Translations under genes and position numbers: made by a program
Shown here: positions 1 to 64,000 of the stretch, piece after piece
Position numbering within the stretch: position 1 is the stretch's first letter
Layout: every line of letters starts with the position of its first letter
The notes under the pieces: model-generated
The model's database searches: none
Seen by the model: the letters and a program-made list of their open reading frames with translations, nothing else
What the model was told of the DNA's origin: nothing
Source of the DNA: Candidatus Bathyarchaeia archaeon
GTDB lineage: Archaea > Thermoproteota > Bathyarchaeia > Bathyarchaeales > Bathycorpusculaceae
Direction of reading: 5' to 3'
DNA: 64,000 bases
Assembly: GCA_050010515.1 (NCBI GenBank)
Contig: JBEKKX010000004.1
Coordinates: 1-64,000, forward strand

Positions 1-55
1 GGATAACTAACGTTAAAAGGAATCAAATAAAAGTTCCGACTTAAAAAAGGAAGAT

Positions 56-1069
56 TTAGGCTTTTGGCTTAGCTGGCGGTGTCTGCACTGGCTCTGGAGC
101 TGGTGCACCTATAGCGTCTCTAAGGAAAGCCTTGAAAGGACCCAGCTTCCCACCATAGTTACCCGACGAAATCTTAACAACGCCAGGCACGCCGATTGCA
201 GCGGTTACACCCTCTTTCATGCCCTTTTTGACAGCGTCCAATGACAAGCCGTTCATAACAATTTCATAAACACAAGTCACGCCTTCTGGAACAACGGTAT
301 CAGGCACAAGATCACGCAAGGTTGGGCAGTAAGGATGGTTAGTTGAAGCCTTCAGTTTGTATTTAAGTGAACCAGCTTTGCTTCCTGCACGACAAACTCC
401 ACCTGGAAACTGCATGATTACGTCAGGAGCATTTGCGCGGATTGCGTCTGCTGCTGCTTCAGCAGCGGCGAGGCCCGCTTGCTGGGTTTCTGCGAAAATC
501 ATAAAGTTGCCGCCTGCAACTGCTTCCATAGCGCCAAAACCGTTTTCAACGATGAAGTTGCCTTCCATAACGGGGATTTTCCAACATTTTCTTCCTCCAA
601 CCATGGCTTTTTTCTGGAAACCATCGCCGAAGTATCGTAGGCTGTTGCCAACATCTAATGTTCGTTTGCCAACTAACCCGTTGAAAGCTGCGGTTGTAGG
701 ACAAGTCAGGGTGCATTGGCCAATACGCTGCATGAGCTGGTGCTTGAGTTCAAAGCGGTCACGATTATAAATTTGAATAAGTATTCCAGGTCGTTTGTCA
801 GGTGTCTGGTCTGCTGGAACAGTTCGTTCGATTGCTGCTTCCGCAGTCGCTTCAATTACGCTTGTGGCAAAACCCGTAGTTAAACTTGCCGCGATTTGTG
901 CCCATTTTTCGTTTTGAGCGGTAATTAAAACTCTTCCTACCCAAAGCGGGAACATTTCTGCAAAGGTATCTTGAACCTTCACGACGTTTCCGCTGGGCGA
1001 TTTTACAAGAAAGATTTTTTCTTTATCGTCATAGCTTTGGATTTCAAGCGCTTTAGTGTTTGATGACAT
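56..1069 (-). CDS. ftr: Formylmethanofuran--tetrahydromethanopterin formyltransferase
   Basis: Family motifs DTFAEMF, TGFATSVI, TPDKRPG, RIGQCTLTCPTTA, LRYFGDG, GNYGGKLG. ATG at 1069 preferred over GTG at 1090. Confidence 0.93.
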   Translation of the reverse strand: MSSNTKALEIQSYDDKEKIFLVKSPSGNVVKVQDTFAEMFPLWVGRVLITAQNEKWAQIAASLTTGFATSVIEATAEAAIERTVPADQTPDKRPGILIQIYNRDRFELKHQLMQRIGQCTLTCPTTAAFNGLVGKRTLDVGNSLRYFGDGFQKKAMVGGRKCWKIPVMEGNFIVENGFGAMEAVAGGNFMIFAETQQAGLAAAEAAADAIRANAPDVIMQFPGGVCRAGSKAGSLKYKLKASTNHPYCPTLRDLVPDTVVPEGVTCVYEIVMNGLSLDAVKKGMKEGVTAAIGVPGVVKISSGNYGGKLGPFKAFLRDAIGAPAPEPVQTPPAKPKA

Positions 1070-1414
1070 GAAAGAGACCTTGCAGTTCACTTAGGAATTG
1101 TATAATTTAAGAGTTTTCATGATGACTAAGGGTTTTCTCGTTTTAAAGGCGCGCTGGTTTATCCCGAAATTGAAAAGCTTATTTTGAGAAGAGGGGTTTC
1201 GTATCAAATGAGTTTAGTCCAAGCTTAGGAGTTAAGCAGCGTCTGCTGACACAAGCAAGTTACCAAGATTGATCGGGGAGCTTGCCATCTGGCAACCTGA
1301 TCAGCTTCGATGAGGATAAAAATTGGGGAATGTTCTTTAATGTGGATGAATGCAAAGTAGGTCTTGTCTACGATTGCTAATGTTGGAGGTTAGATTATTA
1401 GGAAAAAGAAAGCG

Positions 1415-1603
1415 TTGTTCGCTACACTCTGGTTATACACTTTTCTTTTTTGGTTGTATATTGTTGCAAGAATAGTCATCGATCACGTTCGGTTAGACAG
1501 CTTGTTCCTTAATTATGTACCGTTTTTCACGTTTATCGGACTGGGAATTATTGCTTTTGTTTTGAGCATGATATTCATGTATATGTTTCTCACTGAGAAT
1601 TAG
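1415..1603 (+). CDS. Small membrane protein with two hydrophobic segments
   Basis: 62-aa ORF with two TM-like stretches. GGAGGT at 1385-1390 suggests the start may be ATT at 1397. Confidence 0.6.
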   Translation: MFATLWLYTFLFWLYIVARIVIDHVRLDSLFLNYVPFFTFIGLGIIAFVLSMIFMYMFLTEN

Positions 1604-2596
1604 AATTAATGGGCGTCAACGTAGATCATGAGGTAATAGCCAAGTTTACGGGCGAAGTCGGGAAGCATGGGGATACCTATCGGGTTCTTGAATTTCTTTC
1701 TATCAAATTTAAGGGTGTTTTGCCTGGTCACTTAAGTGCTAAAATAAGTATGTACACTGCGCACACTGAACAGAGAAGCAGCAGAAAACACCAAAAGACC
1801 AGACAAAACAGTCTCCTCAACATTTTTCAAATAATAAAGGGACAAGGCAGCGCGCGACCATGCCATTATAAAAATGGATTTTTGATTAGAGTTTGCTTTT
1901 TCGCGGTATGTATCTGATGCTTTGGAACCGCCCATCTTTAATCCAAAACAGCCCATTATGCTGTCTCCGACTTTCATGATGACCATTGTTTCTCCCACAT
2001 TTGAGGCATTCTACTCTTGGTTTTCCACAGTAATTATCACTTTCTAATCTGAACGCAGCGCAAAATTAGATTAGGAACGGAGTTGGGTATAATTTTGAAA
2101 AACCGTTTAATAAGCGTGTGTTTACAGTTTTTGCGGGTGATGTGAAGAAGAAGGATTTTGGCATAGCTACTGTAGTTGCAGTGTTGTTCTTGGCGTTGGC
2201 GCCGTCATGTTCGCGTTCGCAAACTCCCAGAATAAAATGTCAAAACTAATAATGGGCAGCAATAGGATGCGAAATGCAATTTTTCTAATAGGACAACATT
2301 ATATTCTCATGAATGCTACGGTATATTACCGAACAATTTCATATTGCACGCACTAAGCCGAGGACAGAACGCAGCACTCAACGTATTAGAAAGATTCCCG
2401 TTCAGCAGCGCAAACCTCATCAACACCATGATGGGGGATGAAACAACCAACGCAACGGGCACACAAGCAAATGCGGTGCTGCTCTTCAACAATTAACTCA
2501 GTAGCTAAAACATCCTATCTTTTCCTAAAAAATCTCTGCTCAGAGGAATTGTAGCAAATGTACACTATTTCTCGTCGCCGAAAAGGTAAAAGCCAT

Positions 2597-3574
2597 ATGA
2601 AGGCTCAAAACGTACTGGCAACTGCTGGAAGCGTGGAAAAAAATCGTGATTTCGCAGTAATGCTCAGAATCTTAGATGAGAAATGCCAGAAGTGCACCCC
2701 ACTAACTCCGCTTGAATGCATCTCACGCTGCAAAACCTGGAAGTTGAAGAACGAGCTTAGAAGACTCCACAAGACCATGGAAAACCCAGACTTCATGAAA
2801 GACCTGATGAACGTACTGAAAAACGACACGCGCCTGCACATTCTTATGACGATTGCTAAAGGCCACTATACAGTGCGCAAGATTCAACAAGACCTCAGAA
2901 AGATGGGCCACTCACACAGTCAAGACACCATAGTTGAAGAGTACTTGCATCCATTGCTAGAAGTTGGGCTTGCCGTCGAGGCTCAAGACCGGTACTACGC
3001 GACAACGTTCGGTGGCAGACTCACAGAATTGATCGAAGGTTCAGCTAACATAGTGAACTTTCTGCCGGCTCATTCCGAGTGCTACGAAGAAACTGTACTC
3101 AAAGCATTGCTCAGCGGACCCAAAACCTTTGAAGACATAAACGGGCTTGTCTCCCAAAAGATCGTCTCGCGAATCCTAAGGAGACTGAAAGCGGTGAACC
3201 TCGTAGAAACACCCAAAGAAAGAGATTACATATTCTTCTTCAGATCAAAACGCGACCCTGCAAAGGAAACGGTTTCCTCCACCGAGAGCAAGGTTTACAG
3301 CGACATACCTGACAACGGAATTTCTGCCCAGAAACTCGCCGAAAAAACAGGATTTACCACGAGGACAACCTACAAGTACCTGAGAGGACTGAAGGGAAAG
3401 AAGCTAGTGTTCACGAGAAAAATGCCTAAAACCTATTTCCTGACTGCTAAAGGCGAAAAGTTGGCTTCGCTTCTGGATGAACTCTACACTCTGGTTGAGG
3501 AAACTCTGAGCTCTTCTGAACAAGTCTTCAAAGGCAACGAAAACATAGCCCCACAGGTTTCCGATGTATCTTAA
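2597..3574 (+). CDS. Multi winged-helix DNA-binding protein with N-terminal Cys4 motif
   Basis: CQKC-x7-C-x3-C, ArsR-like LKNDTRLHIL, further HTH-like units (PKTFEDI, ISAQKLAEKTG..TYKYLRGL). AGGT SD before ATG 2597. Confidence 0.7.
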   Translation: MKAQNVLATAGSVEKNRDFAVMLRILDEKCQKCTPLTPLECISRCKTWKLKNELRRLHKTMENPDFMKDLMNVLKNDTRLHILMTIAKGHYTVRKIQQDLRKMGHSHSQDTIVEEYLHPLLEVGLAVEAQDRYYATTFGGRLTELIEGSANIVNFLPAHSECYEETVLKALLSGPKTFEDINGLVSQKIVSRILRRLKAVNLVETPKERDYIFFFRSKRDPAKETVSSTESKVYSDIPDNGISAQKLAEKTGFTTRTTYKYLRGLKGKKLVFTRKMPKTYFLTAKGEKLASLLDELYTLVEETLSSSEQVFKGNENIAPQVSDVS

Positions 3575-3791
3575 GTTTCCTCGTCAAAGGAGACCAGCTA
3601 TCTGTACGGCTAAAAAACTCGCTACCTCGGAGACCCTAAAGGCGTGTATCCTGACCTTCAATAGAAGCTGGAAGCCCCAATATAAAAAATCTGTGTTTGC
3701 AAAGATCATCAGCCGATAGAGAGACTATGAATTCACTATTTTGTGTAACCAAAGCAATTAGACCTTGGGCTCCAATTTCACGTGTCCTACG

Positions 3792-4505
3792 TTATTTTTT
3801 CGCTGGCATCATCCTTTCGGTCATTTTGATGAACTGGCTAGATGGCTTAGCTGTTCCAGCCGTGCTTTTATCTATGGCATCGGCAATTCCCTGTATTTTC
3901 TCTATCGGAACTGAGGCGAACATTATATTCTTGTCCCATCTCACCATCCTCCTTGCGCTTATATCACCGGCAGTAACGTTGAAGTTACCTGACACAACCG
4001 GGTAGGTTATGCTGCTCCAGCAAAGCGATCCCTTCATCTCAAATGACGGGGTCTTGCCATCCCAGAACTGAGCCAGCGTAATAAGTCTTGATACCTGTTC
4101 TGCATTTACAAGGAAGATGATTAAATCAGGCATGAAAATGTTTTTGCTAACTGGATATAGATAGACCTTGCTGGCAATACCGAGAGGTGGTTTAGCAATC
4201 TTCTCCGATTCAATGAACGACCTCGTCGCCGTCTTAACATCGCACCACAGCTTCTCCCCTTCAACAAGCAGCTTAAGCGGTACTTCTCTTCTTTCAGTAA
4301 GCCCAATAATGCTCTTTCCTCCGGGGCAAGAGCAGGTCTCCTTGGAGAGCATTATCACTTTGCCGCCAGCAGCCTCTAGAATGCCATCACACACGGTATA
4401 TTGGCCCTCAGCCAGCTTGGCTATAGGGGACTCATCGGTGTATTTCACTCCAACTGCTTCCATTTCTATACCCAGCGCCTCTCTTATTTTTTCAGCAGAC
4501 TCCAC
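3792..4505 (-). CDS. DUF169 family protein
   Basis: AVGVKY, TVC, CSCPGG..IGL, PDLIIFLVNAEQ, SLC, GDISAR pattern. Confidence 0.8.
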   Translation of the reverse strand: MESAEKIREALGIEMEAVGVKYTDESPIAKLAEGQYTVCDGILEAAGGKVIMLSKETCSCPGGKSIIGLTERREVPLKLLVEGEKLWCDVKTATRSFIESEKIAKPPLGIASKVYLYPVSKNIFMPDLIIFLVNAEQVSRLITLAQFWDGKTPSFEMKGSLCWSSITYPVVSGNFNVTAGDISARRMVRWDKNIMFASVPIEKIQGIADAIDKSTAGTAKPSSQFIKMTERMMPAKK

Positions 4506-4643
4506 CCTTAAACCTCCTTCAGAGATGACAAAGAAAACCTCACTTAATATGGTACACTTATGGCATCGCTTATTAAAATTATTGACTATTATGTTATTCC
4601 TCCCAGTGCAGGTATTTTTTGGTAAGCTGTATTTTGCTTATTT

Positions 4644-5348
4644 TTATGGTTCCACTTTGATTATTTGTGGGATTTTGCCTGCAGTACCCACTTGACCTTT
4701 ATAGATTATGAGTACGCCTTCCACACCTTCAATCGATAATCCTTTGCCGATTCCCGCTTTAATCGCGGCTTCTGCGTTTTCGCCTTTAACAACGTTGCCT
4801 ACTGCTGTGGCTACTGCATCGGCTAAGGAGGCGTTTTTGCAGAAAACCGTTGCTGCCTCCGCATCACCAAAACTTAACGCGTGGCTAAATCGTCCTGAAC
4901 TGGTGGCGATGCCGATTGGGAATTCTGTTAGCCGAAAGCCGAACCGTTTTGATAGGGGCTCGTCTCCAGCGGCAACTGCCACGTCAACGGGCGTGTTTGA
5001 TATTGCTGAGATTTCTCCGCCGTCTTCCACAACAGCTACTTCACAGCCTTCACGGGTCATGTCGTTTACTGCTAAGTCCGCTATGACTCCAGCGACGGCT
5101 GCCATGGGTCCAACGCCTGCTTTTTCTGCAGCTAAAGCCATCAGTTTAGCCACAAGAGGTTTTTCTGGTGCAGGGATTGGTTTTAGCGTGTACAAGAATT
5201 TGGGGTTTGCTCTGATGTAAATTTCGAGTTCTTGCCTGTTGCGTTTGATTGATTCTATGGCTGCGTGGATGGCTTGCTGTTTATCTGAAATTATTGTGCA
5301 TTGTGTTTCTTTTAGGGTGAAGTTTTCTTTGAACAGGTTTCTGGTCAA
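4644..5348 (-). CDS. UPF0280 (ApbE-like) protein linked to sulfur assimilation
   Basis: GVGPMAAVAG, EDGGEI, GIATSSG..HALSFGDA, ADAVATAVGN. Follows the MA1821/MA1822 homologs. Confidence 0.9.
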   Translation of the reverse strand: MTRNLFKENFTLKETQCTIISDKQQAIHAAIESIKRNRQELEIYIRANPKFLYTLKPIPAPEKPLVAKLMALAAEKAGVGPMAAVAGVIADLAVNDMTREGCEVAVVEDGGEISAISNTPVDVAVAAGDEPLSKRFGFRLTEFPIGIATSSGRFSHALSFGDAEAATVFCKNASLADAVATAVGNVVKGENAEAAIKAGIGKGLSIEGVEGVLIIYKGQVGTAGKIPQIIKVEP

Positions 5349-5351
5349 CTT

Positions 5352-5783
5352 TTATTTTTTCCTGTTATTCGCTGGTTGCTCAGAGTTAGTTTGTTTAACT
5401 GATTTTATTGCTCTGGCTGGGCACGCGTCTACGCAGATGCTGCAGGTGCTGCCAACGCATTTTTCCTTATCGAACTCTACTGATAAATCTTTATCTATGC
5501 TTATGGCTTCCACAGGGCAAAGAGCCACACAGGAGCCGCAACTAAAACATTTCTCTGCATCAACTTCGATAAGTTTTGGTACAGTAACACTAACGCCTCT
5601 TTTTCGGAAGGCATTTATTATTTTTTCTTGTGCCTCATCTGGAACTTCAGCAAGTATTTCGCCGCCCTTCGAGTTTATGTGGGCTACTAAAATGGCGATT
5701 GGCACTTTGTACTCGAGAATTACTTGGCTAGTTATTGGTTGAGGTACTTGTTCTTCAGAGAACCTTAAGAGAAGTCTCACCAT
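5352..5783 (-). CDS. NIL domain plus 2x[4Fe-4S] ferredoxin (MA1822-like)
   Basis: N-terminal NIL-like domain, CFSCGSCVALCP and CVGSTCSICVDACP. Adjacent to the DUF39-CBS gene. Confidence 0.88.
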   Translation of the reverse strand: MVRLLLRFSEEQVPQPITSQVILEYKVPIAILVAHINSKGGEILAEVPDEAQEKIINAFRKRGVSVTVPKLIEVDAEKCFSCGSCVALCPVEAISIDKDLSVEFDKEKCVGSTCSICVDACPARAIKSVKQTNSEQPANNRKK

Positions 5784-5788
5784 GCGTT

Positions 5789-7291
5789 TTACCGTCCTAA
5801 CAGTTTAGACACATCTTCAGAGGTAACTATGCCCAGCACTTTCTTGTCTATATCAATCACAGGCAGCGCTGAAATATTATGCTGAGCCATCCGTTTAGAA
5901 GCAATCTCCAACGGTTCATCAGGTTTGGCAGTCACCACGTTATGCGTTTCTATATCGGCTAACGCTTTTTTGCCTTCAGCCATAGCTCGAGTGATATCCC
6001 ACGAAGTAACTATTCCCCGCAGCTTCCCAGCGCCATCAACAACAACGATGTGGTTAACCGATTTAGTAACAATCCGCTCGGCAATAGCACGTATCTCCTC
6101 GTTCTCGGTACATGTGACCGCTGGATGCATAACGCTGACGACGAATGGGATTTCCTGAGTCTGCCTCATAGGCTTAAACACGCTGTCAGTGGGCAACCGC
6201 TCAACAGGCGAAGTTAAGAAAAACGTGCCTTCCTCAATCCAAGACTTCAGTGTCTGTGAGACTTTCTTAGCCATCTTTAGGCTAGACAAGGAGCTGACCC
6301 TGACTTTCTTATCATTAATCATTATTGAGCCAGACTTTAGCTCTTTATAGCTCACTTGCCTTAGCTTCGGGCGGTCTCTACGCGGTACGCTGTAATCGAC
6401 CACGTCTGTCATGATTTCGCTGTCACGAATCGCTGTCTTCTTCGCTAAGCCTTCATTCAAGATCGGAATGGGAACGCCTAAACCAACATACATTGAAGTG
6501 CCATACCGCGTGAAGGAAGCGCCCTGCAAGAATTCAGGTGACATCTTCTTGGCATCCCCTTTCACCATCAAGGTGCCGTTTAGGTTTTTGGGGCTATGCT
6601 GCGTTCCCTCACCAATAACGTAGCCCTGCGCTCCGCCAAGGAAAATCCTTGTGCCCATGCCAATTGTTTCGTAATCTGGGTCGTTCATGAGCGGGTTTAA
6701 TTCGCCTGCCCCAGAAAACGTGGCGTTTCGCAGTCTGGGCAAGAGTTTGCTCATGTAAGTGTAAATGGTTTCGTCGCTTGTGTTAACTGCGCAGTTGTAG
6801 CGTTGGTAGCAGTTGCGGAAGTTCAGGAGGTAAAACTGGTTTAAATCGTCCTTTGTTATGTTTGTTTTAAGCTGAGTTCTTGGGTAACAGTCAGTCCCGT
6901 AAGCTGTGGCGCGGAGTTCAACCTCTTTGCCTGCTACAAGGTCTTGGATTACGTGTCCGCCGCCATATTCGAAGGGGTGCTTTTCTGACATGTTAGTTGC
7001 TCCAATAAACAGGTCTACCGCTGCGCCAGGATGGCAAACTTCAACATCGTTAATCCATGCGTGCTCAATTTTAATCGGCGGGTCTGAGTGCCCAAGGTTA
7101 ATAACGGCGCCTGATGAACACATAGCGCCAAAAGTTCCTGTTGTAACCACATCAACCTCTTTAAAGGCAACTTCGACGCCGCTGCTTTCAACTAGTTTTT
7201 TCATTTCTTCAGCGGTTAAAACTTGAACATTGCCTTTGCAGATTTTCTCGTTAATCTCTTCTACGCTGCGAGTTTTAGTCGGTTTGGACAA
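5789..7291 (-). CDS. L-aspartate semialdehyde sulfurtransferase (DUF39+CBS, MA1821-like homocysteine biosynthesis)
   Basis: VDVVTTGTFGAMCSSG, YGGGHVI, AYGTDCYPR, NDPDYETIGMGTRIFLGG, C-terminal CBS pair. Confidence 0.93.
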   Translation of the reverse strand: MSKPTKTRSVEEINEKICKGNVQVLTAEEMKKLVESSGVEVAFKEVDVVTTGTFGAMCSSGAVINLGHSDPPIKIEHAWINDVEVCHPGAAVDLFIGATNMSEKHPFEYGGGHVIQDLVAGKEVELRATAYGTDCYPRTQLKTNITKDDLNQFYLLNFRNCYQRYNCAVNTSDETIYTYMSKLLPRLRNATFSGAGELNPLMNDPDYETIGMGTRIFLGGAQGYVIGEGTQHSPKNLNGTLMVKGDAKKMSPEFLQGASFTRYGTSMYVGLGVPIPILNEGLAKKTAIRDSEIMTDVVDYSVPRRDRPKLRQVSYKELKSGSIMINDKKVRVSSLSSLKMAKKVSQTLKSWIEEGTFFLTSPVERLPTDSVFKPMRQTQEIPFVVSVMHPAVTCTENEEIRAIAERIVTKSVNHIVVVDGAGKLRGIVTSWDITRAMAEGKKALADIETHNVVTAKPDEPLEIASKRMAQHNISALPVIDIDKKVLGIVTSEDVSKLLGR

Positions 7292-7360
7292 TTAGCCTTA
7301 CCTTAATGCCAATCGAAAAGGTATCGCACGTTAATATTTTTTGCGCAACTATTCATTGGT

Positions 7361-10300
7361 TTACCAGAGTTTCCAGGGCAAGTCATCCATGTATTCGTTT
7401 AATGAACGGATTGAGGTGCCATTTTGGCCCCTCTGCTTTAACACTTCCACCAACGCAGCTGCCAACTGCAAGTTCGTAATCACTGGCACGTTAAATTCTA
7501 CTGCTTTGCGCCGGATGATGTAGCCGTCAGTTAAAATGTCTGAGAAACTATTCTGCCTATTAGCTATGGGCACGTTAATCACTAAGTCGATTTTGCGTTC
7601 TTGCAAATAATCCAAAATGTTAGGGTTAGCTTCAGCTTCCTTAACCTTATGGAGCATAGTAGCATTAACGCCCGCTTCGTTGAGCACTTTAGCGGTGTGT
7701 GCAGTTGCGTAGATTTTGACGCCCATATCAGCAAAAGCTTTAGCTATCGGCACAACCCGTTTTTTACGTTCTTCATCGCCACCAACACTTATGAATACTG
7801 CACCGTCATTTGGTGGAATGTTGAATTCTGCAGACTGCAATGCCTTGAAGAAGGCGTCTGAGAAGTTTTCGCCTAAACATGCCACCTCACCAGTGCTGAG
7901 CATTTCAACTCCGAGAACTGGGTCAGCACCGCTTAAGCGCATAAAGCTGAACTGTGGCACCTTAACACCAACGTGAGGTGCAACAGTCATTGGTGACAGT
8001 TTAATGCCGTCAATTTTTTTGCCTAGCATGGCCAAAGTGGCGAGGTCAATGAGGTTTATTCCGCGTGTTTTGCTGACAAACGGCATTGAACGTGATGCCC
8101 GCAAATTGCATTCAATGACATTAACTACGTCATCTTTAACAAGGTATTGGATATTGTAAGGTCCGTGAATTTTGAGAGCTTTAACTATTCTTAGTGTGCA
8201 ATCCTCAATTTTCTTCTGAACCTCAACCTTTAATGCTTGAGGCGGGATGGTCATGGTTGCGTCGCCGCTGTGGACGCCAGCGTTTTCAACATGCTCCATT
8301 ATAGCGCCAATTAAAACAGTTTCGCCGTCAGAAACGCCGTCTACCTCAACTTCTTTAGCACGATTTATGAATTTGCTAATAACTACCGGGTGATCACGTG
8401 AAACCTTCGCCGCTAACTTGAGAAAATTCTCCAGTGACTCCTCATTGTAAGCTACACGCATCGCTGAACCAGACAGCACGTAGCTGGGTCGCACAATAAC
8501 TGGATAACCGATTTTCTCTGCAAACCGTTTTGCCTCGCTAATTGATAGAAGTTTACTCCAGCTTGGCTGAGAAATTTGGAGTTGGTCTAGAAGCGCGCTG
8601 AATTTTGAGCGGTCCTCAGCCAAATCCACGTTTTCAGCAGAAGTACCCAGCAGTTTTACTCCAGCATTAGAGAGGCCCATTGCTAAATTGTTTGGAATTT
8701 GACCGCCGACACTGGTGATGACGCCAAGCGGGTTCTCTTTCTCATAAATGTCCAAGATGCGTTCGTTTGTGAGTTCTTCAAAGTACAGTTTATCTGAAAC
8801 GTCGTAGTCTGTGGAGACTGTTTCTGGGTTGTAGTTAACCATTATTGCTTCTTGAATGCCGTTCTTCTTGAGCGCCCAAATTGTGTTGACGCCGCACCAG
8901 TCAAACTCTACGCTTGAGCCTATTCTGAAGACGCCTGCGCCTAACACGATAACTTTGCTTTTGTTGCTTGTTAATTCAATGTCGTCTTCGTCTCCACCGT
9001 AAGTCAGGTAGAGATAGTTTGTTTTCGCTGGCCATTCAGCTGCCAACGTATCTATCTGCTTAACTACTGGCAGAATGTTTGCGCTTTTTCTAAATGTTCT
9101 AATTGTAGATTCATCGGTGCATTGACACTTGGCGATTTGCTCATCTGAGAAGCCTATGCGTTTGGCTTCACGAATGACTTCCGCTGCCGAGCCCTCTGCA
9201 AGGTTTAGCTGCCGCAGATCTGCTTCCATGTTAATAATATTTTGAATCTTGTGCAGGAAGAATGGGTCAACACCGCTTAAGCGGTAGATTTCCGCGATGG
9301 GTATGCCCATTTTTAACGCTTTAACAATCGTGTAGAGCCTTTCGTCAGTCGGGTTCGCAAGCACATCACGTATTCTCTCTTCAGGCTCAGGCTCTGAATC
9401 TTCAGGGTTGCAAACTAAACCTATCTTGCCAGTGTCCAACATGCGCACGGCTTTCTGCAACGCCTCTTCAAAGCAGCGTCCAATAGCCATCACTTCCCCA
9501 ACTGAACGCATCTGCGGACCAATGTGGCGGTCGGCGTTTTTGAATTTCTGTAGGTCCCAGCGTGGAATTTTCACGGTTATGTAGTCTAAGGCTGGTTCAA
9601 AGCATGCTGTGGTGACTTCTGTTACTTTGTTTATGAGCTCTGGAAGCAAATAGCCCAAGGTTAGTTTTGTTGCTATGTAAGCTAAGGGGTAACCGGTTAC
9701 TTTGCTTGCGAGAGCCGAACTTCGGGACATGCGTGAATTAACTTCGATTACACGGTACTCTTCTGATTTCGCATTCAATGCCCATTGGATGTTGCATTCG
9801 CCAACAATGCCTAAGCTGCGTATAGCATTTATTGAAGTTGACCGAATAAGGTGATATTCACGATTTGATAGGGTTTGCGAGGGAGCTACAACTATTGAGT
9901 CTCCGGTGTGGACACCCATAGGGTCGAAGTTTTCCATGTTGCAGACGGTTAAGCAGTTGTCTGCGTAGTCGCGCATGACTTCATATTCGACCTCTTTCCA
10001 GTGTCCAACGTACTCTTCAATGAGGATTTGGCTTATTCGGCTTTGGGCTAAACCACGGGTTGCTATGTCCTTTAATTCTTCAGGGTTGTGAGCTACGCCT
10101 GCACCTTTGCCGCCAAGAGTATACGCAACCCTAATCATGATTGGATAACCAATCTCGTCAGCAACTTCCAAAGTTTGCTTGACACTTGTTGCGGACTTGC
10201 TTTTTAATGGAGGCACACCTGCTTTGAGCATTGCTTGCCGGAAACGTTCACGGTCGCCCGTATCCTCTATCGCATGAACTGGTGTACCTAAAACCTTAAC

Positions 10301-10636
10301 ATTGTACTTTTGCAGGATGCCTTTTTTCTCAAGTTCCAAACCGCAGTTTAATGCGGTTTGTCCACCGAAGCCCAACAGGATGCCGTCGGGGCGTTCTTTT
10401 TCAATAACTTTCTCGACATATTCAGGTGTGACTGGAAGAAGATACACTTTTCCCGACAACCGCGGGTCAGTCTGAATAGTGGCAATGTTAGGATTAACCA
10501 AGACGCTTTCTATGCCTTCTTCACGCAGAGCTTTAAGGCATTGGCTTCCCGAGTAATCAAATTCGGCTGCTTCACCGATTTTTATGGCGCCGCTGCCAAG
10601 AACCAGCACTTTCTTTATCCAGTCAAACTTTGGCAC
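7361..10636 (-). CDS. carB: Carbamoyl-phosphate synthase large subunit
   Basis: GSGAIKIGEAAEFDYSG, duplicated ATP-grasp, GVHTGDS/GVHSGDA, C-terminal MGS domain. 1091 aa. Confidence 0.98.
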   Translation of the reverse strand: MPKFDWIKKVLVLGSGAIKIGEAAEFDYSGSQCLKALREEGIESVLVNPNIATIQTDPRLSGKVYLLPVTPEYVEKVIEKERPDGILLGFGGQTALNCGLELEKKGILQKYNVKVLGTPVHAIEDTGDRERFRQAMLKAGVPPLKSKSATSVKQTLEVADEIGYPIMIRVAYTLGGKGAGVAHNPEELKDIATRGLAQSRISQILIEEYVGHWKEVEYEVMRDYADNCLTVCNMENFDPMGVHTGDSIVVAPSQTLSNREYHLIRSTSINAIRSLGIVGECNIQWALNAKSEEYRVIEVNSRMSRSSALASKVTGYPLAYIATKLTLGYLLPELINKVTEVTTACFEPALDYITVKIPRWDLQKFKNADRHIGPQMRSVGEVMAIGRCFEEALQKAVRMLDTGKIGLVCNPEDSEPEPEERIRDVLANPTDERLYTIVKALKMGIPIAEIYRLSGVDPFFLHKIQNIINMEADLRQLNLAEGSAAEVIREAKRIGFSDEQIAKCQCTDESTIRTFRKSANILPVVKQIDTLAAEWPAKTNYLYLTYGGDEDDIELTSNKSKVIVLGAGVFRIGSSVEFDWCGVNTIWALKKNGIQEAIMVNYNPETVSTDYDVSDKLYFEELTNERILDIYEKENPLGVITSVGGQIPNNLAMGLSNAGVKLLGTSAENVDLAEDRSKFSALLDQLQISQPSWSKLLSISEAKRFAEKIGYPVIVRPSYVLSGSAMRVAYNEESLENFLKLAAKVSRDHPVVISKFINRAKEVEVDGVSDGETVLIGAIMEHVENAGVHSGDATMTIPPQALKVEVQKKIEDCTLRIVKALKIHGPYNIQYLVKDDVVNVIECNLRASRSMPFVSKTRGINLIDLATLAMLGKKIDGIKLSPMTVAPHVGVKVPQFSFMRLSGADPVLGVEMLSTGEVACLGENFSDAFFKALQSAEFNIPPNDGAVFISVGGDEERKKRVVPIAKAFADMGVKIYATAHTAKVLNEAGVNATMLHKVKEAEANPNILDYLQERKIDLVINVPIANRQNSFSDILTDGYIIRRKAVEFNVPVITNLQLAAALVEVLKQRGQNGTSIRSLNEYMDDLPWKLW

Positions 10637-10638
10637 GC

Positions 10639-11784
10639 TTAAGTAACCTCCAACATCTTTGCAAACTTATCAAACAGCAATTCAGTATCGTATGGTCCTG
10701 GCGAGGCTTCCGGGTGCCATTGTACAGCAAAGACTGGTTTGTTTTTGTGTTTGATGCCTTCAGTGGTTTTGTCGTTGGCGTTTATGAACCAAGTTTCCAA
10801 CGGCGTTCTCTTCAGGGATTCTATGTCTACAGCGTAACCGTGATTTTGAGTTGTAATATAGCAACGTCTGCTGTTGAGGTCTAGGGCTGGTTGGTTTTGG
10901 GCTCGGTGACCAAACTTTAACTTATAAGTATCTCCGCCCAACGCCAGCGCCAGTATTTGGGCGCCAAGGCAAATGCCCATAAATGGAACCTTATCAACCA
11001 CTTCGCGGACACACTCGATTGTTTTCACGCATTTCTTAGGGTCTCCTGGACCGTTGCTTAAGAAAACACCGTCAGGATTGTAAGCCATGACTTCGCTGGC
11101 TGAAGTGTCATAGGGCACGCGTACAACGTTTATGCCTCGTTTAAGCAGGTTTCGGATGATGCTGTATTTGGCTCCGCAGTCAAGTAGGACAACGGTTTTT
11201 TTGCCTCCAACATTGTATTGGACTGGCATTTTCACTGAAACTTCCTTAACCAAATCAGTCAAGTTAGGGTCAGCAATGTCTTTGCCGTTCTTTAAGAGAG
11301 CATCCAAATTAGGCTCTTCATTGGCGTCGAAAACCTGCAAAATCCCCAGCATGACACCGTGGGTTCTAAGTTTCTTTGTTAAGCGTCTGGTGTCAACGCC
11401 GTATATTCCTGGGACGCCTTCGTCTAATAGCCACTTGTCTAGGGTTCTTGTTGACGCCCAATGATACGGTTCATGGCATAACTCGTGAATTACTAAGCCT
11501 TGTACTTGAATGTGGTCTGACTCGAAATAGAGCGGAAGGCCTAGGTTTAATTCGTTTGATGGAACGCCATAGTTGCCTACAAGCGGGTAAGTCAGGGTTA
11601 AAACTTGACCTTTATACGATGGATCAGTAAGCGCTTCTGGATAACCAACCATTTGAGTTGAGAATACTACTTCGCCTGAGATTTTTCCTGTTGCTCCAAA
11701 ACCGTTACCGATAAATGACGTTCCGTCTTCAAGAAGCAGAATCGCTTTTTTATTTTTGTTGAACGTGCTATGTTGTGGGACCAA
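10639..11784 (-). CDS. carA: Carbamoyl-phosphate synthase small subunit
   Basis: LLLEDG, TDPSYKGQ, SNGPGDP, GICLG, QNHGY, QWHPEASPGP. Confidence 0.98.
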   Translation of the reverse strand: MVPQHSTFNKNKKAILLLEDGTSFIGNGFGATGKISGEVVFSTQMVGYPEALTDPSYKGQVLTLTYPLVGNYGVPSNELNLGLPLYFESDHIQVQGLVIHELCHEPYHWASTRTLDKWLLDEGVPGIYGVDTRRLTKKLRTHGVMLGILQVFDANEEPNLDALLKNGKDIADPNLTDLVKEVSVKMPVQYNVGGKKTVVLLDCGAKYSIIRNLLKRGINVVRVPYDTSASEVMAYNPDGVFLSNGPGDPKKCVKTIECVREVVDKVPFMGICLGAQILALALGGDTYKLKFGHRAQNQPALDLNSRRCYITTQNHGYAVDIESLKRTPLETWFINANDKTTEGIKHKNKPVFAVQWHPEASPGPYDTELLFDKFAKMLEVT

Positions 11785-11797
11785 AGCCCTATTCTAC

Positions 11798-13309
11798 CTA
11801 TAAGTTTGGATTTTTAAGTCTTACGTTTAATGGAGAGTTTGAAAGAGAGTAAGATTCTACGATGGAGTTGAGGGTGCCTTCTGCGTTTGCAAGGTTCTGT
11901 TTGAGTTTAGATATGTTGTTTTTGGAACTTACCATGTTCTTTTTTCGTGCTGTGATGGCTCTTTCAACCTTGACGGGTGAAGGACCGCCTTGTACTTTAT
12001 ATGTTTCGATTATTTTGCGTGGATTTGTGCATTCAACCATGTCCTGTTTCTTAACCATTAATTTGATTCCAACCGCTTGCTGAGCTACCTTTTGCAGGAG
12101 TTCAGGCGTCGCATCCACTAAAGTTTGCTTTGAATCAATCAGCGACTTGACAAGAGCGCCAACTATCTTGTGCGAGGTTCGGAAAGCAACATTGTATTTG
12201 CGCACAAGCATGTTAGCAAATTCCGTTGCGCCTACAAAGCCTGCTCCAGCTTTACTTTCAACGTTTGTTGACACTTTCAAGTTAGGCACAAGCTGTGAGA
12301 ATATGCTCAGTGAGCTGGCTAAGTTGTCTATTGAAGCCCAAAGTTTCGGCGTTACCTCTTGGAAATCAAGATTATACGTTGTTGGTAGACTCTTTAGGGC
12401 AGCAGCCGAAGCCACAAAATCGCCGAGCGCATAGCTGGCTCTTGCACGGATAACTTCAAGCACTTCTGGATTCTTTTTTTGCGGCATGATGCTGCTTGTT
12501 GATGTAAAATCGTCTGGCAACTCGACTGTGCCGAACTCTGATGAGCTCCAAATTATCAGATCCTCAGCTAAGCGGCTTAAATTCACTGCAAGCAACGTTA
12601 GTGCGGCTTGGGTTTCAAGTATGAAGTCTCGGCTGCCAACAGCATCAATCGAATTCTCCAACACTGCGTTGAAGCCTAAGAGTTCAGCAGTTCTTTTACG
12701 GTTTATTGGGAAACTTGTTGTTGCTAATGCTCCAGAACCGAGAGGGCACAGGTTAACCCGTTCATAAGCGCCCCGAAGTCTCTCTAAATCACGCTCTAAC
12801 CCTTGAACATGTGATAGCAAGTAGTGTGCAAATGTGACGGGCTGCGCAGCTTGCAGGTGAGTATATTCCAAAATAACCGTGTCGAGGTGTTTGCTGGCTG
12901 TGTCTAGGAGGCTTTCCTGCATCTTCAAAACCTTAAGCATCAATTCAACGAGTTCATTTCGGAGTTGCATGCGGATGGCGGTTGTGACTTGGTCGTTTCT
13001 GCTTTTTGCGATGTGCAGGTTGCCGCCGACTTCAGGTCCAGTTTCTTGGAGAACTGCTTCTTCAACTGCCATATGAACGTCTTCAGCAGAAGGGTCAAGC
13101 TTAACGTTGGACAACCTGGAAAGAGCTTTTAGGATTTTTGCTCCATCTTGCCGCTGTATTATTTTCTGCTCCATCAGCATGACAACGTGGGCTTTGTTGA
13201 TGTCAACTACAGCCATGGCTAAGCGCTCATCATCTTTTCGTGAAGAAGTAAACTTAGCAACATCTTCACGCACAGACGTTAGCCGTCCGCCATGCAGTAT
13301 CTTTGACAC
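11798..13309 (-). CDS. argH: Argininosuccinate lyase
   Basis: SRNDQV, YTHLQAAQP, TSSIMPQKKNP signature. Confidence 0.97.
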   Translation of the reverse strand: MSKILHGGRLTSVREDVAKFTSSRKDDERLAMAVVDINKAHVVMLMEQKIIQRQDGAKILKALSRLSNVKLDPSAEDVHMAVEEAVLQETGPEVGGNLHIAKSRNDQVTTAIRMQLRNELVELMLKVLKMQESLLDTASKHLDTVILEYTHLQAAQPVTFAHYLLSHVQGLERDLERLRGAYERVNLCPLGSGALATTSFPINRKRTAELLGFNAVLENSIDAVGSRDFILETQAALTLLAVNLSRLAEDLIIWSSSEFGTVELPDDFTSTSSIMPQKKNPEVLEVIRARASYALGDFVASAAALKSLPTTYNLDFQEVTPKLWASIDNLASSLSIFSQLVPNLKVSTNVESKAGAGFVGATEFANMLVRKYNVAFRTSHKIVGALVKSLIDSKQTLVDATPELLQKVAQQAVGIKLMVKKQDMVECTNPRKIIETYKVQGGPSPVKVERAITARKKNMVSSKNNISKLKQNLANAEGTLNSIVESYSLSNSPLNVRLKNPNL

Positions 13310-13325
13310 TTACTCGCCCTCCAGC

Positions 13326-14564
13326 TTACTCACCATTTACTCCGGCTTTCTTGGTTTTCTCAGCCGCTTTTTTGCCTGACTTTTTAAGAGCATTGTACAT
13401 TCTTGTCTGGAGTCCCCACAGTTCAATGAAGCCTTTAGAGTAGGACTGGTTGAACGTAGTTTTGATGTTGTAATTAGCTAGGTTTTTGTCGTAGAGCGAC
13501 ATTGGCGATGAGCGTCCGATAACTTGCAAACTGCCCTTATAGAGTTTAAGTTTGACTTCTCCAGTGACGTTTTCTTGGGACTTGTTGATGAAAGCATCAA
13601 GGTCATCTTTGAGCGGATCAACCCATAAGCCAGCGTAAGCTAAAAATACCCACTGAGCATCGATTTGCTGCTTGAACAGGACTTCATGCCGTGTCATCAC
13701 CATCTTTTCAAGGTCCTTGTGAGCTTCCAAAATGGCTGTGGCAGCTGGGCACTCATAAACTTCCCTAGATTTTATGCCGACTAGGCGGTCTTCAATATGG
13801 TCTATTCGTCCAACGCCATGTTTGCCAGCGATTTTATTCATCGTTTCTATAAGTTCAAGTGGCTTCATGCTTTCATTGTTAACGGCCACTGGCACACCAC
13901 CCTCAAATTTTAAGGTGACCAGTTCTGGCGTGTTTGGTGCCTTTTCAGCTGAAACCGTCCATTCGTAAGCGTCTTCAGGCGGCGCTTGGCTTGCGTCTTC
14001 AAGCAGCCCGCATTCGATTGCTCTTCCCCAAACGCTGGCGTCTATGCTGTACTTTTTAGCTGCATCGGAGACGGGGATGCCTTTGGTTTTTGCGTAAGCG
14101 ATTTCTTCTTCGCGTGTCATGCCCCACTCGCGTACGGGCGCGATTATTTTTTTGTCTGGTGCTAAGGAGCCAAGTGTCACGTCAAAGCGTACTTGGTCGT
14201 TGCCTCTTCCTGTGCAGCCGTGCGCTAGGGCTGTGGCGCCTTCTTTTTCGGCAACTTCAACCATCTTTGACGCGATCAGTGGTCGTGAAAGGCTTGTGCT
14301 TATCGGATACTTCCCCTCGTACAGAGCGTTGGCTTTTATGGCGGGGAAAATGTAGTCTTTTGCAAATTCGTCTTTTGCATCGATTGAAAAATGTTTGAGA
14401 ACTCCGAGTTTTTTGGCTTTTTCCTCAGCCGCTTTGAGGTCTTCTTGTTGGCCAACATCTACGGTTACGGTTATTACTTGTGCGTTGTATTTTTCTTGGA
14501 GGTACTTGATTAATACGGATGTGTCTAATCCGCCTGAATATGCTAACACGATTTTTTCTGTTAT
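13326..14564 (-). CDS. argG: Argininosuccinate synthase (start codon uncertain, possibly ATA)
   Basis: KIVLAYSGGLDTS, AHGCTGRGNDQVRF, GIKSREVYE. The track ATG at 14630 abuts the TATA box, so it is unlikely to be the start. Confidence 0.96.
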   Translation of the reverse strand: MTEKIVLAYSGGLDTSVLIKYLQEKYNAQVITVTVDVGQQEDLKAAEEKAKKLGVLKHFSIDAKDEFAKDYIFPAIKANALYEGKYPISTSLSRPLIASKMVEVAEKEGATALAHGCTGRGNDQVRFDVTLGSLAPDKKIIAPVREWGMTREEEIAYAKTKGIPVSDAAKKYSIDASVWGRAIECGLLEDASQAPPEDAYEWTVSAEKAPNTPELVTLKFEGGVPVAVNNESMKPLELIETMNKIAGKHGVGRIDHIEDRLVGIKSREVYECPAATAILEAHKDLEKMVMTRHEVLFKQQIDAQWVFLAYAGLWVDPLKDDLDAFINKSQENVTGEVKLKLYKGSLQVIGRSSPMSLYDKNLANYNIKTTFNQSYSKGFIELWGLQTRMYNALKKSGKKAAEKTKKAGVNGE

Positions 14565-14620
14565 TTTTTTGCTCCCCCATTTTTTGCTGTGAATTATTCC
14601 CCTAACCTTCAATGCTGTAT

Positions 14621-14647
14621 TTTTAAACATTGTGACTTTTTTGTTAC
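14621..14647 (-). promoter_or_regulatory. TATA box plus upstream imperfect palindrome (putative operator) of the argG operon
   Basis: Minus strand GTAAC-AAAAAA-GTCAC-AATG-TTTAAAA. 25/27 identical to 44807-44833. Confidence 0.75.
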
Positions 14648-14691
14648 TTAATAAAATTTAAATGTGCCATTTGATACAATCAGTAGCTATT

Positions 14692-15270
14692 ATGACAATA
14701 GCTCAAAATGTAAGAAATCACCTGCGAAACAAACCATACCTGCTGGAAGCTCTAGAAAAAGGCATAGTAAACCTAAGCGAGTTATCAAGACAAATACAAA
14801 AAGATTTGAAAACCGATGACGTAAGTGCCATAAAAGCCGCCTTACGCCGCTATTCAGGAGAACTGCGAAAGCACAAGCAGAAAAGAGAAGAAAAAGTACT
14901 CCAACTCCTGAAACGAAGCGGCATAGCCGTTTATGACCGAAAATCCGTCATGATAACTGGTAAAGAAATTAACTCGAAAACTGGTATGAAAGTGGATTTA
15001 ATGGATAAATTCGTTTACCTGCTTGATAGAAGCGATTTGCCTGAACGCATAAGTGCTCTCGTTAAACATGATAACTGCACCATGATCGTTGTCCATTCAC
15101 CTGAGGAACTGGAGGTAACGCCGGGGGTTGTCGCGTTCCTGGCCACATTGCTGGCAGAACAGAACGTGAACATTGTTGAGTTCATTTCCTGTTGGACGGA
15201 AACTATAATTGTGGTTGAGAAAAAAGACAGCCTAAAAACCTATGAGGTTTTGTCTAGTATGGTAGGTTAA
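14692..15270 (+). CDS. ACT-domain-containing putative regulator of amino-acid metabolism
   Basis: GIVNLSELSRQI HTH-like segment, AIKAALRR, C-terminal ACT (TPGVVAFLATLLAEQNVNIVEFISCWTET). Confidence 0.82.
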   Translation: MTIAQNVRNHLRNKPYLLEALEKGIVNLSELSRQIQKDLKTDDVSAIKAALRRYSGELRKHKQKREEKVLQLLKRSGIAVYDRKSVMITGKEINSKTGMKVDLMDKFVYLLDRSDLPERISALVKHDNCTMIVVHSPEELEVTPGVVAFLATLLAEQNVNIVEFISCWTETIIVVEKKDSLKTYEVLSSMVG

Positions 15271-15374
15271 GAAGTGCATGGGAACAACAAAATTAATAAT
15301 GCCACAGGTGATATTTCAGCTACAGCTTGCGTTACCATGCCATGAAAAGGCGTTTATCCAATGAAGATGAAATC

Positions 15375-16628
15375 ATGACACATCAAGAATGCATAAACTG
15401 CAAAGCAAAATATGATATTGATGAGATTATTTATTTCTGCGAGAAATGCGGAGACATCCTTGAAATAAAATTCGACTTTAAAGAGTTAGCCGAAACCCTC
15501 AAAAGCAGCGACTGGAAAACAAAGCCCTTATCCGTTTGGCGATACCGCGACTTCATGCCCATCCACGAAGCCGCACATATAGTCACGCTAAACGAAGGCG
15601 GCACGGGGCTGCACCGTTCCCAACGCTTAGGCGACGAACTAGGACTAAAACAACTGTACGTTAAGAATGAGGGCGAAAACCCCACAGGCAGCTTTAAAGA
15701 CCGAGGCATGACCGTGGGCGTCACAAAAGCCGTTGAGCTCGGCGCGAGGCATGTAATCTGCGCTTCAACAGGCAACACTTCCGCAAGCTTAGCCGCTTAC
15801 GCAGCAAGGGCAGGAATCAACTGCACTGTTCTTATTCCTTCTGGTAAGATTGCTTATGGAAAATTGGCGCAAGCGATGATTCACGGCGCCAAAGTTTTGC
15901 AGGTCCGCGGCAACTTTGATCAAGCCTTAGAATTCGTGCTTAAACTGGCTGAGAAGCACAAAAGTATTTACCTTCTTAATTCGATTAACCCGTTTCGTAT
16001 TGAAGGACAGAAATCTTTGGGTTATGAAATTTGCGAGCAACTAAACAATGAGGCACTTGACAGAATCATTGTGCCCGTTGGCAACGCTGGGAACATAAGC
16101 GCCATCTGGAAAGGCTTAACCGAATTCCACAAACTCGGCTTCATAAAAACACTGCCAAAAATGACAGGCATACAAGCCGCTGGCTCCGCACCCATAGCGC
16201 AAGCAATCAAAACTAATAGCAACCAAATCATCCCCGTCGAGAAACCTGAAACCGTCGCCACAGCCATCCGAATCGGCGCTCCAGTAAGCTGGAAAAAAGC
16301 CGTAAACGCCATCCGCGAATCACATGGAACCGCTGAAACCGTTACCGATGAGGAAATTTTGGATGCCCAGAAATTGCTTGCACGAATTGAGGGCATTTTT
16401 GTGGAGCCTGCGAGTGCATCTTCCATTGCTGGGCTGATGAAGCTTGTTAAGAACGGCGTTATCGGCAAGGATGAGCGAGTAGTCTGCGTAACCACGGGCC
16501 ACGGGCTCAAGGATCCGGACACGGCAATCAAGCAATGTGAAAAACCAATAGAAGTTGATGCTGACATATTTGCTATAGAGCAGGCTTTGGGTTTAAAAGC
16601 GCAAAGAGCACCTATTCTCGCAAGGTGA
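15375..16628 (+). CDS. thrC: Threonine synthase
   Basis: N-terminal CxxC..CxxC, NPTGSFKDRG, ASTGNTSAS, VPVGNAGN, TGHGLKDP. Confidence 0.97.
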   Translation: MTHQECINCKAKYDIDEIIYFCEKCGDILEIKFDFKELAETLKSSDWKTKPLSVWRYRDFMPIHEAAHIVTLNEGGTGLHRSQRLGDELGLKQLYVKNEGENPTGSFKDRGMTVGVTKAVELGARHVICASTGNTSASLAAYAARAGINCTVLIPSGKIAYGKLAQAMIHGAKVLQVRGNFDQALEFVLKLAEKHKSIYLLNSINPFRIEGQKSLGYEICEQLNNEALDRIIVPVGNAGNISAIWKGLTEFHKLGFIKTLPKMTGIQAAGSAPIAQAIKTNSNQIIPVEKPETVATAIRIGAPVSWKKAVNAIRESHGTAETVTDEEILDAQKLLARIEGIFVEPASASSIAGLMKLVKNGVIGKDERVVCVTTGHGLKDPDTAIKQCEKPIEVDADIFAIEQALGLKAQRAPILAR

Positions 16629-16631
16629 GAC

Positions 16632-17678
16632 ATGAAGATGAGGATTATCCTGATTGGCTACGGCGTGGTGGGGCAGGGCTTAACCAGTATTCTGCAGCGT
16701 AGGCACGCTGAAACCGTCAAGGATTACGGTTTTAACCCAAAAATCGTTGCTGTCGTCGATAAAGATGGTGCAGCCATAAACCCAAGAGGCTTAAGCCTAG
16801 CGAAGTTGGAAGCGCTGAAGAAAAAGGGTTCAGTGTCAGAAGACACAGAGTTTGGTCACCCTAAAATGTCTGCGTTGGACGTTATTGAGTCGGTTGAAGC
16901 TGAAGTGGTGGTTGAAGCCACACCCACCAACGTGAAGAACGGTGAACCAGCATTATCGCACATTACTAAAGCATTCAAAACGGGAAAGCACGTGGTCACC
17001 ACCAACAAAGGACCACTAGCCTTAGCCATGCCTGCCCTGACAGAGTTAGCTGATTATAACCAGGTTTATCTGCGGTTCAGCGGTACCGTCGGCGGTGGAA
17101 CACCCATGTTGGAGTTTGCCAAGAAGTGTCTTGCAGGCGACAAAATACTTGCTATACGAGGTATACTAAACGGCACAACCAACTACATTCTGACAGAAAT
17201 GGCTGAAAAACACGTAACCTTTCAGCAAGCACTTTCAAGTGCCCAGAAGCTGGGTTATGCCGAAACTGATCCTTCTATGGATGTTGACGGGTTAGATACA
17301 GCCTGCAAAGTAGTTATCATGGCGAACTGGATAATGAACAAGAAATTAACGCTAAAAAACGTGGACATAAAGGGAATTCGTGACGTGTCCTTGCAGGCGC
17401 TTGATGAAGCTGCTAAGAGAGGTAATACAATCAAGCTTATCGGATCAATCGACGGCGACAAACCAACCGTCAAACCAATGGAAATAGCAAAAAATAACCC
17501 ATTATGCGTAAGCGGGGTTCTTAACGCAGTAACTTTCGTTTCAGAATTTGCTGGCGAAGAGACAATTGTCGGTCGAGGGGCAGGTGGAATGGAGACTGCC
17601 AGTGCAGTTTTAAGAGACCTCTTAGATATAAGACATAAGTTAGCAAATCGACTGCTAAGCAATAATTCGGAGAAGTAA
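16632..17678 (+). CDS. hom: Homoserine dehydrogenase
   Basis: GYGVVG, VVTTNKGP, TVGGGTP, GILNGTTNYIL, GRGAGGMETA. Confidence 0.96.
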   Translation: MKMRIILIGYGVVGQGLTSILQRRHAETVKDYGFNPKIVAVVDKDGAAINPRGLSLAKLEALKKKGSVSEDTEFGHPKMSALDVIESVEAEVVVEATPTNVKNGEPALSHITKAFKTGKHVVTTNKGPLALAMPALTELADYNQVYLRFSGTVGGGTPMLEFAKKCLAGDKILAIRGILNGTTNYILTEMAEKHVTFQQALSSAQKLGYAETDPSMDVDGLDTACKVVIMANWIMNKKLTLKNVDIKGIRDVSLQALDEAAKRGNTIKLIGSIDGDKPTVKPMEIAKNNPLCVSGVLNAVTFVSEFAGEETIVGRGAGGMETASAVLRDLLDIRHKLANRLLSNNSEK

Positions 17679-17680
17679 AA

Positions 17681-19093
17681 ATGAAGAAAATAGTGATGAA
17701 GTTCGGTGGGACCAGCGTAGCCACAGGCGAAAACATTCGTCATGTAGCCGATTTAGTTACCCTAAATGCTAAAAATGATTGCAGAGTTGCTGTAGTGGTT
17801 TCGGCGTTAGCAGGTGTCACAAATGAGCTCCTAGAGATTGCTGAGCAGGCCAAAAAAAGCGATGAAAAACACATTCAAGCGTTCACTAAAGAGCTGTTGG
17901 GTAATCATTTGGCAGCGATTTCAACGGCTATAACCAGCAAGCAAATACAAAAGGAAGTAACGCAAATCACTGAGAAGACCATCGCTGAGCTGGAGAAGGT
18001 TCTAACAGGCATATGCTATGTTGGCGAGCTTACGCCGAAATCTAAAGATTACGTTTTATCCTTTGGCGAACGGTTATCTACACCCATCGTTTGGGGCGCC
18101 ATAAAAGACCTCAAGTTCGAAACGCAATTCTTCACAGGCAAAGAAGCAGGCATAGTGACGGACTCCAACTTTGGCGAAGCAGACCCGCTCATGAACTTCA
18201 CCACCCACCTAATCCGCGAAAGGCTCGCGCCACTGATTGAGAAAGGCGTGATCCCAGTTGTAACAGGATACATTGCTGCTAACCAAGATGGAATAGTGAC
18301 CACGGTCGGGCGCGGCGGGTCCGATTATACAGCCACGATTTTAGGTGTTGCATTAGGCGTTGATGAAGTCTGGATATGGACAGATGTGGATGGCATAATG
18401 ACTACTGATCCAAAAATAGTTCCCTCAGCCAAAATGTTACCACAACTCAGCTATCAAGAAGCCGCAGAAATGGCGATTTTTGGTGCAAAAGCCATGCATC
18501 CACGCGCTTTAGAACCAGTAATCAAAGAAAACATCCCAGTGAGGATACGCAACATTTTCCACCCAGAAAATCCTGGCACATTAATAACCAAAGAACCCTA
18601 CGCTAAAGCAACGGAAGTTGTGAAAGCCGTAGCAATGATAAAAGAGGTTGCCATGCTAAACGTTAATGGCGCAGGAATGGTGGGCGCGCCTGGAAGTTAC
18701 GCTAAAGTGTTTGATGTTTTAGGCAAAAACAACATTAACGTTATGATGATTTCCACCGCTGCTTCGGAAGCTAACATCTCAATGATTATCCGCCGAGAGC
18801 TTTTAGGCAGGGCTATTAGCAACCTTGAAATTGCACTGTTAGACAGAGGCGGCTTAGTCAGCGAAGTTTCAGCTGAAGACGACGTTGCCGTAATAGCTGT
18901 TATGGGCGCCAACATGAAAGGAACCTTAGGCGTAGCCTCAAAAATCTTCACCACAGTCGCCAAAAAAGGCATAAACATCCGCATGATTGCACAAGGCAGC
19001 TCAGAACTAAACATCTCATTCGTTGTCAAAGAAAAAGACGGCACAGCGGTAGTTCGAGCCATCCACAAAGAATTCAACCTAGACAAGATTTAG
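17681..19093 (+). CDS. lysC: Aspartate kinase
   Basis: VMKFGGTS, GRGGSDYTA, WTDVDG, two C-terminal ACT domains. Confidence 0.96.
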   Translation: MKKIVMKFGGTSVATGENIRHVADLVTLNAKNDCRVAVVVSALAGVTNELLEIAEQAKKSDEKHIQAFTKELLGNHLAAISTAITSKQIQKEVTQITEKTIAELEKVLTGICYVGELTPKSKDYVLSFGERLSTPIVWGAIKDLKFETQFFTGKEAGIVTDSNFGEADPLMNFTTHLIRERLAPLIEKGVIPVVTGYIAANQDGIVTTVGRGGSDYTATILGVALGVDEVWIWTDVDGIMTTDPKIVPSAKMLPQLSYQEAAEMAIFGAKAMHPRALEPVIKENIPVRIRNIFHPENPGTLITKEPYAKATEVVKAVAMIKEVAMLNVNGAGMVGAPGSYAKVFDVLGKNNINVMMISTAASEANISMIIRRELLGRAISNLEIALLDRGGLVSEVSAEDDVAVIAVMGANMKGTLGVASKIFTTVAKKGINIRMIAQGSSELNISFVVKEKDGTAVVRAIHKEFNLDKI

Positions 19094-19470
19094 ATTTCAT
19101 AGCCATAAAGTGCCCGAAGTTCAATTAACAGCGAGTTTTTCGGATGACTAAGTTACCCATCTATCTCTTCATTTTTCTATTTAGTTATTGGTCGCCTCAA
19201 GCATCAGAAAACCGCGCAAGACTTTATGGACAAATTGAACAGGCTTGAAGGAGTCATGATACCTAAGCACGAAAATGAATTTCTGCGGAAAGCTTCCAAT
19301 TAATCAACGATTGATCTTCAAAGGAAATCTTTTGATCTCCGAGTCATTTTCTTTTGCTCACCATAAGAAACGATGATTTTGTCACCAATTCTCAAAAATG
19401 AAAACGAGTAAGCTTGCCAAAGCTAGCTTTTTGCAGAAAGCTCGGCTGTTCTTGGCACTGCGGTGTCTGA

Positions 19471-19575
19471 TTATAAAACCAGAATTATGAAAATAACCAA
19501 GACAATGACTGCGACAGTGAGTATCTTATTTGTCGTTTCTAATCTTCTAACCGTTTTTTCCAAGGAATTTTCCAT
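19471..19575 (-). CDS. 34-aa tail-anchored micro-protein (below the ORF track cutoff)
   Basis: MENSLEKTVRRLETTNKILTVAVIVLVIFIILVL*, preceded by GGAGG. Resembles the C-terminus of the upstream gene. Confidence 0.6.
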   Translation of the reverse strand: MENSLEKTVRRLETTNKILTVAVIVLVIFIILVL

Positions 19576-19619
19576 TTTTCATTCCTCCATTCAACTGAGC
19601 AATTTTCCATTCTTCAGCA

Positions 19620-19904
19620 TCAAATAAATAACAAAACGATCAGGATCACTGATAAACCAACGATCGCGTAGCTCAATAACTCGTTTCTTCTCAAAGCTTT
19701 TTGGAGCCGTGTTGACAATTGCGAATCATAATTTCCGCCTGACCATGAAGTAGAACCAGAACTCGAAGATGAGTCAGATGAATTCGGTTGAGACTGAAAC
19801 GGTGTAGACGTCTGAGGCTGTGAAGAAACTAAAGAAGCTCCACATTTACCACAAGCAATTGCGCCGTCAGGAACGGTCGCACCACAATAAGGACATACAG
19901 GCAT
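19620..19904 (-). CDS. Zinc-ribbon protein with Ser-rich linker and C-terminal TM helix
   Basis: CPYCG..CGKCG, low-complexity S/Q linker, hydrophobic C-terminus. GGAGGT before ATG 19904. Confidence 0.85.
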   Translation of the reverse strand: MPVCPYCGATVPDGAIACGKCGASLVSSQPQTSTPFQSQPNSSDSSSSSGSTSWSGGNYDSQLSTRLQKALRRNELLSYAIVGLSVILIVLLFI

Positions 19905-20323
19905 GCAAATCAACCTCCATTCCAAATCAATTTACATTAACACGGATAACGTGCTAACATCATTACTTTTAACGGTAATATATAAACGATACTTCCTATT
20001 TTACCCTTCTTCGTTCAAAATTCTTAAGATTCTTAAGAAAGCCGAAAAATGAAAATTGAATAACGGGAAATAGGCTTCCTTGGCAGACCTTAAGGCGTGA
20101 TATAGCCTGATTTTTGGTTAAAACTTGAAAACTGAAGCTTGATTTATGATATTTCGATATTTCCTCTTTCTGCTTCCATGAATCAGCTTGGCATGTGGAT
20201 AGCTAAGCGTTTGGTTATTATTTTTTTGCCTTTTTTGATGGCCAAGAGGCAAACATATTTCATGCTTGAATTGTCCTTGGAATAAATACAGTCTCACTCC
20301 TAACACCCGTGATGATTCAAAAT

Positions 20324-22402
20324 TTAATGTTTCTCTTGTTTTACCCCGAGCTGTTCAAGCATCACCATGAGGCTGTTAGTCGGTGGAAGGCATGTTTGGT
20401 TTTGGCAGACGTATGCAGTTGCTTTGCCTTCGATTTGCTGGTAGCTTAAGCCTGCTTTGCTGGGGTGCTTAAGCGCAAGAACAGTGGATGGTAGATAATG
20501 GCTCCTTAGCGCATTCAGCATATCAAGCGTGTCTTTTTCTTTTAAGTCGCCCACCAAAACTACGGTGGAAGATGACCCGATCAGAAAGTCAAGTGCGGAA
20601 AGGAAGAACGTGTACGCTTCAGGCGCGCCCTCTATTTCTTGTGCGAATGTTTTGGTCATTTGGACTACCATCGTGTCGTATGTGGGTTCGTCTGCTAAGC
20701 GGCTTAGCCATAGCAGATTCCGTAGCGCCACTGAGTTGCCCGAGGGAGTCGCGCCGTCGTACAGTTGCTTGATTTTTGGCATGGCGGCTTCGCTGTTTTT
20801 TGTTTGGTAGAAACCTCCGTTTTTATCGTCCCATAACTTAGTCACCATAGTCTTCGTTAAAGCGGATGCGGCTTGGAGATACCTGTCTTCGAAGGTTGCC
20901 TCGTAGAGCTCGATTAGCCCGTATACGAAGAAGGCGTAGTCGTCTAGGAAGCCTTCCACGGCTGTTTCGCCTTTTGCGTAGCGGTGATAGAGCCCGCCAT
21001 CTCTGCCGCGCATTTGGTTTAGGATGAAGTCAGCAGTTTTCTTTGCAGTTTCAATGTACTTCGCTTCGTTGAGAACGCTGCCGGCTTTTGCCAGGGCTGC
21101 GATCATTAAGCCGTTCCAGTCAGTTAACACTTTATCATCTATTGCTGGAGACACCCGTTTTTTTCTTGCCTCAAAAAGCGCTTCTCTTATGCTGTACAGG
21201 CGGTCGATGAGTTCTTGCAGAGTTAAGCCTTTGTATGGTGCAAGTTCCTCTAAGAGTTCGGCGATGTGGAGTATGTTTTTGCCGTTTGGGTGCCCAGAAG
21301 CCTCAATAAAGTTGCCTTCTGGCTTTAGCCCGTAAATGTGGACTGCCAATTCAGCGTCGGCAGGAGGCAGCGTGTCGAGCACTTCGTCTATGGTCCAGAG
21401 GTAGAATTTGCCTTCTTCGCCTTCTGTGTCCGCATCCTGCGCTGAGTAAAATCCTCCTTGGGGCGCCGCTAAATCGCGCAGGGTGTAGTCCAGGGTTTCT
21501 TTGGCAGCGAGTGCATAGCGTCTAGCGCCTGTTGCCTGAAAAGCTTCTGTGTAAGCTATTGCTATTAGTGCTTGGTCGTAGAGCATTTTTTCAAAGTGAG
21601 GAACCAACCATTTTTTGTCGGTGCTGTATCGGTGGAAACCGAAGCCTAGCTGGTCGTATATGCCGCCTAGGCGCATTTGCGTTAGCGTTTTTTCAACCAT
21701 GGCTAGAGCGTTTTTTTGGTCTGTTTTCGCATAATAGTGTAGTAGGAATAGGAGCGTGTGGGACCTTGGAAATTTGGGTGCTGTACCGAAGCCGCCGTTT
21801 TCGTTGTCAAAGTCCAGTGTTAAGCGATCGTAGGCGTCTTGGAGGGCTTCTTTGCCGAGTTCTTTTTGAGGTGTTCTTTTTTCCATTGCTTCTATGCGGC
21901 TCTTTATGTCTGCTCCCACAATTTCTAATTGCGAGCGCTGCATTTTCCATATTTGCATGACTTGAGGAACAAGATCCAACATGCCAACTAATCCGGCTCG
22001 GCTATGTTTTGGTATGTAGCTTGCGGCGAAAAACGGGTTAAGCTTGGGCGTCATGAGTATGTTGAGTGGCCAGCCGCAGTTTCTGCCCATAGCTTGACAA
22101 ACAGCCATGTATGCAGCGTCTAAGTCGGGCCTTTCTTCACGGTCAACCTTAACGCAGACAAACGATTGGTTTAGCAGGGCAGCGACTTCCTGATCGCTGA
22201 AGCATTCCTCTTCCATGACGTGGCACCAGTGGCAACTGGCGTAACCTATGCTGACGAAAATCGGTTTGTCTTCAGCTTTAGCTTTATCTATGGCTTCTTG
22301 ACCCCACGGAAACCAGTCTACTGGGTTGTAAGCGTGCTGGAGAAGATAGAGGCTTTTTTCATTAATCAACCTGTTTGGCTTGTTTACTTGATTTGGCTGC
22401 AA
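20324..22402 (-). CDS. Thioredoxin-domain protein, YyaL/SPATA20 (DUF255) family
   Basis: [47 protein letters not shown]. Confidence 0.95.
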
Positions 22403-22554
22403 AAACTATACCTTCCTGTTACAGTTATTTACTGTGCGCGTTTTTATTAAAGTGTTCGAGTGAGAAAAATCCAGTCTCATGAGGTTTTGAATCTGTACAA
22501 ATGCTCTTAATTGCTGCTTCATAACAGATAAATCAATTCTAGACTGACATATTC

Positions 22555-22743
22555 ATGATTGCTATGAGCAACAATTCGGAAATTCCCTGCTCTGCCTGTC
22601 ATAAGTGGGATGCAAAGGCAAAAAGTTTCTCCTGTAAACCCAACGAATGCAGAAAGCTTTCTGAATGGCTTTTTGATCACGCTCAAATGGAACCTGCGGA
22701 AAACATGCAATTTGCCATAGCCCCAATTCAATACGTAGTTTAA
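22555..22743 (+). CDS. Small Cys-rich hypothetical protein
   Basis: 62 aa with CxxC..C-x4-C. Fills its own intergenic gap. Confidence 0.55.
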   Translation: MIAMSNNSEIPCSACHKWDAKAKSFSCKPNECRKLSEWLFDHAQMEPAENMQFAIAPIQYVV

Positions 22744-22779
22744 AAATTTCCGGTAATCGCTTCTCTTTTACTATTGTTT

Positions 22780-23112
22780 TTATTTTTTTGTTAAGGTTTC
22801 TGGGTCAATTGGATTGAGTTTTCCGTTTTTGCCTATGACATATAATTGAAAGTCGTATTCTTTGCAGTAGTTTTTAAAATCTCTGTATTGTGTTCTGTTG
22901 CCTTCAAAATCTTTTTCATTCACTACTTCACAAATTCGTTTTAAGCAACCTTTATGTGCCAAAACATCCGGAATAACACCGCCGATCTCGGAAGGTTTTT
23001 CCCAGCCTTGGGTGTTCGCCTTTACCAGCCAGTTGTCTTTTTTGAGGTCTTCAGCAATAGTTCTTACGCATTCGTCATGAGTGTTTGGTTCTTCAGATTT
23101 TTTCTTTGTCAC
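22780..23112 (-). CDS. Hypothetical protein, PD-(D/E)XK-like fold suspected
   Basis: H..V..IA, IPDVLA, ICEV pattern. AGGTG SD. Confidence 0.65.
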   Translation of the reverse strand: MTKKKSEEPNTHDECVRTIAEDLKKDNWLVKANTQGWEKPSEIGGVIPDVLAHKGCLKRICEVVNEKDFEGNRTQYRDFKNYCKEYDFQLYVIGKNGKLNPIDPETLTKK

Positions 23113-23512
23113 TGTCTACACCTATTGATTGTTGTTGTAAGTGTTTATTTAAAGATTTAAACAGCCAACTTGCCTTTTTCTGAATTAAGCTGCAAAAAGG
23201 GATCTTCCTACTTCCATAATGAGCCTGCTGTTTGTTAAACTGTAATGGCAAGAAAATTCAAGGGCCGACTAAATTTTGTTCTGGTTGTTTTAGGTTAATT
23301 TTGGGGCAGGGCTTGAATGTTTGCAGGTTGAGTTTAGATTTGTCTCTATGCGTCACTGGGCGTCACTACGCGTCAAGGGGCCTCAAAGAATCCTACATGC
23401 CGATAAAGAGAAGCAGTCTGGAGAAAAATAATTTATCAATAAACATTATTCGGTTTCAGGATAAGTCAGTGCGCTTATTAATTTGTTTCTGGGATTATTA
23501 TGATGAGGAAAG

Positions 23513-24550
23513 TTGTCGCTTCTGGATAAAAAACTCGTGGTCGTGGGGGCGGGCGCCATTGGGTCAAGCGTGGCTGGGTGGATCGCGCCTCACTATGAAG
23601 GGTTATGGTTGTTAGCTCGAGGCGAAAGCACAGCAGCAATTAAAAGCCAAGGGTTGAAATTTTACCTTAAAGGTGAAGAGGCTAAGGCTGTTCCTATCTC
23701 AGTCAAGGTCATCGAGTCTTTAAGTGAAATCTCCCTTCCTGACATAATAATTGTCGCCGTGAAAAACTATGACCTTGACGCGACGGCGCGGATGTTGCGG
23801 GAACAGCTTGGGTCTCATCAGCCAATCATTGTGGCGCTGCAGAATGGTGTGGAAAATCAGCGGGTTCTTCCCAAATATTTTACGAAGGTCATTTATGGCG
23901 TGGTGTGTTTCAATGCGTGGCGGGATGGTCCGGGAAAGGTGGGACACCAGAAGCATGGATATATAATTCTGGGCACTCCTGCGAATGATTTACAGTCTGA
24001 GCAGCGGGAGGTTGCAGCTATTCTTCGGCTTGGATTGGATTGTTCGCTCACGGACCGTTTGGAAGATGCGGTTCACTGTAAGTTGGCGGTTAACCTTACG
24101 AATGTTTTGACCACTCTTGTCGGTTTCCCGAACGTCCCTGACAGGTCCTTCAGTGAGATTGCACAAATGTCGGCAAGAATTATTTGGGAAGGGATTCAGG
24201 TTCTTCAGGCAGCGGGGTTCAAGGAGCATAAGCTTGGCAGTATCCCTTCTTGGAATACGATTAGAATGAGCGTTAGGCTTCCAGCATCAGTCATCAAAGT
24301 TTTTTACAGATTCACTGTGCGGGAAGAACTCGGCATGAATAGCACGGCGCAGGACATTTTCGCGGGGAAAGCCACTACTGAACTTGAATCTCTAAATGGG
24401 TACATGTTGAGTCTTGCCCAGAAAGTGGGAGTGCAAATGCCCATCAACCAGACCATTTATGAAATCGCGAAGGAACGGTTTGGTCCGGATTTCGAGCCGA
24501 TGGCGGAGAAGGAGTTGTGGACTGCGATTCAAAATCTACTTAAACGGTAA
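23513..24550 (+). CDS. panE: Ketopantoate reductase family protein
   Basis: VVGAGAIG, VAVKNYD, LQNGV, KLAVN, STAQD, TELESLNG. Confidence 0.85.
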   Translation: MSLLDKKLVVVGAGAIGSSVAGWIAPHYEGLWLLARGESTAAIKSQGLKFYLKGEEAKAVPISVKVIESLSEISLPDIIIVAVKNYDLDATARMLREQLGSHQPIIVALQNGVENQRVLPKYFTKVIYGVVCFNAWRDGPGKVGHQKHGYIILGTPANDLQSEQREVAAILRLGLDCSLTDRLEDAVHCKLAVNLTNVLTTLVGFPNVPDRSFSEIAQMSARIIWEGIQVLQAAGFKEHKLGSIPSWNTIRMSVRLPASVIKVFYRFTVREELGMNSTAQDIFAGKATTELESLNGYMLSLAQKVGVQMPINQTIYEIAKERFGPDFEPMAEKELWTAIQNLLKR

Positions 24551-24751
24551 GGCAGCGTCTGATCACTTGTATTGCGAGGGCTCCGAATATTAAGTAACTT
24601 GCTATCAAGTAGCCGAGTATGTCGCCGGTGCACAGTGATGTTAATAGCGTCTTCACTTCTTATCTATTGCAGATTACAATCATCATTGGCATAATCGAAT
24701 TCAGGCAAAGTGTTCAATTCACGCTTAACGTCTTTGGAGAACTCTTTTGAT

Positions 24752-27022
24752 CTATCGTTTCCTGGGTATGTCGAATTCGAATCTTGCGCCTTTTCCAAGG
24801 TCGCCTGTCTCTTTGACTGCCCATCCGTAGATGTCGCAGGTTCTTTTTATCAGGTATAGGCCAAAGCCGGTGCCGTGTCCGAAGCCTTTTACGAACAAGT
24901 GCGTTTTGGCTTCTTCATCTATGCCTCCGCCGTCGTCTTCGTAGATGATTCTTTCGGATCCGTCTTTTTCTTTGCGGTGGTAGACTTTTATCTGGGTTAG
25001 GTTTTTGCCGTATTTGAGCGAGTTGTCGATTAGGTTGTGGAACACGGTTGTCAGCATAGAGTCAGCAAGTATGTTGAAGCCTCTGCATTCGTTAGTTATT
25101 TTGGCGCCTTTGAGTTCGCTGAAGAGAGAGGCTGCTTGGTCAATCGCTTTTCCCACGTCTGTCAGGGTGCGTTGCTCGCTTCCTAGTGATTCGTAGTTTT
25201 TGGCGAACTCGAGTATGCAGGTAATGTTTGTGACTGCTAGGCTAATCTGGTTTAGATATTGGTTTATTTTCGGGTCGCTGCCTGCGTGCTTCTTGACTAG
25301 GTAGGCATTTCCTTCGATGGTCATCAGTTTGTTGCGGACGTCGTGCCGGGTGAAGCTTCCGATTACGCTGAGCTTTTCGTTAAGCATTTCTGAGTGCTTG
25401 AGTGCTGCTTCAATCTTCTCCTCTGCGGCGACTTCGTTCGTCATGTCTTTGTAAACAGTCACGCTTCCGATTCTTTTGTCACCGACCGAAACGGAGGCTA
25501 AAGAGACAAACACCTGCAGCGTCGAACCGTCTTTGCGTTTTCTCTTTGATTGAAAACTCACTGCGTGGCTACCGCTTTTTTCGATGTTGTTCTGCATTTC
25601 CTGTTTTAGTTCTTCGGGAACAAGAATATCTATCAGGTTTTTGCCTCGGACCTCCTCTGGCGTGAACCCGAAGACTTCAGTGAATTTGGGGTTAATGCTG
25701 ATAACGCAGAAGTTTTCGTCAGAGTATGCAACCGCTTGGGGGTTTGAATTAAACAAGGCCTTGAATTCTTCCCGACTTTCCCTGAGCTCTTTTTCTCTTT
25801 GTTTTTTCTCAGTTATGTCCACGCAGATTTCTGAGGCTGCTGTGATGTTTCCGTTTTTGTTTCTGATTGGGGAAGCGACGATTTCAACCCAGTAAGGTCG
25901 GCCTTCGAGTGTTGTGGAGAAGTATTCGTGTGAATCTACTTCAGTTTTTCCGGCGAAGATTTTTGCGACGCCGCAGTCTGAGCAGGGTGCGTTCAGAGTG
26001 TTCAGGACAGTGTAGCACAGTTTTCCAATTGAATCTCCCTTGTACTCACGGATAAAGTTGTTCGCGTATATTATGTGATAGTCTTTGCTGATGATTACAA
26101 AGCCCGCGCCGATGCTTTGAGTCAGCGCCTCAAGCATGTCTCGGTCTTCTCGGACTTTTTCTTCCATTTTCTTGCGCTCGGTGATGTCTTCAAGTTCCAT
26201 TATGAAAAGAGAGATTTTGCCGTCTTTATCTCGTAATGCGCTTGCGTTGAGCTTTCCGTAAATTATGCTTCCGTCTTTTCTTATGTAACGTTTCTCTAAG
26301 CTGAAGGTAGGGATTCTTCCTGCTTTCAGATTTTCCACTTTGGCGACATTTTCTGAGAGGTCGTCAGGATGGGTGATTTCACTGAAAGTTAGGTTTCGTA
26401 GTTCGTCTTGCGTGTATCCGAGTATTTTGCAGAATGTGGCGTTTGCGGTCTCAAAAAGTTTGCTGGCGGAATGTGAAGCGGCAATCCCGATTGGAGCGTT
26501 CATGATTACGGCTTCTAATTGTTTCTCGCTGTAGTTGAGAGCGGACTTCGCCTGTTTCTTTTCAACGCTCTGACGGATGTAATGGGTCAGTTCGCCGTAA
26601 ACCGTCTCGGGGTTTCCCTGTTTGTTTACGTACCCGTCTGCTCCGAGATTTAGCGCTTTGATGACTATTTCCTCTCTGCCTTTTCCAGTTAACAGTATGA
26701 ATGGAATTTCTGTTTTTTGTTCTCTGAGTTCCATGAGGAAATCTAGCCCGTTTTTAATGGGCATTTCGTAATCTGATACGATTGCGTCGTACGATGCGGA
26801 TTCCATTTTAGTGCAGGCTTCCTCGACAGATTCGGCAGTGTCAACTTCGAAACTGCTTTCCAACGATAGGATCTGCTTAGAAACCTCTAGGAAAGAGGCA
26901 TCATCGTCAACATATAGGATGTGCAGGCGTTTTTGTTTGACTTCACCTAAGTTAAGTTCTATTTGGGGTAACGGAATAACTGAGGGGGAAATCTCTTTGT
27001 GCTTCGCTGGTGCTTTTTCCAT
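24752..27022 (-). CDS. Hybrid sensor kinase: REC-PAS-PAS-PAS-HisKA-HATPase
   Basis: LYVDDD/SDYEMP receiver, three PAS/PAC repeats, RHDVRNKL H-box, NLIDNSLKY, EDDGGG, GTGFGL. Confidence 0.93.
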   Translation of the reverse strand: MEKAPAKHKEISPSVIPLPQIELNLGEVKQKRLHILYVDDDASFLEVSKQILSLESSFEVDTAESVEEACTKMESASYDAIVSDYEMPIKNGLDFLMELREQKTEIPFILLTGKGREEIVIKALNLGADGYVNKQGNPETVYGELTHYIRQSVEKKQAKSALNYSEKQLEAVIMNAPIGIAASHSASKLFETANATFCKILGYTQDELRNLTFSEITHPDDLSENVAKVENLKAGRIPTFSLEKRYIRKDGSIIYGKLNASALRDKDGKISLFIMELEDITERKKMEEKVREDRDMLEALTQSIGAGFVIISKDYHIIYANNFIREYKGDSIGKLCYTVLNTLNAPCSDCGVAKIFAGKTEVDSHEYFSTTLEGRPYWVEIVASPIRNKNGNITAASEICVDITEKKQREKELRESREEFKALFNSNPQAVAYSDENFCVISINPKFTEVFGFTPEEVRGKNLIDILVPEELKQEMQNNIEKSGSHAVSFQSKRKRKDGSTLQVFVSLASVSVGDKRIGSVTVYKDMTNEVAAEEKIEAALKHSEMLNEKLSVIGSFTRHDVRNKLMTIEGNAYLVKKHAGSDPKINQYLNQISLAVTNITCILEFAKNYESLGSEQRTLTDVGKAIDQAASLFSELKGAKITNECRGFNILADSMLTTVFHNLIDNSLKYGKNLTQIKVYHRKEKDGSERIIYEDDGGGIDEEAKTHLFVKGFGHGTGFGLYLIKRTCDIYGWAVKETGDLGKGARFEFDIPRKR

Positions 27023-27348
27023 AAATCAAGAGTCACTATGAAGAGACTATAAGGATTATTAAGCCGCAATTCTGATTACTAATCATTTTCCAAACAATCG
27101 TGCATTTTATTGATCAAGAATGACATCTGTTCTCGTTTTGACCTCTCAGACAGTGGCAAGGCATCGTCAGTTTTTGTGTCTGCGGGGCTATCCAAAGCAA
27201 CCGAACCATCAACAACGCAGGCTTCTTGTCCACAGTGCTCCTTTATCTTGTGAGTTTTGCGTTATTTTCCAGAATGATAGGCCGCTAGCGCTGCTCTTTG
27301 TTTGGGGTTAAGCTAATATAGTCTGTGAGGGTTACTTGGGGGCAGTGT

Positions 27349-27386
27349 GGTAGTTTCCGTATATAACCTACCTTAAAAAACCCGGG
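27349..27386 (+). promoter_or_regulatory. Candidate preQ1-I-like riboswitch aptamer
   Basis: GGUAG-UUUCCGUAUAUAAC-CUACC-UUAAAAAA-CCCGGG directly 5' of queT. Confidence 0.65.
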
Positions 27387-27395
27387 TTGAATGAA

Positions 27396-27887
27396 ATGAG
27401 ATTAAATACTAAAAAATTAGCAGTTGTTACTGTTTTTGCCGCTTTGTATGCGGTTGGAGTTATTTTTTTGGCGCCGATAAGTTTTGGAGTCTTTCAAGTA
27501 AGGGTAGCTGATGCGCTGTTGCCGCTGTCGATGATTTTTGGGCTCCCAAGTGCGCTGGGCCTTAGTTTGGGCTGCATAGTTTCTAACGTTTATGGCGGGC
27601 TTGGAATAATTGATATTGTTGGCGGTGCAGCTGCAAATCTTGTTGCTTGCACTTTGGCTTGGTATATTGGTCGTAAAGGAAGGGGTGCTCAGCGGTTTCT
27701 GGGAACTGTTGCAGAAACAGTAGCTGTTGCTTTGATTGTTGGAGGATACCTCTCACTGATATTTCAGGTTCCACTTGAAATCAGTCTCTTAGGAGTACTT
27801 ATTGGCGAAACGATAGCGATAAACCTTATAGGCTTCCCCATAGAAGAAGCGATAAGACGGAGCAAAATTTTTAGAAAATACAGCTAG
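27396..27887 (+). CDS. queT: QueT family transporter (7-deazaguanine precursor uptake)
   Basis: AALY..LAPISFGVFQVRVADAL, GLSLGCIVSN, GIIDIVGG, IGETI. Several TM helices. Confidence 0.9.
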   Translation: MRLNTKKLAVVTVFAALYAVGVIFLAPISFGVFQVRVADALLPLSMIFGLPSALGLSLGCIVSNVYGGLGIIDIVGGAAANLVACTLAWYIGRKGRGAQRFLGTVAETVAVALIVGGYLSLIFQVPLEISLLGVLIGETIAINLIGFPIEEAIRRSKIFRKYS

Positions 27888-28217
27888 AAGCTTAATTGTT
27901 CGAGAGAGAAGGGGATTTTGTTCTGTTTGTTTTGGGTTGCTTTTTGTAAAAAGTTATTTAAACGTTTTAATAATCTGAAACATAAAAAAATAGCGCTTGC
28001 GGATTATCGTTTCATTTTATGATACCTTATTTCTTAAACAGAAATGAAGATTATCAAGCAACATACCTGCGTTAAGCAAGTAAAATTTGTCGCGCATACA
28101 TCGTGCCTGTGTTGTGTTGTGGGTTGATATGAATTTGAAATTCACAAAGATTAACTTTAGCAAAAAAGACATTTCGGTTATAAGACGTCTTTAAGCGCTG
28201 AGAAGTGTGATGTTGGT

Positions 28218-29030
28218 TTGTCTGGAGATTTAGCTCAGAGTCCGTTGATAGAGGTTTCTGGGGTTTCTAAGCGATTTGGTTCTTTTTTGGCTTTGGACAA
28301 TTTGAGTTTGCGTGTAATGCCTGGGGAGGTTTTTGGTTTGTTGGGTCCAAATGGCGCTGGGAAGACCACGACCATCAAAGTCATAATGGGATTGGTGGTG
28401 CCGTCTTCTGGTAAGATAAGTGTTTGCGGCTTTGACCCCCTTAGCGGCTCAGTTGAGGTGAAGGCGAGAATTGGTTATGTGGCTGAGAATCCCATTGTAT
28501 ATGAGAGTTTGTCTCCGAGGGATTTTTTTGAGTTTGTTGTGTCAATGCGGAGAATTGATCAGGTTGCTGCTAATCGGATGGTGTCTCGGTTGGCGGATGC
28601 TTTTGATTTGGCGCAATATTTTGATTCGCCGATAGCGACTTTGTCGATGGGGCTTAAGCAGAAGGTGGCTTTGATTGCTTCGTTTATCCATCAGCCGCCT
28701 ATTTTGCTTTTGGATGAGCCTTTGAATGGATTGGACGCTAGGAGTAGTCGAATTGTGAAGGATTTGGTGTCTTTGCACGCCCAAAGGGGTGGGGCAGTTT
28801 TGTTTTCTACGCACATAATGGAGATTGCCGAGCACGTCTGTACGAGGATTGGAATTATTGATCATGGTAAGGTGATTGCTGAGGGAACGCTTGAGCAGTT
28901 GAGGAGTAAAACTGAGGGCAAGAGCTCCTCTTTGGAGGAGGTTTTTTTGAAGTTGACTAATGAGGAAGCTGCGGTTGCTGATACAGCGAGGATGCTTAGG
29001 GAGGCATTCCTTGGGAATGAAACTCACTGA
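28218..29030 (+). CDS. ABC transporter ATP-binding protein (ABC-2 exporter type)
   Basis: GPNGAGKT, LSMGLKQK, LLLDEP, STH, SLEEVFL. Confidence 0.95.
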   Translation: MSGDLAQSPLIEVSGVSKRFGSFLALDNLSLRVMPGEVFGLLGPNGAGKTTTIKVIMGLVVPSSGKISVCGFDPLSGSVEVKARIGYVAENPIVYESLSPRDFFEFVVSMRRIDQVAANRMVSRLADAFDLAQYFDSPIATLSMGLKQKVALIASFIHQPPILLLDEPLNGLDARSSRIVKDLVSLHAQRGGAVLFSTHIMEIAEHVCTRIGIIDHGKVIAEGTLEQLRSKTEGKSSSLEEVFLKLTNEEAAVADTARMLREAFLGNETH

Positions 29031-30639
29031 AGCTTGGCGCTTAAGCAAACTGCCGTATAGAGAAGTGGTGTACAGGTCATTAGCGCAGGAAAGGGGTCGT
29101 ATGTGGTGGGGGGCTTTTGGAAGAAATCCCTCTGACAGAGACGCATATGAAGACGTTGAGTTAAGCAAAAGAGCGTTACGGATCGCTAAGTTTGACAAAC
29201 TGGTAGTTGCGGTGTTTAATCTTATAGTTTCGGTGGTTCCTTTTGCGTCGCTTTTACTGGGTTCTACAGCGCTGGGTTTGACCAGTTCGGTTTCTCTGAG
29301 TTTAATCATTACGTTTGGGTTTATGACTTTGTACGCAATTCAGACACTTTCTTCTTTTGTTAGCGCGGAGTCCTCAGCGTTGCTTTCTACTCTGCCCATT
29401 ACCTCAAATGACTTTTCATTAGTGACGCTGTTTTCTTTTGTTAGGTCTGTAGATTACCTAGTGGTTGGTTCTGTTTTGAGTCAGGTTGTTTTAGTGGCTT
29501 ACCTCACATTGTCCCCTGTAGCTACTGCGCTGATGTTTGGTGCTTCTTTGATGAATTCGGTTTTTGCTGTCGCCGTTGCACTTTGGTTTTCGAGAGTTTT
29601 CCACAAGAACTACTTGCGTGGCGGAAGATCGAAGCGTACCACCCTATTTCGGGGTTTTTTCGTCTTGGTTTGGGGATGCTTGCTTCTGGGGGTAGGTTTA
29701 CTTTTGAGCATGCCTTATTATGTTCTTCCTGTTTTGGACAAGGCGTTGCTTAGCGTTAACACTTTATCTGGTATTCTGCTTAGTTTTGTCTATCCGTTCT
29801 CGGCTGGCCTAGCCATCGCAAAATTGTCTGGTTCCAGTGTGCCCCTCGTTACTGTGTTTGGGGCATCGGTTGCTATGGCAGCTTATGCATTAGCAGCTTG
29901 GTTTTCGGCTAAGTGGAGTTTAGGCACGGTGAAGCGCATTTCTATAGGTGCGGGTGTGAGAATTGACAGATTGAGAGCCGTGGATTTCCAGATTAAGGCG
30001 CGCGGTCCTTTGCGAGGCTACGTCACGAAAGATTTACGGGTCACTTCGAGGAACCCAGCCACTGCATTCTTTTTTGCGCTTCCTGTTTTTGAGACGGTGA
30101 TTGTGGCGTTTCTGGCGACGAATTATGAGGTGCTTAGGGCTTCAACGGTAATTGTGGCTACTTCTATGGGTGCTATTTTTACTCTGTTAGTTCCTCTTGC
30201 TCTTGTGAGTTCTGAGGGGAAGGAGATTGAATATGCTAAGACTTTGCCGATTACTCCCCAAAGAATGGTGTCTTCTAAAGCTCTAATAACGATGGCGACC
30301 TACGTTCCAGTACCTTTTGCCCTGGTTTGCCTTGCATTGCTCAAGCCGTTGACCTCATGGTTTACGATTTTGATACCGTTTTTCATGGTAATTTCGGTAG
30401 TTTCTGCAAGCATCTTTGAGATCATGCTTTTTCTGCGCTCTGTTGGCAGAAGTAAAATAGCGGGGATAGTTAATGATGCGGAAAAGATCTTTGCAGGGCT
30501 TCTCACGATTCTTGTGCCGGAAGCTGCTTACGTGGTGGCTTACCTCATCTTATTTAACCATGCATTTGCAGCTCTGACGATGGGTGGAGTTACACTTGCA
30601 GAACTGTGGATAGCTCTTTACGTGCTTGGGCGTAAATAA
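29017..30639 (+). CDS. ABC-2 type permease, many TM helices
   Basis: Overlaps the ATPase stop. Two halves with LSTLPI / AKTLPI..SK motifs. Confidence 0.85.
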   Translation: MKLTEAWRLSKLPYREVVYRSLAQERGRMWWGAFGRNPSDRDAYEDVELSKRALRIAKFDKLVVAVFNLIVSVVPFASLLLGSTALGLTSSVSLSLIITFGFMTLYAIQTLSSFVSAESSALLSTLPITSNDFSLVTLFSFVRSVDYLVVGSVLSQVVLVAYLTLSPVATALMFGASLMNSVFAVAVALWFSRVFHKNYLRGGRSKRTTLFRGFFVLVWGCLLLGVGLLLSMPYYVLPVLDKALLSVNTLSGILLSFVYPFSAGLAIAKLSGSSVPLVTVFGASVAMAAYALAAWFSAKWSLGTVKRISIGAGVRIDRLRAVDFQIKARGPLRGYVTKDLRVTSRNPATAFFFALPVFETVIVAFLATNYEVLRASTVIVATSMGAIFTLLVPLALVSSEGKEIEYAKTLPITPQRMVSSKALITMATYVPVPFALVCLALLKPLTSWFTILIPFFMVISVVSASIFEIMLFLRSVGRSKIAGIVNDAEKIFAGLLTILVPEAAYVVAYLILFNHAFAALTMGGVTLAELWIALYVLGRK

Positions 30640-30816
30640 GAATTTGCGGACCATGTTATTTCTATGCAGGTTTTATTGGGCTGTTTGAGTGAGAAAATTC
30701 AGGGTTAGTTAAATTTTTGTTCAAGACAAAGATGTTGCTTGAGCTAATGCAAAGAAACGCTTCAGTAAACGTTAAATTTTGGTTAAGGGTGTCATTTTCT
30801 GTTAGGTGAAAATGTA

Positions 30817-31386
30817 ATGCCGCAAGTTGAAAAGGCGCAGGGGCCTAAAGGAGCAAAAAAAACGGACCTTAATACTGTTTTGGATGTCGCGAAAAAGCGG
30901 GCGGAGGAGCTGGGAATCAAGTCGGTCATTGTGGCTTCCACCAAAGGAGAGACCGGGGTTAAGGCGGCAGAGATGTTTAGAGGCTATAATGTTGTGGTGG
31001 TAACGCATAGCACGGGCTTTAGCGGGGTGGACGTTCAGGAATTGACACCAGAGAATCGGGAACGCATTCTAAAGGCTGGCGGCAAAATCTTGACAACCAC
31101 ACACGCATTTGGGGGCTTAGGTCGGGCAGTCAGGAGAAAGTTTAGCACTTACCAATCTGACGAGATCGTTGCGAACACGCTGCGCGTTTTTGGTCAAGGA
31201 ACCAAGGTGGCGATTGAAATTGCGTTGATGGCGGCTGATTCAGGACTTGTAAGTGTTAAAGAGGACGTGATTTCCATAGGCGGATCGGGCCATGGAGCTG
31301 ACACAGCTCTTGTGCTTCAGCCAGCCAACGTTCAGGATTTCTTTGATGTGAAAGTACGCGAGATCATTTGTAAACCTTGGCTGTGA
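30817..31386 (+). CDS. Pyruvate kinase C-terminal-like domain protein (MTH1675-like)
   Basis: IVASTKGETG, VVVTH, LRVFGQGTKVAIEIALMAADSG, GADTA, REIICKP. Confidence 0.88.
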   Translation: MPQVEKAQGPKGAKKTDLNTVLDVAKKRAEELGIKSVIVASTKGETGVKAAEMFRGYNVVVVTHSTGFSGVDVQELTPENRERILKAGGKILTTTHAFGGLGRAVRRKFSTYQSDEIVANTLRVFGQGTKVAIEIALMAADSGLVSVKEDVISIGGSGHGADTALVLQPANVQDFFDVKVREIICKPWL

Positions 31387-31606
31387 AAACCTACCGAGGC
31401 TTTTGAGCCCGCGGTTTTGAATAAAGAGCGGGTTCAGCCTTAAAGCATGCCTAGTTTTAAACAGAGAAGCGGCTGCGTTTAGATTGTTTTTACTGGAAAT
31501 ATCCACACAAGTCTGTTATTCCCTGTAAAATCCCGTTGATCCTTCGGGTAAGGTCGCCCAACCAATTTAGCCTCTCCACGGTATTTATATAAGGGTTGCT
31601 TTCACG

Positions 31607-31630
31607 GGTTCTGTGAAGTCTTCGTTTGGT
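31607..31630 (+). repeat. Left terminal inverted repeat
   Basis: GGTTCTGTGAAGTCTTCGTTTGGT. Subterminal repeat TTCGTTTGGTAAG again at 31648-31660. Confidence 0.92.
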
Positions 31631-31770
31631 AAGTTTTATTGGGAAAATTCGTTTGGTAAGATTCTGTTAGGTTTCTACAACCCCTTTGCCCGTTGACCTT
31701 CTTTTGTGTTTAACTACGGTGTGCGCTGAGTTGACTATGTATATTTTGAATCAAGATTGGTTTTGAGAAA

Positions 31771-32499
31771 ATGAAACATAATCCTCAAGCAATCACAAGT
31801 GCCATGCAACTTTACTTCTCAGGTGAAAGCCTAAGAAACACTCAAAAGTCACTTAAGCTTTTAGGAGTTGAAGTTTCATATAGAACCGTTCTTAACTGGA
31901 TAAAGAAATATGTTAGCCTCATGAAAAACTATGTTGAAACCATCACTCCAAACGTAGGTGACACTTGGAGAGCAGACGAACTATGGATAAAAGTCAAAGG
32001 TGACATGAAGTATTTGTTTGCTATGATGGATGATGAAACACGCTTTTGGATAGCTCAAGAAGTGGCAGAGACTAAATTCACTCATGATGCAAGGAAACTT
32101 TTGCAGATGTCTAAACAGTGGATGGGAAATAAACCCATGACTTTCATAACCGATGGGCTTCCAGCTTATCATGATGCTTACAAAAGGGAGTTTTGGACAC
32201 AGAAGAAAGAAACTCGAACCGAACATGTCAGACACATTACGATAAGAGGCGACAAGAACAATAACAAGATGGAAAGAATGAACGGCGAGATTAGAGACCG
32301 AGAAAAGACCATGAGAGAACTAAAAACCAAAGACACCACAATCCTTCAAGGCTACCAACTATTCCACAACTACATTAGACCTCACGAAGCACTAGACGGC
32401 AAAACTCCAAGCGAAGCATGTGGCATAACGATTGAAGGGCAAAACAAATGGAAAATGCTGATACAAAACGCAAGCAAAAAAGAGATGGAAGAAAGTTAA
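31771..32499 (+). CDS. IS6 family DDE transposase
   Basis: SLR..VSYRTVLNW HTH, WRADE, FITDG, NNKMERMN, HNYIRPH..L.GKTP. Confidence 0.93.
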   Translation: MKHNPQAITSAMQLYFSGESLRNTQKSLKLLGVEVSYRTVLNWIKKYVSLMKNYVETITPNVGDTWRADELWIKVKGDMKYLFAMMDDETRFWIAQEVAETKFTHDARKLLQMSKQWMGNKPMTFITDGLPAYHDAYKREFWTQKKETRTEHVRHITIRGDKNNNKMERMNGEIRDREKTMRELKTKDTTILQGYQLFHNYIRPHEALDGKTPSEACGITIEGQNKWKMLIQNASKKEMEES

Positions 32500-32506
32500 T
32501 CGAGAA

Positions 32507-32791
32507 CTATGTGAAGCAATATCCTTGTGCATTTAATTCTTTTAGGTAATCTTCAGTAGAAAAAGGGCAATTAATCAAATCTATAAATTTCTTCTTTTCT
32601 AATTTTAACTGTAAGGACATTTTGTTAATCAGATAGTCATTAATCTCATTGCTTCCATGGCTTAATTTCGTATGGATTGAAGTTTTCTTGCCTTTGACAT
32701 AAAGAATTAGATAAGTATGATCGCCCTCGGACTGGAAAAAGCCTTTCTTTCTCAAACCATTGAGAATTTCTCTTGCCTTAAGAATGGTCAT
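32507..32791 (-). CDS. HicA-like toxin
   Basis: REILNGLRKKGF..EGDH, basic 94 aa, HG..I...LI.KM..Q. Confidence 0.75.
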   Translation of the reverse strand: MTILKAREILNGLRKKGFFQSEGDHTYLILYVKGKKTSIHTKLSHGSNEINDYLINKMSLQLKLEKKKFIDLINCPFSTEDYLKELNAQGYCFT

Positions 32792-32804
32792 TGGTGCAAA
32801 GCAC

Positions 32805-33317
32805 CTATTGTTTTATGTGACTTAGAATCCTTTTCTTAAGTTCTTTAGCATCCTTTGTCAATTTGCTATCGGCTTCCTTGCCATACTCATTCCAAATAAA
32901 CAAAATTTCTTCTTCAAAATCTTTGATACAATCTTCCAACTTAGGCGACATAGTAACTACATCTAACTCTTCGTTTCGACAAGAGTAACAATTATCACTA
33001 AAAGAGATACTAGCGACAAAAGGCTCAGCAAACGACAATTTTTTGCCATTAATATCAATATGATCTAATGTAATAAAGTCAACAGATGGCAATTTAGACT
33101 TTTCAGTCGGTTGCAAGGTCTTTTTAGTCCATGCCATTGAAGAATTTATGGGTGTCATTGAAAGAGCAGATGAACCTAACGAAAAATCCAAAATGTCAAA
33201 TACTTCAATAATGGACTGTGTATCTTCGTGCGATACTCGCAGTTTTGGCGTGATAGCATTCTGTCTTCCACCCCAAACTTGAGTAGAAGCGTAGTCTAAT
33301 TGCGTAGCGAAATTCAT
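32805..33317 (-). CDS. Putative antitoxin with C-terminal HicB-like domain
   Basis: YSCRNEELDVVTMSPKLEDCIKDFEEEILFIWNEY. ATG overlaps the upstream stop (ATGA). Confidence 0.6.
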   Translation of the reverse strand: MNFATQLDYASTQVWGGRQNAITPKLRVSHEDTQSIIEVFDILDFSLGSSALSMTPINSSMAWTKKTLQPTEKSKLPSVDFITLDHIDINGKKLSFAEPFVASISFSDNCYSCRNEELDVVTMSPKLEDCIKDFEEEILFIWNEYGKEADSKLTKDAKELKKRILSHIKQ

Positions 33318-33607
33318 TTTGCTGCCACCAGACTCAAGTTTCCATTCTTGAAAATCTTTAGGTTCCATTTTGAGCCAACAGCATATAGAACTTTATCAGT
33401 CTTAAAAATCAACGATAATTCATTGAAGGCAATCTGTTTTCCAACAAAATTCTCTCTTATGGCAGAAGGAATGCGAGCAATTATTTCTGGTTTGTTTTCT
33501 ACATAATAGCCAAAATTAACTTGATAAGCTAAATCGCCTGTAGCCATTTCTGATATAACATTAACACCAGTGACTGTGAGTATTTTGTTTACGACACATT
33601 CAGGCAT
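33314..33607 (-). CDS. Hypothetical beta-rich protein, first gene of the IS cargo operon
   Basis: 97 aa, AGGAG SD, stop coupled to the next gene. Confidence 0.7.
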   Translation of the reverse strand: MPECVVNKILTVTGVNVISEMATGDLAYQVNFGYYVENKPEIIARIPSAIRENFVGKQIAFNELSLIFKTDKVLYAVGSKWNLKIFKNGNLSLVAAK

Positions 33608-33747
33608 AGCCAGTTTCTCCTATTTCATTCAGAAACATTATGTCTTAATTGTTTTCCAACTAATTATAGTTGTTCCTTCAAAATAAATAGTTCGAATATG
33701 TAATTTTGTTATACTCTCCACCAAACGGTTTTTCACATGAACCCAAA

Positions 33748-33771
33748 ACCAAACGGAGACTTCACAGAACC
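33748..33771 (-). repeat. Right terminal inverted repeat
   Basis: Reverse complement GGTTCTGTGAAGTCTCCGTTTGGT. Degenerate inner copy at 33720-33743. Confidence 0.92.
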
Positions 33772-33871
33772 CTTTCACGTAACCTTTGGATTGGCAGCTT
33801 GGTACTTTGCAATTAACTTTTCTATACAAAGTTGGCGTAAGTTTAATTGTTTAGAAGTTTGATTAGTCGTT

Positions 33872-35221
33872 ATGCCGCGTTTGTGGTTTGACAAGGGCAC
33901 GCTCCTGTTGAAGGGGGAGGTTGGAACTCCATATGGTAAATGGGACAGCCGAAGCGGTTGTTACCGACTTAAGGCTAGCCACTACAAGGACGCCTTGGGA
34001 TATTTTAAAGAAAGCAGAATCCACTACGAAGATGATGTTCCAAATCTGCCTCCTCTCGAACAAGTAAAGAGCAACGTGGAACTGAGAACTTACCAAAACA
34101 AGGCCTTAGACAACTGGCAACGTGCAGGCAACAGAGGAGTACTAGTTTTGCCCACAGCAGCCGGAAAAACCTTCATTGCACTCAAAGCAATTGATCTCCT
34201 CAGAACACAGACATTGATAATCGTTCCCACTTTGGATCTAATTGACCAGTGGAGAAAACGAGTGAGAGAATGCCTCGGCGTGGAAGCCGGCGTCGTAGGC
34301 GGAGGCGAAAACATCATACGGATGGTGACGGTCTCAACCTATGATTCAGCTTACTCCCAAGCGGCACAGTTAGGAAACAGATTTATGTTCTTGGTTTTTG
34401 ATGAGGTGCATCATTTAGCTTCCCCGGGGTACATGCAAATCGGAGAAATGTACATTGCACCCTACCGCATGGGCTTAACCGCCACCTACGAAAGAAGCGA
34501 CCAGAGACATGCACTTCTTCCACTGATTGTAGGCGACCCAGTTTACTCTATCGACATTGAAGAACTCGCAGGAAAACACCTCTCACCCTACACGTACGAG
34601 AAAGTATCAGTCGAACTGACCCCTGAAGAACAACAAACCTACGAAACAGAGATGAGCGTCTTTAAAAACTATCTTAACCAGAGACGAATCGTCCTGAAAA
34701 GCGCAGCTGACTTTCAAAGGTTCATAATGACCACTGGCAGAGACCCACATGCCCGAGAAGCACTTCTCGCTCGAAACCGCGCCCTAAGAGTTGCAGTCAA
34801 CTCCGAGGCAAAACTCAACCAGTTAGCCCAAAGACTTGAAACGTACAAAGACGAGAAAATTCTGATTTTCACACTCTACAACGACTTAGTCTATACGATT
34901 AGTAAGCGTTTTCTGATTCCAGCCGTCACGTATCAGACCCCAAGGGAGGAGCGCCGCGAAATATTGGCCAACTTCGGAAACGGCAAGTACAAAGTCATAG
35001 TTACTTCTCAGGTTCTCGACGAGGGCATGGATGTTCCAGACGCGTCAGTCGGCTTAATACTAGGCGGAACCGGAAGCACCCGAGAGTACGTGCAACGACT
35101 AGGGCGGCTCCTCAGAAAGAAAGAAGGCAAAACCGCCAAACTAGTAGAAATCATCTCCAAGGAAACCGTGGAAGTCGGCATCAGCCGCAGGCGACGCCTA
35201 AAAACTGGAGAGGCATCATAG
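33872..35221 (+). CDS. xpb: XPB/Rad25-like SF2 helicase
   Basis: LRTYQ, LPTAAGKT, DEVHH, GLTATYER.D, VLDEGMDVP, QRLGRLLR. Confidence 0.92.
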   Translation: MPRLWFDKGTLLLKGEVGTPYGKWDSRSGCYRLKASHYKDALGYFKESRIHYEDDVPNLPPLEQVKSNVELRTYQNKALDNWQRAGNRGVLVLPTAAGKTFIALKAIDLLRTQTLIIVPTLDLIDQWRKRVRECLGVEAGVVGGGENIIRMVTVSTYDSAYSQAAQLGNRFMFLVFDEVHHLASPGYMQIGEMYIAPYRMGLTATYERSDQRHALLPLIVGDPVYSIDIEELAGKHLSPYTYEKVSVELTPEEQQTYETEMSVFKNYLNQRRIVLKSAADFQRFIMTTGRDPHAREALLARNRALRVAVNSEAKLNQLAQRLETYKDEKILIFTLYNDLVYTISKRFLIPAVTYQTPREERREILANFGNGKYKVIVTSQVLDEGMDVPDASVGLILGGTGSTREYVQRLGRLLRKKEGKTAKLVEIISKETVEVGISRRRRLKTGEAS

Positions 35222-36790
35222 TTGCTTCCAAGTAACCTGCTGGTGGTGTGGAAGAGAAAAGGCGAGATCCTGCCCCGCTACGCCAAACTCTCCAATGACA
35301 ATCTCGAAGTTGCAGGCGTCCTCATCGAAGCATACAAGAAACATATTGGAGAAAAGAAGAAAGCCCTCAAAACCGTAGTCACTGACCTTGAGAACAGAGG
35401 ACACGAGTATCGCTTCGTTAGGGCGTTAGCTTTGCTGCTTGACCGAAAAGGCACATTCACCTGCAACAGCAAAATCAACCCCATTGACTTAAGAAGAAAA
35501 ATCTTTCAAGCAACAGAAAAAGTTGGTTTACCCATAACTCCAGAAAAGCGACAAAGAATAATCGATGCCGTCGCTTCAGAAATGGGGCTGACAACGGAAA
35601 ACTTTGAGGAGTATCTGTACGCTGACTTAGATGACGAGTTAATTCTTGAAAAGTTTGCTCCTCCCTCAGCATATGAGCTGCTTGAACAGTACAATCTTAG
35701 CCTGTCACAGACGCTTCTATTTGACTCCACAGAACTAAGCTTCACGGCATCTGGCAACTGGCAGAGCCTGTTTTATTTTGTGAAAAAACTGGGTCTTATC
35801 TATGAGGTGTTCCGCGATAATGGTTTGTGGGTGAAAATAGACGGACCAGCCAGCCTCTTCAAGCTCACAAAAAGGTATGGAATTAGCATAGCTAAGCTTC
35901 TTCCCATAATCGTCGCCAATCCCGAATGGACCGTCAACGCAAAGATACTGTGGAAGTACACAAACGAAATCTGCAACTTCAAAATCGAAAGCCAAAAGCA
36001 TGGCACGCTGTTTAAGAAGCCTAATTTGCCACCTGCAACCTACGACAGTGCCGCTGAAGAGAGCTTTGCTTTACAGTTTCAAGCTGTAAAGTCCGGTTGG
36101 ACTTTGAAAAGAGAACCGGAACCTGTTCCCGCGGGAACCCAGGTGATAATACCCGATTTTTCCCTTGAAAGAGCCGGCGTCAAAATCTACCTAGAGATTG
36201 TTGGGTTCTGGACTGAAGAATACTTACTGCGAAAAGCAGAAAAGCTAAAGCAAGTAGAAGTCAAGATGCTTCTGCTAGTTGATGAAGCTTTGGCATGTGA
36301 GAAACTCGCTGCACTGGAGAAGCGACCGCAATTGAACTTCATTTATTATCACGACAAAATCCCCCTCGCATCAATTCTGCGTTACTTAGAAGCCGCTTTC
36401 GAAGGAGTCAAAGCTAGAGAGATCAAATTCTTAGAGAACCTCCCAGTTAAATTTACAGAGCCAGTTATCTCCTACGACGAATTTGCAGCTAGAATCGGCA
36501 TTTCCACAGAAGCCGCCAAAGCGGTTCTAACAGTTAATCCTCCTCCAGGCTACGTGGCAATGCCCAACATTCTAGTAAGTAAAGAAAAGCTGATTCAAAT
36601 AAACAATCAAATCGAAGAATGCCTAAAGCAATCAGGAAAGCTACCTCTTACCCAAGCAATAAGGCTAATTGAAGCTGAAGGAGTAAGTGACGCATCTTGC
36701 GCCTTAACTCAACTCGGCTATAAAATTACCTGGCATGGAATAAACAGCGAACAAGCTGAAGTCTCCAAGCCTTCAACGATGGGGGAGTAG
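35222..36790 (+). CDS. bax1: Bax1 (DUF790) nuclease, XPB partner
   Basis: MLPSNLL, LYADL, YNLSLSQTLL, IDGPASLF...RYG, IPDF, LEIVGFWT. Directly follows xpb. Confidence 0.92.
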   Translation: MLPSNLLVVWKRKGEILPRYAKLSNDNLEVAGVLIEAYKKHIGEKKKALKTVVTDLENRGHEYRFVRALALLLDRKGTFTCNSKINPIDLRRKIFQATEKVGLPITPEKRQRIIDAVASEMGLTTENFEEYLYADLDDELILEKFAPPSAYELLEQYNLSLSQTLLFDSTELSFTASGNWQSLFYFVKKLGLIYEVFRDNGLWVKIDGPASLFKLTKRYGISIAKLLPIIVANPEWTVNAKILWKYTNEICNFKIESQKHGTLFKKPNLPPATYDSAAEESFALQFQAVKSGWTLKREPEPVPAGTQVIIPDFSLERAGVKIYLEIVGFWTEEYLLRKAEKLKQVEVKMLLLVDEALACEKLAALEKRPQLNFIYYHDKIPLASILRYLEAAFEGVKAREIKFLENLPVKFTEPVISYDEFAARIGISTEAAKAVLTVNPPPGYVAMPNILVSKEKLIQINNQIEECLKQSGKLPLTQAIRLIEAEGVSDASCALTQLGYKITWHGINSEQAEVSKPSTMGE

Positions 36791-37238
36791 GCAGTCCAGT
36801 AGCTTACCTGTCCGCTACTGAGAACTGGAAAATTCCAACCCAAAGAAAATTCTGCTAGAAGCTCAGACGACCTTAGCAATTATGAACATAGTGGAGGCTC
36901 ATAATGTTTACGTGCATGCAAATGTAGTTCTTTGGTGTTTTCAAAATTTGAGCCACACCACGGGCATTCAAAATCATCTTTCATAATACCATCAAACATA
37001 CTAAAACTATTTTGTTTTTAAACTTGTGTGGGTGGCTAGTGTATACAACAATTCTTCAAACAAAAGAATAAAACAGCAAAATTAAGAAAACAAAGCTTCC
37101 AGTGCAGTTCACACCCTTATTTGAACACGCAATCAAGAAAAACGTTCTGATTTCTCATGTAGAGCAAGACGAAAAGAAGATCAAAAATGCGCTCAAAAAA
37201 TTCATGCACCGAGAAGACAAATGTAGAGTGGCAGCTCT

Positions 37239-37629
37239 TCATATTTTTCTTATTATCATGTAGACTATCCCAGAAGCCAGCAGCAGAGCCGTCCATATCC
37301 ACTGTTGCAGCGGCAAAAACACCATTAAACCTAAACAGGAGATGAGCCCCGCAATCGAAATCATTCTTGGATAGAGATTTTTCTCAGGTTGCAACTTCAA
37401 AGCGATAATGTTGGTCACGGCGTAGTAGATCAAAAATCGTCAAGCTTGTTAGCGTAGCAACCTGTACCAAGCTTCCAGTTAAAACTAGTGCAAGCACTAT
37501 TGCTGAAGTCACAATGACCGAGTTAACCGGATTCACATCCCTCATTTGAGAGGGAAACTTTGGAAAGTCATTGTTACGCGCCATCGCAAACACAGTTCGA
37601 GACGACGAAAACAAATCAATTAACAACAC
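37239..37629 (-). pseudogene. 3' fragment of an APC-family amino-acid permease, frameshifted
   Basis: SRTVFAMARNNDFPK..P.NSV in one frame and YYAVTNIIALKL in another. 5' part missing. Confidence 0.75.
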
Positions 37630-37770
37630 CCAAACCTAACTTCCGCTTCCTTCCATGAGTTCAACTCCATCAATAGCACAGCAACTAAACAAAAATCGCA
37701 TAAAAATGAAAACCTTAATAACTAAAAAAGCACTTATCAAGAAACTACTTCAAGTCGAAGGGAAGATAAT

Positions 37771-38694
37771 TTGAAAAAGATAATAACTATGGTAATTATA
37801 GCAGCTTTAGTTTTAGCTGCGTTTAGTATGTTGTCTACGCAAAGTGTGAAAGCGGCCACATCTGAAGCCAGTGTTCTTACTTACAGCTGGTATACTGCTC
37901 CTTCAAACACTGTCCTAGCATCAGCACCTGGCGATTTTATCGTCGTCGGTGAAGTTGAGAATGTGGGTTCAAACATCATAGAAAACGTAACTCTTCAAGG
38001 CACCGCTCTCAGCTCCGCCGGAACGGCGTTGGCCACAACCACCACTCAAGCATTCGTGTACCATACGCTTCCTGGGCAGAAGGCTCCTTTCTACCTGGAC
38101 TTTACTGCTGCAAGTAGCACCACAGACAACCTAAGCTGGATCTCTTCAGTCAGCTCTGTCCAAGTTATAGTTACTTCCGTTACTGATACAACTGCCAGAC
38201 AATATTCAGGTGTGATGATTCCAGCTGAAGGTGGCAGCTCTGCTTACACCCCCGGTAATGGCAGCTACATTGTTATAGGAACCATTGTGAACAATGGAAC
38301 TCAAATGGATCAATATCCCTGGGTTGTTGCAACATTTTATAACAGTACTGGAGCAGTTATAGGTATGAATTTCACAGTTGAGCTAACTAGCTCTCTTGCC
38401 CCTACTGACGCCTTAAGGTTTTTTGCAACACCCACAGATGACACATCTCAATTGACAAGTGAAATAGCCAGCTACTCATTAATGGTTGATTCCTTAACCA
38501 TGTCGAGTTCTACTTCAACACCTACTTCTTCGCCCACCTCCTCACCTTCAAAATCAACGCCACAACTGCCAATATTGCCCATAGCAGTCGCAGTAGTCGT
38601 CATTGTAGTCGTCATCGCCGCTCTGATGTTACTTAGAAAACGCCAAAAGATACCTCCACCGCCCCCGCCGCCACCCCCACCACCAACTCCCTAA
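37771..38694 (+). CDS. Cell-surface protein with two FxLYD-like domains, TM anchor and poly-Pro tail
   Basis: Signal peptide, VVGEVENVG/GTIVNNG repeats, VATFYNSTG, S/T/P linker, TM, RKRQK, 11 consecutive Pro. Confidence 0.85.
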   Translation: MKKIITMVIIAALVLAAFSMLSTQSVKAATSEASVLTYSWYTAPSNTVLASAPGDFIVVGEVENVGSNIIENVTLQGTALSSAGTALATTTTQAFVYHTLPGQKAPFYLDFTAASSTTDNLSWISSVSSVQVIVTSVTDTTARQYSGVMIPAEGGSSAYTPGNGSYIVIGTIVNNGTQMDQYPWVVATFYNSTGAVIGMNFTVELTSSLAPTDALRFFATPTDDTSQLTSEIASYSLMVDSLTMSSSTSTPTSSPTSSPSKSTPQLPILPIAVAVVVIVVVIAALMLLRKRQKIPPPPPPPPPPPTP

Positions 38695-38858
38695 CAGCCT
38701 CCGAACTCAATCTTTTTTCTCCTCAGTTATATTCCTGAACAAGACACCCATACCAAGCATGAGAGCATACATAGTAACATTTTCTGCAGAACTGTAGATC
38801 CGTAAGTGGGTTAGCTTTGTGTGCTCTACTACCTACCCGGGTAGTATAGTTATATACG

Positions 38859-38884
38859 TTTTGACGGTACATTTTGACGGTACA
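38859..38884. repeat. 13-bp perfect tandem duplication
   Basis: TTTTGACGGTACA twice. Confidence 0.9.
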
Positions 38885-39076
38885 GTTGGGCTGGCAGTAA
38901 AGTTTGAGTGGTTTCTTGGCTTGGATTGCTCAGGCTTCTGCAGGTAAACATTCTTAGGTGTCGTTGAAGGCTTTCAAGCCGCCTTAAGTTGGCTTGCAAA
39001 TCTACTTAGCAAGTAAAAGCGTTAGACCCAAGCAGGTGCCAGACACTTTCGGAACTACTGCAAAAAACCAACAAAT

Positions 39077-40210
39077 CTAGGTTGCCTGTTGATTTCCATT
39101 CTTATTATTATGCAGTTCCGATAATCTGAGAAGCGTCTCCTTGTAGACCTGAATGGCGTTCAAGTACTCGCTTATGTCAATGTGCTCATCCAAAGTGTGA
39201 TCAAGATGCGAATCGCCTGGACCATAAGTAACTATTGGCAAGTTCATGGCTCTGCCAAGAATGTTCATGTCGCCCGTGCCTGTTTTGCGCAGAAGCATTG
39301 CAGGTTTGTTCAGCACTTTCCTAACCGACGAAGACAGCACATGCACTATTGGTGAAGCCTTGTCAACTTCGAAAGGCTCAACAGTGTCAAGAACGGTTGC
39401 TTTCACTGTAACCTTTGGATTAGCAGCTTGGTACTTTGCAATTATCTTCTCTATCTGCTCAAAAACCTGAGCCGTGGTAAACTGTATTGGCACTCGGACG
39501 TCAAGATTCATCTCAGCCTCAAAGGGAACAACAGAAGTTGCTCTGCCACCCGCAACTTTAACCAAACACGCCGTAACAGCATTAAATGGGCTTTCCGAAG
39601 GATCCAACGAGGGATAAGAAGAAGCGTTTTTGATTAGTCCCCAAACCTCATACGCTTTCTCCAAGGCATTATCGTAAAGCCAAGGCGTAGACGAATGCCC
39701 CGTCTCAGTTTTGCAAACGATTTTGAGCTGGATTTGGCCTTTGTAGCCAATGGTTACGTTCTCAACGCCGCTGGGTTCACCGAAAACAGCGTAGTCAGCC
39801 TTAATTCCCTGAGTTATCAGATGCTTCACACCGCGGCTGGTAGCTTCCTCTTCCACAACGCTGGCAACCAAAATTTTACCCTTAAACCCAAGCTCCTTAG
39901 CAGCCGAGACTGCAGCCATAATCATTGCGGCAAGCGGACCCTTCGCGTCCACGGCGCCTCGAGCGTAAATTTTGCCTTCTTCAATCCGAAGCGGCAGATG
40001 CCCGGCTACCGTATCCATATGCCCGCATAATAAGATAACTGGTTCGCCCTCGCCGACAACGCCGATTACATTTCCAATGGCGTCTTTGCCAACCTCAAAA
40101 CCCATCCGCTTCATTTCATAAGCTAAGAAGTTGGCTGCGTCCTCTTCTTTTCCTGAAGGGCTGTAAATGCCCAGAAGGTTAGTTAGGAACCGTACTGCTT
40201 GCTCGCTCAT
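39077..40210 (-). CDS. lysK: [LysW]-lysine/[LysW]-ornithine hydrolase (M20)
   Basis: CGHMDTV, GRGAVDAKGP-like, VEEE, GEPS, KTGTGDMN, YGPGDS.LDH. Confidence 0.93.
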   Translation of the reverse strand: MSEQAVRFLTNLLGIYSPSGKEEDAANFLAYEMKRMGFEVGKDAIGNVIGVVGEGEPVILLCGHMDTVAGHLPLRIEEGKIYARGAVDAKGPLAAMIMAAVSAAKELGFKGKILVASVVEEEATSRGVKHLITQGIKADYAVFGEPSGVENVTIGYKGQIQLKIVCKTETGHSSTPWLYDNALEKAYEVWGLIKNASSYPSLDPSESPFNAVTACLVKVAGGRATSVVPFEAEMNLDVRVPIQFTTAQVFEQIEKIIAKYQAANPKVTVKATVLDTVEPFEVDKASPIVHVLSSSVRKVLNKPAMLLRKTGTGDMNILGRAMNLPIVTYGPGDSHLDHTLDEHIDISEYLNAIQVYKETLLRLSELHNNKNGNQQAT

Positions 40211-41390
40211 TTTCCTCTTCCCCAAAAACCTCATCTAGAACCGAGACTGCCCGATCGATCTGTTCTTTCTCAATCACCAAAGGCGGCAACAGTCGAACCA
40301 CGGTTCTTCCAGCATCCAGCACCAAAACACCTTTTTCCGCCGCTTTGAGAATTACGTTGTGAACGTCGTAGCGCAGTTCCATACCAAGCATTAAGCCTAA
40401 GCCGCGAACTTCCTTGATGATTTTATGCTTAGCCTGCAAACCTTCCAGCTGAGCCTTCAAATACTTGCCCATAACGGCTGCTCGGTCAGTGAGTTTTTCT
40501 TCTACAAGCGCATCTATGGCGGCGCATCCTGCGGCACAAACCAGCGGGCTTCCACTGAAAGTGGTTGAGTGCTCACCGATTTTGAGCGCTGACATAATGT
40601 TCTCCTTGGCAACGGTTATACCGATGGGTAAGCCGCCTGCAAACGGCTTCGCCAAACACATAACATCAGGCGTAACACCCCAGTTTTGGCACCCGAACAG
40701 TTTGCCCGTGCGCCCAAAACTGGTTTGCACTTCATCAAAAATTAACAAAACATTCTTTTCATCGCAGATTTGCCGCACTGCCTGCAAGTAACCGTCAGGT
40801 GGAACGCGAACGCCGCCTTCACCGCGGATTGGCTCCATCAAGACTGCGGCTGTTTTCTCAGTTATCGTTTCACGAATTTTATCGGCGTTGTCAGGGGCTA
40901 CATGCTTGAACTCGGGAACCAGCGGCATGAAAGGCTCTCTGTATTTCTTGTCCCATGTTGCTGATAATGCGCCCATAGTTTTGCCATGAAAAGCGCCCAT
41001 TAAAGCAATTATTTCTGGTTTGTCCGTGTATTTGCGGGCGAGTTTTATAGCGCACTCGACGGATTCAGCTCCACTGTTTGAAAGGAACGCTTTATCCAAG
41101 CCTTTCGGCGTTATCTGCACAAGTTTTTGTATGAATTCGGCTCGTTTGTCGTTGTAGTAGCCGCTGTGACAGGTAATAAGTTGCTCTGCCTGAGCTTGAA
41201 TGGCTGCTACAACTTTTGGGTGACAATGCCCCAGCAACGCTACACCGTAGCTGCTTGAGCAATCCAAGTATTCTTTTCCGTTTATGTCCCAGACAAGCGC
41301 ACCTTTGCCTCTTGTTAGTACGATTGGTTTTTTGGAGAAAACATTTGCCATGAACCGATTTTCAATATCCATTATGTCTTTGTCATTCAC
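40179..41390 (-). CDS. lysJ: [LysW]-semialdehyde aminotransferase (class III)
   Basis: FHGKT, EPIRGEGG, DEVQTSFGRTG, LAK. Operon context. Confidence 0.92.
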   Translation of the reverse strand: MNDKDIMDIENRFMANVFSKKPIVLTRGKGALVWDINGKEYLDCSSSYGVALLGHCHPKVVAAIQAQAEQLITCHSGYYNDKRAEFIQKLVQITPKGLDKAFLSNSGAESVECAIKLARKYTDKPEIIALMGAFHGKTMGALSATWDKKYREPFMPLVPEFKHVAPDNADKIRETITEKTAAVLMEPIRGEGGVRVPPDGYLQAVRQICDEKNVLLIFDEVQTSFGRTGKLFGCQNWGVTPDVMCLAKPFAGGLPIGITVAKENIMSALKIGEHSTTFSGSPLVCAAGCAAIDALVEEKLTDRAAVMGKYLKAQLEGLQAKHKIIKEVRGLGLMLGMELRYDVHNVILKAAEKGVLVLDAGRTVVRLLPPLVIEKEQIDRAVSVLDEVFGEEENERASSTVPN

Positions 41391-42201
41391 TGGTTATCAC
41401 TGTACCAACCTTATGATTCAACGCCAAGCTAATCGGCTGATTTCCCGTGCCCGCGGTAACTAAGACTTCCTTGACGCCCTGGTTTAAAGCTTCCAGCGCA
41501 GCGTGGACTTTGGTGCTCATGCCTTGCCCAATGCTTGACATGACCTCTTTAACCTCAGTTGCGTTAATTTTTGGAACGCACTCGCCCTTGAGCATTAAGC
41601 CCGGCACGTCGGTGAGCAGGATTAAGCGATCTGCTTTAAGTGCGCCCGCGATGATGGCGGCTGTTCGGTCGCCGTCCACGTTGAGGGGTTCAAAATCTTG
41701 GCTAAGCGCTATAGGTGTCACAATTGGCACGTAGCCTTTTTCAAGCAGGAGATTTAGCAGTTCAGAGTTAACTTGGGTTATTTTTCCTGTATATCCGCCG
41801 TCTATAACTTTTTTTCTGCCCCGTTCGTCGATGTGGATGAGTTTGGTTTTTCGTTCAGCTTTCAAGGTTGCCGCATCTAAGCCAGTTATGCCTACAGCTT
41901 GGATGCCTTGGCTTTGCAATGCTAAAACGATTTGCTTGTTGATTTTGCCTGCCATAACCATAGTGTAAATTTCAATTGTTTCTTTGTCGGTGTAGCGGCT
42001 TCTGAACCCTTCTGGCGAAATTATGAATTTTTGTTCTTTGCCCAGTTTAGAGGCGATTTCGGTGACTTCTACGCCTCCGCCGTGCACAAGGATGACCTTG
42101 TTGTCTTTGGCTACGTCTTTTAGGTCGGCGACTAAATCTTGGGATGCGCCCTCTTTGAGTATGCTTCCGCCCATCTTTATTACAAGCAGCATAGCTATCA
42201 C
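41383..42201 (-). CDS. lysZ: [LysW]-aminoadipate/glutamate kinase
   Basis: IKMGGS, VHGGG, SPEGFRSRYTD, GGYTGKI, LNVDGDR. Confidence 0.94.
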   Translation of the reverse strand: MIAMLLVIKMGGSILKEGASQDLVADLKDVAKDNKVILVHGGGVEVTEIASKLGKEQKFIISPEGFRSRYTDKETIEIYTMVMAGKINKQIVLALQSQGIQAVGITGLDAATLKAERKTKLIHIDERGRKKVIDGGYTGKITQVNSELLNLLLEKGYVPIVTPIALSQDFEPLNVDGDRTAAIIAGALKADRLILLTDVPGLMLKGECVPKINATEVKEVMSSIGQGMSTKVHAALEALNQGVKEVLVTAGTGNQPISLALNHKVGTVITSE

Positions 42202-43253
42202 ATCGGATGGAAACCAGTACTCTTCAGCCCAGTTGTCTCATCTATGCCCAAGAGTATGTTCATGCATTGTACGCCTTGACCTGCTGCACCTTTGGTCATG
42301 TTGTCGAGGGCTGAGAAAAGCAAAAGCCGATTTGCATGCTCATCTATCTCAAAGCCGACGTCACAGTAGTTTGTGCCCAGGGTCACTTTCGGGTCAGGCA
42401 ACTGATAGGGTCCTTTCTGATATTTTACCAAACGTATGAACGGTTCACTGCCGTATTGCCCGCGGAGAGCTTTCCAAATGTCCTTGCTGGTTATGGGTTG
42501 TTTGGGGAAAGTGTAGATAGTGGCGAGGATACCGCGCACCATGTTTACAGTATGCGGAGTGAACGAGATTTTTACGGGTTCATTAGTTAACGCGTTAAGT
42601 TCCTGCTCTACCTCAGCGATGTGGCGGTGACCAACAACCTTGTAGGGTCGCACTCCGCTAAACCGCTCCGGATGATGCGAGGAGATGGAGGGTTTGCTGC
42701 CGCCGCCGGAAGAACCAACTTTTAGGTCCACTACGATTTTGTCGTTGTCAACAAGTCCAGCTTTCACTATAGGTGCCAAGCCCAAAATGGCGGATGTTGC
42801 CATGCACCCTGGACAAGCAACGAGCTTAGTGTTTTTTATTTCTTCTCGATGAAGCTCGGGCAAGCCGTATGCTGCTTCTTTGAGCATTTCTGGGTGGGCA
42901 TGTTTCCAGCCATAGTAGGTTTCGTAGTCGGCTGGGTTTTTGAGGCGGAAGTCAGCGCTCATGTCGATTACTTTTAAGCCTGCCTCTAAGAGTTTAGGAA
43001 CTAAATTAACTGAGCCACCGTGGGGGGTTGCCGTGAAGATCAAGTCGCAGTTTTTCTGCAACTCAGCCATATCTTGGGGCACAAATTTTAGCTGTGTCAA
43101 TCCCCGCAAGTTCGGATGCACGTTGAAAACGTATTCTCCTACGCTTTGGCGTGAAGTAACCATAGTTACCTCTGCTTGCGGATGAAGAAGCAGCAGTCGC
43201 AGGAGCTCGCTGCCAACGTATCCTGAACCGCCAATTATTCCGATTCTCAACAT
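42198..43253 (-). CDS. lysY: [LysW]-phosphate reductase (ArgC family)
   Basis: GGSGYVG, DMSADFRL, PGCMAT, SHHPER, HRH.AE, DNMTKGAAGQ. Confidence 0.94.
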   Translation of the reverse strand: MLRIGIIGGSGYVGSELLRLLLLHPQAEVTMVTSRQSVGEYVFNVHPNLRGLTQLKFVPQDMAELQKNCDLIFTATPHGGSVNLVPKLLEAGLKVIDMSADFRLKNPADYETYYGWKHAHPEMLKEAAYGLPELHREEIKNTKLVACPGCMATSAILGLAPIVKAGLVDNDKIVVDLKVGSSGGGSKPSISSHHPERFSGVRPYKVVGHRHIAEVEQELNALTNEPVKISFTPHTVNMVRGILATIYTFPKQPITSKDIWKALRGQYGSEPFIRLVKYQKGPYQLPDPKVTLGTNYCDVGFEIDEHANRLLLFSALDNMTKGAAGQGVQCMNILLGIDETTGLKSTGFHPM

Positions 43254-43274
43254 CTTTTTTTCCTCGTTACTTGG

Positions 43275-44459
43275 TTAATGGTCTATTAGGCTTTGCGCAC
43301 TCTTCAAGAGAGGAACCGCCACATTATAGCCTGTTGCAAGCCGAGTGTTCTCCCAAAACTCTGGGCAAGAATTCGACTCATGAAACATCAATGCACTCTT
43401 ATTATTTTCTACGCTTTCTTCAATTATCTTTTTAATATTTTCGTAATGCTCGCTATCTCTGTAGCCTTGGAACGCTTTTTCTAGTTTACTGTTCCATGCT
43501 TGAAAGTCAGTTAGGCGACTGTCATCCTGCTTAATCCTTTGGACAGGTGTGAACGCTTTGGCTGCCTTATCGAGTTCAGCTTTGAGGTAAGCATCATCAA
43601 CCTGTTTGTTTTCTTTAACGTTTACCATGGCGTCTAAAGCGAAAATCCACGCTTCACTGCCTTTTCCAAGGGTTTTGCCGCATTTCACCGCAAGTTCCTG
43701 AATGCTTTTGGGTAGTTTGGCGCCGAAAACTAAGTTGCCCAAGAAAGTGTTTGTTCTGAAATCCTTAAAGCCGGCTCTTGCCATCGCGGTAGGATAGCAA
43801 ACCGGTTGTTTACCTTTCTCTTTATGAACTATTATTCTTAAATCGTAAAACCACTTCTGAATTAGTTCCTGCGCAACTACGCCAACAGGGTTAATTATTG
43901 AGGGCTTTGTTTCTTGGATGTTGGTTATGAGTTCTTCTTGGTTTTTTGATAGCATGATCATTTTGCCGTGAGTTCCTGCGTCGGCTTTGATGACTATGCC
44001 TTCTGTGAGGGGGATTTCTTGTTGGAATAGTTCTGCTATGTCTTTTTCGTTGTGAATTTCCTTGCCATTTTTCATAGTGTCGGTTGAGTCGCATGGAACG
44101 TAGACCGTTTTGGGAATTGGGATACCTTCTTTCCAGAAGTTGAGCAATGTGCGTAGTTTGCTGTAGCAGAGGAATTCGATTTGAGAGCTGTTGAGAGATT
44201 TTTTGCCAAGTTGTTCCATGATGTATGAGGCTTGGAGGCGACGATTTTTGCTTTGCGCGCGGTTAAGCACGACAACGGTGTCTTTGATTATGTTTGTGTA
44301 GTCTTTGCCTTTGGTTTTAGCGCTAAAGCCGTCTTTGGAGATTGATAAAGAGATTTTTCGGAATGGCAGAAAAGTCAAATCAATGCCTAATTGTTGGGCG
44401 GTTAGTTTTATGCCGTTTTCGTCGTTTTCTGACCGCTCATATAGGAGTGCTATGCTCAT
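43275..44459 (-). CDS. lysX: Divergent LysX/ArgX-like ATP-grasp ligase
   Basis: LLYER, VLNR.QS..R, GIPIPKT, IKADAGTHG, AQELI, DLRI, FRTNT.LG, HESNSCPEF. Lies between lysW and lysY. Confidence 0.8.
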   Translation of the reverse strand: MSIALLYERSENDENGIKLTAQQLGIDLTFLPFRKISLSISKDGFSAKTKGKDYTNIIKDTVVVLNRAQSKNRRLQASYIMEQLGKKSLNSSQIEFLCYSKLRTLLNFWKEGIPIPKTVYVPCDSTDTMKNGKEIHNEKDIAELFQQEIPLTEGIVIKADAGTHGKMIMLSKNQEELITNIQETKPSIINPVGVVAQELIQKWFYDLRIIVHKEKGKQPVCYPTAMARAGFKDFRTNTFLGNLVFGAKLPKSIQELAVKCGKTLGKGSEAWIFALDAMVNVKENKQVDDAYLKAELDKAAKAFTPVQRIKQDDSRLTDFQAWNSKLEKAFQGYRDSEHYENIKKIIEESVENNKSALMFHESNSCPEFWENTRLATGYNVAVPLLKSAQSLIDH

Positions 44460-44532
44460 CGCTTTTCTGCTTCCACCAAAAAAATTAATCAAAAAACTGA
44501 TTTAAATAATGAAGGCTGGGTAGTGATACTGC

Positions 44533-44763
44533 TTATTCGCCCCAGTCTTCGCCTTCAATGGTTAATTCTTGAAGGTCTACGCATCCGCCTTTTACTTGTT
44601 TAACTTCAAGTTCAAGTCCGCAGCCTGGACAGCTCAGGATTTCTCCTTTTTCTGTGTCTGCTGGAACATCAATTTCTGCGTCGCAGTCAGGGCATTTTGC
44701 CTTATTTAGGGCCTTCATTTCTTGAGGGTTTATATTTACTGGTTTAATCATTTTATTCGTCAC
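44533..44763 (-). CDS. lysW: LysW amino-group carrier protein
   Basis: CPDC, GEILSCPGCG, C-terminal EDWGE. Confidence 0.96.
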   Translation of the reverse strand: MTNKMIKPVNINPQEMKALNKAKCPDCDAEIDVPADTEKGEILSCPGCGLELEVKQVKGGCVDLQELTIEGEDWGE

Positions 44764-44806
44764 TTTTTTATATTCGGAAATGTCTTTTTCAATAAAGTCG
44801 GGTTTC

Positions 44807-44833
44807 TTTTAAACATTTTGACTTATTTGTTAC
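44807..44833 (-). promoter_or_regulatory. TATA box plus putative operator of the lysW operon
   Basis: Minus strand GTAAC-AAATAA-GTCAA-AATG-TTTAAAA. Near-identical to the argG promoter. Confidence 0.75.
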
Positions 44834-45006
44834 AACTCAGACTGCTAATGTTCCATTTGGTGCAAATATTTAGCATGAAAAAAGAGCTTTAGGAACAGGA
44901 AAACGTACAATAAACACGTAAACACAACGAAATCCGCACTCACTCAAATGTCAAGAATAGAAATCGTTAAATTTTTCCTAAGGCAATAACCTTCAGGCGA
45001 CAGGAA

Positions 45007-45417
45007 ATGGACGAGAAAAACAAAGAAATAATCAAACTCCTAAAAGATGACTCAAGAGCAGGCTACGGCGAAATAGGCGCAAAAGTAGGCTTATCTGAAG
45101 GCGCTGTAAGGAAAAGAATCAAAACACTTGGTGACGAAGGAGTCATACGCAAATTCACGGTTAAAATCGGTGTTGCAGAAGGCGCCCAAGCCATAACTTT
45201 ACTCACAGCCAACCCTGCCTATCCAACACAGGAAGTTTCAAAAAAAATCCAAACAATCCCAAATGTTGAAACAATCTATGAAGTAACAGGCGAATACGAC
45301 ATTGTTGCAGTTATCAGTGGTATGAACGTGACGGAAGTTAACGAGTGCATAGAAAAAATCCGCTTGGTAGAAGGCATAATGAAAACCAATACGATGATTG
45401 TCCTACGCAGCTCCTGA
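45007..45417 (+). CDS. Lrp/AsnC regulator (LysM-like)
   Basis: GLSEGAVRKRI HTH, YEVTGEYDI RAM domain. Divergent from lysW. Confidence 0.93.
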   Translation: MDEKNKEIIKLLKDDSRAGYGEIGAKVGLSEGAVRKRIKTLGDEGVIRKFTVKIGVAEGAQAITLLTANPAYPTQEVSKKIQTIPNVETIYEVTGEYDIVAVISGMNVTEVNECIEKIRLVEGIMKTNTMIVLRSS

Positions 45418-45662
45418 CCTTCTCCCATCCAGGTCCGCTCCAAAATGTTTGGCAGAACACAATCTAGCTAATAGAAGGACAACAGGGTTTATTCGGGTTT
45501 TTTGTTAGAGCGACTTGTTTTAAGGTCTCTATTTCGCCTTGTTAGCGTTTAGAGTCTTTAAAGTTGTTGAATTGTAGATGTGTTGAACAGACGGGCAGTA
45601 ATAAGCTAAAATCAATAATATTTATTAATAGTCACGACACCGTGTTCATTGGTCAAAGAAAA

Positions 45663-46298
45663 ATGGTTGAAAAATTACAAGAAAGCGCACAGTCTTTAAA
45701 ATGCTTAAACAACATAGAAATCGAAGCTTTTAGACTTTATGAAGCGTTATCCAAGAAAATCAATCCTCCTGAAAGCAGCTTTATTTTATGTTTAGCATAT
45801 GACAGCCTAAAATGCGCAAAAATCATTCAGGGAATACTTGATTATATTGACCTGCCTGAAACAGAAAACATTAACTGCAAAAAGAACCTGTTAGAAATAG
45901 CGAACAATATTTCCAAGTTTACCAAAAAACTATTCAAAACTAACAACCTAAATTACGAACTTTCATGCGAAATACTAAAAGAATTAACTAACCTAGAGGA
46001 TCAACTCAGCGAAGTCTACACCAATTACCTGCAATCCCCTGCACTTAAAAATATAGCCGATGAATTTTCAAAGTTAGCATTAAACTTAAGCAATTTCAAG
46101 AAAATCTTTGAAACCTTCGCAGAGCAAAAACAAAAACACCGAGAAACCCTCATCGAAATCATATATTGCTTCGAAGCAAAAGAATCAGAAAGACTCACCA
46201 CCATGGCACCAACATTCAAATATAAAAACCCTGACTCATGGATCCACGAATCAACAATTCATGACTTCACAGATACACAAGCCAAAGAAAACATTTGA
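45663..46298 (+). CDS. Ferritin-like four-helix hypothetical protein
   Basis: E..A..LY..L, DS.KC, LE......Y, Q.H...L: degenerate ferritin-like spacing. Confidence 0.55.
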   Translation: MVEKLQESAQSLKCLNNIEIEAFRLYEALSKKINPPESSFILCLAYDSLKCAKIIQGILDYIDLPETENINCKKNLLEIANNISKFTKKLFKTNNLNYELSCEILKELTNLEDQLSEVYTNYLQSPALKNIADEFSKLALNLSNFKKIFETFAEQKQKHRETLIEIIYCFEAKESERLTTMAPTFKYKNPDSWIHESTIHDFTDTQAKENI

Positions 46299-46392
46299 AA
46301 TACCTTCCGATCAACCTCCTCAACCTAACTAAGGCAGTTATCAGGCATAGCAACTGCAATATTGCGGAAAAATATTGACATCTCAAGAAAAG

Positions 46393-46461
46393 TTATTTTT
46401 CAACCAATAACTCTTTGACCCCCCGCTCAATTTCATCTCTGATTTCTCGCACCTTATCTAG
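46393..46461 (-). pseudogene. C-terminal relic of an ArsC/LMW-PTP family gene
   Basis: LDKVREIRDEIERGVKELL resembles the ArsC C-terminal helix. Rest of gene absent. Confidence 0.55.
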
Positions 46462-46685
46462 CGCGCATGCGTGTTCCTTAAATGGTTTAAAATGGTTAAA
46501 AGTCATATTTCTTCGTTTAAGTCTCATTTTAAAGCATGAACCCTGAACGGAACTGCCCAATGAGTAAGGTAGCAAAAAGGCGAATCATCACCATTTTTCA
46601 CCAATTTCGGAACAACCATGCACGCTAAAAATTGTTCTTAAGTATGTATTTAGCTCTCGTTTTTTGTCTTAAGGGTATTTGTTTT

Positions 46686-46736
46686 TGCTCAACCTACCTA
46701 CCCGGTCTACTAGATGCTTCTAATATGCCCCAAATA
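46686..46736 (+). repeat. Dispersed degenerate intergenic repeat, copy A
   Basis: TGCTCAA..CCTACC..TCTACTAGATGC..AATATGC..CAAATA. Inverted copy at 48452-48500, partial copy from 38822. Confidence 0.7.
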
Positions 46737-46871
46737 TGATTCAACATAGATGTGCATAGAACGAAGACCACGCATTTTACATGCAGAACAGTGCTTTTCA
46801 ACATAGAAAAATCTGTTTTTTGATGTAAAAAGCATTAAAAAAGAAAAAACAAGAGCTAAACATGCACTTGC

Positions 46872-47585
46872 TTAAAACTTTATTTTCTCAATTCTCTCTA
46901 CAGCGCTAACTGTTCCAACATAAGCAATATCAGTTAACCCAACAAAAAAACCTGTTTCTACAACGCCGGGAATCATCTTCAACTTTACCTCCAACTCTGC
47001 CGGTTTAGCTATCTCACCAAAATAAGAATCCAAAATGACATTTCCATTATCAGTTATCACCGGACCAAGCTTTCCTTTTCCTTCGCGCAAAACAGGCTTT
47101 CCACCCGCATCAATAATTTTTCGTTTGGCCAGTGAAATTGCAAAAGGCAAAACTTCTATCGGCACAGACTGGTTATTTTCACCTAGCACTTTCACTTTTT
47201 TCTTCTCATCAGCAATGATAATGTTAAGTTTAGAGGCAGCGGCAACAATCTTTTCTCTCGCCAAAGCCGCACCCATACCCTTGATTAAAAATAATTCAGG
47301 AGTTATCTGGTCTGCCCCGTCAATGGTCACGTCTATTTGCGGATGTTCGTCCAAAGTTGTAATCGGAATACGACATTCAACCGCTAACAAGAAGGCTTGA
47401 TAAGAAGTAGGAATACCCATAACACGCAGTTTTTCACGTTTTATTCTTTCGCCTATTGCTTCTATGGCAAACACGGCAGTACTTCCGCTTCCTAAACCAA
47501 CAATAAAGCCGTCCTTAACATGTTTAACCGCTTCTAAGGCTGCTTTCTGTTTTGCCGCTTGAATTGGGTCAAGATTAGCTTTCAA
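46872..47585 (-). CDS. rpiA: Ribose-5-phosphate isomerase A
   Basis: GLGSGST, IDGADQ, IKG.GAAL.REK, TDNGN, PGVVETG. Confidence 0.97.
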   Translation of the reverse strand: MKANLDPIQAAKQKAALEAVKHVKDGFIVGLGSGSTAVFAIEAIGERIKREKLRVMGIPTSYQAFLLAVECRIPITTLDEHPQIDVTIDGADQITPELFLIKGMGAALAREKIVAAASKLNIIIADEKKKVKVLGENNQSVPIEVLPFAISLAKRKIIDAGGKPVLREGKGKLGPVITDNGNVILDSYFGEIAKPAELEVKLKMIPGVVETGFFVGLTDIAYVGTVSAVERIEKIKF

Positions 47586-48312
47586 TTTCCATCTGCCCCA
47601 GTTTATCTAAAACCTTCTCAACTTCACTTCTAATCGACTCAATCCTTTTCTCAGCTTCAGTTTTAGCATCAGGCTTTTCTTCTGGAAGTTTCCGCTTCTT
47701 TTTCTGCTTTTCTTCACCTGCTTCCTCCTCTTCTTCTTCCTCACCCTCAATTTTTTCTATCTGCGAAACTGGCATTTGAGTCGGTAATTTTACAGGTATC
47801 TCTCTTATCGGTTTAACATCAATCTTCGTTCTAAGCTCTTCAACTTTCGAGGTTAATTCTCCGAAGCGTTCACTGAAAAGCTTCATTAAATCTTCCTGCA
47901 TCCCCTCAAGATCATGCAACGCAACTATTGTTTCATCTTTTGAAATGGATTCTTTAATAGAATTCATTCTAGCCTTGTAGCTTGCGGCAAGCTTTTCTCT
48001 CTCTGCCTCCGAGATTTTTCCCTCTGCTTGCGCTTCATATAAGCGGCGAATTGCATCGCTCAAAATCTCTCTTTCTAAATCGAGCATCCGCAGTTCATCT
48101 TTTGCGTTAGAAGCTGTTGTTGTTTGGACGCTTTTGGAGATTCTGAAGGGTGAACCTGCATATTCAAGGAGTGAATCCTTATCTGTTTTTTGAGGTTTTT
48201 TCTGCCGGGGTTTATTTCCCAGTTTTCTCATGGCAAAAATCACTATTCCGCAGGCGATGATTATCACTACCGCTACCGCAGTGACTGTTACTGGGTCATC
48301 GTACCAAGCCAT
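47575..48312 (-). CDS. Membrane-anchored coiled-coil hypothetical protein
   Basis: N-terminal TM, long charged helices, Glu run. Overlaps the rpiA start. Confidence 0.8.
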   Translation of the reverse strand: MAWYDDPVTVTAVAVVIIIACGIVIFAMRKLGNKPRQKKPQKTDKDSLLEYAGSPFRISKSVQTTTASNAKDELRMLDLEREILSDAIRRLYEAQAEGKISEAEREKLAASYKARMNSIKESISKDETIVALHDLEGMQEDLMKLFSERFGELTSKVEELRTKIDVKPIREIPVKLPTQMPVSQIEKIEGEEEEEEEAGEEKQKKKRKLPEEKPDAKTEAEKRIESIRSEVEKVLDKLGQMEIES

Positions 48313-48451
48313 GCCAAACTGTCCTCGATATCTTGATTGCGCACCATGTATATATAAATTATATAATACAAGTGTCCCATACGGTTTTCCAACTTCAATT
48401 TTGAAAACCTCAGTATGCCGTTTTTACTTTTTTCAAGTGCGCTCTTTAAAG

Positions 48452-48500
48452 TATTTGAAGCATATTGGAGGCATCTAGTAGATCCCGGTAGGCTTGAGCA
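48452..48500 (-). repeat. Dispersed degenerate intergenic repeat, copy B
   Basis: Reverse complement TGCTCAAGCCTACCGGGATCTACTAGATGCCTCCAATATGCTTCAAATA. Confidence 0.7.
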
Positions 48501-48761
48501 TAACAAGTTTCTATGGTTATCGAAAATTGGGAAGGCGGGGTAGGGTATCAATTTAGCTAGTGAATTTCTCAAGCAAAATTGAATCCAGTGGACAGGGTCT
48601 ACTCCTCTATTTGGGATGCCTGCTGTCAATTATTCCGCGATAATGTTCAGCCCCCAAAAAGTCAATTTAATGGGCGTACATCTGCCCCCGACAGGATAAT
48701 TTATCTTTAGCAAGTTACCATTTTCTCTTCAAGTAGCACACATTCGTGAGTTTAGAGCGAA

Positions 48762-49997
48762 ATGGTTACTATAGAGAAACCTAGGCTTGTAGTTTTCGAC
48801 GTTGAAGGAGTTCTTATTCCGAAAAACCGCTTCTTTTTCGAAGTAGGAAAAAGCTTAGGCTTAATTAAGCTGATCAAGCTCCTTTTTTACGGTTTTCTCT
48901 ATGAAGCAGGCATTTTAAAGTTAGAATCGGTGCTGAGGTATATTTTTAAAGAATCAAAAGGCGTTAAACTTGAAACTTTAACTTTAATTTTTGAAAAAAT
49001 TCCTTCAACACCTTTTTTGCAAAACATTTTTTCTCAAATAAAAATGAGAAACTGCAAAATTGCCTTGATTAGTTCTGGGTTGCCAACAGTTATTGTTAAA
49101 AAATTGGCTGACGCTGTAGGTGCAGACTACGCCTATGGCATTGAAGTTGAAACCAAAGATGGCAAGTTGACCGGTAAAATCTGGGGTGACGCTATTGAGC
49201 CGGAGGGGAAACTGAAAATTTTATCGCAAATTTTAACTGCTGAAGGCTTACGTTTAAGCGATTGCATCGTTGTCGCTGATGACAGAAACAACAACTGCAT
49301 CTTTTTATCTGGAATGTTGAAAATTGGTTTTAATCCCGATTTTGTTTTAAGAGTTAAAGCTGACAGGGTAGTGAATGGCACACTTTCTGCAATCTTGCCC
49401 ATTATTGATGGGAAACCACATAAACGTTCTTTTCCGTCAACAAACGATTTTCTAAGAGAAGATATTCATGCTTCCGGATTTTTTATGCCAGTTATCGCCA
49501 CTTTAATAGGTGTTCCCACAGTAGGCGTTTTAATTTTCACGATAGCATTGATATATTCTATATCGGAACTTTGGCGTTTAGAAGGAAGAGAATTTTCATT
49601 CATTTCGGCGATTACACGCCATGCTGCCTCACAATCAGAATTGAATGGCTTTGCAGCAGCGCCATTGTACTTTGCTTTTGGTATTTTGTTTACTTTGCTT
49701 GTGTTTCCTCATCCTGCAAGTTATGCCGCCATCGCTATGTTTTGCTTAGGCGATAGCGTAGCCTCCCTTTTTGGCGGTTTTATTTCAACGTCTTTACCAT
49801 TTAACAAAGGGAAAACTTGGGAAGGTTCGCTAGCTGGTTTCTTTTTTGCGTTTTTAGCTGGCACGTTTTTTGTTTCGCCGTTATTAGCTTTTATTGGGGC
49901 AGCAATCGCTATGACCATTGAAGTTCTTCCTCTGCCAGTGAATGATAATGTGCTAGTGCCAGTGATTACAGGAGCAGTGTTGACCCTGCTTATCTAA
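48762..49997 (+). CDS. Fusion of a SerB-like HAD domain and a dolichol/phytol-kinase-like membrane domain
   Basis: VVFDVEGVL, ISSG, K, VADDRNN, then RE.IH, GDSVASLFG, GKTWEGSLAGF, NDNVLVP. Confidence 0.85.
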   Translation: MVTIEKPRLVVFDVEGVLIPKNRFFFEVGKSLGLIKLIKLLFYGFLYEAGILKLESVLRYIFKESKGVKLETLTLIFEKIPSTPFLQNIFSQIKMRNCKIALISSGLPTVIVKKLADAVGADYAYGIEVETKDGKLTGKIWGDAIEPEGKLKILSQILTAEGLRLSDCIVVADDRNNNCIFLSGMLKIGFNPDFVLRVKADRVVNGTLSAILPIIDGKPHKRSFPSTNDFLREDIHASGFFMPVIATLIGVPTVGVLIFTIALIYSISELWRLEGREFSFISAITRHAASQSELNGFAAAPLYFAFGILFTLLVFPHPASYAAIAMFCLGDSVASLFGGFISTSLPFNKGKTWEGSLAGFFFAFLAGTFFVSPLLAFIGAAIAMTIEVLPLPVNDNVLVPVITGAVLTLLI

Positions 49998-50022
49998 AGG
50001 GATTACCGCCTTAAGATAATCC

Positions 50023-50193
50023 TTAACAAAATATTTCTTGCCTCTTTTGATTTAACTGGTCTGACTTCGATTGGATCTGGATTACTAAAGTGCCTTTGCC
50101 CCATTTTCTGGTCATTTTGCCATTAATTTGTTCAACTTTGGGGTAGCATTTGCTGTCGTTTAGTTTTTCTTGCCATGTTTTCTTTGCTGGCAT
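50023..50193 (-). pseudogene. 5' relic of an MGMT-like DNA-binding family gene
   Basis: MPAKKTWQEKLNDSKCYPKVEQINGKMTRKWGKGTLVI, then PDPIEV in a shifted frame, then truncation. Family recognised from memory only. Confidence 0.5.
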
Positions 50194-50246
50194 AATATAA
50201 CCAAAAGTTGTTTAGTTAGATAGTTTTATGAATCTTTTCTAAAAGT

Positions 50247-50501
50247 TTATTTCTTGTTTTGAGAACTGGCAAGGTAAATTTTTTGTTGGTGGCTTAGCTT
50301 CTTTATTTCCCTTTCACGTTTAATCGCGTTGCTTCTTGAATCAAACAGTTCAACGTAAGCTAGCCTTTGGGGTTTGTGTGCTTTTGTGTATTTTGCGCCT
50401 TTGCCGTTTTGATGCAGTTTTGTTCTTGCATCTAAGTCCTTGGTGTAGCCTGTGTAGAAACTTCCATCACTGCATAGTAAAATGTAAACGTAAAATGACA
50501 A
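50247..50501 (-). CDS. GIY-YIG nuclease family protein (UPF0213)
   Basis: YVYILLCSDGSFYTGYT, H..GKGAKYT, A.KRE..IK. Confidence 0.93.
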   Translation of the reverse strand: MSFYVYILLCSDGSFYTGYTKDLDARTKLHQNGKGAKYTKAHKPQRLAYVELFDSRSNAIKREREIKKLSHQQKIYLASSQNKK

Positions 50502-50507
50502 TTGGCT

Positions 50508-51206
50508 CTATTGCTCCTCAGTTTGTGGTGGCAGGTAATCGTAAACGATGCCTTTTTGCATGGCTCTTTTGAGGTAAGCTTCAGGGTCGATTTCCTGGAC
50601 TTTTGCTCGGTCAACATCGATTATGTAGATTTCATGTATGCGTGCATTTCTTATTTCTTCAATGGTGACTGGCGGTTTATGGTAGTATGCATCACAGAGC
50701 TTTTTTATCTGCATTATTTCTGGGTCTGTTCGGTTTCTTGGAGGTTTAGCCAGCGGACGGGGAAAAGGCAGAATATAGTGGGGTGGTACGCCTAACGCGA
50801 ATTTTCCTGCGAAACTACTGTACCTTATTATCTTGCTTGCCAGCCTTGCAGTAGTGTAAGTTAATGGCGCCAAAGCATTTTCAGGAGGAATATAACCAGT
50901 TTCTACTTCAACGATTAGGTTTCCATAGCCTTTTATGGCGTACAAATCACAGGTTAAAATTTCGTTTAACGGATATTCAAGTTGAACTTCGTAGCCTTTT
51001 TGAATTAGGTATTTGGCGCAAACAAGCTCCATCACGGAATGGTTGATTTTTAAAATGTTTTCTTTTTGCAGTTTTACCAGCCAGTCTTTTAGCATGTTTA
51101 GTTTGTTTTCCGTTTCTTTTTCAGAATCCTTTGTCAACCTTGATACTAGGACCGTTAAATCTTGCTCGAACTTTTGCCTGTTACTCATTTGCTGTTTCCT
51201 TGCCAA
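50508..51206 (-). CDS. Hypothetical protein with PD-(D/E)XK-like motif
   Basis: NHSVMEL, GYEV.LE, CDLYA, VEVETG. Confidence 0.75.
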   Translation of the reverse strand: MARKQQMSNRQKFEQDLTVLVSRLTKDSEKETENKLNMLKDWLVKLQKENILKINHSVMELVCAKYLIQKGYEVQLEYPLNEILTCDLYAIKGYGNLIVEVETGYIPPENALAPLTYTTARLASKIIRYSSFAGKFALGVPPHYILPFPRPLAKPPRNRTDPEIMQIKKLCDAYYHKPPVTIEEIRNARIHEIYIIDVDRAKVQEIDPEAYLKRAMQKGIVYDYLPPQTEEQ

Positions 51207-51571
51207 TTAGTCTGGCAACCAATACCTATTGATTTTAGAATATATAAAGCCAGAAAACGTTAAGCGACCAACTAGTCTTAGAACAGTTGTCAACATTAAC
51301 TAATCGGCTTAGTGAGTCTCTCGCGATGTATCAACATTGGTATTCTTTGCGGTTTAATTAACGGCTGGCTGTACTTTGCTGGTTGCTTTAGGCTTAGACT
51401 CAACTTGGCACCTTTTTACCTGTAGAAGTAGTCAGTAAATAGTAGTCCCCTCCCCTCCCACGGTTTGTCGCGTTTGTTTTGGGTTAATTTTTTGGTTTAG
51501 GGTTTGTAAAGGTATTCGTTTTGATTTCAGTTTAAATTTTTTCAGGAATTCAATGAAAAATAAATTGGAAA

Positions 51572-51657
51572 GCTGGGTTGATTTGAACCCGCCCCACGTG
51601 GAGACATCACCCGAAGAGTCGAGTTTTTCTCGCTCGCGCGCACTCTTGATTGGTCAG
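51572..51657. ncRNA. Putative small structured RNA of unknown class
   Basis: GC-rich island in an AT-rich spacer with several stems. TTTAAA about 35 nt upstream and a T-run directly downstream on +. Confidence 0.4.
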
Positions 51658-51662
51658 TTTTT

Positions 51663-52607
51663 TCACTTTTCTATTATGCATACGCCTTTGCCTGGCTTTG
51701 TGGCGAAAGCTGTTGCCTCGCAACCAGCAGACTTGAATCCTTCCTTCATGGCTACTGCAACCTTAGCTGCAACATTCTGTTTCTTGTTAACTACCGCTAT
51801 CATCGCAGGTCCTGCGCCACTTATAGTTACTCCGCATGCACCAGCGTTTAACGCGTTTTCTTTGACCTTCAGGTATCCTGGGATTAGGAAAGCTCTGGCT
51901 GGCTCAATTATGGAGTCATGCATTGACTTTCCAATAAGTTCTACGTCGCCTGTAGCGAAGCCGCTTGCCATGGCGGCAGCTTGTCCGATGTTATAAATGA
52001 GTTTTTCTAAGGGAACCGTTCGGGGCACGACTAAACGGGCTTTCTCAGTCTTGTTGGTTGGTGTATTAATATGCGGGAAAGCCACGCAGCATTCCATGTC
52101 TGAGGGCGCTTTTAAGCAAATGATTTCCATTGGATTGTACGATTTTACTATGACGAAGTCTCCGAAGACGGCGGCTGAAACGTTGTCCGCGTGTTCATAT
52201 CCAGCGGAGGCAACTTCGCCCTTGGCGGCAAACTGAACTAACTGTTCGTTGCTCAGGTTGAGGTTAAACATGTGATTCAAGCCATACGCCACGGCTGCGG
52301 CTGAAGCTGCGCTGCTGCCTAAGCCTTTGCTCGGCCAAATGCCCTTTTCAATCGTTATACTGAGACCTGTTTTCAGCGAGAACTCCTGTAACATTAGGTT
52401 TGCGACAACGCCTGCTGTATTCTTCTCAGGCACTGCAGAGATGGTTTCTGCTGAGAAGCCGAAAACTTGGATTTTCACACCCGCTGTTGTCTGAACCATT
52501 GTGACTTTATCGCTTGGCTTTTCCAAGGCTAATCCGAAGACGTCGAAGCCTGACCCAATATTAGCGCTTGTGGCAGGCGCTTTCACGATGATCTCGTTAA
52601 GCGGCAT
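51663..52607 (-). CDS. thrB: Homoserine kinase
   Basis: APATSANIGSGFD, GLGSSAAS, HADNV, ISGAGP. Confidence 0.97.
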   Translation of the reverse strand: MPLNEIIVKAPATSANIGSGFDVFGLALEKPSDKVTMVQTTAGVKIQVFGFSAETISAVPEKNTAGVVANLMLQEFSLKTGLSITIEKGIWPSKGLGSSAASAAAVAYGLNHMFNLNLSNEQLVQFAAKGEVASAGYEHADNVSAAVFGDFVIVKSYNPMEIICLKAPSDMECCVAFPHINTPTNKTEKARLVVPRTVPLEKLIYNIGQAAAMASGFATGDVELIGKSMHDSIIEPARAFLIPGYLKVKENALNAGACGVTISGAGPAMIAVVNKKQNVAAKVAVAMKEGFKSAGCEATAFATKPGKGVCIIEK

Positions 52608-52962
52608 TATTTCATCTCAGCCTGGAAGCCTTTTCTTGAAAAAACGTTCATATGCATTGGTTGATTTACCTCCCGATTAGTTTGCTCGAAACAATAATTT
52701 CAATATTCCCGCGAGGAATTGACAGAAGCCAGTATTTAGTCATGATTTTAGATAGTCGATTTAGCTTAAAAAGACTACTAGCAAAACTGATATCCTAACA
52801 GAAACAAGACGGCTTAGAAGGTAAACAAATGAAGCTTATATCACCTGAAAGACAACGCATAGAGAAAATTTTCAAAACGCATATGGAACTCTGATATGTC
52901 ACCCTTCAACATCTGAATAACTAACCATTTAAACGCTTAACAGTTACCTAGAGTGCGGATGA

Positions 52963-53148
52963 TTAAGGTTTTAAGGTAGATAAAACAAGCCTTGTAGAGT
53001 TAACATCAACCTCAACAATCTTGCAATTTTTAAACTCTTTACCTTCACCCAAAATATTCTTAACTGTAACGTTATCGCCTTCAACTTTAACGTAAATTAC
53101 ATCCTTGAATTGCACTTTTCCATTGAGGATTACGTTAAATTCACACAT
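52963..53148 (-). CDS. CooT family nickel-binding protein
   Basis: N-terminal MCE, KDV, NILGE..EF, I.EVD. 61 aa. Confidence 0.8.
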   Translation of the reverse strand: MCEFNVILNGKVQFKDVIYVKVEGDNVTVKNILGEGKEFKNCKIVEVDVNSTRLVLSTLKP

Positions 53149-53392
53149 ACTTCTTCACAGATATGGAAAAAGAGACGGCGGGTTATAAGTGCTTTTATCA
53201 ACACACCTAATTATTCAGGGAAAATCTGCTCTGTAGCCGTCTTTATCCTCCCTTCTTGGAAAGAAGGTTGTAGGTTGGCTTCGACAAGTTAATTATTAAC
53301 AAAAAGTTGTAAACAAATGAGACTGACACCGTAAACTTTTTATTTGTACAATGGTTACTTTTAAGGAACATGGAATTTCAAGAGGAATTAAG

Positions 53393-53443
53393 ATGAGGGA
53401 TCGTCACCTCAATAGCTGGAATCGTCGGGTACTTATTCTTTGA
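53393..53443 (+). promoter_or_regulatory. Candidate leader peptide of the ilv/leu operon
   Basis: MRDRHLNSWNRRVLIL* with a GAGGA SD, followed by TTTTT. Confidence 0.35.
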
Positions 53444-53539
53444 TTTTTCCAGGGAACCCTCTGAAACATCCATTGGAAAATTTTCAAATCAATCTTTCTT
53501 TGGACGAGAGTATAGTTATCAAAAAGGAGAAGCAATGAA

Positions 53540-55252
53540 ATGACCAAAATGTCTGGGGCAAAAGTGCTCTTAGAATCCCTTGAACAACAAAACGTGGACG
53601 TTATATTCGGCATCTTAGGTGGAGCAATACTGCCTGTCTACGATGCATTATGCGGCAACACGAAAATCAGGCACATACTCAGCAGACACGAGCAAGGAGC
53701 AGCTCACGCAGCCGAAGGCTATGCCAGAGCCAGCGGGCGAGTAGGAGTATGCATGGCAACATCAGGGCCAGGAGCTACAAACCTAGTCACAGGAATAGCA
53801 AACGCATACATGGATTCCTCACCAATAATAGCTATAACAGGTCAGGTTCCAACAACAGGCGTTAACACTTCCTACATGATTGGCAAAGACGCCTTCCAAG
53901 AAGCAGACATCATCGGCATCACAACGCCAATTACTAAACACAATTATCAGCCACGAACAATCGCTGAAATCCAACCAATGGTTAACGCAGCATTCTACAT
54001 AGCTTCCTCAGGCAGACCAGGACCAGTCCTAATCGACTTACCGAAAAACGTGCAAGCTGAAACCGCCGATGTAGAGACAGGAATCATAGACAAAATTGAA
54101 GCCCGAGGCTACAACCCCACGATCAATCCAGATTTAGCAAAAATCAGCGAAGCAGCTAATCTACTTGCAAAAGCTGAGAAACCAATTATACTGGCGGGAG
54201 GCGGAGTCATAATCTCCAACGCTTCAGATGAACTCATGGAAATGTCAGATTTGCTAATAGCACCAGTAGCCACAACTTTGATGGGCAAAGGCGCATTCCC
54301 TGAATGCCATCCCTTATCAGTTGGAAGCATCGGAATGCATGGAAACCCAGCAGCAAACAAGCTGATGGGTGAAGCTGACGTGCTGTTGGCTGTTGGAACA
54401 AGATTCTCTGACCGCGCCACAGCAAACTTGGACACTTTCTGCTCCAACGCCAAAAAGATTCACATAGACATTGACGCTGCAGAAATTGGAAAAAACATCG
54501 AAGTCAACGTGCCCATAGTTGGCGACGCCAAAACCTCTATGAAACTATTGCATGCTGCCTTAACGAAGAAACTGCGCAAAAACGAAAGTAGCACTTGGAC
54601 AAAACGAGTTAAAGAAGCCAAAGAACAACTAAGCCCACTGCTGAAAGAGATGCCCAAAGACTTGTTACCAAAAGCGTTATTGACGGAGCTTAGAAGATTA
54701 CTGCCTGAAAATACCATAGTCACCACAGAAGTCGGTCAAAACCAAATGTGGTCAGTTCTATACTTTAAAGCATTAAAGCCGAGAACGTTCATTAGCTCAG
54801 GGGGGTTGGGAACAATGGGTTTCGGTTTTCCAGCAGCGCTAGGAGCGAAAGTTGCCTGTCCAGACAGGCCTGTAGTGGACATAGCGGGCGACGGCAGTTT
54901 CTTAATGACCGAACAAGAACTCGCGTGCTCTATAACGGAGAACATCCCTGTCACAGTCATAGTGCTGAACAATTCGGTGTTAGGGATGGTTGCGCAGTGG
55001 CAAAGAATGCTCTACAAACGCCGCTATATGGCAGTTAACTTGGGAAATACACCTGACTTTGTGAAGCTGGCAGAGGCTTACGGAGCACAAGGCTTCCGAG
55101 TAAGATCAATGGAAGAATTCCAAAAAGCCGTAAAAACCGCGCTAAACAGTAAAGTTACAACTGTAATCGACGTGCCTATCAGCTCAGAGCAGGACGTTGT
55201 GCCATTTGTGCCTCCAGGCTGCGGTTTACCACAACAGAGGGGTGACTACTAA
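53540..55252 (+). CDS. ilvB: Acetolactate synthase large subunit
   Basis: RHEQGAAH, TSGPGATN, FQEAD, VGQNQMW, GDGSF..N TPP motif. Confidence 0.97.
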   Translation: MTKMSGAKVLLESLEQQNVDVIFGILGGAILPVYDALCGNTKIRHILSRHEQGAAHAAEGYARASGRVGVCMATSGPGATNLVTGIANAYMDSSPIIAITGQVPTTGVNTSYMIGKDAFQEADIIGITTPITKHNYQPRTIAEIQPMVNAAFYIASSGRPGPVLIDLPKNVQAETADVETGIIDKIEARGYNPTINPDLAKISEAANLLAKAEKPIILAGGGVIISNASDELMEMSDLLIAPVATTLMGKGAFPECHPLSVGSIGMHGNPAANKLMGEADVLLAVGTRFSDRATANLDTFCSNAKKIHIDIDAAEIGKNIEVNVPIVGDAKTSMKLLHAALTKKLRKNESSTWTKRVKEAKEQLSPLLKEMPKDLLPKALLTELRRLLPENTIVTTEVGQNQMWSVLYFKALKPRTFISSGGLGTMGFGFPAALGAKVACPDRPVVDIAGDGSFLMTEQELACSITENIPVTVIVLNNSVLGMVAQWQRMLYKRRYMAVNLGNTPDFVKLAEAYGAQGFRVRSMEEFQKAVKTALNSKVTTVIDVPISSEQDVVPFVPPGCGLPQQRGDY

Positions 55253-55765
55253 ATGGAAGATGAAAAAACAAAAATAATCTCCGTACTTGTCGAAAATAAG
55301 CCAGGTGTACTTCACAGTGTAGCTAACCTGTTTCGACGGAGAAACTTTAACATTGAAAGCATCACCGTCGGCCCCACTGAAAAGAAAGACTTAGCACGCA
55401 TGACAATAACAGTCAACGAAGATGAAAAAACAATCGACCAAGTCATCAAGCAACTGGCAAAGCTCATTGATATACTTAAAGTCGAGGAGCTAGAGCATGG
55501 AAACTTTGTCATGCGGGAACTGGCTTTGATAAAAGTTAGTGTGTCAAGCCCCAAAGAACGCTCCGACATCATAAACTGCGTAGAAGTCTTCAGAGGCCGA
55601 ATCATAGACGTTTCAACCGACAGCTTAACCGTAGAAATCACAGGAACACCAGACAAAATTGACGCGTTCCTAAATCTGATGAAAACAAATGGCGTCATTG
55701 AACTTGCAAGAACAGGTATAACCGCACTGGCACGAGGAGCAAAATCAATAAGAATCGACGAATAA
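55253..55765 (+). CDS. ilvN: Acetolactate synthase regulatory subunit
   Basis: VENKPGVL, RRRNFNIES, RELALIKV, ELARTG. Confidence 0.97.
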   Translation: MEDEKTKIISVLVENKPGVLHSVANLFRRRNFNIESITVGPTEKKDLARMTITVNEDEKTIDQVIKQLAKLIDILKVEELEHGNFVMRELALIKVSVSSPKERSDIINCVEVFRGRIIDVSTDSLTVEITGTPDKIDAFLNLMKTNGVIELARTGITALARGAKSIRIDE

Positions 55766-55873
55766 ATCGTCTCTCCGAACGGAAACCCTTAACTTTCCGT
55801 TTTTCAAAAATCAGAAACCTCCACGGTAAATTAATCAAAAATAAATAGTTAATTGTGACAGAAGAGAACAGGT

Positions 55874-57145
55874 ATGAACATTACAGAAAAAATATTGGCT
55901 AAAGCCTCAGGAAAACAAGTCGTGCACTCAGGAGAAATTGTGGACGCAAACGTAGACATGATAATGGTGCATGATTTAACTGGACCTTTAGCCGTTGAAG
56001 CCTTCAAAAAAATAGGAGTAGAAAAAGTTTGGGATAACCAAAAAGTAGTGGTGATTCTGGACCACCAGGTGCCGGCTGAGTCTGTTAAAGCGGCAGAACT
56101 GCACAAGACCATGCGCCAATTCGCCAAAGACCAAAAACTACGCATATACGACATAGGCAGAGGCGGAATCTGCCACCAAGTCATGCCTGAGAAAGGGCAT
56201 GTGGTTCCTGGAACAGTAATCGTAGGTGCTGATTCCCACACTTGCACCTACGGAGCCTTCGGCGCTTTCGCAACAGGAATAGGCTCAACTGAGGCAGCAG
56301 CAGTCTTTGCTACTGGAAAGATTTGGCTGAAAGTGCCAGAAGCGATTAAAGTAAACGTAACTGGGCAATTTCAAAAGTACGTTACACCAAAAGACTTAAT
56401 CCTATCAATAATTGGACGCGTGAGAGTTGATGGTGCCATATATAAAAGCGTTGAATTCACTGGTCCAACAATAAAAAGCATGAGTATAGCGGGGAGAATG
56501 ACGCTGTGCAATATGGCTGTGGAAATGGGCGCCAAAAACGGCATCATCGAACCTGACGAAACAACTCGCAAGTTCCTAGAAGGCAGAACCAGCAAAGTAT
56601 TGCCCAACTTTGAATCATTGAAAAGTGATAAAGACGCAGTTTACGAGCGGACAGTGGAATTTGATGTCTCAAAGATGGAGCCACAAGTTGCTTGTCCATC
56701 ATCGGTTGATAACGTTAAGCCAGTTTCAGAAGTAGGCAACGTTCCAATTGAGCAGGCGTTTATTGGTTCATGCACCAACGGCAGAATTGAAGATTTACGC
56801 TTAGCCGCTCAAGTCCTAAAGGGCAAACGTGTAAAAGACAATGTTAGGGCAATTGTGATTCCAGCTTCACAAGAAGTTTACAAGCAAGCGTTAAACGAAG
56901 GCTTACTGGAAATCTTCACTGATGCAGGTGCAATAGTTTGTGGTTCGGCGTGCGGTCCATGCTTAGGCGGTCACATTGGATTATTAGCGGCAGATGAAGT
57001 TTGCGTAAGCACTTCAAATAGGAACTTTATCGGAAGAATGGGCAGCACTCAAGCCAGTGTATACTTGGCTTCGCCAGCAACGGTAGCTGCTTCAGCCGTC
57101 ACAGGCAAAATCACTGACCCGAGAAAACTGGAGGCAAAAGCATGA
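55874..57145 (+). CDS. leuC: 3-isopropylmalate dehydratase large subunit
   Basis: GICHQ, DSHTCTYG, GSCTNGR, CGPCLG, STSNRNF. Confidence 0.93.
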   Translation: MNITEKILAKASGKQVVHSGEIVDANVDMIMVHDLTGPLAVEAFKKIGVEKVWDNQKVVVILDHQVPAESVKAAELHKTMRQFAKDQKLRIYDIGRGGICHQVMPEKGHVVPGTVIVGADSHTCTYGAFGAFATGIGSTEAAAVFATGKIWLKVPEAIKVNVTGQFQKYVTPKDLILSIIGRVRVDGAIYKSVEFTGPTIKSMSIAGRMTLCNMAVEMGAKNGIIEPDETTRKFLEGRTSKVLPNFESLKSDKDAVYERTVEFDVSKMEPQVACPSSVDNVKPVSEVGNVPIEQAFIGSCTNGRIEDLRLAAQVLKGKRVKDNVRAIVIPASQEVYKQALNEGLLEIFTDAGAIVCGSACGPCLGGHIGLLAADEVCVSTSNRNFIGRMGSTQASVYLASPATVAASAVTGKITDPRKLEAKA

Positions 57146-57645
57146 ATATGAAAATCAAAGGTCCAGCGATAAAATTCGGAAACAACATTGACACAGACGT
57201 TATTCTGCCAGGGCAATACTTGGTATTGGTTGACCCTTACGAGTTAGCAAAACATGCCCTAGAAAGCTTAGACCCAAAGTTTCCTGAAAAGGCAAAAAAA
57301 GGCGTCATTGTAGTAGGCGGCAAAAACTTCGGATGCGGCTCAAGCCGAGAACAAGCGCCATTAGCTCTAAAGTACGCAGGCGTAAAATGCGTGTTAGCAG
57401 AATCTTTCGCGCGGATTTTCTTCCGAAACGCCATTAACATCGGCTTACCAGTAATCGAATGCGAAGGCATATCGGCTGTTGTTGAAACAGGTGACGAAAT
57501 AGCCGTGGACATTGAAGCTGGCAAGATAGAAAACATTTCAAAAGGCAAAAGCTTTCAAGTAGACAAGCTGCCACCATTCATAATTGAAATATTAGCAGAT
57601 GGTGGATTAATCGAAAACCTGAGAAGGAGAATTAACAAAAAATGA
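57142..57645 (+). CDS. leuD: 3-isopropylmalate dehydratase small subunit
   Basis: NIDTDVI.PGQYLV, NFGCGSSREQA, SFARIFFRNA. Confidence 0.93.
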   Translation: MNMKIKGPAIKFGNNIDTDVILPGQYLVLVDPYELAKHALESLDPKFPEKAKKGVIVVGGKNFGCGSSREQAPLALKYAGVKCVLAESFARIFFRNAINIGLPVIECEGISAVVETGDEIAVDIEAGKIENISKGKSFQVDKLPPFIIEILADGGLIENLRRRINKK

Positions 57646-58679
57646 CAGAATACAAAATATCCCTAATCCCAGGCGACGGCATAGGACCAGAATTAACCGA
57701 AGCTACTCTAAAAGTCCTAGACTCAGCACAGAAAAAATTCGGATTAAATCTCCAAATTATTGAGGCTGAAGCGGGCGACGCAACCTTAGCCAAAAGAGGC
57801 GCCGCACTACCCGAAGACACAGTGCAAAAAATCAAAGAATCCCACGCTTGCCTAAAGGGACCTGTAGGCGAAAGCGCAGCCGACGTCATAGTTAAACTCA
57901 GGTTAATGTTTGATTTGTACGCCAATTTGCGTCCATTGAAGGCTTATCCTAACGTGCCTGTCGCTCGACCCGACATTGATATGATGTTTGTTAGGGAGAA
58001 CACTGAGGATGTTTACAAAGGCTTAGAATTCACCATAGGCAACGACACAACTCTGTGCCTAAGAGTAATTACCCGAAAGAATTGCGAGCGCATAGCCAAA
58101 AAAGCCTTCGAAATTGCGCGTTTGCGAAATGGCAAAAAGAAAGTAACTGCCATACACAAAGCCAACGTTATGCGTGTAACCGACGGATTATTCGCCAGCA
58201 TATGCCGCGAAACAGCAAAACAATACCCAGACATCGCCTTCAACGAGCTATATGTTGATGCAGCATCGATGCGTCTGATAAAAGAGCCTCAAGAATTCGA
58301 TGTATTTTGCACCTGCAACATGTTTGGCGATATCTTATCAGACGAAGCAGCCCAACTTATCGGCGGGTTAGGTATGGCTCCAGGCGCAAACATAGGCGAC
58401 AACTTTGCACTCTTCGAACCCATACACGGTTCAGCACCAAACAGAGCAGGAAAACATACTGCTAACCCAATCTCAATGATACTAGCTGCAAAAATGATGC
58501 TGGACTGGCTTGGCGAAAAATACAATGATAAAAAATGCATCAAGGCAGGCATGGCAATAGAGAATGGGGTAATATACGCGTTACGTAACGGTCAAACTGT
58601 TCCAGACTGCGGCGGCAACACCACGACCGTGGGAATGGCAGAAGCCATTGCTGCAGCCCTAACAGTGAAAACTGGTTGA
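57642..58679 (+). CDS. leuB: 3-isopropylmalate dehydrogenase family
   Basis: PGDGIGPE, RENTED, HKANV, NMFGDILSD, EPIHGSAP. Confidence 0.9.
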   Translation: MTEYKISLIPGDGIGPELTEATLKVLDSAQKKFGLNLQIIEAEAGDATLAKRGAALPEDTVQKIKESHACLKGPVGESAADVIVKLRLMFDLYANLRPLKAYPNVPVARPDIDMMFVRENTEDVYKGLEFTIGNDTTLCLRVITRKNCERIAKKAFEIARLRNGKKKVTAIHKANVMRVTDGLFASICRETAKQYPDIAFNELYVDAASMRLIKEPQEFDVFCTCNMFGDILSDEAAQLIGGLGMAPGANIGDNFALFEPIHGSAPNRAGKHTANPISMILAAKMMLDWLGEKYNDKKCIKAGMAIENGVIYALRNGQTVPDCGGNTTTVGMAEAIAAALTVKTG

Positions 58680-58683
58680 AAAA

Positions 58684-60207
58684 ATGAACAATAAAACCTC
58701 AAAAAGTATCCGTATTTTTGACACTACCCTAAGAGATGGTGAACAAACACCCGGCGTATCTTTAACCGCCGACGACAAGATTGAGATTGCACGCCAACTG
58801 AGCAAGCTAGGCGTCGACGTTATCGAAGCAGGTTTTCCAAGCTCCTCAGAAGGCGAAAAAAAAGTTGTCAAAGAGATTGCAAAAGCTGGGTTAGAACCAG
58901 AAATCTGCGCTTTGTCCAGAGCAACAAAAGGCGATATTGATGCAGCAATCGATTGTGACGTTGACCTAATTCATGTTTTTATTCCTACGTCGCCTGTGCA
59001 AATGAAGTACGCCGTGAACTTAACACCTGAACAAGTGCTGTCTTCAACCGTGGAATCTATTGAGTACGTTAAGAAGCATGGTTTCAAATGCGAGTTTTCG
59101 CCAATGGATGCCACGCGCTCAGAAATGCCCTTCTTAAAACACGTTTGCCAAGCAGCAGAGAAAGCAGGAATGGACACTCTAAACGTTCCTGATACCGTGG
59201 GCATAATGATTCCTAAAACAACCATCAAACTCATTGAGAAACTAAAAAATGTAGTTAACGTTCCCATTAGCACGCATTGCCATGATGATTTTGGCTTGGC
59301 AGTTGCAAACTCCTTAGCCGCTGTTGAAGCTGGGGCTGCTCAGGTGCACGTTGCTGTCAACGGGTTAGGTGAGCGTGCGGGCAACGCTTCGCTTGAAGAA
59401 GTGGTTATGGCTTTGCATCTGATTTACAAGTACAAGACAGGCGTAAACACACGGTTATTATACGGCACATCCAGACTGGTTTCGTCGTTAACCGGCATAA
59501 CTGTGCAAGCTAACAAAGCAATTGTGGGCGAAAACGCTTTTGCACATGAGTCAGGCATTCATACTCGTGGCGTAACAGAGAAGCCATTAACTTTTGAGCC
59601 CATAGACCCAGAGTTGGTCGGGCGCACAAGAAAATTAGTTGCAGGAAAACTAGCTGGAACACGCGGCATCAAAGCTGAACTGGAAGAGATAGGGATCCAC
59701 CCAAGCGAAGAGCAAATAAAAGAAATTGTCCAACGCGTCAAAGAACTAGGCGACAAGGGCAAGATGGTGACGGACGCTGATTTATTTGCGTTAACCTCTG
59801 CAGTCATGGGCGAAGTGATAGGTGAAGAAAAAATCGTTGACTTATGCGACCTAGCCGTCGTAACAGGCATCAAAGTAATTCCAACCGCTTCAGTACGGCT
59901 AACTTTGGACGGAAAAGAGTACATTGCAGCAGAAACAGGCGTAGGCCCAGTTGACGCTGTTTTAAAAGCCATCCAAAAACTAACTAATAACCTGGAAAAT
60001 ATACGGCTCAGCGAATACCGACTTGAAGCAATCACAGGTGGCTCAAACGCCGTAGCAGAAGTAGTCATAAAAGTCGAGGACGAAAAAGGCAACATTGTTT
60101 CAGCACGTGCAGCAAGAGAAGACATCGTAATGGCTAGTGTTGAAGCAATGATAAACGGTATAAACAAGTGCTTGCTTAAGAGTCGTAAGCAGGGAAACAA
60201 AAAGTGA
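58684..60207 (+). CDS. leuA: 2-isopropylmalate synthase (citramalate synthase not excluded)
   Basis: DTTLRDGEQ, HCHDD, GERAGN, AHESGIH, C-terminal regulatory domain with GVGPVDA. Confidence 0.85.
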   Translation: MNNKTSKSIRIFDTTLRDGEQTPGVSLTADDKIEIARQLSKLGVDVIEAGFPSSSEGEKKVVKEIAKAGLEPEICALSRATKGDIDAAIDCDVDLIHVFIPTSPVQMKYAVNLTPEQVLSSTVESIEYVKKHGFKCEFSPMDATRSEMPFLKHVCQAAEKAGMDTLNVPDTVGIMIPKTTIKLIEKLKNVVNVPISTHCHDDFGLAVANSLAAVEAGAAQVHVAVNGLGERAGNASLEEVVMALHLIYKYKTGVNTRLLYGTSRLVSSLTGITVQANKAIVGENAFAHESGIHTRGVTEKPLTFEPIDPELVGRTRKLVAGKLAGTRGIKAELEEIGIHPSEEQIKEIVQRVKELGDKGKMVTDADLFALTSAVMGEVIGEEKIVDLCDLAVVTGIKVIPTASVRLTLDGKEYIAAETGVGPVDAVLKAIQKLTNNLENIRLSEYRLEAITGGSNAVAEVVIKVEDEKGNIVSARAAREDIVMASVEAMINGINKCLLKSRKQGNKK

Positions 60208-61025
60208 AAGTAGCCTTCCAAGGCGAACGAGGCGCTTACAGCGAAAATGCAGTCTTCCAGTTCTTCGGAGCCGACGCACAGGTTAAACCCTGCAAGGACT
60301 TCAAGGACGTTTTTGACAGCGTATGCGCTCAGGAAACCCAGCACGGCGTCGTCCCCGTTGAAAACAGCTTGGAGGGCAGTGTGACTCAGAACTATGACCT
60401 TTTCCTGAAGTATGATTTGAAAGTGTGCGGCGAAGTCATCGTCAAAGTCGAACACTGTCTCATCGCAAACCCCAATACTGCTTTGGCGGACATCAAAGTT
60501 GTTTACTCACATCCGCAAGCGCTGGCACAGTGCCGAATTTTCTTAGAGGAGTTTGGACGCGAACTCATACCGACATATGACACAGCTGGCAGCGTCAAGA
60601 TGCTCAAGGAAAAAGGCTTAAACAACGCTGCGGCGATTGCAAGCGAAAGAGCAGCCAACATCTACGGTATGCACATCCTCGCCAAAGACATCGCGGACAA
60701 CCCTGAGAACTACACACGGTTCTTCGTCCTGTCCACAGAGGATTCGCCTGCAACGGGTAAAGACAAAACCAGCATAATCTTCTCAGCCGCCCACAAGCCA
60801 GGCTCACTCTACCATGCACTAGGCGAGTTCGCCAAAAGAGACATTAACCTCACCAAAATTGAATCCCGACCCACCAAAGAAACACCGTGGGAATACAACT
60901 TCTACTTGGATTTTGAAGGGCACCGCATTGAGAAGCGATGTGCTGAAGCCTTGAACGCGCTGGAGAAGTATGCAGTGTTCATCAAGATTTTAGGCTCATA
61001 TCCTAAAGCTAAATCGTCACAATAA
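60204..61025 (+). CDS. pheA: Prephenate dehydratase
   Basis: ENSLEGSV, SHPQALAQC, NYTRF, LTKIESRP, ILGSYP. Confidence 0.96.
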   Translation: MKVAFQGERGAYSENAVFQFFGADAQVKPCKDFKDVFDSVCAQETQHGVVPVENSLEGSVTQNYDLFLKYDLKVCGEVIVKVEHCLIANPNTALADIKVVYSHPQALAQCRIFLEEFGRELIPTYDTAGSVKMLKEKGLNNAAAIASERAANIYGMHILAKDIADNPENYTRFFVLSTEDSPATGKDKTSIIFSAAHKPGSLYHALGEFAKRDINLTKIESRPTKETPWEYNFYLDFEGHRIEKRCAEALNALEKYAVFIKILGSYPKAKSSQ

Positions 61026-61040
61026 GCTTAAATGGATGAT

Positions 61041-61058
61041 TGTAACATACTTGTTACA
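61041..61058. promoter_or_regulatory. Perfect palindrome, putative autoregulatory operator of MNT-HEPN
   Basis: TGTAACA-TACT-TGTTACA between a CTTAAAT TATA-like box and ATG 61060. Confidence 0.65.
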
Positions 61059-61059
61059 T

Positions 61060-61608
61060 ATGGAACAAAAAGATTACAAACTTGAGGTAATAAATTTTCT
61101 TGTACAAGAGCGAGGGCATGTGCGAGGAATAGCAAGTAAACTTGGTACAAATCACATGCTTATTGCAAGAAAAATAAATGAGCTGTCAAACGAAAACGTC
61201 GTTGATTTTGTTCAGGAAGGAAAAAACAAGACTTACTTTCTTAAAAAAACGGCAGAGGCAAGAGCATCCATTTTTATGGCAGAAAATTACAAATTGCTTC
61301 AAACCTTAGAGAAGTATCCACGTTTGCGGAACGTAATCGAAAAAATCCAAAGAGACCGAAAAATGTGTTTAGTGCTCCTTTTCGGGTCGTATGCGAAAGG
61401 CACTGCGTTAAAAGACAGTGACATTGACATTTATGTAGAAAGTAGAGACCCGAATCTCAGAAAAAACTTGAAACTGCTCGACTCAAAATTAAGCGTGAAA
61501 ATAGGGGACTATGATAGAGCATCACCACTGATAAAGGAAATTGAAAAGAACCATGTAGCATTAAAAGGGGTTGAGTATTTCTATGAAAAAAATCAGTTTT
61601 TTGAGTAA
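61060..61608 (+). CDS. HTH plus minimal nucleotidyltransferase (MNT antitoxin)
   Basis: N-terminal wHTH (HVRGIASKLG), LFGSYAKG-x-DSDID. Confidence 0.9.
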   Translation: MEQKDYKLEVINFLVQERGHVRGIASKLGTNHMLIARKINELSNENVVDFVQEGKNKTYFLKKTAEARASIFMAENYKLLQTLEKYPRLRNVIEKIQRDRKMCLVLLFGSYAKGTALKDSDIDIYVESRDPNLRKNLKLLDSKLSVKIGDYDRASPLIKEIEKNHVALKGVEYFYEKNQFFE

Positions 61609-62053
61609 ACTCAAAAGAGAAGGTAAACTACAGCTAGTTCCACCAAGCGAAACGATAAAAGATTCCTACTTGAAAAAATCTGAAAGCAATCTTGCCTCCG
61701 CGAAAATCCTTCTAGAAAATGAGCGGCTTGAGGAATCCGTTTCTCTAGCATACTACAGCATGTACAATATGCTAACTGCGATTCTCTTTCAGGTCGGGAT
61801 AAAATGCGAGAACCATACAGCAAGTATAATTTTGCTTAATGCTCTTTTCGGTATAGACAACAACAGCATATCTTCCGCAAAGGAAGAGAGAATTGACAAG
61901 CAATATTACGTAGATTTTAACGTAACGAGGAAAGACACTGTCGAATTGATAGAGACCGCAGAAGAGTTCAACAAGAACCTTTTCGATTTCTCATCAAAAA
62001 TGAATAGTCAGAAAATAAAGGATTACAGAGAGCGGTTTCTGCAGTTAGTTTGA
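61583..62053 (+). CDS. HEPN domain protein (putative toxin)
   Basis: AYYSMY, ENH, RIDKQY (Rx4Y), AEEF. Overlaps the MNT gene. Confidence 0.88.
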   Translation: MKKISFLSKLKREGKLQLVPPSETIKDSYLKKSESNLASAKILLENERLEESVSLAYYSMYNMLTAILFQVGIKCENHTASIILLNALFGIDNNSISSAKEERIDKQYYVDFNVTRKDTVELIETAEEFNKNLFDFSSKMNSQKIKDYRERFLQLV

Positions 62054-62150
62054 AATTAAGCACCGTTCATTTCTGATAATGAACATCACGCCTTATTGTG
62101 CTGCCCTCTTAAAGGGTTTTCTTCTTCATTAAGTTAAGTCCAACCACTTG

Positions 62151-62220
62151 TTGAGCAAGCACGCGGTGTTCATCAAGATTTTAGGCTCATAGTCTTAAGC
62201 CAAAACGTCACAATAAGCTT
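62151..62220 (+). repeat. Degenerate direct repeat of the pheA 3' end (60960-61029)
   Basis: 58/70 identical without gaps, with a 26-bp perfect core GTGTTCATCAAGATTTTAGGCTCATA. Confidence 0.92.
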
Positions 62221-62258
62221 GAACCGAAGCATTTAGTCATCTTTGCAAGCGAATCGAA

Positions 62259-62882
62259 TTATCGTTGGACCACGTTCCTAAAGAAATTCTCGATAACTTT
62301 GTGCCCTTCAGGGCGTGATTCACTTTTTACGTTTATTCGCTCGGGATGAAATTGAACGCCGTAAAATGGTTTACTTTTGTGTTTAACGGCTTCTACTTCG
62401 CATGAAGCAGAATCTGCAAGTAACACCATGCCAGCCTGGTCAAGACTTTCTTTTAAGACATAATCGTAGTGTGACTCAGATAGCGGTATCGTGTCCTGTT
62501 TGGCAAAGCCTGCAAATATTTCGTCAACGTCAACTACCCGAACTTTTTCAAACTGGTCAAAAACTGGTTGAGGAAGTGACCCTACTTTAGCGTCAAATGC
62601 CCAACAAAGCAGTTGATGACCATAGCAAATACCCAGTATGGGTAAGTTACAGGTTTTTATCAAATTAACAACTCCTTCGAACATATGTCTGTCTGAAGGA
62701 TTGACTATTCTAGCTGCAGACCCACTTATGACAACACAGTCTACGTCCTTCTCAACGTGGTAGCCCTCATCGATACCTCTGAATTGGATAACGGTGTAAT
62801 CACTAAATTTTCTAACGGCTTCAAGTAAAGCCTCGTTTGTCGTGGCTTTCAGAGAACAGTTCACAAGCAACGATTTAGTCAT
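62259..62882 (-). CDS. Stand-alone class I glutamine amidotransferase
   Basis: ISGS, GICYGHQ, SHYD, YGVQFHPE. Confidence 0.9.
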   Translation of the reverse strand: MTKSLLVNCSLKATTNEALLEAVRKFSDYTVIQFRGIDEGYHVEKDVDCVVISGSAARIVNPSDRHMFEGVVNLIKTCNLPILGICYGHQLLCWAFDAKVGSLPQPVFDQFEKVRVVDVDEIFAGFAKQDTIPLSESHYDYVLKESLDQAGMVLLADSASCEVEAVKHKSKPFYGVQFHPERINVKSESRPEGHKVIENFFRNVVQR

Positions 62883-62891
62883 CTGAAGTCC

Positions 62892-63767
62892 TTATTCCTC
62901 TGTTGCTTCAAGCATTCGGTACATGGCTTCATAGGATTTGGCGAAGTCGGGATCAACCTTAAGGAGTTTCGCTTTGAGCTGCGCCATCCTGTCGACTATT
63001 GCCTGCGGGTTTTTCTGCTTGATTAAATCAAGCCACTCCTGTGCTTTGGCGATGTAGAGGTCTTCGATTTTTCCCATTTCTGGCAGGTTCATCTGCAGGT
63101 TAGCGTACAGGTCGGGAGTTTCAAGCGCGGTCGCTTCCGCCAAGGTGAACAGCATACGGTAAGTCGTACCTGCAACTTGCTTCGTTTCTGAGAAATCCTT
63201 TTGTCCCAAGAGAGTTTCACAGGCGACGAGACCCAAGAAGTGGGGCAGTCCAAGAACTATGGACATGAGTTCGTCATGTTTTTTAGGGGTCATAATGAAG
63301 ACGCGGGCTTCTTCTTCTTCCAGCCAACTCTTGAAATCCTCAGCAAATTTCTCCTCGGCTGCGTTCGTCGGAGTTAGCACATAGGCTTTGTGTTTGACGC
63401 CCTTGCTGCCTGGCCCGAAAACTGGATGCGTGCCCAAGACCAAGCCGTGTTTGATGTTCTCATGCATAACTTTGACGGGGAACTCCTTGATGGAGCAGAT
63501 GTCCATAACAGCCTGCCCATCATGTACGCTGGAACCTATTTTTTTGACAACCTCTTCGAAGCTGCTAATGGAAACGCATATCATAATTCTGTCTGCCGCT
63601 TTGACAGCTTCTGTGAAATCAGCGGTGGTTTTAACGCCAAACTCCTTGCCCAGTCGTGATAGCTTTTCCTTTTTCCTGTCCGCTAAGATTACGTTATCAC
63701 CTTTCTCCTTGCAGAACTTCGCGAACCAGACACCCATTTTTCCCGCGCCGAGAATCGCGGTTTTCAT
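62892..63767 (-). CDS. tyrA: Prephenate/arogenate dehydrogenase
   Basis: GAGKMG, DICSIK, HPVFGP, HDELMS..LGLPH. Confidence 0.95.
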   Translation of the reverse strand: MKTAILGAGKMGVWFAKFCKEKGDNVILADRKKEKLSRLGKEFGVKTTADFTEAVKAADRIMICVSISSFEEVVKKIGSSVHDGQAVMDICSIKEFPVKVMHENIKHGLVLGTHPVFGPGSKGVKHKAYVLTPTNAAEEKFAEDFKSWLEEEEARVFIMTPKKHDELMSIVLGLPHFLGLVACETLLGQKDFSETKQVAGTTYRMLFTLAEATALETPDLYANLQMNLPEMGKIEDLYIAKAQEWLDLIKQKNPQAIVDRMAQLKAKLLKVDPDFAKSYEAMYRMLEATEE

Positions 63768-64000
63768 TCCAAAGCCTCATATATTATATCGAGACCAGTT
63801 TTGATTTCGTCTCTGGGCGCCGTTAAGGAAATGCGGAAGTGTTCTTTGTAATCGCCGAACGAGGTGCCTGGAGCCACTGCCACACCCTTGTCAAGCAAGT
63901 CTAAGGTGAATTTTTCGGAGTTTAAGCCTGGATGCTTGGGGAAAACGTAGAATGGCGCTTCGGGTTTTGTGAATGAGAGCCCTGCTTTGGCTAAGGTTTT
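63764..64000 (-). CDS. C-terminus of a class I/II PLP aminotransferase (partial, runs off the window)
   Basis: Manual translation gives PEAPFYVFP..GVAVAPGTSFG...HFRISL. Stop overlaps the tyrA ATG. Confidence 0.88.
   Translation of the reverse strand, partial: KTLAKAGLSFTKPEAPFYVFPKHPGLNSEKFTLDLLDKGVAVAPGTSFGDYKEHFRISLTAPRDEIKTGLDIIYEALE

What the first reader, a model, noticed from the sequence alone, without database searches (positions are those of the whole stretch)
27349..27398. Candidate archaeal preQ1/preQ0 riboswitch controlling queT
Seen: P1 GGUAG (27349-53) / CUACC (27368-72) closed by G-C. The loop UUUCCGUAUAUAAC starts with U, has G at aptamer position 11 and ends in AC. An 8-nt tail UUAAAAAA follows, then CCCGGG. 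Loop UCCG can pair with CGGG, which overlaps an SD-like GGGUUGA 5 nt before ATG 27396. A TATA-like GCTAATATA at 27312-27320 would start the transcript just before P1. Established: this is the class I preQ1 aptamer layout (5-bp P1, U6, G11, ligand-pairing C at the loop end, A-rich L3), queT is a typical target in bacteria, and archaea use preQ0 for archaeosine. Inference: a translational OFF switch for deazaguanine salvage. I know of no validated archaeal example. The P2 register is shifted by two C's, which could reflect a variant ligand preference.
Basis: partly seen in the sequence, partly recalled or inferred. Interest (0 to 1): 0.9.

Follow-up and report, generated by a model that had tools for sequence, protein, structure and literature searches.

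The report
Candidate archaeal preQ0 riboswitch before queT
A short, strictly conserved RNA leader in front of a 7-deazaguanine transporter gene of peat-dwelling Bathyarchaeia has the layout of the smallest bacterial preQ1 riboswitch, and could be one of the first such switches in archaea, but binding and folding are still unproven.

Summary
The motif is far from chance: 27 distinct versions sit directly before a QueT gene in Bathyarchaeia genomes and metagenome contigs. About 37 nt are invariant while the flanks are scrambled. The layout matches a class I (type II-like) preQ1 aptamer: 5-bp P1, UU after it, CCG in the loop, AAC before the P1 return strand, an A6 tail, then CCGG overlapping a GGUGA-type Shine-Dalgarno.

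Formal membership fails. Rfam's PreQ1 model gives no hit on the window and 10 bits (cut-off 39) on the best variant. P1 and P2 show no significant covariation.

Context is supportive. The genome has an archaeal TGT but no queC was found, so it should depend on preQ0 uptake. A conserved TATA box would start transcription 0-5 nt before P1.

The motif arose once, inside a QueT clade whose relatives carry a different, larger leader ("B-type"). B-type is absent from Rfam, shows covariation, pairs with its Shine-Dalgarno and precedes queT-queC. It occurs in 93 of 151 Bathyarchaeia genomes searched and in other classes of the phylum.

Best reading (0.55): a translational OFF switch for preQ0. Two metatranscriptome contigs start inside the aptamer, which is unexplained.

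The parts
27313..27320 (+). TATA-like box (CTAATATA), the probable queT promoter
   Evidence: A TTAATATA-like octamer (2 mismatches or fewer) is present in 20 of 26 A-type loci that have enough upstream sequence. Its end lies 28 nt before P1 in 12 loci, 27 nt in 3 and 22-23 nt in 3. Its role as a promoter is inferred from archaeal promoter geometry (my knowledge), not shown.
27343..27345 (+). Predicted transcription start (CA/G about 24 nt after the box)
   Evidence: Inference only. No TSS data exist. The RNA contigs reach only to 27360.
27349..27353 (+). P1 5' strand GGUAG
   Evidence: The four inner pairs are invariant in 25 of 25 leaders. The outer pair is G-C in 20, A-U in 1 and mismatched in 4.
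27354..27356 (+). L1 UUU
   Evidence: Invariant in 25 of 25. The position corresponds to the U after P1 in the Rfam PreQ1 consensus.
27357..27359 (+). Proposed P2 5' strand CCG
   Evidence: Invariant in 25 of 25 and in all 8 true hits of a pattern that left these positions free. The pairing itself is inferred.
27360..27367 (+). L2 UAUAUAAC, ending in the candidate ligand-pairing C27367
   Evidence: This is the only variable part: nine sequence versions, 7-9 nt long. The terminal AAC is invariant. The role of C27367 is inferred by analogy with C15 of the Tte aptamer (passages of PMC7641330).
27368..27372 (+). P1 3' strand CUACC
27373..27382 (+). L3 UUAAAAAACC (A-rich tail plus spacer)
   Evidence: UAAAAAA is invariant in 25 of 25. 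The spacer before CCGG is none, C, A or G. L3 is 5-8 nt longer in the three leaders where P1 can extend to 6-7 bp (L101, L227, L275).
27383..27386 (+). Proposed P2 3' strand CGG(G), part of the invariant CCGG (27382-27385)
   Evidence: CCGG is present in all 25 leaders. It can pair with CCG 27357-27359, plus a U27356-G27386 wobble. There is no covariation, so the pairing is inferred.
27384..27390 (+). Degenerate Shine-Dalgarno GGGUUGA
   Evidence: The 16S rRNA 3' end of this genome reads GGATCACCTCCT. In 12 of the 25 leaders of A4 the sequence is CCGG(G/GG)UGA, that is a GGUGA Shine-Dalgarno that starts within or directly after the invariant CCGG. The two further variants L270 and L275 read the same way.
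27396..27887 (+). queT (163 aa, ECF-type S component for 7-deazaguanine precursors)
   Evidence: PF06177, 100.6 bits.

Best explanation
The 27344-27395 leader of the queT mRNA is a small cis-acting RNA switch. It most likely folds as an H-type pseudoknot built like a class I (type II-like) preQ1 aptamer.

Proposed fold:
- P1: GGUAG/CUACC.
- L1: UUU.
- P2: CCG (27357-59) with CGG (27383-85).
- L2: ends in AAC.
- L3: A-rich, lying along P1.

Proposed action: a 7-deazaguanine base, most likely preQ0 (the substrate of archaeal TGT), would stack between P1 and P2 and pair with C27367. This would lock P2, which holds the first Gs of the Shine-Dalgarno, and so lower translation of the transporter when the base is plentiful.

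What is shown: the sequence, its conservation, its exclusive position before queT, its single origin within the QueT tree, and the metabolic context.

What is inferred: the fold, the ligand, the OFF direction and the transcription start.
For: 1. Conservation. 25 distinct leaders share invariant GUAG-UUUCCG...AAC-CUAC..UAAAAAA..CCGG, while both flanks diverge and the QueT proteins differ considerably. Two more variants were found.

2. Specificity. There is one copy per genome, always before QueT: 18 of 332 genomes with 0 reversed-control hits, and 25 of 25 followed by QueT. With the A-type model R2, 7 strong hits in 151 genomes are all queT leaders.

3. Layout. The motif has the 5-bp P1, the UU after it, a C before P1's return strand and the UAAAAAAC tail of the Rfam PreQ1 consensus printed. 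Unlike that consensus, the C is preceded by A, which the 2024 review gives as the type II/III signature. It also matches features of the solved Tte aptamer: G5, U6, C9, G11, an L2 that starts UA and ends AC, and Shine-Dalgarno bases held in helix S2 (passages of PMC7641330). For the 61-nt leader of L040, PreQ1 is the only one of 4227 Rfam families reported at E<=10.

4. Structural co-variation of lengths. Where P1 can be 6-7 bp (L101, L227, L275), L3 is 5-8 nt longer. One leader (L098) has A-U for G-C at the outer P1 pair.

5. L2 is not a TATA box. L2 tolerates UACAUAAC in two lineages, as well as UAGAUAAAC and AAUUUAAC.

6. Promoter. A TTAATATA-like box ends 22-28 nt before P1 in 18 of 26 loci.

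7. Metabolic logic. G000 (98.5% complete) has a TGT+DUF5591 protein and an EcfT-like CbiQ, but only partial PP-loop hits for QueC. The same holds for 3 other A-type genomes, and a fourth has no QueC hit at all. Class I type II aptamers also bind preQ0 (review passages).

8. Relatives. The sister QueT genes carry the B-type leader, which is well supported as a regulatory RNA and precedes queT-queC. The A-type therefore took over a regulated position (tree).

9. RNA. Two peat metatranscriptome contigs of a relative bridge 27360 to beyond the ATG.
Against: - Rfam PreQ1 (cut-off 39 bits) does not report the window: not at gathering, not at E<=10 in 201 nt or 58 nt, and not among the 15 own-genome hits of 12.6 bits or more, although only 150 of 547 candidates were scored.
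- P1 covariation is not significant. Four pairs never vary, and the outer pair is mismatched in 4 of 25 leaders (all four belong to the G071/G073/G068-like group of leaders). 142 of 500 shuffles reach the observed number of compensated pairs.
- P2 has no variation at all.
- There is no thermodynamic signal, and RNAalifold gives only -0.8 kcal/mol.
- Both RNA contigs reach leftwards only to 27360, which is inside the aptamer. One ends flush there. If that is a true 5' end the aptamer cannot form.
- In the window itself the Shine-Dalgarno is degenerate (GGGUUGA).
- L2 (8 nt) is longer than in the Rfam consensus loop: the loop is 14 nt against 12.
- No ligand binding, TSS or expression test exists.
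Confidence: 0.55

Rival explanations
1. It is a functional RNA leader element, but not a class I-like 7-deazaguanine aptamer. It could be the binding site of a protein, or an aptamer with another fold or ligand, whose likeness to preQ1-I is superficial.
For: Conservation is at the level of primary sequence, including the helix positions. That suits sequence-specific recognition as well as it suits a fold. The Rfam model fails. The related B-type leader has UU, not AC, before P1's return strand, so the ancestral pocket need not be class I-like.
Against: The coincidence of P1 length, UU, CCG, AAC, the A6 tail, CCGG/SD overlap and a queT context is hard to get by chance. PreQ1 is the only Rfam family reported for the L040 leader. 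No candidate RNA-binding protein gene is linked to the locus in the window: the neighbours are a PAS histidine kinase and an ABC transporter.
Confidence: 0.2
2. It acts at the DNA level. On this view the inverted repeat GGTAG/CTACC with the A/T-rich centre is an operator/promoter (TATATAA as the TATA box, or the GATAGTT-like element upstream as the box). The mRNA would then start at about 27360 or about 27390, so no aptamer exists in the transcript.
For: The A/T-rich centre stays A/T-rich in most variants. Both RNA contigs reach leftwards only to 27360. A semi-conserved GATAGTT-like element lies 8-13 nt before GGTAG, about 21 nt before 27360 in many loci. Only 160 of 1342 ORFs (11.9%) have a 5-mer Shine-Dalgarno by a rough count.
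Against: The contigs include 36 nt upstream of the ATG, so a start at 27390-27396 is not the only one, if they are RNA. The centre is the least conserved part, varies in length (7-9 nt) and carries C or G in four versions. The invariant blocks UUUCCG and UAAAAAAC-CCGG are not palindromic partners. A much better TATA box is conserved further upstream at a fixed distance. Twelve of the 25 leaders of A4, and both further variants (L270, L275), keep a GGUGA Shine-Dalgarno that a start near the ATG would exclude. Genome-wide, Shine-Dalgarno 5-mers peak at -16 to -10 and TATA-like octamers show no sharp peak at -30.
Confidence: 0.17
3. It is a constitutive structural leader (stability or translation element), or a decaying remnant of the B-type switch, with no sensing function.
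For: It replaced the B-type leader in genomes that mostly lack queC. Feedback control might have been lost along with biosynthesis. There is no covariation.
Against: A remnant would drift. Here unpaired nucleotides are invariant across three families of the order (f1, f6, f7). A plain hairpin would not need the invariant loop and tail.
Confidence: 0.08

Closest known systems
preQ1-I riboswitch (Rfam RF00522), especially the type II subgroup exemplified by the Thermoanaerobacter tengcongensis aptamer
   Same: A roughly 34-38-nt H-type pseudoknot layout: 5-bp P1 with G at its top, U(U) after P1, a C..G segment in the loop that can pair with the 3' tail, an L2 ending in AC directly before P1's return strand, an A6-rich L3, and a P2 3' strand overlapping the first Shine-Dalgarno bases. 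It sits before queT, and type II aptamers are known to accept preQ0.
   Different: The host is an archaeon. The Rfam model scores 10 bits or less against a cut-off of 39. The loop is 14 nt rather than 12, and L2 is 7-9 nt. P2 is CCG/CGG with a 0-1-nt variable spacer after the A run before the invariant CCGG. Helix positions are invariant instead of covarying. Binding is untested.
'B-type' queT/queC leader of Thermoproteota
   Same: It occupies the same position before QueT genes and has the same order of elements: P1 5' strand, L1, CCG, L2, P1 3' strand, A-rich stretch, CCGG, then the Shine-Dalgarno. It has the same promoter geometry. Both types occur in one genome (G029).
   Different: It is about 70 nt long. 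P1 is GGCGG/CCGCC. L1 is 17-25 nt with its own hairpin, whose 3' half pairs with the Shine-Dalgarno. L2 is only UU. It is supported by covariation. It usually precedes queT-queC. It is found in 93 of 151 Bathyarchaeia genomes. R1 does not report the window at E<=1 and scores 11.3 bits on L101.
preQ1-II (RF01054) and preQ1-III (RF02680) riboswitches
   Same: They control queT and sequester the Shine-Dalgarno in a pseudoknot (review passages).
   Different: They are HLout pseudoknots of about 80-100 nt found in Bacillota. Neither family was reported at E<=10 on the A-type or B-type leaders.
Archaeal fluoride and TPP riboswitches
   Same: According to McCown 2017 (passages) these are the riboswitch classes commonly seen in archaea, and they are 5'-leader elements.
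   Different: They have unrelated folds and ligands.

Membership tests
preQ1-I riboswitch (RF00522) | Score at or above the curated Rfam cut-off (39 bits) | tested here: not met
   Window: 0 matches at gathering. PreQ1 is not among the matches at E<=10 in 201 nt or in 58 nt. It is not among the 15 own-genome hits. Best variant L040: 10.0 bits, E 4.9.
preQ1-I riboswitch (RF00522) | P1 helix of about 5 bp supported by covariation | tested here: inconclusive
   GGUAG/CUACC can pair, and 96.8% of cells are paired. However, 4 pairs never vary, and the outer pair is GC in 20, AU in 1 and mismatched in 4. 142 of 500 shuffles do as well.
preQ1-I riboswitch (RF00522) | Pseudoknot helix P2 between the loop and the 3' tail | tested here: inconclusive
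   CCG (27357-59) and CGG (27383-85) are complementary, but both are invariant in 25 of 25 leaders and in a pattern search that left CCG free.
preQ1-I riboswitch (RF00522) | C directly 5' of P1's return strand, preceded by A (types II/III) or U (type I) | tested here: met
   AAC is invariant in 25 of 25. The criterion comes from the 2024 review (passages).
preQ1-I riboswitch (RF00522) | A-rich L3 tail (AAAAAAC in the Rfam consensus) and U after P1's 5' strand | tested here: met
   UAAAAAA and UUU are invariant. The consensus is printed.
preQ1-I riboswitch (RF00522) | Position upstream of queuosine/7-deazaguanine genes (queT, yhhQ, queCDEF) | tested here: met
   25 of 25 leaders precede QueT. 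QueT is confirmed by Pfam in the window.
preQ1-I riboswitch (RF00522) | Selective binding of preQ1/preQ0 | not testable with these tools
   Needs in-line probing, ITC or a structure.
   G000 has 0 hits at E<=0.01. L001 and L227 are not reported at E<=1, and L101 scores 11.3 bits with E 0.29.
Archaeal TATA promoter of a leaderless or near-leaderless mRNA (TATATAA 27360-27366) | Box centred about 26 nt before the mRNA start, with the mRNA starting at or next to the ATG | tested here: inconclusive
   The box starts 36 nt before the ATG. The distance varies from 32 to 42 nt among variants. Contigs from RNA libraries cover 27360 onwards. The element is the least conserved part. No TSS mapping is available.

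The most novel reading that the evidence does not exclude
Thermoproteota archaea control the supply of the archaeosine precursor preQ0 with riboswitches of their own. On this reading there is a widespread, roughly 70-nt pseudoknot (B-type) that sequesters the Shine-Dalgarno of queT-queC operons and is a new riboswitch class. In one Bathyarchaeia QueT clade that has mostly lost queC, there is a miniaturised descendant or replacement (the window's motif) that has converged on the architecture of the bacterial class I preQ1 aptamer. These would be the first 7-deazapurine riboswitches in archaea, and a documented case of aptamer turnover at one gene.
Probability: 0.35. Interest if true: 0.9.

Novelty: new variant of a known kind. 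Interest (0 to 1): 0.75.

Why it matters
Riboswitches are rare in archaea. The passages read from McCown 2017 list TPP and fluoride as the common classes, with a few FMN, Mg2+-I and guanidine-II examples. The 2024 review of the preQ1 family does not mention archaea at all: 0 occurrences.

An archaeal 7-deazaguanine switch would do three things:
- extend the preQ1 family to a second domain of life and to archaeosine metabolism;
- give a handle on preQ0 salvage in uncultured Bathyarchaeia that lack queC;
- together with the B-type leader, offer a natural experiment on how a tiny aptamer arises, by convergence or by reduction.

It would also supply compact ligand-controlled parts for archaeal genetics.

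Tried and rejected
Rfam. Neither the window nor 17 related loci contain any curated RNA family at the leaders. E<=10 scans of the A-type and B-type leaders gave only chance hits, apart from the 10-bit PreQ1 alignment on L040. The best own-genome PreQ1 hit (22.3 bits, L031) lies on tRNA-like T-arm sequence and is a false positive.

Thermodynamics. There is no signal.

Alternative helices.
- The long-range helix ACUUGGG/CCCGGGU in the MFE is seen only in the window and its nearest relative, not in other leaders. I rejected it.
- The AACCU/GGGUU helix implied by a chance Rfam hit is lost in leaders that read CCGGUGA. I rejected it.

Search for covariation.
I found only 5 true A-type leaders in the loci held (L116, L148, L156, L211, L216). 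The rest are chance matches.
- A pattern that left the P2 5' strand free found 9 of 401 genomes, against 7 reversed-control hits. Eight of the 9 are queT leaders, all with CCG unchanged, and 1 (G012) is chance.
- Weak hits of the A-type model R2 (23.7 bits or less): none of the 13 I examined precedes QueT.

RNA runs. Two runs of one study held a tenth of the sampled words. No contig covered 27150-27359 or 27554-27950. This absence of cover is not evidence. That both contigs end at 27360 is recorded as unexplained, not as a TSS.

B-type versus class II/III. I read passages on class II/III pockets but could not map the B-type onto them.

Tools and papers that failed.
- McCown 2014 (PMC4145258) is not held, so the type definitions come from passages of the 2024 review.
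- Supplementary files were not consulted. Supplementary alignments of the preQ1 papers might list archaeal hits that I could not see.
Full report
**What is in the window.** One search confirms every base of the finding.
- P1: GGTAG 27349-53 and CTACC 27368-72.
- Loop: the 14-nt TTTCCGTATATAAC.
- Tail: TTAAAAAA, then CCCGGG 27381-86.
- Shine-Dalgarno-like GGGTTGA 27384-90, five bases before the in-frame ATG at 27396.
- GCTAATATA at 27312-20.

The ORF 27396-27887 is a QueT transporter (PF06177, 100.6 bits). The neighbours are a PAS/response-regulator histidine kinase on the other strand and an ABC ATPase with a 12-TM protein downstream. The leader shows no thermodynamic signal: z = +0.65, and 146 of 200 shuffles fold as well.

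**Organism.** QueT relatives that are 80-94% identical come from records titled Candidatus Bathyarchaeia/Bathyarchaeota MAGs (one is labelled Chloroflexia by its submitter), with isolate names that include fen and palsa. The genome (G000) has 2.38 Mb in 66 contigs, is 98.5% complete and has 42.6% G+C.

**Is it a known RNA family?** No.
- Rfam 15 gives nothing at gathering thresholds in the window or in 17 related loci, apart from an rRNA fragment.
- At E<=10, PreQ1 is not reported for 27250-27450 or for 27341-27398.
- RF00522 run over the whole genome lists 15 weak hits (12.6-22.3 bits), none at queT. Only 150 of 547 candidates were scored.
- The best of these hits lies on tRNA-like T-arm sequence followed by an A run.
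- The shortest variant of the motif (L040, 61 nt) does bring up PreQ1, as the only family of 4227.

So there is a resemblance but no membership.

**Conservation.** A QueT search in 61 related genomes, followed by reading the upstream regions, showed two kinds of leader. Six close orthologues carry the window's motif, which I call A-type.

A pattern that left P1's return strand free found the motif once each in 18 of 332 genomes of the family, with 0 reversed-control hits. All 18 copies lie before a queT-like start. Further copies came from:
- the named genome records: 14 of 20 loci;
- a second pattern in 401 genomes of the class: 8 true hits, 1 chance hit and 7 control hits;
- a covariance model of the motif, R2: 7 strong hits in 151 genomes of the order, all queT leaders.

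The alignment A4 holds 25 distinct leaders. The invariant blocks are GUAG-UUUCCG, A at the second position of L2, AAC-CUAC, U..UAAAAAA and CCGG. Only four things vary:
- the middle of L2: UAUAU, UAAAU, UAUUU, UAGAUA, UAGAU, UAAAA, UAAU, AAUUU and, UACAU;
- the base after CUAC;
- an optional spacer before CCGG: none, C, A or G;
- an insertion of 5-8 nt in the tail in three leaders.

All 25 are followed by a QueT homologue 20-30 nt after CUAC.

**Does the structure covary?** Not significantly. The four inner P1 pairs never change. The outer pair is G-C in 20 leaders, A-U in one (L098) and mismatched in four (L039, L040, L116, L228, one related group of leaders). 142 of 500 shuffles reach the same count of compensated pairs. 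P2 (CCG with CGG) is invariant on both sides.

Two softer points favour an RNA helix. In L101 and L227, P1 can extend to 7 bp (GAGGUAG/CUACCUC), and in L275 to 6 bp. Exactly these three leaders have a longer L3, as an H-type pseudoknot would need. Also, the only freely variable stretch is the loop segment that is flexible in solved class I aptamers (passages of PMC7641330).

**Likeness to class I.** The Rfam consensus is a 5-bp P1, a 12-nt loop that begins UUCG and ends in C, and the tail AUAAAAAACUAAGG. The A-type has UUUCCG...AAC and UUAAAAAAC(C)CGG.

The review of the family says that type II/III aptamers have AC before P1's return strand, and that types I/III have UU after its 5' strand. 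The A-type has both.

In the Tte aptamer:
- G5 is conserved;
- U6, A29 and C15 read the ligand;
- C9 and G11 make the canonical S2 pairs;
- the first two Shine-Dalgarno bases lie in S2.

Counting from 27349, the window has G5, U6, C9, G11, an L2 that starts UA and ends AC, and an A run that ends just before the P2 strand.

In 12 of the 25 leaders of A4 the tail reads CCGG(G/GG)UGA, so a GGUGA Shine-Dalgarno starts within or directly after the invariant CCGG. L270 and L275 read the same way. GGUGA is complementary to this genome's 16S 3' end, GGATCACCTCCT. In the window's lineage this has decayed to GGGUUGA.

Type II aptamers bind preQ0 only about 17-fold more weakly than preQ1 (review passages).

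**Promoter and transcript.** A TTAATATA-like octamer (2 mismatches or fewer) is present in 20 of 26 loci. It ends 28 nt before P1 in 12, 27 nt in 3 and 22-23 nt in 3. With the usual archaeal geometry (my knowledge: box centre about 26-27 nt before the start), transcription would begin 0-5 nt before P1, at about 27344 in the window.

The rival view takes the TATATAA inside the loop as the promoter of a leaderless mRNA. This is weakened by four observations:
- that element's variability;
- the retained Shine-Dalgarno;
- the genome-wide picture: Shine-Dalgarno 5-mers peak at -16 to -10, and TATA-like octamers show no sharp peak near -30, although only 160 of 1342 ORFs (11.9%, against a 3.3% background) have a Shine-Dalgarno by a rough count;
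- two peat metatranscriptome contigs of a 95-99% identical relative that run from 27360 to 27487 and to 27553.

Caveats on the contigs: both runs belong to one study, they are contigs rather than reads, and DNA carry-over cannot be excluded.

Both contigs reach leftwards exactly to 27360, inside the aptamer. One is flanked by adapter-like letters and the other ends flush there. This could be loss of the 5'-terminal bases in library construction, a cleavage in the flexible loop, an assembly effect, or a real start driven by a semi-conserved GATAGTT-like element upstream. The last of these would refute the riboswitch.

**Metabolic context.**
- G000 encodes one TGT with a DUF5591 C-terminal domain (541 aa), a PTPS and an EcfT-like CbiQ.
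- For QueC there are only four partial PP-loop matches, covering positions 1-64 of 210, inside larger proteins.
- Three other A-type genomes (G030, G003, G100) look the same, and G574 has no QueC hit at all.
- G029 has a full QueC. It lies directly after a second QueT that carries a B-type leader (79.3 bits).

The A-type therefore typically serves a stand-alone transporter in organisms that need a 7-deazaguanine base for tRNA but for which no preQ0 synthase was found. An OFF switch on uptake fits this picture.

**The B-type leader (outside the finding's coordinates).** Most QueT genes of the genus and class are preceded by a motif of about 70 nt: GGCGG-GUGAG...CUCCYAC-CCG-UU-CCGCC-(A-rich)-CCCGG-..UAGGGAGG.
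- *Distribution.* A model of it (R1) finds it in 93 of 151 genomes across the class. It also finds it in 15 genomes of other classes of the phylum, within 28 of 151 genomes overall. It is not found in G000.
- *P1.* In 62 distinct sequences P1 is paired in 100% of cells. Pair 1 is GC 55, AU 2, UA 2, GU 1. Pair 5 is GC 50, CG 12.
- *Anti-SD helix.* The 3' half of the inner hairpin, together with CCG, pairs with CGG and the Shine-Dalgarno. Cells are 91.5% and 98.9% paired, three of those pairs show compensatory changes, and 0 of 500 shuffles reach the observed score.
- *Downstream genes.* Of 44 strong hits, 39 precede QueT: 37 by phmmer, L251 by Pfam and L105 by tblastn. Four precede a 229-234-aa membrane protein with no Pfam family. 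For one, my script found no ORF.
- *Link to queC.* In G052 the order is B-type, QueT, QueC (209.5 bits), QueT, HD protein. In 5 of 5 B-type genomes of the genus, a full QueC lies directly after the B-type queT. In 4 of 4 loci tested from other classes, the next ORF is QueC (212-220 bits).
- *Promoter.* TATA boxes end about 24-26 nt before the motif.
- *Rfam.* It is not reported by Rfam.

It has the same order of elements as the A-type, but with a long L1 and a 2-nt L2.

**Evolution.** In a midpoint-rooted FastTree of 63 QueT proteins (24 A-type and 39 B-type; I left out ORFs outside 150-200 aa and the non-QueT ORFs), all 24 A-type proteins form one clade. That clade is nested among B-type proteins, with L100, L104 and L102 as successive sisters. 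The A-type therefore arose once, replacing a B-type leader.

**Verdict.**
- The motif is a real, selected leader element specific to queT.
- It works most plausibly like a class I preQ1/preQ0 aptamer with partial Shine-Dalgarno occlusion (confidence 0.55).
- It is not a demonstrable member of RF00522, and its fold lacks covariation support.

I found no description of an archaeal preQ1/preQ0 riboswitch, or of either leader, in the held library. The evidence is the listings and the passages.

Noticed in passing
Related loci, e.g. L022:1422-1499, L251:101-173, L266:1501-1571 (not in the window): A roughly 70-nt 'B-type' leader (GGCGG...CCGUUCCGCC, A-rich stretch, CCCGG, SD) precedes queT or queT-queC. 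It is found in 93 of 151 Bathyarchaeia genomes searched and in 15 genomes of other classes of the phylum. P1 covaries, an anti-SD/SD helix covaries, and it is not in Rfam 15. It is a strong candidate for a new archaeal riboswitch class.
   Followed up: partly
window 27360: Two peat metatranscriptome contigs of a close relative both reach leftwards exactly to 27360, inside the proposed aptamer. One is flanked by adapter-like letters. The cause could be a 5' end, a processing site or an artefact, and it is undecided.
   Followed up: partly
L064:1569-2273, L082:1566-2264 (also L065, L075): Membrane proteins of 229-234 aa with no Pfam family follow the B-type leader in place of QueT. They may be an unrecognised 7-deazaguanine transporter.
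   Followed up: partly
L007 (G054:C3), upstream of its QueT: A QueT 61% identical to the window's has a third kind of leader: a GGCGGG..CTCCGCC hairpin followed by about 90 nt. It matches neither the A-type nor the B-type.
   Followed up: no
window 27326-27340 and the equivalent places in A-type loci: A semi-conserved GATAGTT-like element (GGTTACTT in the window) lies 8-13 nt before P1, between the TATA box and the motif. It could be a promoter-proximal element or a second weak TATA box.
   Followed up: partly
L031:1501-1543 (G000:C6:28559-28601, minus strand); L250:101-147: The best PreQ1 (RF00522) hit in the genome and a 26-bit R1 hit in G054 both lie on tRNA-like T-arm sequence (GGTTCAAATCC) followed by A-rich sequence. 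Both are false positives of small A-tail models.
   Followed up: yes
window 27391-27399: A tiny out-of-frame ATG-AAA-TGA overlaps the queT start codon. It is not conserved in other A-type leaders.
   Followed up: partly
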